From positions 9,270,451 to 9,334,450 of the forward strand of contig NC_134035.1 of the NCBI RefSeq assembly GCF_964204645.1: 64,000 nucleotides of DNA. The letters run 5' to 3'. Of this stretch, positions 1 through 64,000 are shown piece after piece. The first letter of the stretch is position 1. Each line of letters begins with the position of its first letter. The translations under genes and the position numbers were made by a program. A model generated the notes under the pieces. That model saw only the letters and a list, made by a program, of their open reading frames with translations, had not been told where the DNA came from and made no database searches. The stretch comes from Tubulanus polymorphus. Taxonomy: Eukaryota > Animalia > Nemertea.

Positions 1-788
1 TCAAGCCGGCTTAAAGCTATATAGCTACAGCACATTCTCTTCAGGAAAGAAAGATATTTCAACAAATATCCAGGATTTGAAAAGGTCGGATGTGACTCTC
101 GCTAGTCTGTACGTTAGATCGGGCAAAATATATTCTCGGGTTTCAAAGACATCGTGTGGTAAAGCAACAAGATCCAAAATTCGAAATGAATGGACCCGAC
201 TTGTGTACATCTTATACCGCGTATCAGCTTTCAAAGCTCAGATATACAAATACACGACCCGATCTAGGAGGACGGAGTTTTGTTATCATTGAATTAAACC
301 CGTTGATATGACATTTGACCGTAGATATTACCAGCAAATATTCACGCGATAACGCTACGCGTTATATCTATCGGCATTCTCTCGTCATCGTCGGCAGCGG
401 CGGAGAAAAAAATCATTCCCGGCACAAAGATCGCATCGGAATCGATATCCACTGCGCGAGATGAATCGAAGGAATCGAGGGACGGCGCGGTGTGAGTCAA
501 CATGCAACAGGATACCGATTCGATGTTATCTTACACGCCGAACATATCTCCGCGATATTCATCAGTGACAACTTCAGCTTTATAGATGCTACATCGGAGA
601 TTTACGACGAACCCCGATTACACACAGACTAAGCTTCATTTAGCTCGAACCGGCTTTCGTCAAATGCGTTACGGATAAAGCTTTTACCAGATCAAATTTT
701 TAAATGCTTCTGTTACGACAGTTTAGATAATGTAAATAATGGATTTTCAACGATAAAAAGAAAATGACCTCAAACGCCAAAGCGAGGA

Positions 789-1325
789 CTGAACGACTAG
801 AAAGTTCTAAAGTGAATTTGACTGAATGACCAGAAAGTTCTAAAACGAGTTCGATTGAATGACCAGAAAGTTCTAAAAGGAGTTCGACTGAATGACCAGA
901 AAGTTCTAAGGCCACTTTGACTGTATGACCAGAAAGTTCTAAAGCAAGTTTGACTGAATGACCAGAAAGTTCTAAAGCGACTTTGAATGTACGACCAGAT
1001 AAGTTCTAAAGCGAGTTTGAATGTATGACCGGAAAGTTCTAAAGCGAGTTTGACTGAATGACCAGAAAGTTCTAAAACGAGTTCGACTGAATGACTAGAA
1101 AGTTTTAAAGCGACTTTAAATGTATGACCAGAAAATTTGTCACTGAGTTTGACTGTATGACCAGAAAGTTCTAAAGCAAGTTTGGCTGTATAAACAGAAA
1201 ATTCTAAAGCGAGTTTGACTGAATGACCAGAAAGTTCTAAAACGAGTTCGACTGAATGACCAGAAAGTTCTAAAGCAACTTTGACTGTATGACCAGAAAA
1301 TCCGTCACTGAGTTTGAGTGTATGA
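789..1325. repeat. 33-bp minisatellite, about 16 copies, in a catenin intron
   Basis: Unit approximately GACTGAATGACCAGAAAGTTCTAAAGCGAGTTT. It produces the spurious (LELSGHSVKLA)n ORFs 700..915 and 797..1495. Confidence 0.95.
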
Positions 1326-1592
1326 ACGTTGTAAATCATATCTAACGATTTTGGCTTTTTTCGCTGTGACTGTTTTATGAGTAAACAGCGAACGAGATCA
1401 ATCGATTTCCACCGATATATTTCACTCTCGAGATTTAAAACCATCAATTTTCCATTAACGACGTACGAAGGAAGAAGCGACAGAAGTTTCTTCACAGTGA
1501 CTCACGACGAGATCAAATTCACACATATAAAACATAGAGACACAGACGGACGAGGAGGTCCCGTCAAATCAATTTATCATCGGCGTACTTAC

Positions 1593-2438
1593 CCTTTCTA
1601 GTTGATTAGCGACGCTGCGTCTTTCCTGTTCTAACTCTCTTGTCAACTGTTCGAATTGGGCTTCCTATATCAAACACGAGAAATAATCATGTCATCAATG
1701 AACAAAAAATGACTCGCGCAGCTTAAGGTTTATTAAGAGATTCATATTACGAGTACGAGATTCTGATGGTTTTACTGATTCTTCTTTAATCCCTAAAGTG
1801 CCACTTAGACTATTGGCTTATAAGTAGGTTTGAGATTTATAGAGAGGGCTTAGGTTAGAACCATCGATCGAGGAACTCAGCCACAACCCGAGTCACAGTT
1901 CAATGAATGGTGAATTATTCAACCACTCGACCAGTCTATCATTGCATTTACACTGCGGTGCAGTGTATGAATTGATGGAATCTGCCAATACACCGCATCA
2001 CGGTGTATTGGTGTAATTAGTAATTATCTCAAATCGAAAGATGGCAACACCTGTCAAATATGGCGAAATATTAGTTATCAACAATACACCACAGTGCGGT
2101 GTATTGCACTATAGCAGTATGCCTGTTGTACAACGAACTGGGGTGGAATTTTTCAAACTTTTCTTCAAAAAATCTCCAGCTCTTTTGAGTATTAATCTTT
2201 CAGCGCTGGAAAGAGTTGAAAGCGATCTATAAACCGACGACCCGTAGGTCTCAATGAACCAGCCGACGATTACCTGTTCGTGCACGGAACGCAGTATACT
2301 GGCAGCGGAATTAACTGAAGTATTGGCGGCGGCGCCATTAACCGAAGAAACGTCTAAAGCGGGATTATCATACGCCGCGGTTAAATCTCGGTCGTCGTCT
2401 ACGTACAAACCATACTGACCCGAGGGCATCGCTTTCAT
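1593..2438 (-). CDS. CTNND2: p120/delta-catenin family, first two coding exons (2438-2274, 1664-1593); gene continues beyond the left edge
   Basis: Spliced translation MKAMPSGQ...NSAASILRSVHEQ|EAQFEQLTRELEQERRSVANQLER matches the N-terminal coiled coil of p120-family catenins (ASILASVKEQEAQFEKLTRALEEERRHVSAQLER). GT-AG sites are canonical and phase 0. An acceptor at 2460 implies an upstream UTR exon. The paralog symbol is nominal. Confidence 0.88.
1918..2220. mobile_element. Degenerate copy of a TTAA-flanked piggyBac-like MITE
   Basis: Shares internal motifs (ACACCGCA..CGGTGT, AATTAGTAATTATCTC, ATGGCA.CACCTGTCAAA) with the copies at 36834, 38511 and 54872. Confidence 0.7.
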
Positions 2439-3399
2439 CTAACGACTACGACTCCCGATCTGTAAAACACAATACACACATCATCAATTCACTTATTGAG
2501 ATTCAAATAACAGACCTTACCACCGGTCGTCATCTCTTCAGAAGCCTATCAACGTACAGGACTGTCTTCTATAGACCAGTACCAACTCTATCAATAATTG
2601 AATTACAATAGTCTCTACACACAGTTTTGTACCGTGTCTTCATGTAAGTTTAACAACACTAAATGTCCACGATGATTGTTGTATACATTTCATCTATATT
2701 CTATATTCCTTTAATGTTTAAATGTTTACGTATAATAGCTCTTTGTTTCTTCAGTTCGTCTGTGTCTAATACGTTAATTGTTGCTTGTCTCACTGTCATG
2801 TCACTACTCGTCACCTTGTAATAAATCAGTTCCAGTTGTGGTATTCCAAACTGATAGTTCATTCGTTACTTCTTCGCTCTGTTCCGGATTTCCGACGTCG
2901 ACCATTCTTCGAGAATAGGGCAGAAAATAGCTTTGCTAAATAAGCATATCGTTCACGTGTAAGTCATAAGCCGCTATCACACTGGATTCCGCTGGATTTC
3001 CCTGGAAAGCTGTTTATTCAAGGTAGTATCAAAACTGTTTCCTGGCATCGAGATCTAAACTGGCCGTTTGTACTAGTGTATCAATAGAATGTGTTAATCC
3101 GCCGGAGATGTCATTAATCAGTTCTGTCTTAGGATCGGATAATTAAATGACCTGCTGCTGCCGGTGCCGCTGCTGGTCAGCGATGATGAATTAGTCGCCA
3201 ACAACAAGATAAAGGCTGAGAGATCAGAAACTCTTGAGGATGATTTACATCCGTGTCTGAAATAGCCGATGATGAGACTCTCTCTTGTCAAGTAAACGTA
3301 ATTAGGACGCGACACCACCAGATGGCGTGCTTAGGACTTACTCGATGTTAGGTTTAAGTTTATACAAATCCCTCCAGTGAATTGTGTATATACGTGTGA

Positions 3400-3636
3400 T
3401 ATATCTTGCTGTATATAATTCAATCTCTGTACTTGCTTTGTTTGTAAATAGTTTTATTACTGAAAGTTTGATATTAAATTTTGTTAATTCCTATTTTGTT
3501 TTGTATATATGTATATAATTCTGTTCATGTTTTGTCAATTTTTATATTCCATATTTTGTATTCAATCTTGCCTCCACGTACCATTCTTATGGTTGGAGTG
3601 AAATAAATATCTTATCTTATCTTATCTTATCTTATC
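3400..3636 (+). mobile_element. Probable 3' remnant of a non-LTR retroelement ending in a (TCTTA)n tail
   Basis: T-rich tract, then AAATAAAT immediately followed by about five TCTTA units. Confidence 0.45.
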
Positions 3637-4242
3637 GATGGTGACTTAATAATCAAAATTTAGTGATATAAAGATCTTTTAATAATAGAGGACATAATAA
3701 GGAAATGAAGTTAAAAGCAGAAATTTTCAATTTGTCCACAGTTCTCAGATGCGACGAGGACACGAGGTTGTTCGACTTTCGGCGCTCTTACAGTTCGGAT
3801 CATCTAATCTATAATGTCAAGAACATCGACACAAATTAACAGCTCAGCATTAGGTAAAATCTTCGCGCGCAAATCATCGGGGTAAAAAACCGATTACGAG
3901 TTTGAATGTACTGAAAATATCCATCGATATTAATCATATTAAGACTGAATATGAGTTTCGTCTTTCTGTATATAATTCATGATGATAATTGATCGCAGGG
4001 AATGCGACACATGTGTTCGTTTATAGTGCTCACCGCCGACGACATTCTATTGTATTATGATATATCGCTTGAAACAAATGAGTCGTTTGAAATTTCAACA
4101 ACTGTAAACCATGTATATCGCCTTCCTCTCTGTCTATATATGTAGGTATTATCAGGTATCGAATCTACATAGCCTTGCATCTTCCCTTGCAAACATTCAT
4201 CTAATTCCTTAACCATTCATGAAACTGTCACGATAATACAGA

Positions 4243-4510
4243 CAGGGTCCCCACAGATCAGTAGTTGCTGGATATAAGGAGTTTTAAGGAGAAAATTTCA
4301 AGTTTTTAGTGTCCGCGTCACTTTCATATTCCAATACGACAGACTTCTCCTGAATCAGTACTGTTTATCTCGGTAGACAATTATTTCGATGGTTTTATAA
4401 GTAAATTTTTATCCTTTTACACTATCTAAACTCTAATTCGGTAACTGCAGCGCCTAATAGGGTTACAAAAAGACCATGGTCCCAACTGGCAATTTCAGAC
4501 TTCAGACTAA
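4243..4510 (+). mobile_element. CAGGGTCCC-terminal MITE family, partial copy
   Basis: Starts CAGGGTCCCCACAGATC and aligns by eye with the copies at 6158, 7026, 37653, 39129 and 57170. Confidence 0.75.
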
Positions 4511-6157
4511 AATGGTGAATGTCTGAAAGGGTTGGGGCCAAAATAATGAGTGATACTTTTCCTAAACACGTCGCATTTTGAGACATAGAACTTACTTCAT
4601 GCGGAACTACACAAACAGGTTCCGTTTATGAAAGTAAGAGCCGATACAGGTGTGAATTCAAGTATTAACGCCGATTAATTCTAGCAAATATTTATTCTCG
4701 GAAATTCCTCTCTGATCCCTGCCCCTTAAGGACCAGTAAACACTTTCGATAAACGTTTAACGCATAAAAACCCGTGCGTAGGAAATTCCTCTGTATTCGA
4801 CAAAATCATGCTGTTTCTCAAGAATGGAAATTTTCCTTTCAATATCCGATTATGCTGAATACGGGTTTACAAGTTGAAACCAAGTAGAAGTTAACTATTT
4901 ATTTGTCGCACGAGCTTTTATCAGGTGAATGAGTATAGTCAATAAAAAAACAACAGTATTTATAGGTAGACTGACAATATTTACAGAGAACTGAGTGAGA
5001 AGAGTAATATTACAAATAAATGATAAGTGACGTGATAATTAATAATAGCTTCTATTCATTAGAAGCGAAAGCTTGTGTGACAAATAAATAGTTAACCTAT
5101 ACAGTACTACTCGTCTCGTAACTTATTTTAAACCTGGTTAACACGGCTACTCTACGAATATTCTCAAGTTGAAACCAAGAAGTCTTTCTAAAGACTGCTC
5201 TCACGTCTAACGAAAACCAGTCCACCAATTATGGATCCAAAATTTTTAGATTTTATTCCTGGAACCCCTGGTACTTGTTTCATTGGTGACTATCAAAATC
5301 TTACTTCCAGTATTCAGGGACGAATTTAAGGGGTAAAGTCTCAGGGCTCCGAGAGGAGGACCTTTCCGCTGTGGTTGCCCTTTTGGTCGATACAAAAATT
5401 GTTAAAATCTGCCAACTGAAAATTCATTCTTTGGCAAATTGCATATTTTCGGATGCATTTCTCGTCCAATCCCTCGGACATACCCCACACGGCCAATGAC
5501 ATGGCTGCTTTATCTAAAAATGCTTTTCCTTTCTTCTGGACCCCGGCCTTCCCAATTGCCTAGATCGACCCTTGCCGGTACCGTGGAGCTGGATCCTGTA
5601 AATCAGTCCACTTTAGTATCTCTTCAATAGAACTTTCTTGCGAATATCGTATATAAACATGATTGCCCTACAAACGATATTGAAATCGCCTCTAGACGCT
5701 CTCTCTCCTCCCGAGGTCTGGATGTTATTGCTGTAGCGGTGAAAAGAATGTTTTTGATGCAACAACTCTGAATGAACTCGAAACATCTGATATATGCACA
5801 GATTCAGGCAGAAATGTTCTTTATTGGTTCGATACCCGAGAGAAGTGATTGATGTGATAAATCTATTCCTCATGCTAATACTACAACGAGGAGAGTCAAC
5901 TGTCGACTCGACTGACGCTGCTAACAATTTCTTCAATTATGCCGCAGCAAGAGAAAGTGAGACTGTCGGCCTCCCTGACGACACCTCGGCCTGCCTGCTG
6001 TATGTGTAAGCCGAGGTGAGTCAGGCAAATAGATCGCACAGGTTGCTGTTATACTTAATGAATTATATCCGGGCATCGAGTATTTAAAGAGGGCGTGTCG
6101 AAAATGTCACAACTCTCAGCGCTCAAATTTTGAATCACAACAAACCATCAACTAGTA

Positions 6158-6560
6158 CAGGGTCCCTACAGATCGGTCATTCCTTGATAAGCCTTTAAGG
6201 AGTTTTAGAAAATATTTCTTATTTCGAGGAAGTGTCTGCGTCACTTTCACATCCTGATTACTATAGACTCCTCCTAAATCGTATTGTTTATCTCAGTAAA
6301 CCGATAATTTGGTGGATTTATGAGCCTATCTATATTCTTGACATTACTAAGCTCAGTTTCTAATTCGGTAACCGCCTAATTGGGTGAAAAAAGATCCTGG
6401 TACCGACTGTACCGATTTAGGCGTAGTCGAATGTAGGGCCTGCAACCTCTGAAGGCCTATTTCTCAAAATTGAGTTTTTCTAGTTTCTGACCTGTCAGAT
6501 TAAAGTAGTTCCAAGCAACTTCAAAAGCATTTTTAGAAAGAGTATTTAAGAAATCATAGT
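6158..6560 (+). mobile_element. CAGGGTCCC-terminal MITE family copy
   Basis: Starts CAGGGTCCCTACAGATCGGTCATTCC and is collinear with 7026-7435. Confidence 0.75.
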
Positions 6561-7025
6561 CCTCATGTAAGGAGTCATAGTCCTCCCGTAAGGAGGGTGG
6601 GTCTAAAATTTCATAATTCTCGGTTAACAAATCATGAATCATTACAAATGATCGACTAGTATTATAGGTAAGGTAGATCCGGTGATCGCGCTATGGACCC
6701 ACTTCACTGACACAGCTGACGAAAATATTTCCGGCCCCGATATCAGAACTCTGGTAAATAAAAGCCGGAAATCATAGTCATTGACGATGAATCGATTTTA
6801 TCGTTAAATCAATTAGAAATGTTTAACTACACGAATCGTCGGAATCGTTTCCCGAATCGTTTCCGGAATCACCGGCGTATTTGAACAATCAATCTTTATA
6901 GAACAATGACGACTACATGATCTAATCTGACGAGAGGCCACATTCCATACTCGCATTCCTGACGCTACGTTTTAAACAAACGGATCTCTATTCCTCAGGC
7001 GTGCTTCGCTAACAACTTAAACAGC

Positions 7026-7435
7026 CAGGGTCCCTATAGATCGGTCATTCCTGGATATAAGTCTTCGAGGAGTTTTGAAGGAGCAAATTTTATATTTCAA
7101 GGAAGCGTCTACAATTACTGTTAACTCCTCCTAAATCGGTACTGCTTATCCCAGTAAACCCATTATTTCCACGGTTTTGAAAGCAAATCTTTATTCTTGA
7201 CACTACCTAAATTGGGTTTCTGATTTGGTCACCACCTAATAGGGTAACAAAAAGATCCTGATTTCAACTACCGATTTAGGAGTAGTCTACTTTACAACTT
7301 CTGAAGTATCTAATCACCTATTCCTCAAAATTGAAGAGGAGCTTTAAAGAAGTTTCTGACATTTTGCACTAATTAAAGGAGTTTCAAGCACCTTCATAAG
7401 CAATTTCTGTTTCAAGGAGTCGTCTAGGGACCCTG
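7026..7435 (+). mobile_element. CAGGGTCCC-terminal MITE, full-length (about 410 bp)
   Basis: Terminal inverted repeats CAGGGTCCCTA...TAGGGACCCTG; no coding capacity. Confidence 0.85.
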
Positions 7436-8493
7436 ATAAAGAGACCCTCAAAATCTTCGAAATAACAAAAACTTTGGAAAGTAAATACACAGAACAAGAA
7501 AACCAAAGAGAGGTTAAACGGCAGGATCTGAAGTTTAATGGGTTCTATTTTCTAAGTTGACGAGACTTGCATGCGACGAGGCCACTTAATCGGCGTTAGA
7601 AAGTAAACTACCAGATTCGAAATTCAAAGGGCATTTCTAAAGTGGACAGGGCCACTGAATCGGTGTGTAATAATAAGACATAGGAGTACAGCATGGATCA
7701 GGCAAGCGTGCAAATGCTGTCCGTACTATACTGAGTTCTCGAGGCGTGGAACTCATTGACGAGATTCTCCATTCTTTTAACTCATAAACCTGTCCTATAT
7801 TCGCGATACTCGAAACGCTCTTCTGATATACGACGTGACATTTTTGTCGGTGACAAAAATTCACCCGAGAAATTCCGTTTATTTGCGATCTATTCAAGAC
7901 GCGATATCCTTAAACAAACGCGCGCGGTTTTTTTTACTATTGAATCACCGCGCGATATTCCGCGTAGAACTATATATACAGTCAAAAAGTGTCAAGGCTT
8001 CGAAATGATTGGTGCATTATTTATAAAACATTAAACACGGCTTTAGAATTCAGAACCTTGTCAACTGACGGCGTAAATATATAGATAGATATAGATATAG
8101 GTAGGTAGGTAGGTATGCCCTCCTAATGGGCCGACAACTCGATCCCGATAAACCTGAGACTCGTTTGATTTAATTCAATTAAAGCAAAGCGAAAAGAACT
8201 TCCCACAATTTTCCACAAATCGTCGAATAGAATTCCCCACATTCCCTAACACAACATGAAAACTGCTTCAACTTAGAATAACCTGTACACTTAAACACGT
8301 GAACGACTAAAACTCAATATAGGCGTCATACACATCTAAATGACTTTACAACTTACCTTTAAGAAATTGAAAAGACAAACATCACTTTGGACTGTAGAGA
8401 TGTCTGTGTCTAGTCTACGAGCAATTATCTAACGTTTGATAATTGCTCGTAGGTCCAGTTAAGCGTCAGTTACTGTTACCTCCTAGTTAAGAT

Positions 8494-8628
8494 CAGGGTC
8501 CAGTTTCACGAAAAAGTTAAACTCACATTTTTGGTGTATTTGCTATTGGTTACTTCATGTTTCCAATGATGACAACAATTCAAACTTAACCGTTTTAGGC
8601 TTAAATTTTTTCGTGAAACCGGGCCCAG
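8494..8628. mobile_element. Small MITE with inverted ends
   Basis: GGGTCCAGTTTCACGAAAAA...TTTTTCGTGAAACCGGGCCC; a related left end lies near 56706. Confidence 0.7.
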
Positions 8629-9233
8629 TACAGTTTCAACTCTAAACCTTAACCAACGAACGTACTGAGTCCGCGGTATCTATAGAGATAGTCCAAAATG
8701 TTGCGTCTTTTAACATTTGATTTTTCTTGATAAATAATTACATTTCGAAATGTTGTTATTCGTGAAAAGGGTTTTAATGCGTAATTCACGACGCCTTACG
8801 GAACCGTACTTAGATTCAGAAACGACATTTAGTCGTTTTGCACTGAAATTACACGTTACCATGACAGCAAAAAGCGAAAAGCTTAATTATTAACAATAGA
8901 CAATTCCGGACCACGGGAGACACATAAAAGATGAAATTTAGCGACGTAAACTGTCAGTATTGATACCTTACCTCCAGAAAATATCAACCTGCAGTACACG
9001 TCGACACGAGGTAATTTACACGATGTAGTTATAATCCAATTGTTTTTACGGTTACGAAATAATCCGCTTATTTTATATCCACCGATTGTATTAAATATGT
9101 ACGTCCCGCAGAAAAGTCGAAAACGAAACAACACCGCACTGAAACGAAAACAACCGCAAAGAAATTAATTAAAGTGAATGAGCAGAAACCAGTTCTATAG
9201 TTTCTGAATGCGGGTTTGAAAATACACTACGTA

Positions 9234-9590
9234 CTTTCAACTCGGAGTTAATCTAGTACCCGTGGCACTGAATCCAGCAATATCAACTATTTTGAAACAA
9301 AATGTTTTCCTCAATTGGAAATACCCTCATTTCAACTCAAGAGTTAACTCTAATTCCTGTGGAACTGAATCAAGGGATATCAACTCTTTTAGACAAAATT
9401 TTCTCAATTGAAAATAACTCATTTCAACGCACAGTTAACTCTAATACCTGTGGAACTGAATCCAGCAATATCCACTCTTTTCAGATACAAAATGTTTTTC
9501 TCAAATGAAAATCAACTCATTTTAACTCAGAGTTAACACTTATTCACAACTGTGGAACTGAATCCAGACAACTCTTTTCATATAAAATAT
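9234..9590. repeat. Tandem repeat of about 88 bp, about 4 copies
   Basis: Recurring TTTCAACTC.GAGTTAA...TGTGGAACTGAATCC...CAACTCTTT. Confidence 0.8.
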
Positions 9591-12171
9591 TTTTCTCTAT
9601 ATACGGTATAGGCTTATAAAGAAATGATTCTGAAATTCCATTGAAATAACAGTATGAAAATGGACTACGCTAACCTTAAGTAGTTCTTGTTATTTCACCA
9701 CAATAATAATCACAATCAGGAGGCCGAATTGTATGAAATAGAATCTGTTTAATATCAGATGGCCTTCTAGTGGGAAGGGTATAGGCTACCACCACGCGCA
9801 TATAAATCACCGAGAATACCTCTAAATCATGTTATCTTTAAGACATGTAGTACTTGATAAAACAGAAGTCAGAGTTGAAGACAACATTCCATAGATTCAT
9901 ATTCCATTCTATAACGAATTCCAAAGTGTCACTGACTAACCTAAATGCTATGGGGGGGGATGAAATTAGCCGAATTATCCACCGCTAATCAACTGAATTG
10001 TGTGAATACAAGTGTAACAGCCACACACGCCTAATAGATAATAGTTAGGCGTATACTACAGGACACATTGATTAATAGTAAGGCCTATTTGATGTCATTA
10101 AAGTAATCTAAATTAGTCATAACAGAATAGTCGAAGATATAATAATGGAAAGTTGTGTGACTATATTAGGACTACGACAGGACAAGTGAATCTTGACCTA
10201 TTTATTTTTACTATATCAACACTCGAAATATTCAAATATTGGCCGAACCCCAACAACCTACGACTACGAAGACTTCAACCGACGCATTTTATCCCTGATG
10301 TAAGGTTAACACAACAATAGATTTTAACCAAGTGAAAGGCGTGATTGTAGGCTAGACTGGTTCCAATAATTGGCAATCAACCAGCGTGTGCATGTGCACT
10401 GTTCTAATAATGCTGCAAATTGAATGAGTCTTTAACTACTGAATAAGATTGTTCAACCAAAAGATCCTGATTGCGAATGTGACCGCGAAAATGTAATTTT
10501 ACAAAATGCAGGACGGTTAGGGGTGGGACTACACTGCTTTAGGCTAAATCTGTGTGTGTCCCCAAATTGTGGAACTTACTACCTGCCTTACCCAAATTCT
10601 CTGAGCTGGCCAAGCTGCTTCCCCATAGGGTTTTAGGTAGACTAACATAATCATACAACTGATTCAGATTTCGCTGGTATTTAGAAATCCAAGTGATATT
10701 TACGGGGAATCGAGCATCCACAGAACTATTATTAGATTAACTCAACATTATTTAATTTACTACTACAATACAAGACTCAACCCGGAAGTGATTTCTTACG
10801 GCTAATTGATCAATTTCTAATTAACGAACGGGCTTCAATTTTACATATCTATTGCCACCCTAATAAAAACCTCTATTTTCACTACCTGATTAAAATTGTG
10901 ATTCAACTTGCCGCTGTTCAATCGCCATATAATCCACGAATATAATATCCGAAAATCATCGAAATACCGCAAAACAGCCAGTGTCCACCATCTTGTTTGT
11001 GTTGGCTGTTCCGATGTTTGGATTTGTCATCCCTCCGCTTCAATAACCCTAACCGTAATCTGCAGCGGGGTGAAACCTATTATCGAACAGCCAGTAGTAA
11101 TAGTCCACGCGATCGTCGCAAGGTAGCAGCATCGGCCGGGAAATTTTAATGTCCGAAGGCGCGGATTTTCAACCACAGAGGGCTCACCGATTAGAGCAGT
11201 ACAGATTTATGTAAAAACAATAATCTATTACTTCAATGTCTATAGTATATATAGTATATTATCATTTTATATACATTATAGACATTGGATTAATAGATTA
11301 CCGTTTTTACATTAATCTAATCTGATACGAGCCGTCAACGGCCTCCGTTATTTTGAAAACGCTTCTTAGTTAAATTTTTAACAAACTATACATTTTGAAT
11401 GACCAAAAATATTCATTCTAGGTGTTACATTTTTACTTCCCGAATACTGCCTCACAGCGCCTGTGGTCGTCGGAGTGGGAAATCATGTACGCGGCACGGC
11501 CGGCGGATCAGCACAGCCGCCGCCGGGTGTGGCTAAGGAGAGTCGTTTCGGCACCCCAGTAGTAAGAGGCTTGATTACCGGGCATGGACTACCAGGTGGG
11601 TGGTGTGTGTTGGAAACTATAGTTAAAATTCGGAATATTCAAGCTACAAATCCCGCGGGCAAGAGGCGAGTCGACCGGGCACCGTCGCCTGCCTGGTGGC
11701 GTCGGCGGCATCTTCTCGTCGGGGCATGGTAGGAGTAATCGGCCCGGAAAAGCGAGTGAATCATTATTCCTATCAGAGGCGCGATACTCGCTTTCTTCTA
11801 TTTTCCATTGATTAATACCGAGGTAACATGAAATTAGCTGATTATGGAGAATATTTGTTATTCGACACATGATGCCTTCAGTACACGTAAACCATAAGAC
11901 GGCCGCCTGGAAAGTACACACACATATCGTTTTTTCGATTATAGTTGACTTCTGGACCAGCCTCAACCGATCCCGTTTACGAATCCATTGAATGACCATT
12001 TTGCTAAATAAAACAACTGTATTCTCATTTAATTTCTTTTTTTTTTATTATGGAAAGGAAATAAATATAAAGAATTCCAACTCTTTTTTATTTAACGTAA
12101 ATACAAAACAATATCACAAAAATAAAGCGATATGTATCACTTGTGTGTGTGTATGTATTGAGCAGACTCGT

Positions 12172-12670
12172 TTATTCTATTTCGACTGATTCCGGAATTT
12201 TATTGAAATTGCGCAAAAAGATGACTAGATCTTCGTACGAAATGAGTGTCGCGAGATGTGGTCGAAACGGATGAAAGTTAAGTAGTTTCTCCGATGCTTG
12301 AACGATCAATGACCGGTCGACGATCAGACGAACGTCCGCCGCAGACGGATACATGAACGAAAACGGTGTAACACAGCCAGGGTTTGATTTGAGTATTTCT
12401 AGTAAATCGGTCGTAGTCGCGAAAGATAAGTTACGATGCGCTTTCAAATTGGTTTTAAGACGTTTCAAATCGACAGGGGAATCTTCGCGCGTAATGACGA
12501 AATAGAATTCGCCTTTGCGGTCTTTCAAAAACAAGTTCTTACAGAAGATCCCGGGGTTTGGATCGTTTTGCCGGTCGCTCTCCCTATAAACGACCGTCCG
12601 GACGCGAATTCCCAGATTACGGAGGGCGAGATGCAGATCGGGGTTAGGGATCCCCCGATCTACGTCCCAT
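12172..12670 (-). CDS. YbaK/ProX superfamily aminoacyl-tRNA deacylase (PrdX / ProXp-ala / PRORSD1-like), lacking an in-frame AUG; predicted start AUG 12670 (or 12751) plus a +1 frameshift at 12649-12644
   Basis: Motifs KNLFLKD (conserved Lys), GCVTP (GxxxP loop), LNFHP and LISYEDLVIFL are typical of ProXp-ala proteins. The frame is open from TGA 12720 to the stop at 12172. Its only ATG lies deep in the domain, and the ORF-track start at 12702 is GTG. AATAAA signals occur at about 12090 and 12046. Confidence 0.85.
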
Positions 12671-12677
12671 CCTCCGC
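12619..12677 (-). other. 25-bp RNA hairpin with CCC-UAA in its loop and AUG 12670 in its 5' arm
   Basis: 5' arm GCGGAGGAUGGGACGUAGAUCGGGG, loop GAUCCCUAA, 3' arm CCCCGAUCUGCAUCUCGCCCUCCGU. By hand: 19 Watson-Crick pairs, 4 G-U pairs and 2 A-C mismatches. Confidence 0.8.
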
Positions 12678-12955
12678 CAGACGTGTCCGAAATCGACTCC
12701 ACGCCGTCGACACCGGATCAAATGGGAACCGGTGACTCCCGGGAAATTCATAATCTATACCACGCTTCTCTCGCAGAGTTCATTTTGGCGGGAAGAAAAT
12801 CGGTGACTCTGTCAACGGAGAAACGATCTGATTCATGATCTGATTGTTGGATTCACATTATTCTGGTAAATGCAGTCTCAAATGCCGTAAATTCATCGCG
12901 TAGGTCTGGTTTCCGAGAGAGTAAGTCGACTGTCGAAACAGGTCGTCATTTCCAT

Positions 12956-13563
12956 CTGCAAAATAAAAAGAAGCGGCGGCGATAAAAATGTGTTGTAATA
13001 AATTTAGTAATATAAAACAGTATAACGTAGACTACAGCTTGTATTTATTGCGTAGGTTTTATATATCAGATGTCCCCAGTGGATGACAAAATGTGGAGCG
13101 ATAATTCATATCGATATATAGATATGTGTCGACCTCGCAGATGTTTTCGATCACGCCATATAATCGTACACACACATATATATATATATATTCCTCGTGA
13201 TAAGAATATCTCCAGGGCAGCTCTTTCACATACACACGATCCGGGGGCGTTAGAAACATATGTTGTTTTGGAACAGCGATTTAGCACAAAAACGACCACG
13301 CTTCCATAAACCTAGGTCACCATATACAGCATACAACGTCAACGACGCTTTAGTTTTTCCAATGGATAAACGTTATCGAAGATTCGATAACACTGTTTAT
13401 GTGCGAAATGGCAGTTTACTAAAGGCTATAGCTCTTTAATATATACACAAGACAATATTCGTAAAATAGAGAATAGAACTCATTAACTAGACCTAAAAAT
13501 GCTTATGTTAATTTAGGTTAGATTTAATTATCTACGCTGTTATAGCCCTACCAAAACTCTTAC
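12956..13563 (-). other. Predicted intron joining the NUPR1-like exon to the ProX exon
   Basis: Donor AG|GTAAGA lies 1 nt after the TAA stop; acceptor CTTCTTTTTATTTTGCAG|ATG at 12956/12955. Confidence 0.7.
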
Positions 13564-13564
13564 C

Positions 13565-13846
13565 TTATTTCTTTTCCAAGTGTGGATGCTTGTTGTGTTC
13601 CATGTTATGCAGTTTTGTGACCAGTTTACGCGTATGACCGCACGTATCGGGATGGTTCGTGTTTTGGCTCGCTTCCTTCTTGCTTCTCATTTTTCCGCTC
13701 TTACCGGAGAACATATGCTTGTCGTGGTCGAACGTGTAGTGGTCGTACTCGTCGTAGCCTTCCATTTTCTTTTCTTGGCCTTCTAAAGTTTCTGGTGTAC
13801 TAGTAACTTCAGTAACCGTAGTTTCTACAGGTTTCTCCTCGGACAT
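13565..13846 (-). CDS. NUPR1: Nuclear protein 1 (NUPR1/p8) family stress protein, 93 aa
   Basis: YDEYDHY...GKSGKMRSKKEASQNTNHPDTCGHTRKLVTKLHNME matches the p8 signature (GRKGRTKREAAANTNRPSPGGHERKLVTKLQNSE). Confidence 0.9.
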   Translation of the reverse strand: MSEEKPVETTVTEVTSTPETLEGQEKKMEGYDEYDHYTFDHDKHMFSGKSGKMRSKKEASQNTNHPDTCGHTRKLVTKLHNMEHNKHPHLEKK

Positions 13847-13924
13847 AAAATGAACTATAACCGCGAACGCGACTCTTCAACTGTTTCAGGTTTGCAGACG
13901 AAATGAAACGCTACCGCGCTGGTG

Positions 13925-14091
13925 TTTATATACGCAATAACAAACATGATGTCATCGGCAGCCAATCGGATTTATCGATGACTTATCAAAGTGCCCCGCT
14001 ATTGGTTGAATTTATTTCTGACGCAATGACAAATGCTATTTTTAGACCCTGCCCTGGTGATTTAGTAAACACGGCAACGTGTTCCACGTCA
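13925..14091 (-). promoter_or_regulatory. NUPR1 promoter with TATA, CCAAT, CRE-like, C/EBP-ATF and UPRE motifs
   Basis: TATATAAA 13932-13925; ATGATGTCAT 13946-13955; CCAAT 13962 and ATTGG 14001; TGACGCAA 14019-14026; TGACGTGG (minus) 14091-14084. Confidence 0.65.
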
Positions 14092-17000
14092 TGTCATTGC
14101 AAACAGCTGTCGCAATTGTGTGTCAATCGAACGTGTAATATTTACTGCGAATTCGAGCTCGAATTTTCTCGAAACAGTAGCGTTCAATATTTTAGGAGTG
14201 GATTGTCGAGCAGACCCAGGCGGGAACACATTAATTTGGCATTAATGACACCCTTTTTATTTCGATCTAAGAGTCTTGTGAAGCTAGTCCGATCCACTTT
14301 TATATCGCAGTAACAAAGATGAGGATCAAGAATTTTGCAGAGCGAACCGCAAGATGCCCTGGGCCGACTACGACTTGCTGGCTTTGGGCGCCAATGGGGT
14401 ATTCGTAAATTGTATATTCCACTGACGCAAACAAAGCCCGTTTCGCGGCATAAATGGTCTCAAAGTTATCATATCACTGAGATTGCAGCCTGCGCCTTAT
14501 CAATTAGCTCAGCGCAAAAAGAGATCCCACTTTTCATGCACAGGGCCCGGTTCAGGGAGGCCGCGGCGGACCCGAGTCGAGAAAATTATGTAATTCATGA
14601 AACAATACTCTAAACTAGGTAACTTGAGAAATAAGAGTAGGAAAATTAATTCATATCACGGCAGGGGCCCGCCGTTACTTCACTCAAGCACCTCAATTTG
14701 AATCTGTTCAGAATTTTCATTGATTATTGTTAATGGTCCGGCATCCGGTGTCAGTTGACTTCTAGGGTCATTCTCAAATTCCCGGCATCCCGAAGCAGTT
14801 CCCGGCCCCTGGAGTCGCCCTGCCCCAGGCTAGAACAATTCCAGTAGTGTAGCGTTTTGGTGCTGTTTCATAAATTTTAGAATTTCTCGAATTTAGAGTG
14901 GGTCGATTGTACGTACATCAAAGTCTTTTATCCTGCATTATGAGTTTTCCGGTTTGCTCGGCTACCCGTACCGGCGGGGTAGTCTAGAGAGGCCAATGAA
15001 ATCTCCGGTTTGCTGAACTACCCCTCTTTGCGGGGATGCGGTATGCTGATGTTTGATCTGACAGTTTCAAGTGGTTAATGGCTGTTTCAAGTGCTTACAA
15101 CGATGCTTATTACTTCGTGGTACATGGTGGTTTAAAAAAAGATTTCATAATAATACGCACACCGCGTGGGCTTCGTAGAAAGACCACTGCCTGTGGCCTT
15201 CCCAAATTTTAATCGTCCTGTCCGATTTGGTTTCGTCCAATTGAGAGACTGCCTTTTCCAATAAGGGCATTTTTGGATCACATCACTCAGGAAATGACTT
15301 GCACTTTTGGGCCTCTTCGTCGGTTCCACGTGTTTCATTTGAGCTATAGACCACAATGGCGACACCATCATGGTCAGAAACTGACCAATTGAGATATCCC
15401 CGAGTCTTGAACACTTGACTTCGAATTTCGGAAATTTTTCAAGTCATGTTTGTTTTCAAACTACTGAAGAATCATTGCAAATTCATAAACTGACCATCAC
15501 TGACCACCACTGACCAATTCAAACTCTTTGAATTTGAAAACGATATACCGCGTTATGGTGTCAAACTAGAAAGGATTCGCTATAGATATTGAGAATTCAT
15601 GACCATCACTGACCAATTCATGCTTACCAATTAATTACTATCATATCATCGCCAACCTAACTAGAAATACCCTGATACTAATTTACTCTTTTAAAACTAA
15701 TTCATTTAAAGAAGAATTGCCAGTTAAGGAGTTTGAGAGCAGTTTTGAAAGAGTTTGAGAATTTTCTCGGAATCCGGCCTGCAAATCGGTAAACAGTTCG
15801 TTCAGTCCGGCCGTTAAAAGTGTCTGGCCAGCGAGTATTATGTTAGTTCACGTTTTCTCCGCTTTCGTTATACATAGGGGCAGCACTAGACGGTTCAGAT
15901 CACTATTTTTTATAGTGGCGGGCTCGTTTCAAATGCGTTATTTAATGAAACCATTCTCTTGATTAAAGGCTTTACAGCCACTTTTTGTAGACACGATTCT
16001 CACTTTTCTTTCATACGATCTTTGATTCGGAGTCTGTAGATGTTAATACAGTCCACGGGACGCCAATACAAAGGGGCCACCACGGCTTCCGCTCGAATCA
16101 TCAAATCATCCCCGGAGGCTGGGTGATTTGATACGATTTGAAGAATGGTAGACTCACAAATTTGTTTCGAAAAACTGATATGAATATCAAAACTGAACGA
16201 GAAACCTGAAACTCATTCATAATAATTAATATTTTAAAAAGTGGGACAGTATCTTGTCAGCCGTTTGTGGATCAACAGGCGTCAAATTCATCTGTGCTTT
16301 ATCTTATTTGGGCTACACGTGAACTAGCAAATTATGATTAGGAAAATCGAATTTGATTTGACAAGATAAAGTTCGCCTTGATTATTCAAACAAAAATTAT
16401 TAAAATTTAGTAGTCTCTACTTCGCCCAGTGATCCCTCCACCAATTATAGTCAACTTACCAGACAGTTTTCAATAGTGAAAGATTTCAAATAATAACAAG
16501 GCTAAAAACCGCGAGTTTTAGTCATCATTGGTCGGTCGATTTTCTTCTCATTTTACTTGGTTGGTTACTTTTGGTCGGTATCATGATTTACTTTTAATGG
16601 TTGTTACAATTTTGGTCGGTACTATTTTACTTTTGGTCGGTATTAGACGGCTTTTGGTTGGTATCAGACGGCTTTATCAGTATTGGACGGTTTTGATGCA
16701 ATAAATTCTGAATTGAAGTGGAAATTCACCCTTGATGGCTATAGTGACAATCAAAAAAATTTCGCAATTACTCTTCGGCAGCAACATTCGCTTCTAACCG
16801 GTCAACAAGTGTCAGTGTGTCCGGTTTAAAGTGTTTAACTGTATTGCCTGATATAATCGATTATCATATTTTGCGGACGTACTCGTCTCCGCACCATGTT
16901 GGTGGGAATATAGGGTTGAAAAAAGAGGTGGATTGCAAGATAACAAAAAACCACTGACTGGTGAACTAATTAAGTTCAGAGAAGCTAATTAACTAACAAA

Positions 17001-20000
17001 AAGAGACTCCAATTATATTTACTCTCATACAACAATTATACAAAATGCCAGGTTTGTGCTTGAGGAATTATAACTTAAGTTCCTCAAACACGTGGACTGA
17101 TTTCAAAAACAATCCAATCATGGACATATAAACAATAAACTAGAGCTTATACGTCCACGGTCCAACGAGCAATTATCTAATAGATAACTGCTCGTAGGTC
17201 AAACCATAGACCATCTAAAACAGAAACGTCTATGGCCCACAACCATGGACTCTAAACTGTGAGGGTCCATGGCTCCCCGCACTAAAACCAGAGATAAACC
17301 TGGCCAAATACTCTGGAAAGCGTAAGATTTTAAGTTATCAATCTGATTTACATTTTTACTCTTTAAAGTTGACCCAGCCGGCCGCCTTTCTACATAAGGC
17401 CTTACATTACTTTTTCATGATCAAGTTTACCATAACAGACCCGGCAGATGGAAATGAACTGATTACAAATTTCATTTATCTATGAAATGACCCGGCCGAT
17501 CAGGAAAAACAAGATATCATTTTTAGCCTTATAATGACTTAGATTATCCAGGGAGGTGATAATCCCACCTCCCTGGATTATCCAAAATATAAAATTACTA
17601 GCTTTTAATATCACATATGCTACATCATGGAAGGTATTTCAAGGTTTTATTTACCAAAAACATTTCCACTGCAACTGATACAATTTGAATCAATAGGAAA
17701 ATAACAATATTGAACAAAGAATTGTTAACTTCGATCCATTAAACATCGACAATTGGGACTAGTCTGAATGTCTAAGACTATTAATTTGACAATTCATGTA
17801 GTCACTCGCCGGGCATAAGTGACACTTGGCTATTTCATGAAATATGAAGCATTCAATCATATCAACTATACTAATTACAATGTAAGAGAGATTTAGGATA
17901 TTCTGTTTATACATAAAACTGCATAACATATCTCCAAAATGTAAACATTAAACTGGACATAAAACAATTTCACTCTCTCAAATAATCAATCTCTAGTTTC
18001 ATTTCATTAACATTGTTTTTACAGGAAAACTGAAATTTTGTATCATGTAATTTCTACAAATGGGTGAACTCAGAGATAAAACCTACGGATTCACTCTGGA
18101 TAGTTGAGATTAAGCTAATCAATCTTTATTTTCATTTTCATTAACATTATTTAACAAAATAATTAAAGTTTTTCCAACTTTGCCCAAGATTTTCAAACAT
18201 TATCAACGTTATTTTCTACACATTGTTACGTTTAATGCAAAGAATTTTGAAGGTTTTTTAATTAAGATATATTGAGTATCATCGTATAGATATTTCATCT
18301 ATCCATGTAAATTACAAATAACAGATCACTGAGATATCTACAATTATAACTTTTTCGATATTTGAAATGCAGGGTCCGATCTAAGCACTTGTCCGATTGC
18401 CCGGGACAAGTATATTCTCATCAGGGCAAGTAGGTTATCATTATCACTTGTCCCCCGGGCCAGTGCAATTTTATGTCACAAAGCTTTTTTCCCACTCAAT
18501 ACAACGAACACCAATCGGACTGCCTGTGAAGGGCAAGTATTTTTGGAGGGGCAAGCGAAATTTCAGATATGCTTGCTCCCGGGCAAGTGGCTTTCATTCC
18601 TTAGATCGGACCCTGAAATGCTTCTTGTGCAGATTTGAATCAGGCCCATATATGCACCATGCACATGGTCTAGTGCCTTAATTCTAAGCACAGCCAGCTG
18701 GCTAGTACTGGATCCTCCATAACCATATAGTGCACGTAAAACCTGTCCAACATTGTATGTAGGAGTTATGAAAAATAAATAAACTTTATATAGACATTGT
18801 AAAACCGACAATCAAAACAGGACAATTTACTTATCAACACTGTTCATAAATCCTCATTTATAAAAAGTACTGCTCCACTTTATTTGATAGGACCTCAGTT
18901 TGGTAGTTGCTATAAACTTAACTAAACAATTGATAAGTTTCACCATGAATAATGAACACGTATGTGTCGTTTTATTCTCATGACAATAATCATACCTTGC
19001 TAAATGACAGATATGTACTCGAGGAATTATTATGCAAGTTCCTTGTTAACAAATGAACTGTATTTTAAAAACAGTGTAACAAGCATTCAAACTAGAGACA
19101 AAGTCACCCTGGGAAGCTTAGAATTAACTTAACGTTCTAAATTTCATTTGCGTTAACATCATTTTTACTAGACAACTAGAATTTTCGCTGCACCTTGTCT
19201 TAAATAAAGATTTTCAAACATTATCAGTTCGCTCATTTAATACAACGCTATTTCAGGGTAAACATGACAATAATTTTACTATCGATAACTAATCACGTTT
19301 ATAGCTGTTTAACATTCTTTCTAAAAAAGAGTAAAATGTATCTCCCAGATATTATCCCTAAAACAATTAACAGTAACAGCAGTGACAGGGTGTGATACAT
19401 AGGTAAAGGACGGGTGATCTTTCATCAGTTATTTGAAGCATTCTATCGAAACAGATATTTGTTAGTGTGTTTGGTTTAGTTAAGGTTTTTGGTTATTTGT
19501 TTTTTTTATTATTACTGAGTCGATAGAACGCTTAAAACAACAACAGAAAAGATCTCAAGAGGTTGGGAAACACGGAGAAGGTTGTACTATGAAAGAAGAA
19601 CCTTTAATAATTAGATTGAGTTGATTACAAAAAATTCCTGATGATGAAGGCCTATATTAACTAATTGTTTGTTTGTTTTGTTTATTTTTTCATTACTTTA
19701 TAATTTCATTTGTTTTTTTTTATATAATTTATTTTGTAGTTTTTATCTATTTTTTAAAATTATGTTCTCTGTATTTTGTACTATTTATTACTATTTACAT
19801 CATCAGGAATTTTTTAGCGGTGAAATTATGGCCTCACTTAAAAAAGTGCTACAAATTCACTGCTGCACCTAAATAATCACTTCCTAATTAAACATCCCGA
19901 TTTGAAGTAAAGTGATCATTGAAAGCCACTCAACCTTATGATATGAATGACGATGAAAGAAGTTAAAACAGCTATAAACAAAATCAAAACAATCAAAATC

Positions 20001-21007
20001 ATTGCTGGCCATTATTATTTATTCCTTTATATTACATTATTCCTAGTATTACCTCTCATACCTCTGTGGATACAATGTACTACGATATATGTTTCATATA
20101 ACTAGCTAGGATCACCTACATGGAAGCACAATGCTAAAACTCCAGTGAAAATCGAGATATTCTACTCATTAGTCAAATCGCTTTAATGGGCCTTAAAATT
20201 ATGGCATCAAAAATACATCGACACTTTGGTATATTAACTTATTATTTGTACACAGAACACTGCCTAATATTATATGGTTTCCTTAACTATACGTGTTGAT
20301 ATTCGAGGGGCGTAGCCAGTTTGTACTGAAGGCCCGGCCCTTCACTTTTTGGCCAAGGAATCATTTTCAAAACATCTTTATTCAAAACCCATTAACTTGT
20401 TAGGCGAGTTTAGGACTAATAACGTACCAACTTCCTTTATTGCGTTTAAAAGTTGCAACTGTCTAACTGACTACGCTCTCCCTTTTCAACATTAAGGCTA
20501 TGCAAATCATTAATTTATTTTCACTCTCAGGAAATATAAAATGAATCACTATTTCTAAGATTAATCGAATAAAGACCAATGAAGTATGTCATTATTACAA
20601 ATCATTCTCAACTATGTTTAACTAAGGATGAAGACTATCTGAACTATCCTGTTTCATATCTCAGTTTAGGAGTATTTCAACCGACTTACGAGTCAAACCC
20701 AGACGCTGAACGGGATCAATACCATGAATTAATGGAGCGTAAATTTTATGAGATTCCAAGAAGGAACTTTAAGGACATGACTCCTCTGTTTACAAACCGA
20801 ATTCAAATTATTCAAATATGAATAGTTCCTTCTCAGACCCAGAGCCCTAATTATCTAACTTCAATTTTCAATTATCAACATTAAAACTATTTCTTCAGTT
20901 TATTCCGCTCCTTCAAATAGACAGTGACTTTTGTAAACCCATGTTACCCATCAGACTAGTTTGTAAAAAAGTAATACGCAAAATAAATCAATACTTTACA
21001 TATTCTA

Positions 21008-21190
21008 TGCTGCTGCTCCTGAATAAGTGTTTATAAGATATGCATTGTCTGTGCTGCTCCTGAACAAGTGTTTATAAGATACGCATTGTCTGTGCTGCTC
21101 CTGAACAAGTGTTTATAAGATATGCATTGTCTGTGCTGCTACTGAATAACTGTTCACAATATATTTACATGTCTCTGCCGCTCCTGAATA
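21008..21190. repeat. 41-bp tandem repeat, about 4.5 copies
   Basis: Unit TGCTGCTCCTGAACAAGTGTTTATAAGATATGCATTGTCTG. Confidence 0.9.
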
Positions 21191-21976
21191 ATTGTTTATA
21201 TATACTGGTAACACACGCGTTGTCTCTTCTCCACCTATTGTAGAAGAAATCCGTCATTGGGCGATAAACCGCTGCTGGCTAAATTTCTCCTCTGGACTTC
21301 TAGGCCTATGCAGTCGAATTCAAGATGGTTCTTCTGTGGTAGTTGATGATTTCAATTCAAGATGGAATCTTCTGTTGGCTATTCTAATCAGTACATTTTT
21401 CACCAGTACATCTTAGGCTGAGCATTTTCTTATAGATGTGATTAAGCTGAAATGAATAAAAGAAGATATCCTGTAATTATACAATATCTTACAATATACA
21501 CAATTCTTCATATACCATTAATAATAATAAATTCCATGTACCGTAAATCAATTTCATTTAGAATTAATCGCAATAATTCCATCTATATTAAGTTACCTTT
21601 TATGATTGCTGGGTTGATGATTTTGATTCTAGTTGGCTGTGCGCTGTTCCAGTTGGTCGATTTTGGACGAGTAATTGATCTCAAGCTGGGTTTTTCATAT
21701 AGTTGAAATTTAGCTGCAATGATTAAAAGAAGTTATCCTGTAATGACAAGTTTTTTCAATGAGAATTCATCGCAATAATTCCATCTATATTAAGTAACCT
21801 TTTATGATTGCTGGGTTTGTTATCGGCGTGGATCATCTGAGTTGATTGGTTGATGATTTGATTCTAGTTGGCTGCGCGCTGTTCCAGTTGGTCGATTTTG
21901 GATGAGTTGATCTCAAGCTGGGTTTTCTATATAGTTGAAATTTAGCTGCAATGAATAAAAGAAGGTATCCTGTAAT

Positions 21977-22277
21977 CAGGGGCGGATCTAGAGCCCAATT
22001 TAGGGGGGCACGTAATAAATGTAGCTATGATGATACTGTATTGACACCGAGCGGAGTAGGCGCGGGACGTTCCTACCTTTCGCGTCACAGAGGCAAAGCC
22101 CCTGTGGGGGGGACCCCCAGAAAATTTTGGAAATTTAACTCCGTTTTGGGGCCATTTCCTGCATTCTGAGGCAAGAATCCATGACAAATACTACACAGCC
22201 AGGCGTTAATATTAGGCGAGTGGCGGGAGGTAGGTCCAAAAAAACGATCTTCACTTAAAGGAGGGAGGGGGCGCCTG
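21977..22277. mobile_element. CAGGGGCGGATC-type MITE with a deletion in the right end; GTAAT target duplication
   Basis: Empty array units read CTGTAATGAC; this one reads GTAAT-CAGGGGCGGATCTAG...GCGCCTG-GTAAT. Confidence 0.85.
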
Positions 22278-22749
22278 GTAATGACAAATTTATTCAATTA
22301 GAATTTATCGCAATAATTCCATCTATATTAAGTAACCTTTTATGATTGCTGGGTTCGTTATCGGCGTGGATCATCTAAGTTGATCGGTTGATGATTTGAT
22401 TCTAGCTGGCTGTGCGCTGTTCCAGTTGGTCGATTTTGGACGAGTAGTTGATCTCAAGCTGGGTTTTCCATATAGTTGAAATTTAGCTGCAATGATTAAA
22501 AGAAGTTATCCTGTAATGACAAGTTTTTTCAATGAGAATTTTTCGCAATAATTCCGTCTATATTAAGTTACCTTTTATGATTGCTGGGTTCGTTATCGGC
22601 GTGGATCATCTGAGTTGATTGGTTGATGATTTGATTCTAGTTGGCTGCGCGCTGTTCCAGTTGGTCGATTTTGGATGAGTTGATCTCAAGCTGGGTTTTT
22701 CATATTGTTGAAATTTAGCTGCAATGAATAAAAGAAGGTATCCTGTAAT

Positions 22750-23086
22750 CAGGGGCAGATCTAGAGCCCAATTTAGGGGGGGGGGGGGGGGGGCGCGTAA
22801 TAAATGTAGCTATGATGATACTGTATTGACACCGAGCGGAGTAGGCGCGGGACGTTCCTACCTTTTGCGTCGCAGACGCGAAGCCCCTGTGGGGGGGACC
22901 CCCAGAAAATTTTGGAAATTTAACTCCGTTTTGGCGCCATTTCCTGCATTCTGAGGCAAGAATTCATGACAAATACTACACAGCGAGGCGTTAATATTAG
23001 GCGAGTGGCGGGAGGTCGGTCCAAAAAAACGATCTTCACTTAAAGGAGGGAGGGGGCCCGGGCCCCTCTCCCTAGATCCGCGCCTG
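22750..23086. mobile_element. CAGGGGCGGATC-type MITE, complete; 5-bp GTAAT target duplication
   Basis: TIRs CAGGGGCAGATCTAG / CTAGATCCGCGCCTG, flanked by GTAAT on both sides. Confidence 0.9.
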
Positions 23087-23099
23087 GTAATGACAAATT

Positions 23100-26000
23100 T
23101 ATTCAATTAGAATTTATCGCAATAATTCCATCTATATTAAGTTACCTTTTATGATTGCTGGGTTCGTTATTGGCGTGGATCATCTAAGTTGATTGGTTGA
23201 TGATTTTTATTCTAGTTGGCTGTGCGCTGTTCCAGTTGGTCGATTTTGGACTAGTAGTTGATCTCAAGCTGGGTTTTCTATATAGTTGAAATTTAGCTGC
23301 AATGATTAAAAGAAGTTATCCTGTAATGACAAGTTTTTTCAATGAGAATTTATCGCAATAATTCCATCTATATTAAGTTACCTTTTATGATTGCCGGGTT
23401 CATTATCGGCGAGGGTCTCCTATGTTGGTTGTCTAATTTTACATATTTTTTTCAAATAACTTTTTTTCTGCCTAATTTAATACATTGAGATTTTGGAAAT
23501 AACTATATTTTACAATATTTGGTTATTTTTTCATGTAAATAGTCCGAAAATTTACAAGGTTGAATAATTTTGTCTAAGTTTTTTACATTTCATGGGTCTT
23601 TTTTTTCATGTAAATAGTCCGAAAGTTTACAAGGTTTAAAAATTTCGTCTAACTTTAATTTTTTTGGTCGTTTTCACCGTTCGAATAGTCGAAGCACATA
23701 AGCGATTGATTGGGGTTAACTTTTTTTCTGCTAATTTAATACATTGAGATTTTTGAAATAACTATATTTTACAATATCTGGTCTTTTTTTATGTAAATAG
23801 TCCGAAAGTTTACAAGGTTGAAAAATTTTGTCTATTTTTATATTCAAAATCAGAAATCAAAGTACAGATATAGTTGTGTGATCGGGGTCGATTTTACATA
23901 AATTTTGTTTTCTTAAAAACCAAGCACATAATTGGAAAATCCGGTTCCGGTTCATTCAATTAATCTTCCAACCAGTCTGAACCGGCAGGCGACTGATTGG
24001 GGTCAATTAAGTTGACTGCCTATTTTAATACATCAAGATTTGGAATATCTATATCACAAGGTTGAAGATCACTTTGTACATTTTATGACTAGTTGATGAA
24101 TAGTATAGCTGAAAAAAGAGCAAAATCTTGTGAGCAGAAAATCCTTTCGAATATCACTGATCATGATTAACATGTCAATTCATGCATATATATATATATA
24201 TATAAGATCAGCAATGTGGACCGGAAAGTAGATTTTGATAATAGTCAATTATTAAACAATTCAAGTAATTAATCTATTCATTCTAGATATCTGATATTGA
24301 TTATTATAGTTTAACAACAATTCGGGTAAAGCATCTCTAGCTATCTTGAGGAATACCAGAGTTACAGCAAATTTAATAATGCATAATAAATCTGTTCAAA
24401 TTTTTTTTGTACTGTAGTTTCTCTTCTTCTATCTTCAGAAATTCTTGATGTTTTTCTTCCATGGGTGCTAAACACCCAGCGGCCAGTAGACTTTTATTAA
24501 AACCCAGGCCCATCATATAATGCAAACTTGCTAGTAATATTGCCCCCTATATACATTTCGATTGTCAGCTTAACCATGTTCATATTATCAAATTAACTTT
24601 ATCGTCAATTAATAAACTTTTAGAGATATGTTTTCTACCCACAGATGGTGACATCTGTGCCCAGTGAATCGTATTCTCATAAATTTCAGTAATTCTAAAT
24701 ATTGCACGTAAAATATATACAATGATCTTGTAATTATGATAATATAACTAACTAGAGTGAGTGCGCTGCCAGCATTGAGCACACTGATCCTATAAGCAAC
24801 ATGGTTCTACAGATTTAAGAAACCTTGAATCATCCCCACACCTTGACAAATCCAGAATTCTGCAAAGCCTTAATGATTTAATTAATCCAACGCACACGAG
24901 ACAGAGTTAAAACACACCCTGTATAGGGTATAGGCCTAAACCAATAGTTAATTATACAGTTGTCTTATCAACCCATATGGTTTGGATTTGAGCACTTTTA
25001 CCTTATATGAAGATGCTGAGTTAATCTTTATCGTAGATACCTAATAAATCAATTATGTCCTAGCTATAATTAAAATTGTCTCGGACGATAATTTATTTGG
25101 GGCTTGAAATTTCTACACGAGAAGAATTTCAGATCCGGTATAAATTTGAATTCATCATTATTTCAACTGCTAATTTTGCATCAGAGCTTTTGATACCTAG
25201 CTTAACGAACCCAGAATTCCCCAAAACCTTACTGATTCAACAGATCCCTCACACATGTGGCCCAGTTAGACACAGACAACATTGCACGATACAGTTGTCT
25301 CATCCACTGCGCTATTTTCTAAATAATTTTCACTTAAATTCATTATATTGAATTAATTTTAACTAATTATATACATATCTAAGCGATCCGTTAATTAGTC
25401 ATCATACTAGCTACGTACATCTTAATTCAGTCAACAATATTAATATTTATATGGAGCCTGAAAATCTACACGAGTAGAATTTCAGATGTGGTGAATTCAT
25501 CACTATTTGAATTCATCAGAAATTAAGATAAAAGCACATTTTTAGTGGTAAATTAGAAATTCCCTTATAGCCGAATTGCTTTGTAATCTTTAGTTCTTTT
25601 ATATCTTTTACAGTACACTGTGTATAAGGATCGAAAGACCTTGTTATGACCGGACCTCCCTGGTGCGGTGCAAGACATGATGCTGGAATATAGTTTGAAG
25701 GAGAGGGGTTAGTAAAAGAGAGCTATCAGCAAGAGGAATAAGACCTAAGTTAAGGATATCCTGTCAGATTAAGGCTCTCAATCTGACATACACAGTGAAA
25801 CTGAAATATTCTCCCTTCCAAATTCAGGAATGAATTTTTGCATGTACAGATTTGTTATATCTCCCTTCGATCAGAAGTAAATCTGCGTTAAATGAATTTG
25901 GCAATACGTATCAAAACTTATACAGCTGTATGACGACACAATAGGTTCACTTTAGATACAGATAAATAATTAATTTGCTCAGATACACATGTATCAGCTA

Positions 26001-29000
26001 CATTTTAAATGTCAATGGACTTGAATCAAAAATAATTTCAAATAACAATTGAATTAACCTTAATTGTAGATATCTAAGTAATATGTAATTCATCTAAGCT
26101 ATATTCTAATTGTCAGTTAATAAACTATATCTATTATGCGTCACTTGACACACAGTAGGCCTATGGCTTTTAGATATCATTTGAATCAGTAAGGTTTTGG
26201 TAAATTTTGGCAATATTGAAGAGCACGACCAGTCGCCGTAAGTGCGGCAGTTGGAAATATAAATACTGATCAGTCGATGAGACTGATTCACTTATTATAT
26301 AGATATGCTCAAATATACATATATCAGCGATATCTCAATTGTCAGTTTAATGATATTTATAATGGACCTGTATCACATATAAATTATTTCATACATAGCA
26401 TATAAATAGTTTTTGATCTTACATGAAATATTAAATTCATCTTAATTGTGGATATCTAAGCCATTGGTTAATGAGCAATTTTTCCTAGCTATATATATGA
26501 TGATTGTCAGTTAAACAATAATCATAGCCCAAAACAAGGCACAGAGTATTGCTGTGGGGAATGATTTGGATTAATTAAAGATTTCTTTATTCTAGATTTA
26601 TCAAAGTGCTGAAACCTAATCACAGTTTCTAAAAAGACCCGCAGTCCATAGTTTTCCCCATATATATTACACCAGATCTCGATAGAGCCCTAGACAATAT
26701 TTTATACATCTTTCCCCCAGAAATTCATTAATGTAATGGGTAAAGCAGCATATAATATATACTGTAAAGTGCCCGAATGTTTATAAATGACATATGTATC
26801 AATATATTATTTGTAAAAAAATCTATTAACCGACGATAAAGTTTAATTGATGTATATCTTTACTAGTAAAGCCAGCCTAATGGGGCCCTAAAATATCTAC
26901 ACCTGAAGAATTTCTCGTCAAACATTATAAGATACTGAATGATTGCTAGTATCTAAGCGATTGGTTAATTAGTAAATTGTCCTATCTATATCTTGATTGT
27001 CAGTTAAACAAGCCATATGAGGCCTGACATATCTACGGTATATTCGGAAAATTTCACATAAGATATTGAATTTACCTTACAAATTACCTGTACATACTTA
27101 AAAAATCTTTTAATCAATAACTGACCAATCTACCTTTAATTATCAGACCAAAGAATATTCCAGGGACCTCACTCAATCATTTCGTCTAATATTGTAAATA
27201 TTCAAGCAATCATTGCCCTAGCTATATTTCAATAAACTTTTAACAATATACCGGCCATAGAGCTTCAATAAAGTAGTGCGGAGATCAGCGTCTGTATCCT
27301 CACCAGTGCCTATGCATTCTACCCCGGATATGAACAAGAAAATTAATTTTAGAAAATTATTTGACGCCTGCGAAAAAAATGTATAATTTCTGGGCTAAGC
27401 TCATGTGGAATTGCAAATTTGAAATCGATGTTTTAAGAAATTTGGGGAATAATGAGATTTGGCGATTGGGTAGATGATACAGCGGGTCTTCGACTCTAGT
27501 AGTGGTTTAAATATTTTTATTGAAAATTCTCAATAATTGATCGCGAACTTGCGACCGACTTCATTTACTTATGCCTCTTAGCTGGTCTGCAACTTCATTG
27601 CCTCCATGGTTGAAGAACGAGCTCTTCTGATGTCTGCTTCATCATGACTTCGAGCATATCGTGTGGCCTAGCCAGCCGGCCCGGGCCACGGGTTTGGCTG
27701 TCACTCGATATCCTAGAGTCTTGAGTCTGGGTGGGTTGAAGTAGACATTGTCATTTAAAATAACATGCTTATGTTGTTCTGTATGAATTACCCGTGTGTC
27801 ATGTATGTTGTATTAATTTATTTTAAAATTTGTATTTATTGAATTTGGGAATTTTATCCCGAAATTTCAATGTAATAAGGATCAATAAAGAATTGAATTG
27901 AGTTGTCACCTAATACACATGCCATCAGAGGACGCGGGACCATATATGATAGCTATGCTATTATAAATTGCTAATCTCACGAAACCTGCATACTCCTGAT
28001 ATCAAACATATTTTCTAAAAAAGTTTGAATATTGGAATTATATGTTTACACATTTTCATATTGACCGCTTGTAGCCGCTGATGAAATTCACGCCGGCCCT
28101 ACACACATCGTAGATAGTTCGTCATTCCACTGGCATGCCCACGTCAGGGTCTGACTTTTATATCAGACTTCCAAATCGTGTATACATCCGCCCTTTAACC
28201 GAATAATCCGATTTACTTATCATTTCTATTTATGCCTGCCCCTTCTGATATAATCATACATCCTTTACTATTACAATACATCTTCTTATGATATTCAATG
28301 CAATATAACATTTCGACGTTCAAATATAGGTCATTATATAATCAAAGGAAGCCATTCTACATCTATGTCAATAATATTTTGCCAGATAGCTTATTTGTGT
28401 ACACATAGACCTGTGACGTTTTGCACATCGATTTACGGCTGTCGTTTGTAAAATGACGCTGAATGGTTAACATTGTTTAGGTTTCATAATGGTAACGTTT
28501 TATAAGGCGTCAAAAAATGAACTTAGCTTTATGTATGTATGCATTCCTGTTGCCATGCAGGATGAGACTGCCAGGTTTGGCTGCTCAGGTCTTTCGGAGT
28601 TTGGTTCATTCAACGTGGAGTCTTTTGTGGGCACTTCTAGTGGGTAGATTTTAGATGGGTCTTTCCGGATTAACCTGAAATGAGTAAAAGAACGATATTC
28701 TGTAGTTACACAATCCTTTCTGTATCATACAACGTAATTTGCACATGTATCAACTGGGTTTTTCATATAGTTGAAATTTAACTGCAATGATTAAAAGAAG
28801 TTATCCTGTAATGACAAGTTTTTTCAATGAGAATTTATCGCAATAATTCCATCTATATTAAGTAACCTTTTATGATTGCTGGGTTCGTTATTGGCGTGGA
28901 TCATCTACGGGTAAGTTGATCGGTTGATGATTTGATTCTAGTTGGCTGTGCACTGTTCCAGTTGGTCGATTTTGGACGAGTAGTTGATCTCAAGCTGGGT

Positions 29001-32000
29001 TTTTCATATAGTTGAAATTTAGCTGCAATGATTAAAAGAAGTTATCCTGTTATGACAAGTTTTTTCAATTAGAATTTATCGCAATAATTCCATCTATATT
29101 AAGTAACCTTTTATGATTGCCGGGTTCATTATCGGCGAGGGTCTCCTATGTTGGTTGTCTAATTTTACATATTTTTTTCATATAACTTTTTTTCTGTCTA
29201 ATTTAATACATTGAGATTTTGGAAATAACTATATTTTACAAAATTTGGTTATTTTTTCATGTAAATAGTCCGAAAGTTTACAAGGTTGAATAATTTTGTC
29301 TAAGTTTTTTACATTTCATGGGTCTTTTTTTCATGTAAATAGTCCGAAAGTTTACAAGGTTGAAAAATTTTGTCTAGTTTTATATTCAAAATCAGAAATC
29401 AAAGTACAGATATAGTTGTGTGATCGGGGGGGGGGGGGGGGGGGGGGGGGTCGATTTTACATAAATTTTGTCTTCTTTAAAACCAAGCACATAATTGGAA
29501 ATCCGGTTCCGGTTCATTCAATTAATCTTCCAACCAGTCTGAACCGGCAGGCGACTGATTGGGGTCAATTAAGTTGACTGCCTATTTTAATACATCAAGA
29601 TTTGGAATATCTATATTACAAGGTTGAAGATCACTTTGTACATTTTATGACTAGTTGATGAATAGTATAGCTGAAAAAAAGAGCAAAATCTTGTGAGCAG
29701 AAAATCCTTTCGAATATCACTGATCATGATTAACATGTCAATTCATGCATATATATATATATATATAAGATCAGCAATGTGGACCGGAAAGTAGATTTTG
29801 ATAATAGTCAATTATTAAACAATTCAAGTAATTAATCTATATTCATTCTAGATATCTGATATTGATTATTATAGTTTAACAACAATTCGGGTAAAGCATC
29901 TCTAGCTATCTTGAGGAATACCAGAGTTACAGCAAATTTAATAATGCATAATAAATCTGTTCAAATTTTTTTTGTACTGTAGTTTCTCTTCTATCTTCAG
30001 AAATTCTTGATGATTTTCTTCCATGGGTGCTAAACACCCAGCGGCCAGTAGACTTTTATTAAAACCCAGGCCCATCATATAATGCAAACTTGCTAGTAAT
30101 ATTGCCCCCTATATACATTTCAATTGTCAGCTAAACCATGTTCATATTATCAAATTAACTTTATCGTCAATTAATAAACTTTTAGAGATATGTTTTCTAC
30201 CCACAGATGGTGACATCTGTGCCCAGTGAATGGTATTCTCATCAATTTCAGTAATTCTAAATATTGCACGTAAAATATATACAATGATCTTGTAATTATG
30301 ATAATATAACTAACTAGAGTGAGTGCGCTGCCAGCATTGAGCACACTGATCCTATAAGCAACATGGTTCTACAGATTTAAGAAACCTTGAATCATCCCCA
30401 CACCTTGACAAATCCAGAATTCTGCAAAGCCTTAATGATTTAATTAATCCAACGCACACGAGACAGAGTTAAAATACACCCTGTATAGGGTATAGGCCTA
30501 AGCCAATAGTTAATTATACAGTTGTCTTATCAACCCATATGGTTTGGATTTGAGCACTTTTACCTTATATGAAGATGCTGAGTTAATCCTTATCGTAGAT
30601 ACCTAATAAATCAATTATGTCCTAGCTATAATTAAAATTGTCTCGGACGATAATTTATTTGGGGCTTGAAATTTCTACACGAGAAGAATTTCAGATCCGG
30701 TATAAATTTGAATTCATCATTATTTCAACTGCTAATTTTGCATCAGAGCTTTTGATACCTAGCTTAACGAACCCAGAATTCCCCAAAACCTTACTGATTC
30801 AACAGATCCCTCACACATGTGGCCCAGTTAGACACAGACAACATTGCACGATACAGTTGTCTCATCCACTGCGCTATTTTCTAAATAATTTTCACTTAAA
30901 TTCATTATATTGAATTAATTTTAACTAATTATATACATATCTAAGCGATCCGTTAATTAGTCATCATACTAGCTACGTACATCTTAATTCAGTCAACAAT
31001 ATTAATATTTATATGGAGCCTGAAAATCTACACGAGTAGAATTTCAGATGTGGTGAATTCATCACTATTTGAATTCATCAGAAATTAAGATAAAAGCACA
31101 TTTTTAGTGGTAAATTAGAAATTCCCTTATAGCCGAATTGCTTTGTAATCTTTAGTTCTTTTATATCTTTTACAGTACACTGTGTATAAGGATCGAAAGA
31201 CCTTGTTATGACCGGACCTCCCTGGTGCGGTGCAAGACATGATGCTGGAATATAGTTTGAAGGAGAGGGGTTAGTAAAAGAGAGCTATCAGCAAGAGGAA
31301 TAAGACCTAAGTTAAGGATATCCTGTCAGATTAAGGCTCTCAATCTGACATACACAGTGAAACTGAAATATTCTCCCTTCCAAATTCAGGAATGAATTTT
31401 TGCATGTACAGATTAGTTTTATCTCCCTTCAATCGGAAGTAAATCTGCGTTAAATGAATTTGGCAATATGTATCAAAACTTATACAGCTGTATGACGACA
31501 CAATAGGTTCACTTTAGATACAGATAAATAATTAATTTGCTCAGATACACATGTATCAGCTACATTTTAAATGTCAATGGACTTGAATTAAAAAAAAATT
31601 CACATAATTGAATTAACCTTAATTGTAGATATCTAAGTAATACGTTAATGAGTAATTCATCTAAGCTATATTCTAATTGTCAGTTAATAAACTATATCTA
31701 TTATGCGTCACTTGACACACAGTAGGCCTATGGCTTTTAGATATCATTTGAATCAGTAAGGTTTTGGTAAATTTTGGCAATATTGAAGAGCATGACCAGT
31801 CGCCGTTAGTACGGCAGTTGGAGATATAAATACTGATCAGTCGATGAGACTGATTCACTTATTATATAGATATGCTCAAATATACATATATCAGCGATAT
31901 CTCAATTGTCAGTTTAATGATATTTATAATGGACCTGTATCACATATAAATTATTTCATACATAGCATATAAATAGTTTTTGATCTTACATGAAATATTA

Positions 32001-33143
32001 AATTCATCTTAATTGTGGATATCTAAGCCATTGGTTAATGAGCAATTTTTCCTAGCTATATATATGATGATTGTCAGTTAAACAATAATCATAGCCCAAA
32101 ACAAGGCACAGAGTATGGCTGTGGGGAATGATTTGGATTAATTAAAGATTTCTTTATTCTAGATTTATCAAAGTGCTGAAACCTAATCACAGTTTCTAAA
32201 AAGACCCGCAGTCCATAGTTTTCCCCATATATATTACACCAGATCTCGATAGAGCCCTAGACAATATTTTATACATCTTTCCCCCAGGAATTCATTAATG
32301 TAATGGGTAAAGCAGCATATAATATATAGTGTAATGTGCCCGAATGTTTATAAATGACATATGTATCAATATATTATTTGTAAAAAAATCTATTAACCGA
32401 CGATAAAGTTTAATTGATGTATATCTTTACTAGTAAAGCCAGCCTAATGGGGCCCTAAAATATCTACACCTGAAGAATTTCTCGTCAAACATTATAAGAT
32501 ATTGAATGATTGCTAGTATCTAAGCGATTGGTTTAGTAAATTGTCCTATCTATATCTTGATTGTCAGTTAAACAAGCCATATGAGGCCTGACATATCTAC
32601 GGTATATTCGGAAAATTTCACATAAGATATTGAATTTACCTTAATTGTACATACTTAAAAAATCTTTTAATCAATAACTGACCAATCTACCTTTAATTAT
32701 CAGACCAAAGAATATTCCAGGGACCTCACTCAATCATTTCGTCTAATATTGTAAATATTCAAGCAATCATTGCCCTAGCTATATTTCAATTTACTTTTAA
32801 CAATATACCGGCCATAGAGCTTCAATAAAGTAGTGCGGAGATGGTGAGCTTGACCAGCGTCTGTATCTTTACCAGTGCCTATGCATTCTACCCCAGATAT
32901 GAAAAATCAACTTAGCTTCATGTAAGTATGCATTCCTGTTGCCATGCAGGATGAGACTGCCAGGTTTGGCTGCTCAGGTCTTTCGGAGTTTGGTTCATTC
33001 AACGTGGAGTCTTTTGTGGGCACTTCTAGTGGGTAGATTTTAGATGGGTCTTTCCGGATTAACCTGAAATGAGTAAAAGAACGATATTCTGAAGTTACAC
33101 AATCCTTTCTGTATCATACAACGTAATTTACACATGTATCAAC
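23100..33143. repeat. Head-to-tail duplication: copy 1 about 23100-28754 (with about 1.2 kb extra at 27335-28518), copy 2 28755-33143
   Basis: Near-identical sequence at offsets of about 5.6-5.7 kb; identical ORF translations at 25076 and 30638; 28520-28754 matches 32909-33143. Confidence 0.93.
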
Positions 33144-34060
33144 TTAACTTTCAATATTGCTGAGTTCAGTGTTCTTTTTTCGCCATCTTCTGTAGTCGCC
33201 TCCAGCATCTTCTTCTTCATCTTGGGAGTCCTGAAATGAAAAAAAAGAGAAGAGCGATGAAAACCTGGTACGGGACAAAACTAATGTCCGAAAGCTTTTC
33301 AGCTCTCCGTCGCTGGTCACATGCCCAGAACACCAGACAATGAGCCAGCCAGGAATATACTGCCCTCTACACGCCCTCACACAGAACGCGAAAACCAGGA
33401 TGACGACGCCTTACTTTCACCATTTACCGACAGGGTGTGCTGGGTGACGTCAGTAACTGACAAACCTATCAAATTGCCCAAGCCAAAAATAGGGCAGCGC
33501 AACTGGATTGCCCGGACTAGCACTCAAAGGAAGACAAGACTTAATCCCGCCCGAAGCAACCCACAGGGAATCAATGAATACTAACACTCAAAGGAAGACA
33601 GCATACGTTGAAATTCGACAGAGAAATCGGCCCTGAAAAATAAAACGGGTTAATCCCTGAAAAATAGAACGGATTAATAAAAACGGAACAACAGTACAGG
33701 ACAGCACAGAGACGAACAGTAACACATAAAACATAAAGACGTCGTTCCTCAGGAAGCAGGAACAGGAGCAGGAGCGGGAGCGCAGCGAAAATCGCCAGGA
33801 GGAGAATCCACGGTAACAGCATGTTCACAGTGTGAGTGTGCAGAGGTGAATGGCCTATGCTTGTACTACACTGTGGTCAGCCGGTGACGTATTCAATAGG
33901 GCATGTGAATGCTATCAACAACTCTGAAAAACCGCTATTGTGTCTCTATTGTTGAATGGATTTACCTTGAATACGCGCCAGTAGCCAGCCGAACCTATCG
34001 AGGAACTTTAAGGCCATATAGAATAAATTACTTGATTCTCGACTCTAGAATTTAGCGCCG

Positions 34061-34609
34061 CCTAATGTCTATTTATTAATTGATGAGACCTGTTTTTCTT
34101 GGATATTTTGCTTACTTTTTGGGGTACATACCTCATTTATGTCTTAACAGAATGCCAAAAATCGCGGACAACAACTGAATATCCGATATATTTCCAGATC
34201 TGTACCAATTAGATGGATTGGCAAAAAGACTCCTTAAGTCCAATTGAATGAGAGAGAAAATCCTCCATTTTGTCAAATTTCTTGAATTTTTACATTGTCA
34301 CCATGCCTACAAAATGAAGTTATTTTTCTTGTGGGGTCTCAACAACTAAATCAGGGTGGCGTAGGCATGGTAACAATGTTCAAATCCAAGAAATTTGACA
34401 AAATGGAAGATTTTCTCTCTCATTCAACTGGACTTAAGGAGTCTTTTTGCCAATCCATCTAATTGGTACAGAACTGGAAATATATCGGATATTCAGTTGT
34501 TGTCCGCGATTTTTGGCATTCTGTTAAGACATAAATGAGGTATGTACCCCAAAAAGTAAGCAAAATATCCCAGAAAAACAGGTCTCATCAATTAATAAAT
34601 AGACATTAG
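34061..34609. repeat. Long inverted repeat: arms of about 250 bp, spacer of about 50 bp
   Basis: CTAATGTCTATTTATTAATTGATGAGACC...CCATGCCTAC (34061-34310) is the near-perfect reverse complement of GTAGGCATGG...TAGACATTAG (34361-34609). Confidence 0.93.
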
Positions 34610-35255
34610 TCTTTTTCAGTCTGTTGCGGTCGGCTCCAGTCAGACGGCTCCGGTCGTGCTCTTCGAGCGTCAGTCGATCGTTCGTCTGGGGTCTTAACCT
34701 GCTGAAATGAAAGCATGAAACCGAGTTCGATTTAAAAGGTTACAGTCCTCAAATAATAAATACAGAATTAAATAAACGTTGAACGCTGGAGTCCAGACTT
34801 TTTGAAATAATTAATATTTTTTAAAGTGGGACAGACATGCGCGCTTTTTATCCTGCGCTCGCGCTCCCTCGTTCGTTTTCGACCCTGGCAGGCGAGCATG
34901 AATTTAGTTCACTGGTTTACCGCCAACGTTATGCCTAGGAGCAGCACCTGACGGTAGACAGCCGCTATTCCAATGCGGTATGCGAGTGAGAAGCCAATTT
35001 TCAACTTTCACAATTTTTCATACATTATTCAACCCTACTTTGTTTTCAACCTATAATTCCATCAACTCATTACCTTAATTTATGGAGAATCCGGGTTTGA
35101 GGTCTATACGATAAATTTGTCGCCCCTGGGAAGCGAGTTTCTGACTGTGGCATGTGAGGTCAAACGTGGTCTGAAGGTCGTAGAATAAATTTAGTAAATA
35201 GTAAATAAACATTTGCCGTAAATTTGCTAAGTTTGCCGATTGAAGCACGCTGAAA

Positions 35256-37524
35256 ATGTTTGGGGTGTTAGTTGCCGGTCGATTGGTAAGTTCTTCAAAT
35301 GTGTTACAGATATTTCTTAATGTCAGATCAGATAATGCGATATTCTAGCAATATATTTCAACTGACATATCTACTAATGTAATATTAGTCTTCAATTTGG
35401 GGGGAATTTGAGGAACTTGGGCATGTTGGGAGTAAATTCACGGGCACTTTAATATGGGCTTTGATAATGGATAAATATTTGATAATTCACCAGCGATATG
35501 TTATCCCTGACTTCGATAATCCGCCTAGTCTAGTACCTAGCCGTTGTTCCTGAAACAACAGAACCGTAACAACGACTGGTGTTCAGACTAAATTTACCCA
35601 TGATGCAACGCGTGCCCATCGTTTAACTATACTATACAGAAAGGCTGGAAACACTCCTATCTCCGTAATGCTTAAATCTACCCGCAATTATCGGGACAGC
35701 CGGACACTACCGAAGATTGCCGAAGTACGTCCCAAGGTGTCAATTTTAATTCTGAAATATAAGGAGCGCCCACAACTTCAATTGTAGATGATTTTTTGGA
35801 AACATTGACACCGTTTTAGCTCTGTTAAAGATTTTAACTGGCAACAAAATTGATTTTTGAAAATTCGCGATACCTCTTCGGGATTGCTGTGACGTCATCT
35901 GTCCCGATATTTGCGGGTAGATTTAAGCATTACGGAGATAGGAGCGTCTACAGCCAACCATCTCTGACCTGCTAACCACACCATAATTGGTTACTTTCAG
36001 TGTCAGTTTAGCATATCCAGATCCAGATCACACGGGCTTGTAGTTTAACTTTGACCTAAAGGGTAAAAAATAGCTTAGATCCTCCAATATCCTAGGAACT
36101 GTATATGGAAAGAATATTTCCTGGGATATTGAATGATCTAAGCTACTATTCACCCCCTAACTTCAGTTAGCCCCTGTGATCCAGATAATAACGTGAAAAA
36201 TAACATCATCATCATAATCATCTTTGTTAGAGATAATCGCAACATTTGATCTATCAAAAAGCTTTCTTGTGTGACGGTTTGTAAAACTTTTATAAGTCGT
36301 AGATGCATTGACCCTGCCTATATGACCTGTCCATGGTCATTGATGTTAGATTTCCATTGACTCTCATTGTACTGGTCCATCCATGTACAACCACTGTTAA
36401 CTCAAACTGTCAATTATTTCATGTTTACCGTAGGTGTCAACTGATTTACAGAGGGTCAGTGAGACGCAAGTTATATTTACAATTCCTGACGCCGATAATG
36501 TTAATCATGTAGTTGTATTTATGACTGGCACGCAGCCATTCCCTGATGATGTTGGTGGAGCAGGTAGGTTCAACGAGGTCAAATCAATCCGGAATATCTC
36601 AGTTCTTGGTCCCGTTTGAAAAATCAGAACATCTGTTTTTATTTTCAGTGTATTTTAGTTGGCCGAATCCGACCGGTCCTGCCTGGCAACTACTAGGACA
36701 TATTACCAATACAAAACCAAGTGCCATTTTTAGAATATCAAATTTAAAGAAAGGTATCGGTTTTAACTCATTCACAATGAAATTAGGCCCTATGTCCAAA
36801 TTTGATGGAGTCTTCTGTAAGGCCTACTGTTCATTAACCCTTTCAGTCTACAACACAGTGTGCAGTGTATAAATTGGTTGTTGACGTTCATAGTACATTG
36901 CATTGTTCCTAGTACATTGCATTGTGCCTAGTACATTGCATCATTATGTGTATTAAAAGATTGCAGCACCTGTCAAACATAGTGAAAATATATAAGTAAC
37001 TAATGATACACCGCACTGCGGTGTAGACACACTACAGCCCATTATTCAAGACACTGAGGTGGAATTTTTGAAAATTTTAGAATTCTCCACCACTTCAGGG
37101 TATTAATGAGTCAGCGCTGAAAGGATTTTAAGTCAACTCCTCAGCTACAGATGTTGATATTTGTTCGATGAAAATAATTGAATATTTTTTTCTAGATGCC
37201 AGTGGAGTATCGGTGAATCCGTTTACGACGGGAATCGAGCAGCATCATATAGCACAGATCGGTATATCGGCTGAACCGCTGGCCCAACTCGCTCAACAAA
37301 CTCCCGTCGCGAACGCTTCCGTCTCGAACGTCAGCGCGTTCGTCGAATTCACGCAAAAAATGCTCGAAAACTTCGTCAATTTCGCGACGTCGTTCGCCGT
37401 CACTCAGAGTCAGATGATCCCTCAACCGACCGAAACTTACGTGCCGCTCAGTACATTGCAAAAATGGTTCGAAACATTTCAACGAAAGTTGCAAATGGAT
37501 CCGTATTTCTGGAGAAACTCTTGA
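35256..37524 (+). CDS. HIKESHI: Hikeshi (Hsp70 nuclear import carrier); exons 35256-35285, 36434-36563, 36649-36753, 37196-37524; 197 aa
   Basis: [10 protein letters not shown]|V...[14 protein letters not shown]...GGA|VYFSWP...[16 protein letters not shown]...QIGISAEPL...[16 protein letters not shown]. All introns are GT-AG and exon lengths sum to 594 nt. Confidence 0.95.
36834..37131. mobile_element. piggyBac-like MITE in HIKESHI intron 3
   Basis: TTAACCCTTTCAG...GCTGAAAGGATTTTAA, with the family's internal motifs. Confidence 0.8.
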
Positions 37525-37652
37525 ACGTTTAAGGGCGAAAAAAGAAGATTGTTTATTCAGATTCTACGGATACAGTGGACTCCGCCTTACCAGGTAGAAT
37601 TTGAGAAATGCAAATAAAATTATGTTCATTCATCTCTCCAAATACTGTCGCG

Positions 37653-38127
37653 GTCCCTAGAACTCTTTCATTCCTTAAAAACTCCTTCAAAACAGAAAAT
37701 GCTTTTAAAGGTGCCTGAAACTCCTTCAAATTTGAGAAATCTGTCTTGTTTGTAGTTGTACAATGATGAACTAGCCCTGTGTTGATTCAGTTGGGACCAG
37801 GATTTGTTTTTACCCTATTAGGCAATTACCAAATTAGAAACAGAGTTCAGGTAGTGTAAATTATAAATATTTGCTTACAAACTATGAAATTAATGGTTTA
37901 CCGAGATAAACCCAGTCCCGATTTAGGAGTAGTCAATTGGGGTATGAAAGTGATGCAGACACTTCCTTGAAATTTTCTCCTTTAAAACTCCTTATATCCA
38001 GGAATGATTGATCTGTAGGGAATCTGTATATTCAGGAATGATTGATCTGTAGGGACCCTGTATATCCAGGAATGACTGATCTGTAGGGACCCTGTATATC
38101 CAGGAATGACTGATCTGTAGGGACCCC
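37653..38127 (-). mobile_element. CAGGGTCCC-family MITE whose terminal 34 bp is repeated about 4 times
   Basis: Reverse copy of 7026-7435, with (TATATCCAGGAATGACTGATCTGTAGGGACCCTG)n at about 37993-38127. Confidence 0.8.
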
Positions 38128-38510
38128 GACTGTGGAAACCTCATAAATGAGGAACATCAATGAGTAAAATCCCACTATAGAAATATTTCGGGTGGTTACT
38201 ACCACCTTTTTCAGTCTGGTTTTATCATGGATATTGTGATCTAGAACTGATTTAACCAAGTTATCAGCCAATTAGGAGTTTTTCGAAAAAATTTTTGACA
38301 TACATTTTTTGGGAAAACTCCCAATTGGCTAACAGGAAATTGTCAGACAGGTTTCTGTGTCTATCTGTACGGATTAAGGCGGAGTCTACCAAATGCCGTG
38401 TGTCTCCGGATATTTTTTGAATCAATGTTAATTCATATGAATAGAAAATTACTATTGAAATTATTATCGCAATTCTAGTGTGCTCATTTGTGAACCAGTA
38501 CTGAGATCTT

Positions 38511-38791
38511 TTAACCATTTCTGTGTGTCTACACCGCAATGCGATGTATAAATCAGTGATGGATTTTGCTAGTACACCGCGGTGTGGTGTATTGATGTAA
38601 TTAGTAATTATCTCTCTTGAAAAATGGCAGCAACACAGTGAAATACTAGAAACTAACGATACACCGCGCCGCGGTGTTGACGCACTATAGTGGTATTCCC
38701 GTTATTCAACACGCTAGGGTGGAATTTTTAAAAAAATTTCAAATTATCTCAAGCATTAGAGGGTATTAATTCATAGCACTTAAAGGGTTAA
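38511..38791. mobile_element. piggyBac-like MITE
   Basis: TTAACC...AAAGGGTTAA ends; collinear with 54872-55146. Confidence 0.8.
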
Positions 38792-39128
38792 TTGATGCAG
38801 CAGTAATTAGGCATTTACTACATATGTGTAGGTATATTTTAGTTGATGAGCTATTATAGTATTAATTGAGCGATAATTCAAACCGATGTATGTTATAGAT
38901 AATAGCGAATTACTCGTTTTCTTAAAATGATATGTTAACCGGTATATGTATTGAAGTGTTCATTAAACCTATTGTTTGTTATATAAGCAAATTAGGTTCG
39001 CATGAGCGCATTATTATAGCCTCTTATGGGTAAAATTTAACCAATCCCAACGTCAATGCTGTCCTTGTTAGCAATCTATATCTCGGGTGTCTTCGTAAAG
39101 TTTACAGCCTGCCAATGAATCAAGAATA

Positions 39129-39472
39129 CAGGGTTCATACGACTTCTCGATTCCTTAAAACTCCTTCTCAATGGAAAATGCTTTTAAATGTGGCCAAAAC
39201 TCCTTAAATTTTGAGAAATAGGCAATTAGACATTTTTGTCTAGTTTGTAGTTATAGAGTAGACTACCCCTAAATCGGTACAGTTGGGACCAGGATTTGTT
39301 TTTGAACAAATAAGATGCTTACTGAATTAGAAACAAAGTTCATTAAGTAGTGAATAGGAAAAAAAAGAGTAAAACAGTACCGATTTAGGAGGAATCCACT
39401 CTACCTGGGCTATGAAAGTGATGCCCTCAAAATTTGAAATGTTCTCCTTTTAAAACTACTTATATCCAGGAA
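39129..39472 (-). mobile_element. CAGGGTCCC-family MITE, partial reverse copy
   Basis: Collinear with 37653-38005. Confidence 0.7.
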
Positions 39473-40980
39473 TGTGTAGAATTTTACCAGTTAAAATTAC
39501 ATCAAGTGTTGGACTCCAACACCTTTCACCAGTATTATATACAGGAGACTCTACCCTGTGCTCGATTGATTGGACTGTAAATATTTCACTGAGTTGGGGA
39601 CTCGGGAAATCGAAAGTCTTAGCAAGAAATTGTAAAATTCACCGACCATTACCGTAAGATATTTGCTCTATAAAAACTTTTGAGATCAGCTTTGCGATTG
39701 GAAAAAATATGTGCTTGTTTGATACTGAAGTTTCCTGCTAATCCAACTATGTCGTATGATTGAAATAAGATTTTACATATAATTAGAGTTATCAAAATCA
39801 ATCTTTCTAGCTTTTCTATTTTGTCTATAGATCTGTTTGATGCGAACTTTGTATTCAATGAAAGAACAGCTTAAACCAGTGTGAAATAAATTGTGTTGGT
39901 CGTATTTTCATATTCTAATTGCTTATTTTCAAATAAATTTTCTACAAAACGAAATCATTTTGTAACATAAATATCCTGTTTGGTTTGAATTTCAAATGGA
40001 TCATCCTAATATATTGAAAATATGGGATACCGGCAACATCAGATGGCGCAACAATACACCGGGTTATTCACAGTGAAAGTCAGTTCATTTTCAAATTTGA
40101 AATTTGACCTTACCAGGCCTTCATTTCATCTGTGAAGATGATGTTGATGAACTTGATTTTAGGCTTCCAAATCCGAAAATTATCAAACGAGTCATCGGAT
40201 GGATAAAAGATTCCCTTTCTCACTCAGTGTATGGTATTGATTTCACTGAAATTTGATTTACTAATGAGAAAAGTTGACTTGAATTTAATTGAAATATAGA
40301 AGAAATTGAAACACAGTAAGTAACACAGTGCCACTAGAGATCCTGGCGGATTATCGCTAAATCCTCGGTAGCCTTGCCAGTATCCCATTGTGTCTCGTTC
40401 ATAATTCAAGCGACTCCGGGAAGGTTGGAAACAACGAAAGATTATCGCATGAATTGCGGTGAGCAAAATTAAAAATTTCTCATCCAGTGAATAGGATAAT
40501 CCAAGGCTATCAGCTCCGTGGCAGTGTCTACTGTAGTGAACTTACAAGATTTATACCACGACGATTGAAGATCTTATAATGATTCTACTGTTTAGACTTT
40601 AATTTGTAAATAAAAACACGTATAACATATATTTTGGTAACGACCAACAACTTTCAACAAAAAATAAGGGTACCGCAGTACATGACAAAAAAAATTTACA
40701 TTTGACTGTAGATATACTCGTAGAGAGGAACCTCGTTAAAATGAAAATTATCCCGACCTAGAAGAAAAAATAATTCTGCAAACAGGTCCCTTAAAGTTAG
40801 GAAAATGGATGGAAAGGAAGTTAAGTAACCTGAGAACAGATTCATGGTTCCTTTAAGTTAGGAAGTGCCACTTATAAAATTAGTATATTGCACGTAATAA
40901 ATTGATAGGCTTTAACATCGCATAAACAAATAAAATAAAACTTCTGAAATAAAACTTCCACTACAATCTCTCTCACATCG

Positions 40981-43900
40981 CTAAAACAACCGATAAGGGT
41001 ACATTCTTGGTGGTGAAGTTACCGGTAGTGAAGACGTCGGTTTATGAGGTCCACCGTAAATCCAGTTGTCGAACGGATTGTAATGCGAATGCGCGGAAGA
41101 CTCTTGAGTCGTCGTCGTCGCCGAGGCCGAACAGTCGTCCAGATATTCCAGTATATCCATTGCCGAGCTAACGTTCTAAAAATCATAAGAAACGCAGCTT
41201 TAAATACTTCAATCATTCCAAACAATTGTCACGAATTTTATATAAATTCAACATTTTCCACATAATATGTTGGAAAGATTTAAGAATCTCCGAGCCTATT
41301 CAGGCAGGGCGGCCACTGACCTGGAAAACTGAGGATATTAGAAACAATCCAGGAAAACTCAGGGAATTTGGCAAATTGTGGGAAAACTCGGAATTCGGAT
41401 TATGTTATCGACCAGGTGTTTCTTAGTCAATATGCGATTCATCAAAATTTATAATGGAAAACTCTGGGAATTTGTAAATTGGTGGAAAGTGGCCGCCCTG
41501 TGAGGATGTTAAGCATCATTTAACACCCAACTGTCGAACCCATGAATGATGGTTTGATAAGACCGATAAGCTGCTGTATTTGTACCTGATTATCACCGCT
41601 GTTACTCATCTGATGAGCTGGCGGTATTTCTAGCTGTCCGTGAGGATACATCGATTCCATTAATATGTCTGTCTACAAAACAAACAAAAATATGTGCACA
41701 TTTTATCACTTGTGGCAAAATACCCCATAAATGTCCCAAAAAAGTTACCCAAACTTAAAGGTTGAGGAATTACCACTACAGGGTGGTCTTGGGGGTCTGG
41801 ATCCTGCTTTTCCATTGAGGTTTTCCTTTTCACCAAGCCAGAGATAGTTAAAACCTGCATCTTCTCGGAATTTGCATCTTTTAGGATGTATTTCGTGAAA
41901 CTAATCTTAAAACCAAGGGCAGGACACCCAGAGTGGCTTTTGACATGGCTGCTTCATCGGAATAATGCCCTTTCTTTTCTTTTTTGAACCTTAGTCTTCA
42001 AATTTTCCTAGATCCGCCCCTGCCCTCAGATCCCTAGGGGGTGTTGAATCATCAAAACAGGTGAAAACCACAATAGCAACAATGATAAGCCATTGTAATG
42101 TCAGATAAATTTCAAAATGTTCAAAGTGATTTTTTCAGTCCCCACATCAGTATGAAACTCGACCCAGGTATTTACTTGAATAGGAAATCGGTTGGAGATG
42201 GAGTTTCGCCCCTGTGCGGACAGTCTATATTTTGAAGATGTAGACGAATGTTGTGAAAAGTGATTCGACGACTGTTGAGATGAAAGCCGAGATTCCGTAT
42301 TCAAACGATCGTTCAATTGTAACAATTCGTTGGCGTCCATCAGCTGACTATCCGGCTGCGCAGCGGAATGCGACGCGATTCCCTGATGACGAAAATCTGT
42401 AAATTCTAACAACGATCGCGGTTTCATCATCGGTAAACATTGTTCATGCTCACGGAAAACAGGCACGTCTATAAGAAAGAAACAAGTAAATATATCTTGG
42501 AAACCCTCAGACCACTGAAGAGGCTTTTGACATGTAACTGGCAGGCTAAAATCTGCGCTCATCCTGTCTATTCCTAATATCCTACTATGAACCTAGAAAA
42601 AAACCCGAGGGTCCAAAATCGAAGCTCTAGCCCAGTATCTCGACATAAACCAAGAAAAAATACCTGTGGGTCCAAAATCAAAGCTCCCAACCCCCCTAGT
42701 ATCTCGGCATAAACCAAGAAAAAATATCTGTGGGTACAATATCAAAGCTCTACCCCCAGTATTGTAGTATACGCCTAGAAAAAATTCCTGGGGTCAAAAA
42801 TCCAAAATTTTAATTGAATAAATCTCTGAAGACGGATAGAACGAACCTAAGTATTCAAAATATCAGTGAAACAGAAATTTTTAATTGTTCATCGATATTG
42901 TCGGTTTTTTTATGTATGTCTCAAAATACATACATGGTTGTGTTTGTTGCGGACTGCTGGCGACCGGGTAATTTCTGTTAAGAGATCGACGCACGGTTGC
43001 CGACGATACCATACTTCCGACGGTAGGTGGCGTTTTCGTCTTCACCGGCTGCGGCGTGGCGTCTTTGCGCACGTACGGAGAACTATGAAAAAAGAATTCC
43101 ATTCAAGATCATAAAATTGGATCCCCACCGTCGAATCCAGTTCTTGTAATTTTCCATCGCCCTTTTCTTTTGGCTGCGTAGATACTTAACTTGCCCTTTT
43201 TCAGTAAATATACCCTTTTCACTTCTTTGTGCTCCTGTCACAAAGTCTGCCCTTGAATCCGCCCTTGATCCCATTAGTTTGATTATTTTCAACTTACTTT
43301 TGTCGGTAAATTCGTAACAGGCAGTTCTTCGTTTCCGTGGCCAAATCTACATTTTGAGAAAAGGTATTTCGATATAATATAGGATTGGAGTTTAGAAAGT
43401 AAAGGACGCTTAAAAACTGATGATGACGATGACGATGATGATAATGATGATGATGATGGAATGACGGTTTACCAGCGCCAGGAAACATTTTCTTCTTATT
43501 ACACCGGAGTTTAGATACCAGTCTAGAGGCAATCTCAGACAGCGCCGGTGACTGAAATAAATCAAAGTTGTTGTTTTGAAATGAAATGTTTATGAATTAA
43601 TTTTTATTGGAGCTGATTCATTACTAGAACCTTGTGGAACAAATAATAAACAGCTATGTAGCTGTTACTCGTACAGGGTGCTGTCACTTTCCGGCCATTT
43701 ACCAAACTCCTGAGTTTTCCCTGATTTATGCATGCGTTTACACAAAATCGCCCACGTGAATCAGAGAGATTTCTAGATTTAAAATGTGACAATTCATTTA
43801 TTTTTCATTGAATCACGTACCGATAAAGAAACACGTGGTCAATAGCATCATCCAAATTACCTAATTTTTGGTAAAATTTGTCAAATTCCCCTGATTTTTT

Positions 43901-46900
43901 TCTAGAATTTTCTGATTCCCTTAGTTTTCCAGGTTTTCCAGGTCAGTGGCCACCCTGTTACAAGGGACTGAATTCATAAAACTGGGTGTCTCTGTAGGGG
44001 ATATTGTTTCAATAATCTCCATAAAAGCAATAGTCTGAATTTAATGATCATACCGATGGTAAAGACTCCTCATCATCAGCAACTTCTGGTGATTGCATCA
44101 TATTCATCGGGCTAAAAGACAAATCAAGAATAAACACTTGCTCAATTAAGAAGTCATCGAATAAAACTTCACGATCACGTTTACAGAAAATTCCCGCGAT
44201 AATATGAGGTAAAATTTTACAATTTCCTATTCATTTCTATAGTTAATAAACACTCTTAGTAGGATGGCCCATAACGAGTTCCCCGATCTTTTAAAGTTGG
44301 ACTTGTCGATATTAGTTATGAGTTGTCTGAGGTATTGTGCGGTGGTGGCTGACCGTACATGCTATTGCTCTCTACGGAGTGATCGCTGAGGCAATTATAG
44401 AATTGTTTTTATCAAATGGTTAATACGAGATCCGGTTAGTGCGATGATTTTTCATTTTCCCACGGACATCGTACTAACGAAATTCCACTGTAAATTACAA
44501 AAGCCGTGCCCTCTATCGGTACCTTGTTTGACGCTGTCCGCCGCGGGAAGCGTTCGTTTGACGGTGAAAACTTGTAGATAAACGAGGAGATGTGGACGAC
44601 ACGCGAGGAGAATCTGCAGGTAGAGATACAGATGAAGATCGTCCAGCTTCAAGAACTAATCTCGCTCTATTTAGATAGAAGATGAAAGACATAAACACTA
44701 AACAGTTCAATTTATCGTCACGGAAAATAGGGAGACCTTATTACAACGAACTTCAGGGGAAATTTGTTTGTTTTTAAACAAACATTTTGTACAAGATTGA
44801 TCAAAACAGGGTGGCAACTTTTGTTTGACCCACATTTTCCTTAACATTTAAGTCGGGTTTTCCCCAACTCGATCTGCTAACAATCCAATCAAAACGCAAT
44901 CTCAACAAATTTCCCTGATTTATAGCTTTTTTTTGTGCAAAATTCCCCAACTTTTTTAAAAAGGTAATTCTCTGATATGCAGGTAAATGGCAACCCTGTC
45001 AAACTTTCTAGTAAATTTTCATCGGTCCGGAAATTCCTGATTTTTTCCATTCGAGGTTCCAAGAGGATTTTGTGCGAACCTTTCGTGAATGTTATGTTTT
45101 CGTTCGGGAACGTCCAACACTTTTTTCAGATCTGCGTCGACTTTAGCTTTCAGTTTGTCATTCATGGGCAAAACTGACGGATCTAGATTTCAAAATAGCG
45201 GATTTAGACAAATAACAGCAATTGAACGGTTTCAATCTTTTGAGCGACAATCTTTTCATACCTCTGACGATTGTTGCGGATGCTTTCCCATGTTTAAATA
45301 GCCCTAACCTTCTCTAAAATAAATAGTGACAAATGAGTCAATGGTAGAATAGAGAACAGACAAAATCTGTTATAACACCATTGTTTTTAATGGCATCTCT
45401 AACGTAACGCCAAAATTCCTCTGAGAACGAAATACATTCAAATTCAATGAAAACACCAATCTTAAAAACAGCAAATTTGCCATATTTTTCAATGATGGCG
45501 TTTCAAAACACTTTGACTGTATCTAGATTTTAATAAGAGTTTTTTTCAACGATTCAAGATCTCGAATGATGACAGGGTAGCCACTTTTCGCCCAATTACG
45601 AATCCCCCGAGTTTTCCCTGACTTTTAAACAGAACATTCCCTGACTAAATCAGAGGAATTTCTTGTTTCAGATGTTACAATTCATTCATTTTTCATTGAA
45701 ACACGAACTGATAAAGAAACACGTGGTCAATAATAGCATTATCAGAGTTCACCGAGTTTTCAAGGTTTTTGGTAAAATTTGTAAAATGCTCGACCGAGTT
45801 TCCCTTTTTTTCCAGGTTTTTTGTGGCCACCCTGTGAAATGCATCATCCTAATCCATATCAGTATGAGACAGAATAATCTTGATCAAGATTTGGATTAAC
45901 ACAATACATATTTAGTGTTGGAAAGAAAGAGTCAATAAATATATAAGTGGCTTACAGTTATTCTGCTATGCGTAATAGTTCGAATTAAATCCACAGATGA
46001 CTTATTCAGCTCGCTATCGACAGGCTTCTAAAATAGAGAGGATAAAATATCAGTTTTAGTTTAGCAGAATAGATAAAAACTCAAATGATAATAAGATTAA
46101 AACCCCACTATTTACATATGTATTTACGATCAAGATTTATAGTCAACTAAGTCACAACATCTAGAGGTCATTGTGCAGTGTTCTCCACAACAGGTTTTGG
46201 CGGAACGGCTACTCCTTTCACTTTAGCACTCACCCCTCTGAAAATCAGCTACCCCTTATAAAATATCTGCTGCCCCTACCAGAATAAATGTAAATATTCT
46301 ATCAATGCTGATAATTGCTTTGAAATATATTGAGCTAATGTGAAAATAGAAGGTTACACCAACATTAAGCTTGAATTTTGTATATTTTTTAGGGGTTCAA
46401 AAGCGTTGCTACTTTAGCAATCCAAACCCTTTAAAATCCCAGCATATGGAGAACACTGATTGTCAAATGTGAAGAAATACAGATGAAATGAAGGGTCGCA
46501 GGTGAAAAAAATTGAGTAAATTAGAATATTTTATGAATTTTTTTCGATCGGAGAGGAACAAAATAAGGCGTCTTTTCTCATTACCTGACTCACACGTCTC
46601 GCATATGTTTTATTGCGCTGAGTTTTTGTTCTACGAGATTTTATTCTTTTGCGATCTAAATAATCATTTTTTGCTCCTTTCTTGTCGAGATTCATCGCTT
46701 TCATCGTCTTACCGCGATCAGCTGAATCCGATAGAACAAGGTACTGGTTTTCAATTTCGAATACCGAAAACAAATCAAGAGAAATACACACTCGTGACAT
46801 TAGGCCCTACCCATTTTTTCCTTTAGTTGCCTTTTTCTGCGTTTCTTGCGTAACGATATGTCTTCATTTTCCTGCACAACTCGGACTGAATTTGTTAAAG

Positions 46901-46928
46901 AACTCGGTTCTTTAGAAGACTTTTCCAT
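40981..46928 (-). CDS. PRR19-like protein (putative), 13 coding exons, about 511 aa
   Basis: Exons 46928-46811, 46721-46585, 46027-45956, 45313-45262, 45182-45080, 44666-44523, 44111-44054, 43551-43473, 43346-43298, 43082-42934, 42468-42176, 41672-41586, 41175-40981. All are GT-AG and phase-consistent, 1536 nt with no internal stop. Motifs RIKSRRTKTQRNK, ITHSRITRRLGLF, FPGADLATETKNCLL and C-terminal YPYRLF* recall PRR19. The start codon is uncertain. The gene model is better supported than the family call. Confidence 0.7.
41305..41500. mobile_element. CAGGG(T/C)GGCCAC-type MITE; relatives at about 43674-43957, 44807-44998, 45573-45834, 58488-58755 and 62958-63260
   Basis: TIRs CAGGGCGGCCACT / AGTGGCCGCCCTG and repeated internal TTCCCTGA motifs. 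Confidence 0.8.
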
Positions 46929-48658
46929 GACCTTCTAGAATACAAAATTAAAGAGACTTATTCAGGCCAATTATTTCTCAGAAACTCAGGTTTCGGCTCA
47001 AATCTCCATAACTCTATTTCAGGAAGCAACTGGGTCGCTGATATCGTTGTGAGATATTTGTTGTAGAGTGATGGTTATAGGCTCGTCGGAAGCAGAAAGT
47101 CTTCTAGTTTGTATTAGAGCTGATTTCATCCAAATGATTTGGAAAATGTTTTTAATTACAGGCAATTGAAGTGGAGAGGTCATTTTCAGATTGACGATTA
47201 GTTGCCACCCTTGTTTTTTCATTACAGGGATACTGGGGTTGGTCATTGATCATTCCCAGGATATTTTTTGGGGAATTTGTTTTTAGGGATAGAATGGGAC
47301 CCCAGAAAATTTTTGAAAATTTCATGCAAGCAGGCACATTCTGGTGCAATCTGAGGCCTTCCGATCGTTTATTGAGAGACCCACTCGCTGTCCTGTGACG
47401 TGTGTGCATCGTTAATGCATATTGAACACAGAGAGGCGTAGCCGGAAGGTTTTCATTTTCAATGTAATGTAGTGAAATCACCACTGATGATTAAATTGTA
47501 ATTCAGCAAATGGCAATGCAGACCATGTGTCGACGTTTGAAAATTCAAATAGGGGGTTCATTCGAACTACCGAACCCCCTCTCCCTAGTCATGTTGATAC
47601 TGGTTTTATTCATTCACAGTCAATTGTGACAAGTTTGTGTGGAACAGATGAACTAGTTCATGATTATTCTGTAGATAAGAGGCCCATTCATCATCCAGCA
47701 AGCAGCAGAGAGCAACAAGACTGGAGAGCGTGTGTGTGTGGTGACGGTCACGGTGATTGCACACGCTTCATTACTGATAAAATTGGCTTCAAACTGCAGT
47801 ATTTTCTGAACGAATATCAATTACTTTCAATAAAGAACAATATTTACGTATTTTTGGAATCACTGTTGTCGTCAAGAATGAATGATTTCGTCATATTTTC
47901 CGAGTAAATTGAGAAAATCTACGAAATTTCATGTCGAAATATCCTCCAGCTCCACACAAAACATTGTCTAATTCAATAATGGGTAGCTCCGAGTATATCT
48001 AAATCAGGGCATCCATATCCATATCTAAATCAGAGCTACCCATTTTTCGCCTAATTCCCGGATTTTGCACTTAGATTCGGATGAGTGGGAAACGGACTCT
48101 TCCAAATAACATATTTTTCCAATCACATAAAAGTATCCAACATTTCGATTGAAATAATCAAGCATTAATTTATCTCAATCATTTAAACGTATTTTCAAAA
48201 TCAGAAGGTTTCATCCGTTCATATAGAAGGAGAAAACTGTTATTGCGAAATTGCACCCAGTTTAGGCTTTTGAAGCGAAAAAAATTAATACTAGGAATCA
48301 TAAGTCATAAATTTTATGTATTTAATAAATTTATTTCGAGTAGGGCATGTGAAATGAAATGTATATGTAACGTATGATAATACTCGATACATTCTAATTA
48401 TAGGAATCGCAAAATAGATAGCAGTAACATGATGTATACTTGTATGATTTCAACAGCGAAATATCTTCACTTCTAGTGACGAATGTTTCGATTTAAAATT
48501 CAATTATCTCGATTCAAAATAAGATACGATATAACAAGACTTAAGAACATCTATAGAAACCCTGTAAAGATCTTTTCAAGATAACACTAACAATCATTCT
48601 AAATACAACCAAAAATACACGTCTAAAATGAGATAATATAATTAACCTGGCGCTGATC

Positions 48659-48903
48659 CAGGGGCGGATCCAAGCTATTCCACCGCATTCCAGAATATAG
48701 TCAGAAAATGTGAATAACATACTTTCTAGAAGTACCTAATCTTACAGGTCCAGAATGCCTTTAAATACAAGGATATTGAGTCATTTTTCAAATTTTCTTG
48801 GGGAGGAACCCCAAACCTCCCTTCAATGAGCTTCACCGCCAGCATATCATTGAGCAATAATTTTTAGGAATATACTCTAATTAACTGGCTTTATCCGCCC
48901 CTG
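48659..48903. mobile_element. CAGGGGCGGAT-type MITE
   Basis: TIRs CAGGGGCGGAT / ATCCGCCCCTG. Confidence 0.75.
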
Positions 48904-50921
48904 CTGGTCCTGTTTAGTAATCATTATATATACATACTTAAACAATTACATAAAATATGAGCCTGCCTAGGAATGAATATGAAGAATAATTTTAGAGATT
49001 CGGAAAGCTTGAAGGAATGAATGCTTTTTTGAGATCACAGTCTGAGGGAGATGCATATACAATAGATTGGAATATACTTAAAAACAGGAACGTTAATGTC
49101 CTGTTATTGTCAAAATCAAATTCAATGATGTTGTTACAATGGTCCCTTAAATTTGTGATAAAATGTCTACTGTATCATCCATCACAAACCACCGATTATA
49201 GATTGTTCAAGAGCGTGAGCAAGCTCAGATCATAGATAAGTACACATATTACAGTAAGCCCAGACTATACATCTGCACACTATCACAACCATCACATTTT
49301 TCAAAACTGAAAAAATAAGGCTTAAAATACCAGCCATTCAAATCATGTACAGACGGGCAAGTAGACATACAATGCTTTGTATACATAACAAGTATTACGT
49401 TCGAGAATGAAAATTGATGAACATTTTTCACAGAGAAAAACGTCATTAATATCAGCAGGACGAAGCCCAATCGGGCCTGGAGGATTCATTGTGACCCTAT
49501 CAAAAGAAGTCAGCGAAGGGACGGCTATAGTTGGAAGTAATAACTGATAATCTACTATAAATACACTTCATAAACCTAACAAAATAAGCAAAATAATAAT
49601 ATATTGATGTAAATACCGATATATGTACATTGAGATTTAAATGATGGGAAGCTAGTCAAGTGGAAGTCGTTATCATCGATCAAAAAACGATTTCAGACTG
49701 AAATAAAACGATACCTTGTTTCTCCGAATCTGCCAGGTCATTTTGTAAACTGCAATTGAATTTGTAATCATTTCTATAGCTGCCGGGTCCGTTATTATCA
49801 GCTTGATCATGATTTAAATATGACGTATAGGCGGCCGCCCGGATCAACTTTTAAGCTCCAGCAGAAATGAGAAACAAGGTGAACATTTTTTTAGCCTTAT
49901 CAATTTGAAATTTTTTTTTCTCAAGGGCAGATGTAAATGTAATAATGTAAATGCACGGTATAAAATAAAAAGTGTAACGAAGCAAGATAGCATCATAAGG
50001 GATATAGATAGTGTATGTTATACAATATAGATTTTACATAAACTTTTTACATCAATGTTGTAAGCAATTCTTCTATTATTGTTTAGTTAGCAAATTTTCT
50101 ATTTCTAAATTTCCCTTAGAAACTGCACACACCCAATACTGACCACTAGAACTACTACACTGTAGATTCTTTCTGATGTCTAAGTACTGGTCAACCACTT
50201 TCAAGTCAGTGAACTTCAAAAACACTTTCTTCGAAAACACTCAATTTCCGTGATTATCTACTCGGTTAAATTTTAATGGTCCTTCCTCAGTCGAATAAGG
50301 CAGACTCCAGGCCTGTGCCAAGGGGGTAGCGAACGACCCCCCTAAAATTTCCAAGAGCCCTTCAAAATGTCGGTGTAAAAAAAAATAGGTCGAGATTTTT
50401 AAAAATTTCGGTACAATTTTTTTTGGGGGGAAAATGAAAAGTAATCCATTCTCAAATGATATATTCAGTTATTCAAAAATCATAATTTAAGTTCTGCCCT
50501 TTTTCAATAGGAAAGTGCCACTTTTCACAGTGGAAAAGTGCCCTTTTTCTTGAAATAGAAGTGCCACTCAATAAACCTCAGAACAGACCCGGAGTCTACT
50601 ACAGAATTGATGAAAAAGAACTGATTTCTGATGCAACATTTCAGCGTAGTAAATTCAGTAACGAATGTAATGTATAAATTATGGACAGATTAATCGCGTA
50701 ATACTAAAAAAAGTTTTTTACGGTCGGTTTTTCTAAACCAACTTTCAAACGACATCATGATAAAAACAGTAGTCGTTTACATCAATCATTCAAACTTGTC
50801 AACGAAGCCACGCCCACTGCACCATACACAATCCCACGAGTGTATTTATATATATATATATATATATACTCCTATATATGACTCATTGTTGAATATCTGT
50901 GGATATCGAAAACGGATGAAG

Positions 50922-53900
50922 CTAGAATAAATTCTCTCTGAATTCCAACGATTCGCGTCCTTCGTTCACGACTGTAACCGGTTTGAACGGGTTCGAGTTG
51001 TTTTGTAAATACCACTGGAAAGAATATGAGAAAAATCGATCGATGAATATCAGAATTTCTGTAATCTCAGAATGAACAGATTCAGGGCTGCCAACCTCTG
51101 AATCTGTGCTATCAGTTACAAATTTTTTCAGTAAAATTTCATTGAAATACGAAAGAAAATGTTCTAATCAACAGTAAGACCTTCAGTAACATCTTTCATA
51201 TTTCTGTACATATCAAACTAATCAAATCAGTATTTCTCGTTAAAGAATACTAACAAATACTGAAAATCAGGAACAGTTGGCAGCTCTGTAGATTCACAAC
51301 ACATTCATATAGTATGGGGTCATTCATTTATTACGTACGCATTAGGGGAGGGGGGAGGGGTCAGTGCAATTGCGTACTGTAATGCTTAATGTATAGGAAA
51401 AAAAGGCCGATTTTGCGTACAGAGGGGAGGGGGGGTTGAAAAATTCAAATTTTATGCATACGTAATAAATGAATGATCCCTATGTATGCGTCAATAGAAG
51501 TGGGATGCGGATAATTCTTAAAATCACATAGGTCTACATGGGTACAGTGGAACCTCGTTACAACAAACTTCAGGGGCCGGTTCCTTAGTCAGGGCTTAGA
51601 CTTAAGACTAGTCTAAGACCATCTCATCTCTATAGCTTATCTAACAACCTAAGACCAGTCTTAAGATTTAAGACCACTTTTGGACTTAAGCCTCGACTGA
51701 TAAATCGTCATATCCGAGGTCGTTATAACAAGTGTTCCACCATAGTTGTAAATCAGCACAATTTTACAGGGCAATGAGACCTATTAATGAACTTAAGCTC
51801 AATGAGCTCTGACTAAAAAGACAAATCAAACTCACATGAGCATAGCTCAATCCATTTTTCTTCTCAGCCGGAGATGCACCTTTGCCGACCCAAACAAAAA
51901 CTTCGGACCCAGTGTCGAAGATAAACACATCCTAGAATCAAGAAAAAATTCCTCCTCAACGTATTATATGTTTGTAGATGAATATCAAACATATTTGTAT
52001 TGCGAGTAGTGGGTTTTTACTTACATTACTTTTGAAGTCTCGTTTAGTGACCGATCCGCTTGTTACGTGCTCGAATTCCATTTGTCCATTCTTATCACTT
52101 AATCTGAAACGAAGCATCTTCAGAAATACAAGCATATTCAAAAACGTAACTACTAAGCTATCGAAACCATTCATACACCGTAATCAGACCACTGAACATG
52201 AAGACAACAGCAGGGCCATATGTAATGTTAGTGAATGGCGTAATTTTCAATTTTTGAGTTTTTCTTTTTTTCACATTTTCAAAAATCCCGAGAGGTTTTC
52301 ACATTTTTCTTTTCACCACAAATCTTCGAGACATGAACTGACCTGAATAATTTTTTCTCGGCATTGCTGCCATCGACTTGATCCGTTTGATCGTCGTCAT
52401 CATCATCGTCGTCATCATTCCCGCCAGTACCATTCAACGCTGAATAGAAAGATTTCTGAAAACGACAAAAAGAGAAATATGCATTCGTGTGTACGACATG
52501 GATTTAGGCAGGTTTCAATTGGTTTCTCCCGATTCTGGAGTTCTCTTCTGGCGTGATCGCTTTGGCCACAATACGCTCTACCTATTCCCAAATAGCGTAA
52601 TCTGCGAACCTGATGAAGGGATTATCAATGTAAAATCTATAGAAGACCCTTCAAACTTACAGCTTCATCAGAATCATCATCATCTCCGTCATCCAGACAT
52701 TCGGATGAACACTTTCCGTGTCGTCCGCTTTTCAGCTTTTGCAAATACTGGACGGCCTTGAACTTTTCATCTTTGTTGCACGCTTTGCCGTTCCATTGGA
52801 TGATCGTGAGACCTTGATCCAACAGGAATACATCGTTTGGCGTTAACGACTTCTGATCCAGGGAAACCTAAAACAATGACGCAAGTATACAGTTGAATTG
52901 AGTAAAGTTGAACAGATTTGAGTGAAATCAGGGGAAAGCCTGGGGCCAGTTGCACAGTCATGATTAAGATGCAAGACCAATCTTAGATCTTAATTCTAAG
53001 GCTTATCTAACAACTAAAGACCGATCTTAAGATTAAAGACCAGTCCAAGACCAACTTAGTTCTATAGCCAATCTAACAACTTAAGACCAGTCTTAAGATT
53101 TAAGACCACTAAGACAACATCCAAAATTAGACGAATGGTGACACGATGTCCAAAATCTGAAGGGGTGGGTTCTGGCTGCAGATCGTTTCGTTTTAAACAG
53201 TGTTTGAAATGTTCCCTGTAGTTTCTCACCTCTTTCACAGTGATCTTTTTTCCGGTACCGGAGAAATGGAACAAACGCGTTTTGTATTTTTCTGGCGTTA
53301 CATGACGGAATCCGCTGTCGCATCCACCTTTCATTATCCTACAAACAATCAAATCAAACAAAATTTTTATAACCAATGAAAAATGAACAAGCAGCCCAGT
53401 TGTTAAGCCAGTGCCACAGTTTTGAGGCCAGTGCCACGTGGAGCCAGCATCTCAGTTGTGTAGCCAGCATCACAGTTTTGAAGCCAGTGTCACAGACAGT
53501 TGTGTAGCCAGCATCAGTTTATAAGCCAGTACCACAGTCGTGGAGCGAGCATCACAGTTGTTAAGCCAGTGCCACAGTTGTGAGACCAGTGCCACAGGTT
53601 TCAAGCTAGTGCCACAGTAATGAGACCAGTGCCACAGGTTTCAAGCTAGTGCCACAGTTGTGAGACCAGTAACACAGGTTTCAAGCTAGTGCCACAGTTG
53701 TGAGACCAGTGCCACAGGTTTCAAGCTAGTGCCACAGTTGTGAGATCAGTGCCACAGGTTTCAAGCTAGTGCCACAGTTGTGAGACCAGTGCCACAGGTT
53801 TCAAGCTAGTGCCACAGTTGTGAGATCAGTACCATAATTTTGTAGCCAGAGCCACAGTTGTGAGAAAAGTGCCACAGGTTTGAAACCAGTGCCACAGTTG

Positions 53901-56900
53901 TGAACTAAAACTACTAGCTAGCTATCGAGGGAGCGGAATCTTACTCACGTGATTGAATCAAAGTATGATTTGAATAGATTCGATTCATATCCTTGAACTT
54001 CACGGTGTTGAACGGGTTTATCGTCCAGTAATGTGTCTAATTCCACTGTTTTATAGGCAGCTGTACCGTATTCATCCTGTTTAAATTAAGTTCATTGTTG
54101 GTTACCATATTAACTCATCCTACTAACAACCCAATCTGGTTTCGATGTCTTAAGTTTAAATCTTGTTTTTGCCAAACCGAGGTTAGTGAGAATGTTCATG
54201 TGTCAGCGGTGAGCTTGAGCTCGACCCCGACCCCGACCCCATGTATTTGGTTGAATATATCAAGCGAGAAATAAAAGTTACGTTCATCTCATAACCCAAG
54301 TTACAAATTGCCAACCCGGACCAGGCAATGTAGGTCCATTCAAAGAAAATGAGCGCCAATTATCAATACCATCGACAACACGTTTTCACAAAATTTGTTA
54401 TCAAATGTGTAGCAAGGCATTTAGGCATATAGCCTAAAATTAAAAATAGAAGAAAAATTTTATTTTGAAATAATTTTCAGATTTTCCATAGCTTTTCCAT
54501 AGCTTTTCCATAGCCATAGAGAAAAAAACTAAACGACCATTGGTTGTCCGGGGCCTGGAAAAAAAATTCCCATTTTCCAAAACTTTCCAAGACGTTATTT
54601 ACCTGTGAACTTTTCTGACCTATCCAGAAATGAACATCTTGCAGCATATCATCAGGGTTTTCGGGGTTTTTTCTTTGCTATGAATGAAAATGACACACGT
54701 AACATTAAGATTTAATATCGAAATGACACCGACACCGGTGAGAAGACAAGCGCCATCTGCCTCGTACTTACACTAAACACGATGTACGAATCACCGCTAA
54801 AGAATGAGCCGTAATCTTCCAGTGTCCAAGGGACAACTTTGAATTTCTGTAAATTGAATTGAAATCACCTGTTAACCCTTTCAGTGCATCTTCACCGCAG
54901 TGCGGTGTATAAATCAGTGATGGATTTTGCTAGTACACCGCACTGCCGTGTATTGAAGTAATTAGTAATTAGTAATTGTCTCTCTTGAAAAATGGCAGCA
55001 CCTGTCAAACATAGTGAAATACTAGTAACTAACGATACACCGCGCCACGGTGTAGACACACTATAGTGGTATTCCCGTTATTCAACACACTATTAGATTA
55101 TCTTCAGCACTATAGGGTATTAATTAGTCAGCACTGAAAGGGTTAAAGGATTGAAGAATATACCAAATACATGTTAAGGCCTACAACTACAGGCCTTGGA
55201 ATTTTTGGATTGGCCCCTGGTATACCAATGTAACAACTGCGGAATTGGGCCAGGAACTATGGAACCGAATTTAATAGAAGAACAAGGCCCTGAATAACTA
55301 GAATATACAAAGCTTACTTCAATTCTCCAGACGAATAAGGCTTGTTGACCTTTTGACAGATTGGTTACCGAAATCCATGCTTTTTCGGTCAACGCCGATT
55401 CCTCTACAAAATTCAGAAGTCGAAAACATATGTGAAAAACGAATACATTAAAAAAATACTTTTCTTTCTATTACCGGCAATTTAAACGCATAATCACCAT
55501 ACATAATACGTATCATATATCAGTCAGGAATACATCGTCGTAAAAGTTTTAGTTAAATATGTATGAATATGAATCATATATCCAACACCGGGCGGGAGAG
55601 GGGAGCGAGAACATCGATTATAATATTGAGTTTTTCAAGTCTCTCTTGTGACACACTCTCACAATAGCTGCCACTACTATACAACCGTCACAAACAACGA
55701 GCTGTACCCTGCTAATGATGCCGGAACTCGTACACGCCGAGACAAAAAATCAAACTATTTTCAAATATTCCTGAAGCGAAATTTCACCACGAAATACATA
55801 ATAACAACTATGCCGTACATATAGATTAGCCGGGTTTAATGCGACCCCGATGGTGGGGCAAACATCATTTCAAAATGTTTGTAGCGATATAGGAAATAAC
55901 TCAGGTTTGATTGCAAAGTGGAGTAAAGAATTCACCCGATTTGGGAAGTTGATTACACAGTGAATATTAAAAGAATTCGACGATAATAACAAAAATCAAG
56001 GTCCGAAAATGTTTGCTCTCGAGCTAGTAATACATATAGTTTATCCAACATTTCGACTATATTCTAATAGAGGATCATTCAGTCATCATGTACATATAAA
56101 ATCTTTTTCCATCCCCCTTGTACGCAATAACGACCATTCTTTAGTTACAGTAACCAATTGCCCTTCATATACTAAACCCCTTCCTCCCCTAATGCGTACG
56201 TAATAAATGAATGACTCCCTAGTCGTCTTCAGGAATTCCAAAAATACATCCTCTCAATGTATTTTTTTGGAATACTGATATATGCTTTATATTATCGTCA
56301 TTATTGTGGGATTCTCTCAACACGGATAGGCCTATAGCATTTTATCAATGGTGATTATAGAGTGAAACCCGGCTTAATTCGAATCAAATCAATCCATAAT
56401 TCGATGTAATCCGAATAGTATCTACGTTCCATCGGATCAATGTACGTAAAATCTACCGACGTTTTAACCGGGATTTCTCATTAATCATTTCATCGATCGC
56501 GACTGAATCACAGCGCATGGGTTCTAATGTACGGGTAATGGGTACGAAATGGCTTACTTTTGACGCCTTTATCGATGTCCGATCCGAACAATGCCATATT
56601 CGAATCTTTCCAGTCATATTTCTTCGCTTTCACTAATCCTGCAATGATAGAAGATGAACACATTATGAATCAATAATCGCGTACACCTCTCCGCCTGGCC
56701 TCTTGGGGCCTGGCTTCACGGGAAGAGTTCAACTCAAAATTTTCGGGTTAATTGCTATCGGTTACGTGGTGTTTTCAATGAGGCCACCCTTTGTGACAAA
56801 CAAAAAACGAATACACGTTCGTATTATTTTCTGAATATGAAAATTCGTCATTGAGTCTATCGGCTGCCTGCCGTGTAGTTGTTATCGCTATAGCAACCGG

Positions 56901-59900
56901 TCTGTCTCGGAGGAGAGACGAGTACAACCTAGCCCAATTTTCTGATCATGATACCGGTATAGAGTGAGGGAGGGGGAGGCTCACGTACCGGTAATTACCC
57001 CGGTAATTGACTTCGCAGTCAACGCACAGATGTGAACAACATGGGCCTACGTATATAGGAACCGCCTTAATTTGGTAGCGTTTGAACAGCGTATTATTCA
57101 GTCCCAAAAAATCAGTTATTCCTAGATATAAGGAATTTTCAATGAGTTTTAAAAGAGAAAATTTCAAATTTCGAGCAAGCGTCTGCATCACTTCTATTTT
57201 TCAATGACTAAACACTCCTCCTTAATCAGCACTGTTTATCTCGGTAATCCAGTAATTCAGTGGTTTTGTGAGCAAATTTTCATCCTTACAACTACCTAAA
57301 CTTGGTTTCTTATTCGGTAAGCGCCTAATATGGTAAAAACCAATCCCAGCTGAACCAATTTGGGCGTAGTCAAACTTAAAAAGTACAAACTTGACAAAAA
57401 TTTCAGTTTCAAAGGAGTTTTGAGCATTTTGTTTCTAACACATTTAAACGCATTTTCCATTTAGAAGGAGTTTTTAAAGAAGTTTTAGTCATAGGACCCT
57501 GTTTGAAAATCAGGGAAATCCTAAAAAAATCTATGTGAATTTCGCGAAAACTTCTCGCTGAGTTCAGTCCTGTACACACATAACTAAGCTTTATTGTTTG
57601 CAGTCCTGAATAAGGCAGAGTCAAAATTGTTTGATATCCAGATCAGATCTTACGTACCGTGCGTACGTCGAGTGTATTTGGTTTGTAATAATCCTGAGAG
57701 GGTCAGGCCGCCGATCAAAGACGGCGGCGCTGGGACGCCGGGAATAGCTCGATGCCGTTCAATGAGAAAAAGAAACAAAACTCTTAACAATGGGAACGTC
57801 GAAAAGGGTAAAAAAAGAAGTCCTCGAAAAAAAAACGCAGAAAAACCTCATATATCGTTAGGCGTACGTACATACAAGCGCTAATATCGTATTGACACAA
57901 GGCAAATAGATAGATCCACACAACATAGCTCATACATATAATATATGATTAATCAGATGTCGTATAAATGTATTAATATTTGATGAAGTCCGCATAGCTA
58001 CCCAGTTATAGCTGCGTATGAATATTCTCCCCGGGGGATGTATCACTGGCGATAAGGTTCACTAATTGTAAAACAATAAACGTTATTAATCGGCGTCGCC
58101 GTGGAGGGTTTAATCTCGGCGAGCGACGCGTATCGCGAAATCGAAGTTTAACATTAGCGATGAACTTCGAATTCCCGGCGGGTAAATAACCCGATCCCCG
58201 ACCCTCCGGCGGGTCTGATATTACATAACTGAATAATTTTGATTGCTCTGAAAAAATAAAGAGACTTCAGCGGATGAATCAGATTCAGAGATGTCGACGC
58301 AAACTCACTTTTTTTTTTGGTTTTCATTAACGAGTGACTAATTATAACTGGTAATTCAATTGGAGAAAGCACAATCATTAAGGAAAAATTATGAGTTCGA
58401 CTCATTTTCATGAGCAGTTTTCAAAACCATTTCGAAACTGGCTCATACAATCGAAATGTCTCGGTACTCTCTTTACGTTTTTCATTATCAGGGTAAGCAC
58501 TTCCGATTTGACGTGGTTTTACACTGACAATGTTTTCATTGCACGTTCTTTTCCCTGACTTTTTCTGCTAAGGATCCGATCGATCAATTAACACAGTCAA
58601 ATACTAAAAACATGGAAACATCTGATTTTACGCTTGATCTAGTGATCTCGACATGTTTTCCTGGCTTCTAAGCTTTTTTTTACAAAATTCCACGACGTTT
58701 TAAAGAAAAGAAAATTCCTCGACTTTTCCTCGATTTACAAGTAAGTGGCCGCCCTGTTTATAACTGTGGGTTTCTTCTTTGAACTCATTAGTATGTAGTA
58801 GGGTGTAGGCCTATATGCTTCCTAACACCTAGCAGCGACAATAGCAAATTCCGATAAGTGGGCTGAATATTGAATACGGGTATGAGTAACAAAAGTCAAC
58901 GCCTCGTTGTTAACAACTAAAACATAGCGAAGAGTGAAAATCCTATAGAAGCTCGGCGCAAATCGAACCGAAATGGATGGGATTAAAGGCGTTACAAATC
59001 CCGACGTGTAGAACACACCCTCTTAGCGCGACTTCCTTTCATTACCACGTGTTACCACTGTTTATACCACCGCGACAGGAAGCGTCTGCAGCTGTAACTA
59101 ATGGCAACTGACAACAATTTGTTTTTCGCCGCGCGGTACTTTTTCAATCACAGCGTCGCGTTCGCTAATGGGTCCCGAGTTTCGTTTCTAACGTGCAAGA
59201 GTACATTACTTTTTATCGGTGGGTTGATTTCACGTCATTTAGAATTATTTAATAGCTCAAGGGATTCGATTCTCACTGCGATAGCTCAAAGGGTATCCTC
59301 ACTGTGATAGCTCAAAGAGTATCCTCACTGTGATAGCTCAAAGGGTATCCTTACTGCGATAGCTCAAAGAGTATCCTCACTGTGATAGCTCAAAGGGTAT
59401 CCTCACTGCGATAGCTCAAAGGGTATCCTCACTGTGATAGCTCAAAGAGTATCCTCACTGTGATAGCTCAAAGGGTATCCTCACTGTGATAGCTCAAAGG
59501 GTATCCTCACTGTGATAGCTCAAAGGGTATCCTCACTGTGATAGCTCAAAGAGTATCCTCACTGTGATAGCTCAAAGGGTATCCTCACTGTGATAGCTCA
59601 AAGAGTATCCTCACTGTGATAGCTCAAAGGGTATCCATACTGTGATAGCTCAAAGGGTATCCTCACTGTGATAGCTCAAAGGGTATCCTCACTGTGATAG
59701 CTCAAAGAGTATCCTCACTGTGATAGCTCAAAGGGTACCCTCTCTGTGATAGCTTAAAGGGTATCCTCACTGTGATAGTTCAGAGTATCCTCACTGTGAT
59801 AGCTCAAAGGGTATCCTCACTGCGATAGCTCAAAGGTTATCCATACTGTGATAGCTCAAAGGGTATCCATACTGTGATAGCTCAAAGGGTATCCTCACTG

Positions 59901-61773
59901 TGATAGCTCAAAGAGTATCCTCACTGTGATAGCTCCAAGGGTATCCTCACGGTGATACCCCTGTATCCCGCTGAATTCTTACAGAAAACACTATGTCAGG
60001 AATACTAGCTGTTACCCCTAATTAGGTGGAAGTAAAGCTTTTGAAATCACATCTCTTTATCTATGGAATTCTATCCCTAAAAGTATTAGGAATAACCAGA
60101 TATCAGGTGCTTTTAAAAATAGAATTGTAAAACTCATATTCAAGGTGTATTTTTGTTTTTAATCAAATTAATACCTCAATTTTTTAAATCTTAATCAATT
60201 CTAAGTAATTTCTGTGCTTTTATTTTTTGTGTAAAGCGCTTGATCAATTCTAATAAGTACGGAATGAAAAGATAAATTATCAATATTATCATTATTATTA
60301 CTATTGAGTGGTCAATGTCCGCGACTTCAAATTCTGCGTCTGCTGTTCGTACAAGTTCATTTCATTGCCTGAATTATTATTGGCAAAGCATATTGCGGAA
60401 TTGTCCAAATTGAGTCGAGCCAAATAAATACGGATGAGGGTTTTTGAAATTTTTTTTCCATATGGCTTAATCAGAGCCGTGTATCAGAAATCGATCGTCG
60501 AATGTGACGTGCACGCGGCGCAGTTCATATGAAACAGCTGTCCCTCTCCATACTCATACACTAACTCTGATAAACACGGTAGAATGTAAACCATGTATCC
60601 ATCAATCACTGGATTCATATTCACTATTAATTATTCAAAACACTCATTAATCCGATACACACTCATTTTTATAGTTAATTTGTGGGTCATCGTTTGTTGC
60701 ATTGAAAAACCATTAAACTAGGGGCGGATTTCGGTGTTGGTCTCAGGGATCCAGCAGACCTCTGCATTTCCACAGCGGCCCTTTTCGTCAAGAAATAGAT
60801 ACTTAAAACCCGCAATTTGACGCTCATCCAGTGGGAAAGTAGATATTTTAGGATGTTTTATCCAACACCGAGGATGGAACCTCGCTAAGGAATCATTCAT
60901 TTATTACATACGCATGAAATTTGAATTTTTCAACCCCCCCTCCCCCTCTGTAAGCAAAATCGGCCATTTTTTCATATACATTAAGCATTACAGTACGCTA
61001 TTGCACTGACCCCTCCACCTCCCCTAATGCGTACGTAATAAATGAGTGATCCCTAATAGCCTATGACGTCCTGTTTCATCAGAAAAATGCCTTAGTTGTT
61101 TCTTCTGGAAACTATAAGCCAAATTAAACAATGTACGCTATTGTTTACACTGTGCATATAATCACACATTTAGAACTTGAAAAGATTCTGCGAATCATAT
61201 TTGCAAAATACGTTCTAAATCTATTCAAAGGAATCATCCCGGTGAAATTGCGGGAATTCGATAAAAGGAAGGCTATTTAAGGCAGCATTATTGCGAAGAC
61301 AAAAAAAAACTGGAAATGCAAGTTCTGATTAAAAGTTTTTGAACTCAGTTTTTGGTCGGATAACGATATGATCTACAAATATGACTAGTTACTTTATTTA
61401 ATATGAAAACACCCCCGACGTATGCTCGCGTACAATATCGAAAATAAGATTCCTGGGACTACCGACTGATTCGAAAGTATAAATACAAGTATTGCGCATA
61501 TTCTGCGATTGTTCCGCGAGGAAACTGAAGAACACTAAACCAGCGGTTCAATTGAATTGAAACAGGTTATACCAATACAGACAGGTCTTCTCATGTATAT
61601 ATTCACTCAGAAAACCTTCGACGAGCCCAATACGTAGTGACCTGGTTAAGTTTGAAGTTACAAGTATACATGCTTGGGATATTCATATGCCTATATACTT
61701 AAAGTCTGACCAAACCCCCCACCCACCCCTCGGGGTTTAGAATTTCAAGCTTTAAACGCAACCTACCGGACAT
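50922..61773 (-). CDS. Three-domain gelsolin/severin-like actin-severing protein, 12 coding exons, 382 aa
   Basis: Exons 61773-61767, 56638-56558, 55403-55318, 54846-54772, 54677-54603, 54076-53949, 53338-53230, 52867-52661, 52455-52343, 52103-52025, 51931-51836, 51014-50922 (1149 nt). Motifs [90 protein letters not shown] probable 5' UTR exon ends at the donor at 62626. Confidence 0.95.
51316..51482. mobile_element. GGGGTCATTCATTTATTACGTA-type MITE; reverse copy at 60888-61054, fragment at about 56176-56221
   Basis: TIRs GGGGTCATTCATTTATTACGTA / TACGTAATAAATGAATGATCCC; the second copy is highly similar. Confidence 0.85.
51573..51700. mobile_element. Small element built of palindromic TTAAGAC(C/T)AGTCTTAA units; a second copy at about 52942-53115
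   Basis: GGGGCC.GTT start followed by repeated TTAAGACCAGTCTTAAGATTTAAGACCACT. Confidence 0.6.
53393..53905. repeat. 20-bp minisatellite forming 40-bp dimers, in a gelsolin intron
   Basis: AGTGCCACAGTTGTGAGACC alternates with AGTGCCACAGGTTTCAAGCT. Confidence 0.93.
54872..55146. mobile_element. piggyBac-like MITE, best-preserved copy
   Basis: TTAA-CCCTTTCAGTGC...GCACTGAAAGGG-TTAA. TTAA target sites and CCC termini are piggyBac hallmarks. Confidence 0.88.
57170..57500 (+). mobile_element. CAGGGTCCC-family MITE, partial
   Basis: Ends in TAGGACCCTG and is internally similar to 7026-7435. Confidence 0.65.
59272..59957. repeat. 26-bp minisatellite, about 26 copies, in the first coding intron of the gelsolin-like gene
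   Basis: Unit CTCACTGTGATAGCTCAAAG(G/A)GTATC, contiguous and without spacers. Confidence 0.97.
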
Positions 61774-63383
61774 GATGATCCAACTTGAGTCTTGAGATAT
61801 CGTTTTTCAAATTGTCTTCGATATTAAATTATCTGAAAATAAATAATGAGACGCATTTGAAGATGCTTTCGACAGTTTGTAGCGAATGACCACCTCCAGT
61901 GGGGTGTATTCAATAGTACATGTGATAATTCACAAATTTCAATAACTCAGACCTTTGCCTACTCAAACAAAAACGAAATCATTATTCTAACGTATTGTCC
62001 TATCCTCAACTCGGACTTTGCTTACCTCGGACTGCTTTTACCTCTCCCGGTTTGTCAAGAGTTAGGCCAGGTCTACTGTACTAAGCTAGATCAGTAGAAG
62101 TCTGTATGTAAAGTAGCTATGTTTGTAAGTCTGTTTGAAGAATAGGAAGCTAAGTCTGCTAAATCTGTATGTAGAAGCTAAGTCAGTTTGTCTGGGGTTT
62201 TGGCGGAAATGGATGAACAAAAATGACTTTTCCGGCCATTAAACCATGGACCCATTCGTTTTAGAGTCCTTGATTAAGCGAAGCAAATTTTAAGATTTAT
62301 CATTTGTCTTTATAAAATTTTCATTGCAAAAAAAATTCCAGATACTTTGAAGAGCAGATTCTCGAATTTTGAAGGGGTGGACCAATCCTACCCACCCCTT
62401 AAATCTGCCCTTGTGTACGTAGCAATACGTGGAATAGGGACACTCAGCCCGTAGTCCAATAGAGTAGCTAAGTCAGTATGGCTGTATATTGAACCTCACT
62501 CAAAGTAGAATATAGAAGTCTGGATGCAGCGGTATGTCTGGCGTACGAATGTATGTAAGATCGGAAATTGTAGAAGCTCAGTCCATATTAGAGAAAAAAG
62601 AAGCTTAGTCTGTAATACTAACTTACCCGCTCACGACACCAGCACACAGAGACAGTATTAAACAGTAGATAAGTCCTTTATTGCGACGACAGCTCAACGT
62701 CTCTATTGATCACACCCCGACTGACTGACGTTCTATCCACTACCACTGCGAACGACCGTAAACGCTATTGAGTTGTGCGATTGGCAACAGTTGTGTGAGA
62801 GACAGAGGTCTGTCGCGTACGCCTAGTGTCGGCAATATTCAGCTATAACTGCAAACAATAGACCTAATGTATACAAGCCTACATCGACACGCGGTTAATA
62901 TGTATTGAACACATCCATTAGGTTTTTAGATTCAGGCCTGCTGGTAGACATGAAATTCAAGGTGGCCACTTTTCTACAGTTTCTCCAAACCCTCGATCAG
63001 TTTTCCCTGATTTAACACTAAATTTCCTGAGTGAATCAGAGAAATTTCGGGGCCGAAATTTCATGGTTTAAAAAAAGTTACAATTTTTTTTTTTCATGGA
63101 ACACGTATTGATAAAGAAACAGTAAATATTAGGCGTGTTGCTGGGTATCCAAATTCCCTGAGTTTCCCAGATTTTTTTTGGCAAAATTTGTTAAATTCCC
63201 TCCCTGATTTTTTTCTAGATTTTTCTGATTCCTTGAGTTTTCCAAGTCAGGGGCCCGCCACTCAGACGTCAGAATTGTACTAACTTCATCAATTTCTTTT
63301 TACATTTTCATCAATTGCTAGTTCCAAGGTCTAGGCCTAAAGGTTATTCACTTTCTTTTGTCTCAGACCTATTTATTCAGTGC

Positions 63384-63617
63384 GATTCAAGAATAGGGGA
63401 CTGTAGTAATTAGTATAGCAATAGTAGTATATATGTAGTGATATACCCTTATTTGATAACTATCATGATAGTTATCAAATAAGTAATAATAATAGTAATT
63501 GATAATGATGATATATCATGATAGGGTCCAATGATAGTAATATATATAGTAATAAATGAAGATTAGGGAACTAAACCTCACCCTAAACCTAACCACTGGT
63601 CCCCTATTCTTGAATCT
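63384..63617. mobile_element. Inverted-repeat element with a CCTAAACCTAACC motif (Helentron/DINE-like or MITE)
   Basis: GATTCAAGAATAGGGGAC...GTCCCCTATTCTTGAATC, with a low-complexity interior. Confidence 0.6.
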
Positions 63618-64000
63618 TACATTATACGTAGGCCTCTATCTAAAACTGAACATGCTGAAAAAGCTACCATTTCTTACTATTCTAATTTAAGTCTGTTAAT
63701 TGTAATACACATTTATGCAAAATTTTCAACCGTTGCCCGCGGATAGATAGAACCAGCAGAGGCAGGGCCGGGTACGTAATTAGTCGGGTAGGCACTAATA
63801 GTAGGCCTACTAACTCTTTAAGTCAAGTCAGGGCGCTGGAAGAGTCGTGGAGAGTGGATCGACGGGGTTTTTGAGACTGAGGAGAGAGCGAGGAGACAGC
63901 AGAGCCAGGTGAAACACCACTCATGTCAATCACAATTGCGGCATTCATGGACAAGCGGCCGGCTATGCCACTGGGGCTCGTATCAGAGTGGTAAACTTAC

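Follow-up and report, generated by a model that had tools for sequence, protein, structure and literature searches.

The 64,000-nt stretch of Tubulanus polymorphus DNA analysed here (hereafter the window) encodes on its minus strand a NUPR1/p8-type stress protein followed by a ProX-type aminoacyl-tRNA editing enzyme, and the data support the conclusion that both are carried on one spliced transcript. In the available data this bicistronic form far outweighs any other RNA across the two ORFs. We consider it probable, at roughly 60%, that the locus is transcribed as one unit into a capped, polyadenylated mRNA which in its mature form is bicistronic, with the ProX ORF translated by way of an NUG start codon and a hairpin. 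The features of the locus are given in Table 1.

Table 1. Features of the NUPR1-ProX locus, in window coordinates and in the order of transcription
Feature	Position	Strand	Details
Promoter block	13926..14027	-	Read from the sequence plus motif scan; functional role of the sites inferred
C/EBP-ATF-like ATTGCGTCA	14027-14019	-	Promoter block
CCAAT	14005-14001	-	Promoter block
ATTGG	13966-13962	-	Promoter block
CRE-like TGACATCA	13954-13947	-	Promoter block
TATATAA	13932-13926	-	Promoter block
Exon 1	13564..13900	-	5′ end approximate; ~45-55 nt of 5′UTR, the entire NUPR1 CDS and 1 nt
NUPR1/p8 ORF	13846-13565	-	93 codons + TAA; stop TAA at 13567-13565
GT-AG intron	13563-12956	-	608 nt; starts 2 nt past the NUPR1 stop codon; joint in runs X2 and X4
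Intronic AATAAA	13049-13044	-	Read from the sequence
Intercistronic spacer	12703..12955	-	253 nt, first part of exon 2; six AUG-started short ORFs
Invariant 21-mer GGCATTTGAGAYYGCATTTAC	12866..12886	-	In the spacer
Sixth short ORF	12644..12751	-	35 codons; frame one base ahead of ProX; ends CCC-UAA (12649-12644)
ProX-like (ProXp-ala type) aminoacyl-tRNA editing ORF	12172..12702	-	176 codons; first codon GUG
RNA hairpin, loop GAUCCCUAA	12624..12672	-	20 bp, 9-nt loop; 30 nt downstream of the GUG
AATAAA hexamers	12204-12199 and 12176-12171	-	Second overlaps the ProX stop

The shared transcript was identified from contigs of public sequencing runs placed on the window. The NUPR1 stop codon is directly followed by G and then GTAAGAG, that is, a GT donor lies 1 nt past the stop and exon 1 therefore ends at 13564, while the acceptor (ttttattttgcag followed by ATGGAA) sets the start of exon 2 at 12955 on the minus strand. 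A preliminary description of the locus had proposed these two sites, about 600 nt apart, and a search for RNA spanning the 13564/12955 junction; precisely this joint is present in contigs from two independent public studies, in run X2 (study P1, 2024; depth 4887) and run X4 (study P2, 2014), and it leaves out 608 nt whose ends read CT..AC on the plus and GT..AG on the minus strand. In X4, one 1,011-nt contig joins 13889-13564 to 12955-12271, i.e. p8 and 685 nt of exon 2. The joint was not found in run X1, which has a uniform, DNA-like depth. No run is recorded as RNA; that X2 and X4 derive from RNA is an inference from their exon-only coverage and the precise intron skip. Moreover, the Logan contigs are blind to transcript starts, ends and rare isoforms. 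On the 5′ side of exon 1 the X4 contig begins at 13889 and the TATA box lies about 30 nt upstream. The 3′ end of the transcript is unresolved, as the X4 contig ends at 12271, 100 nt short of the end of ProX, and the X2 depth falls near 12191. RNA from the locus is highly expressed.

It could be objected that the joint is an assembly artefact or stems from a processed DNA copy, the evidence from the species itself consisting solely of de Bruijn contigs whose library type is unrecorded. We find this scarcely credible, given that exact GT..AG ends were recovered at the predicted sites in two studies ten years apart and that relatives give collinear spliced contigs, one of them poly(A)-tailed. A retrocopy can be ruled out because p8 and the ProX-like gene each have just one locus in the assembly; a genome search revealed no intronless copy.

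Depth in X2 was only ~4-7 over the intron compared with ~4,000-4,900 on the exons, i.e. ~0.1-0.2% of exon depth, and that of exon 2 (~3,200-4,000) was not above that of the junction contig (4,887). The signal at 12958-13061 was wholly due to one contig of depth ~6.7. Since the exon contigs together with a ~6-fold background fully explain the X2 bin depths, there is neither an intronic start site nor an excess of exon 2 over exon 1 to account for. The idea that the intronic AATAAA could end a NUPR1-only isoform finds no support at an X2 intron depth of ~6. Neither a ProX-only nor a NUPR1-only form was seen in the contigs, the X2 data setting a ceiling of ~0.2% for transcripts starting in the intron or exon 2; rarer ones cannot be excluded. 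These depths also argue against an operon-like arrangement in which the acceptor at 12955 would in addition take a spliced leader, or an internal promoter would fire, with translation of ProX from a monocistronic mRNA. A TATA-like TATATAAAA does lie in the intron ~100 nt upstream of the acceptor, ProX contigs of other taxa (L025 and L027) have no p8 upstream, and rare isoforms are beyond what contigs can exclude. Nevertheless, the RNA contigs are collinear with the genome across the 12703-12955 spacer without any additional joint, no other joint falls at 12955, no trans-spliced leader or loose end at 12955 occurred among the 18 of 116 loose ends listed (contigs only), and the 5′ ends of the contigs from three relatives (L001, L011 and L012) are homologous 5′UTRs rather than a common leader. 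Within the limits of contig data, the operon-like arrangement is improbable.

The first cistron matches the Pfam family Phospho_p8 (PF10195; 1.1e-23, 84 bits against a cut-off of 25) over profile positions 3-58 of 58, taking in the basic helix-loop-helix-like core, is single copy in the genome and shares 67-83% identity with its p8 counterparts in L001, L011 and L012. Its AUG stands in a weak context (cattttAUGu). Readthrough of its stop codon into ProX was considered and rejected, as it would proceed in the wrong frame and terminate after 32 codons. Upstream of p8, the order of CCAAT boxes, TGAYRTCA and TATA is kept at three other loci (L003, L018 and L005), of which L003 also has ATTGCATCA; at a fourth (L022), CCAAT boxes and TGATGTCA are found, with no TATA match.

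Judged from genomic and contig sequence, distant animals share this layout, in which p8 comes first, a donor lies 1-22 nt past its stop and the following exon holds ProX. The p8 ORF lies upstream of ProX on the same strand at 7/7 genomic loci with enough flank, including that of the hemichordate Glandiceps; besides the window, the pair is found on one genomic contig at L003, L004 (Glandiceps talaboti), L005, L006, L018 and L022. The same order is seen in six mRNA-like contigs (L001/L002, L011, L012, L019 and L023), and the L012 contig, which has both ORFs, begins with a cDNA-adapter-like 5′ end and finishes in a poly(A) tail. At all eight genomic loci the donor is close to the p8 stop (1, 4, 2, 16, 11, 22, 9 and 11 nt past it). 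Linkage of p8 and ProX was not found within 10 kb in Mytilus and Haliotis. As the layout recurs in a hemichordate and several other animals, it looks old. The comparison with other genomes proposed in the preliminary description yielded the adjacency and stop-proximal donor described above, and its claim of a shared transcript is upheld by the junction contigs of two studies, the bicistronic contigs of relatives and the same gene order and stop-adjacent donor elsewhere; its remark that a stop so near the last junction would spare the mRNA from nonsense-mediated decay is consistent with the donor positions. At the Glandiceps, L005 and L006 loci, p8 is missing from the called genes.

The second cistron encodes a tRNA_edit domain (PF04073, YbaK/ProX superfamily; 3.8e-22, 79 bits against a cut-off of 25.5), whose nearest solved structures are PRORSD1 (8huz) and ProXp-ala (5vxb), the best PDB sequence matches being at 1e-13 to 1e-15. 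Compared with 15 animal homologues, it retains 22/22 invariant family columns, including C54-K55-N56. By profile and invariant residues the predicted protein meets the description of a ProXp-ala type enzyme; deacylation of Ala-tRNA(Pro) is inferred and the substrate specificity is untested. Like ProXp-ala and PRORSD1, it is a free-standing single tRNA_edit domain of ~170 aa with the conserved CKN lysine motif, but it belongs to a distinct animal 'ProX-like' clade marked by GIFCKNLFLKDRKG. Look-alikes in the ESM Atlas were only generic bacterial tRNA_edit clusters, and neither protein matched NCBIfam, as expected because that library is prokaryotic. A second paralogue, 33% identical, lies on contig C1 and is possibly a PRORSD1-type gene, which remains unverified.

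How ribosomes would reach ProX is less evident. Splicing does create the UAA-G-AUG predicted for the junction, but this AUG opens a 20-codon ORF ending at a TGA and not ProX. The ProX frame has no AUG before residue 116 and lies behind six AUG-started short ORFs, for which reasons translation of the second cistron is unproven. The reading frame begins with a GUG in the context G(-3)/G(+4), downstream of an in-frame TGA at 12720-12718. The same column holds AUG in L001 and L011 and UUG in L012, and in all four species it has a purine at -3 and G at +4. That both ORFs are translated from one mRNA is supported solely by the constraint on them, with no ribosome-profiling or peptide data, and may not be taken as proven.

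One could therefore ask whether the ProX part is here effectively the NUPR1 3′UTR, an untranslated or barely translated ORF whose AUG was lost. Besides the lack of an in-frame AUG, the upstream TGA and the six preceding short ORFs, this would fit the two SNPs seen in the ORF, both non-synonymous (12572, R>Q; 12603, V>I), and a dN to relatives that is slightly higher for this species. This reading is nonetheless distinctly unlikely for an ORF with 176 open codons, all the invariant residues and a dN/dS of ~0.1 (with synonymous sites saturated, dS >2), which is the only copy of the ProX-like type in the genome; L012 with its UUG at the same column also has an intact ORF, and the start context and hairpin are conserved.

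The spacer between the cistrons contains a 21-mer that is identical at 19/21 positions across the window, L001, L011 and L012 despite saturated synonymous sites (dS >2), and that occurs once in the 268-Mb genome. Four of the six short ORFs are chained by AUGA or UAAUG overlaps; as a conserved feature this stop/start relay was rejected because, present here and partly in L011, it is missing in L001 and L012. A small intron that would excise two in-frame TGAs between the ATG at 12783 and ProX was likewise discarded, since the RNA contigs run collinear with the genome at this point and a candidate GT..AG span of 64 nt does not divide by 3. The two exons were compared with databases each on its own, and the spliced order served only for listing ORFs. 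RNAalifold gave no further convincing helix in the whole spacer, and an Rfam scan of 12000-14100 returned only a sub-threshold mir-297 match on an intronic TA/TG microsatellite, which we take as chance.

The sixth short ORF raises the possibility of a programmed +1 frameshift, in which translation would start at its AUG (12751) and, at the terminal CCC-UAA, tRNA-Pro would slip from CCC to CCU into the ProX frame. A CCC-stop is a classic shift-prone arrangement. Such an AUG-fed overlapping ORF ending in CCC-UAA is present in this species and in L012, the two that lack an in-frame ProX AUG, and in L001 as well. The C-CCU-A bases are identical in 4/4 species, although the same holds for just 4/30 conserved codons (for amino acids with at least 3 codons). 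In L011, however, the frame ends in CCC-UAG, has no AUG to feed it and is accompanied by an ordinary in-frame ProX AUG; L001 too has an ordinary in-frame AUG, so that what is seen with antizyme or RF2, i.e. a feeding initiator everywhere and no alternative start, is not matched. The synonymous conservation is only a ~2-3% event and could be accounted for by a loop requirement, and the hairpin cannot be a downstream frameshift stimulator because the shift site sits in its loop. With the NUG start column and its conserved Kozak context offering a simpler route, we consider a frameshift unlikely.

The hairpin downstream of the start codon has a predicted minimum free energy of -29 kcal/mol. Across the four species 93.8% of the cells are paired and 12/20 pairs show compensatory changes, whereas 0/500 shuffles match this and slid registers reach only ~40% pairing. 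Its distance to the start is 33 nt in L001, L011 and L012. Start-proximal hairpins were significant in 9/12 bicistronic relatives, the other three having no significant hairpin, and in other clades the distance is not uniform (17-39 nt). Because the covariance model retrieved only its four training sequences, the hairpins of other clades are positional analogues and not alignable homologues. Weak or non-AUG codons are more readily used for initiation with a hairpin downstream, and the alphavirus DLP also allows initiation without eIF2. The ProX element resembles both the DLP and Kozak's downstream hairpin as a very stable stem-loop within the coding sequence, ~30 nt 3′ of the start codon. For the alphavirus DLP, activity has been reported at distances of 25-40 nt from the AUG (PMC4872096), and the description of a DLP-like element (an initiator followed after 25-40 nt by a stable, covarying stem-loop) is satisfied here; a need for the hairpin, or independence from eIF2, would rest on analogy. 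Unlike the alphavirus DLP, the ProX hairpin is in a cellular mRNA and a second cistron and has had no functional test, and those of other clades (+17 to +39) cannot be aligned.

Under the bicistronic reading, the TATA/CCAAT/CRE-type promoter would drive exon 1 with the complete NUPR1 ORF, and removal of the intron, which the junction contigs show, brings in exon 2 with its 253-nt spacer and intact ProX ORF. The first stop, beside the junction, is inferred to shield the mRNA from EJC-dependent nonsense-mediated decay. NUPR1 would be made by ordinary cap-dependent initiation and would probably be the main product, and non-canonical initiation at the conserved NUG column (here GUG) could yield ProX from that mRNA as well, with the covarying hairpin 30-33 nt downstream holding the small subunit over the start. 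A stress-induced promoter may in this way raise tRNA-Pro proofreading along with NUPR1. The weak point of the model is that the 93-codon NUPR1 ORF, its internal AUGs and the six short ORFs of the spacer suggest inefficient scanning or reinitiation, and an IRES has not been shown.

A stronger version, which we regard as doubtful, is that of an ancient bicistronic 'stress operon' dating at least to the common ancestor of hemichordates and this animal: an ATF/CRE stress promoter would give one mRNA with cap-proximal NUPR1 and distal ProX, the latter initiated by way of a DLP-like hairpin at the NUG, free of the usual scanning and eIF2 requirements, and aided by the 21-nt spacer element. If true, ProX synthesis would be favoured while the integrated stress response blocks ordinary initiation, and with this hairpin the alphavirus DLP would have its first cellular counterpart.

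Bicistronic mRNAs for unrelated proteins are known in animals from Drosophila stoned A/B and Adh-Adhr and from mammalian SNURF-SNRPN and GDF1-CERS1. The NUPR1-ProX transcript is like these in being one capped, spliced and polyadenylated mRNA with two complete, non-overlapping and unrelated ORFs, conserved between species. It differs in that an intron lies 1-22 nt past the first stop in every genome examined and in that, in this clade, a covarying hairpin follows the NUG start of the second ORF at 30-33 nt; that this ORF is translated has not been shown. Functional proteins are also made from long upstream ORFs, as in MIEF1 microprotein/MiD51 and ASDURF/ASNSD1; the NUPR1-ProX mRNA likewise has the coding sequence of a small protein (93 aa) 5′ of a larger enzyme ORF, but the upstream NUPR1 is a well-known, independently conserved family and probably the main product. 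A single promoter and primary transcript serving two genes on one strand are also seen in the spliced-leader operons of nematodes, tunicates and chaetognaths; unlike the pre-mRNAs of those operons, which are cut and trans-spliced to monocistronic mRNAs, NUPR1-ProX is cis-spliced and stays on one mature RNA. No prior report of the gene pair or transcript was found in the literature searched, although part of the search was swamped by peroxiredoxin 'PRDX'; one paper (PMC4568590) has NUPR1 only as a small ORF on zebrafish lincRNAs. The pair is apparently an undescribed addition to the bicistronic genes of animals.

Animals rarely have stable, conserved bicistronic mRNAs for two unrelated proteins, and every such case serves as a natural experiment on the access of eukaryotic ribosomes to a second ORF. 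The present one offers testable cis-elements, namely the stop-adjacent intron, the invariant 21-nt spacer block, the NUG start and the covarying hairpin 30 nt further on. For annotation, it means that one gene of the pair tends to be left unannotated in such genomes. It also joins a much-studied stress and cancer protein family (NUPR1) with a translation-fidelity enzyme.

The contigs assembled from four public sequencing runs of the species were compared with the window over 10800-16000; in all, six runs from two studies matched the locus, none of them recorded as RNA. One run (X1) behaves as DNA, since its depth of ~40 is even over exons, intron and flanks and the joint is absent. In a second run (X2, 2024), depth reached about 3,200-4,900 at 12251-12957 and 13564-13787 but fell to 4-7 within the intron and 0-8 outside, and a contig spanned the 13564 to 12955 junction. 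A third (X4, 2014) gave a single 1,011-nt contig in which 13889-13564 runs directly into 12955-12271. The 608 nt left out have GT..AG ends on the minus strand, and the run contigs revealed no further joints within 12271-12955. A search of the species' own assembly (268 Mb, 77 contigs) found one p8 (NUPR1) locus and one ProX-like locus, plus a 33%-identical paralogue on another contig (C1); with no copy lacking the intron in the assembly, RNA must be the source of the joined form. That is, the 13564/12955 splice is real, and the spliced NUPR1-ProX mRNA claimed in the preliminary description is confirmed. The parts of the unit are listed in the table; the solved structures closest to ProX are PRORSD1 (8huz) and ProXp-ala (5vxb).

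Gene parts and splice sites of the NUPR1-ProX unit (window positions)
Feature	Position	Strand	Detail
NUPR1/p8 ORF, 93 codons	13846-13565	minus	Pfam Phospho_p8, 1.1e-23
NUPR1 stop TAA	13567-13565	minus	followed by G|GTAAGAG (donor)
Intronic AATAAA	13049-13044	minus	
Acceptor ttttattttgcag|ATGGAA	12955 (first base of exon 2)	minus	about 600 nt downstream of NUPR1 stop
ProX ORF, 176 codons, aminoacyl-tRNA editing domain	12702-12172	minus	PF04073, 3.8e-22

The X2 bin means can be recomputed from the listed contigs alone (bin 12888-13061, for example, equals 3,980 x 70/174 + 4,887 x 28/174 plus a contig of depth about 6.7), so that no depth remains in these contigs for transcripts with a start inside the intron or right at the acceptor, nor for NUPR1-only transcripts. 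This speaks against both a reservation of the preliminary description, that a NUPR1-only isoform could end at the intronic AATAAA, and a separate ProX start site at either place, which would have refuted the shared transcript. This evidence consists of contigs, not reads, so rarer isoforms are not excluded, and gaps in contig coverage prove nothing. The 3′ end is unresolved in the run contigs, since the X4 contig ends 100 nt short of the ProX stop and X2 depth drops near 12191. A block about 50-100 nt past the ProX stop, TTTTTGTGATAT (12100-12125, minus strand), is conserved in the 3′UTRs of three species (the window's and those of the relatives' contigs L001 and L012), implying that the true 3′UTR extends past 12100 despite the fall in listed contig depth. 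Upstream of the locus, at 14800-16000, lies a high-copy repeat where contig depth reaches thousands in all runs and joints and loose ends are numerous.

The closest ProX homologue (P0001, 52% identity) is encoded on L001, a 1,372-nt contig in which a p8 ORF (56-325) precedes ProX (566-1105) and which is collinear with the spliced form of the window, not with the genomic form. Other bicistronic mRNA-like contigs are L002, L011, L012, L019 and L023, L012 running from a cDNA-adapter-like 5′ end ('acatggg') to AATAAA and a 27-A tail. The preliminary description had also raised NUPR1-ProX adjacency in other genomes, and this was found: a p8 coding sequence precedes ProX in the same orientation, with a stop-adjacent donor, at L003, L004 (the hemichordate Glandiceps talaboti), L005, L006, L018 and L022. 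L019 and L023, which correspond to p8 exons 1 and 2 of the L006 and L022 loci, continue into ProX without the ~2-kb gap, so the intron is removed in that clade as well. These searches used the exons separately, not the joined sequence, the joined order serving only for ORF listing with a local script. The linkage is not universal: no p8 was found within 10 kb of the ProX-like genes of Mytilus and Haliotis, which carry long N-terminal extensions, and none within 2.8 kb at L026. The p8 of Paralvinella palmiformis (L014) has a GTAACG donor 11 nt past its stop (L014 8199-8216), yet ProX was not found within 8 kb downstream, which leaves two readings, a longer intron or loss of ProX from the unit. 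At L004, L005 and L006 the p8 ORF is missing from the called genes though tblastn finds it; annotation of bicistronic loci tends to keep one product of the two.

Every genome examined (eight loci) has a consensus donor shortly past the p8 stop, at 1 nt in the window, 4 in L003, 2 in L004, 16 in L005, 11 in L006, 22 in L018, 9 in L022 and 11 in Paralvinella. Escape from EJC-dependent NMD requires a stop near an exon junction, and we infer that a first stop this close fits what a bicistronic mRNA needs to escape it. The NUPR1 AUG (13843-13852, minus strand) has a weak context, with U at -3 and +4, kept in the window and its closest relatives (L001, L011 and L012); the next in-frame AUG, Met28, is in strong context (aaaAUGg). 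Upstream of p8, distant taxa share CCAAT boxes, TGAYRTCA and TATA (window 13926-14027, minus strand; L003 460-580; L018, L022, L005), the CRE-like TGAYRTCA standing about 20-25 nt upstream of the TATA box (L022 has no TATA match), and a C/EBP-ATF-like site reads ATTGCGTCA in the window and ATTGCATCA in L003. As a motif layout, this suggests ATF4-type stress control.

Bicistronic mRNAs are a known, if rare, kind in animals, and the NUPR1-ProX RNA is one. It differs from an SL-type operon because both ORFs are cis-spliced together, and full-text literature searches found no mention of it.

ProX is open for 176 codons, keeps 22 of the 22 columns invariant among 15 animal homologues, and shows dN of 0.34-0.43 against its three closest relatives (dS 2.7-3.7, saturated); by evolutionary criteria, it is a live gene in this species. 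Splicing does create the UAA-G-AUG junction described earlier, but that AUG opens a 20-codon uORF, and ProX has no in-frame AUG in the window, an upstream TGA (12720-12718) closing the frame. Three RNA or DNA contigs match the window here without indels, so the missing AUG is not an assembly error. The start column reads AUG in L001 and L011, GUG in the window and UUG in L012, in each case flanked by a purine at -3 and G at +4. After the junction uORF come five more AUG-started short ORFs, several linked via AUGA or UAAUG overlaps, a relay absent from L001 and L012. The spacer also contains a 21-mer, GGCATTTGAGAYYGCATTTAC (12886-12866, minus strand), unique in the 268-Mb genome, with 19 of its 21 positions unchanged across the four species despite saturated synonymous sites. 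AUG stands ahead of it in two species and ACG in the other two, and it could either belong to an internal-entry or regulatory RNA element or encode a conserved uORF peptide (AFE[IT]AFT). Two further conserved blocks, GGCAGAGTC and (A/T)TGAACTCTG (window 12780-12820, minus strand; equivalents in the three relatives), contain perfectly complementary hexamers (CAGAGT/ACTCTG) separated by 24-100 nt; the blocks are invariant and hence give no covariation signal for pairing.

Thirty nt downstream of the GUG (33 nt from the start in L001, L011 and L012) lies a hairpin of 20 bp with a 9-nt loop (12672-12624, minus strand). In the four-species alignment, pairing covers 93.8% of cells and compensatory changes occur at 12 of the 20 pairs, a level that none of 500 shuffles reached (shifted registers, ~40%); this covariation sits within coding sequence. 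By a window-minimum test with dinucleotide shuffles as background, 9 of 12 bicistronic relatives, drawn from three clades, have a significant start-proximal hairpin (+17 to +39), none alignable to that of the window. In one sample, contig L013 lacks 77 nt of L012 (about 660-740), including the whole hairpin and flanked by TTTGG direct repeats; the loss may reflect skipping of a stable stem by RT or in assembly, or a real variant.

ProX might instead be made by +1 frameshifting from the sixth short ORF (12751-12644), whose terminal CCC-UAA falls inside the hairpin loop and whose frame is one base ahead of that of ProX. This is possible but unlikely: AUG-fed equivalents exist in L001 and L012, and all four species share C-CCU-A exactly, as against 4 of 30 comparable codons, yet L011 lacks any AUG in the feeding frame and both it and L001 have ordinary ProX starts, so frameshifting is neither required nor general. 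We favour, by inference, hairpin-assisted initiation, in which ProX translation would begin at an NUG codon (GUG in the window), although this leaves 40S passage beyond NUPR1 and the short ORFs unexplained. The alphavirus downstream loop works at a distance of 25-40 nt from the AUG and allows eIF2-independent initiation (PMC4872096). The stem-loop downstream of the ProX start resembles it, as well as Kozak's downstream-hairpin effect. If experiments bear it out, the combination of hairpin and NUG start may amount to a variant mechanism.
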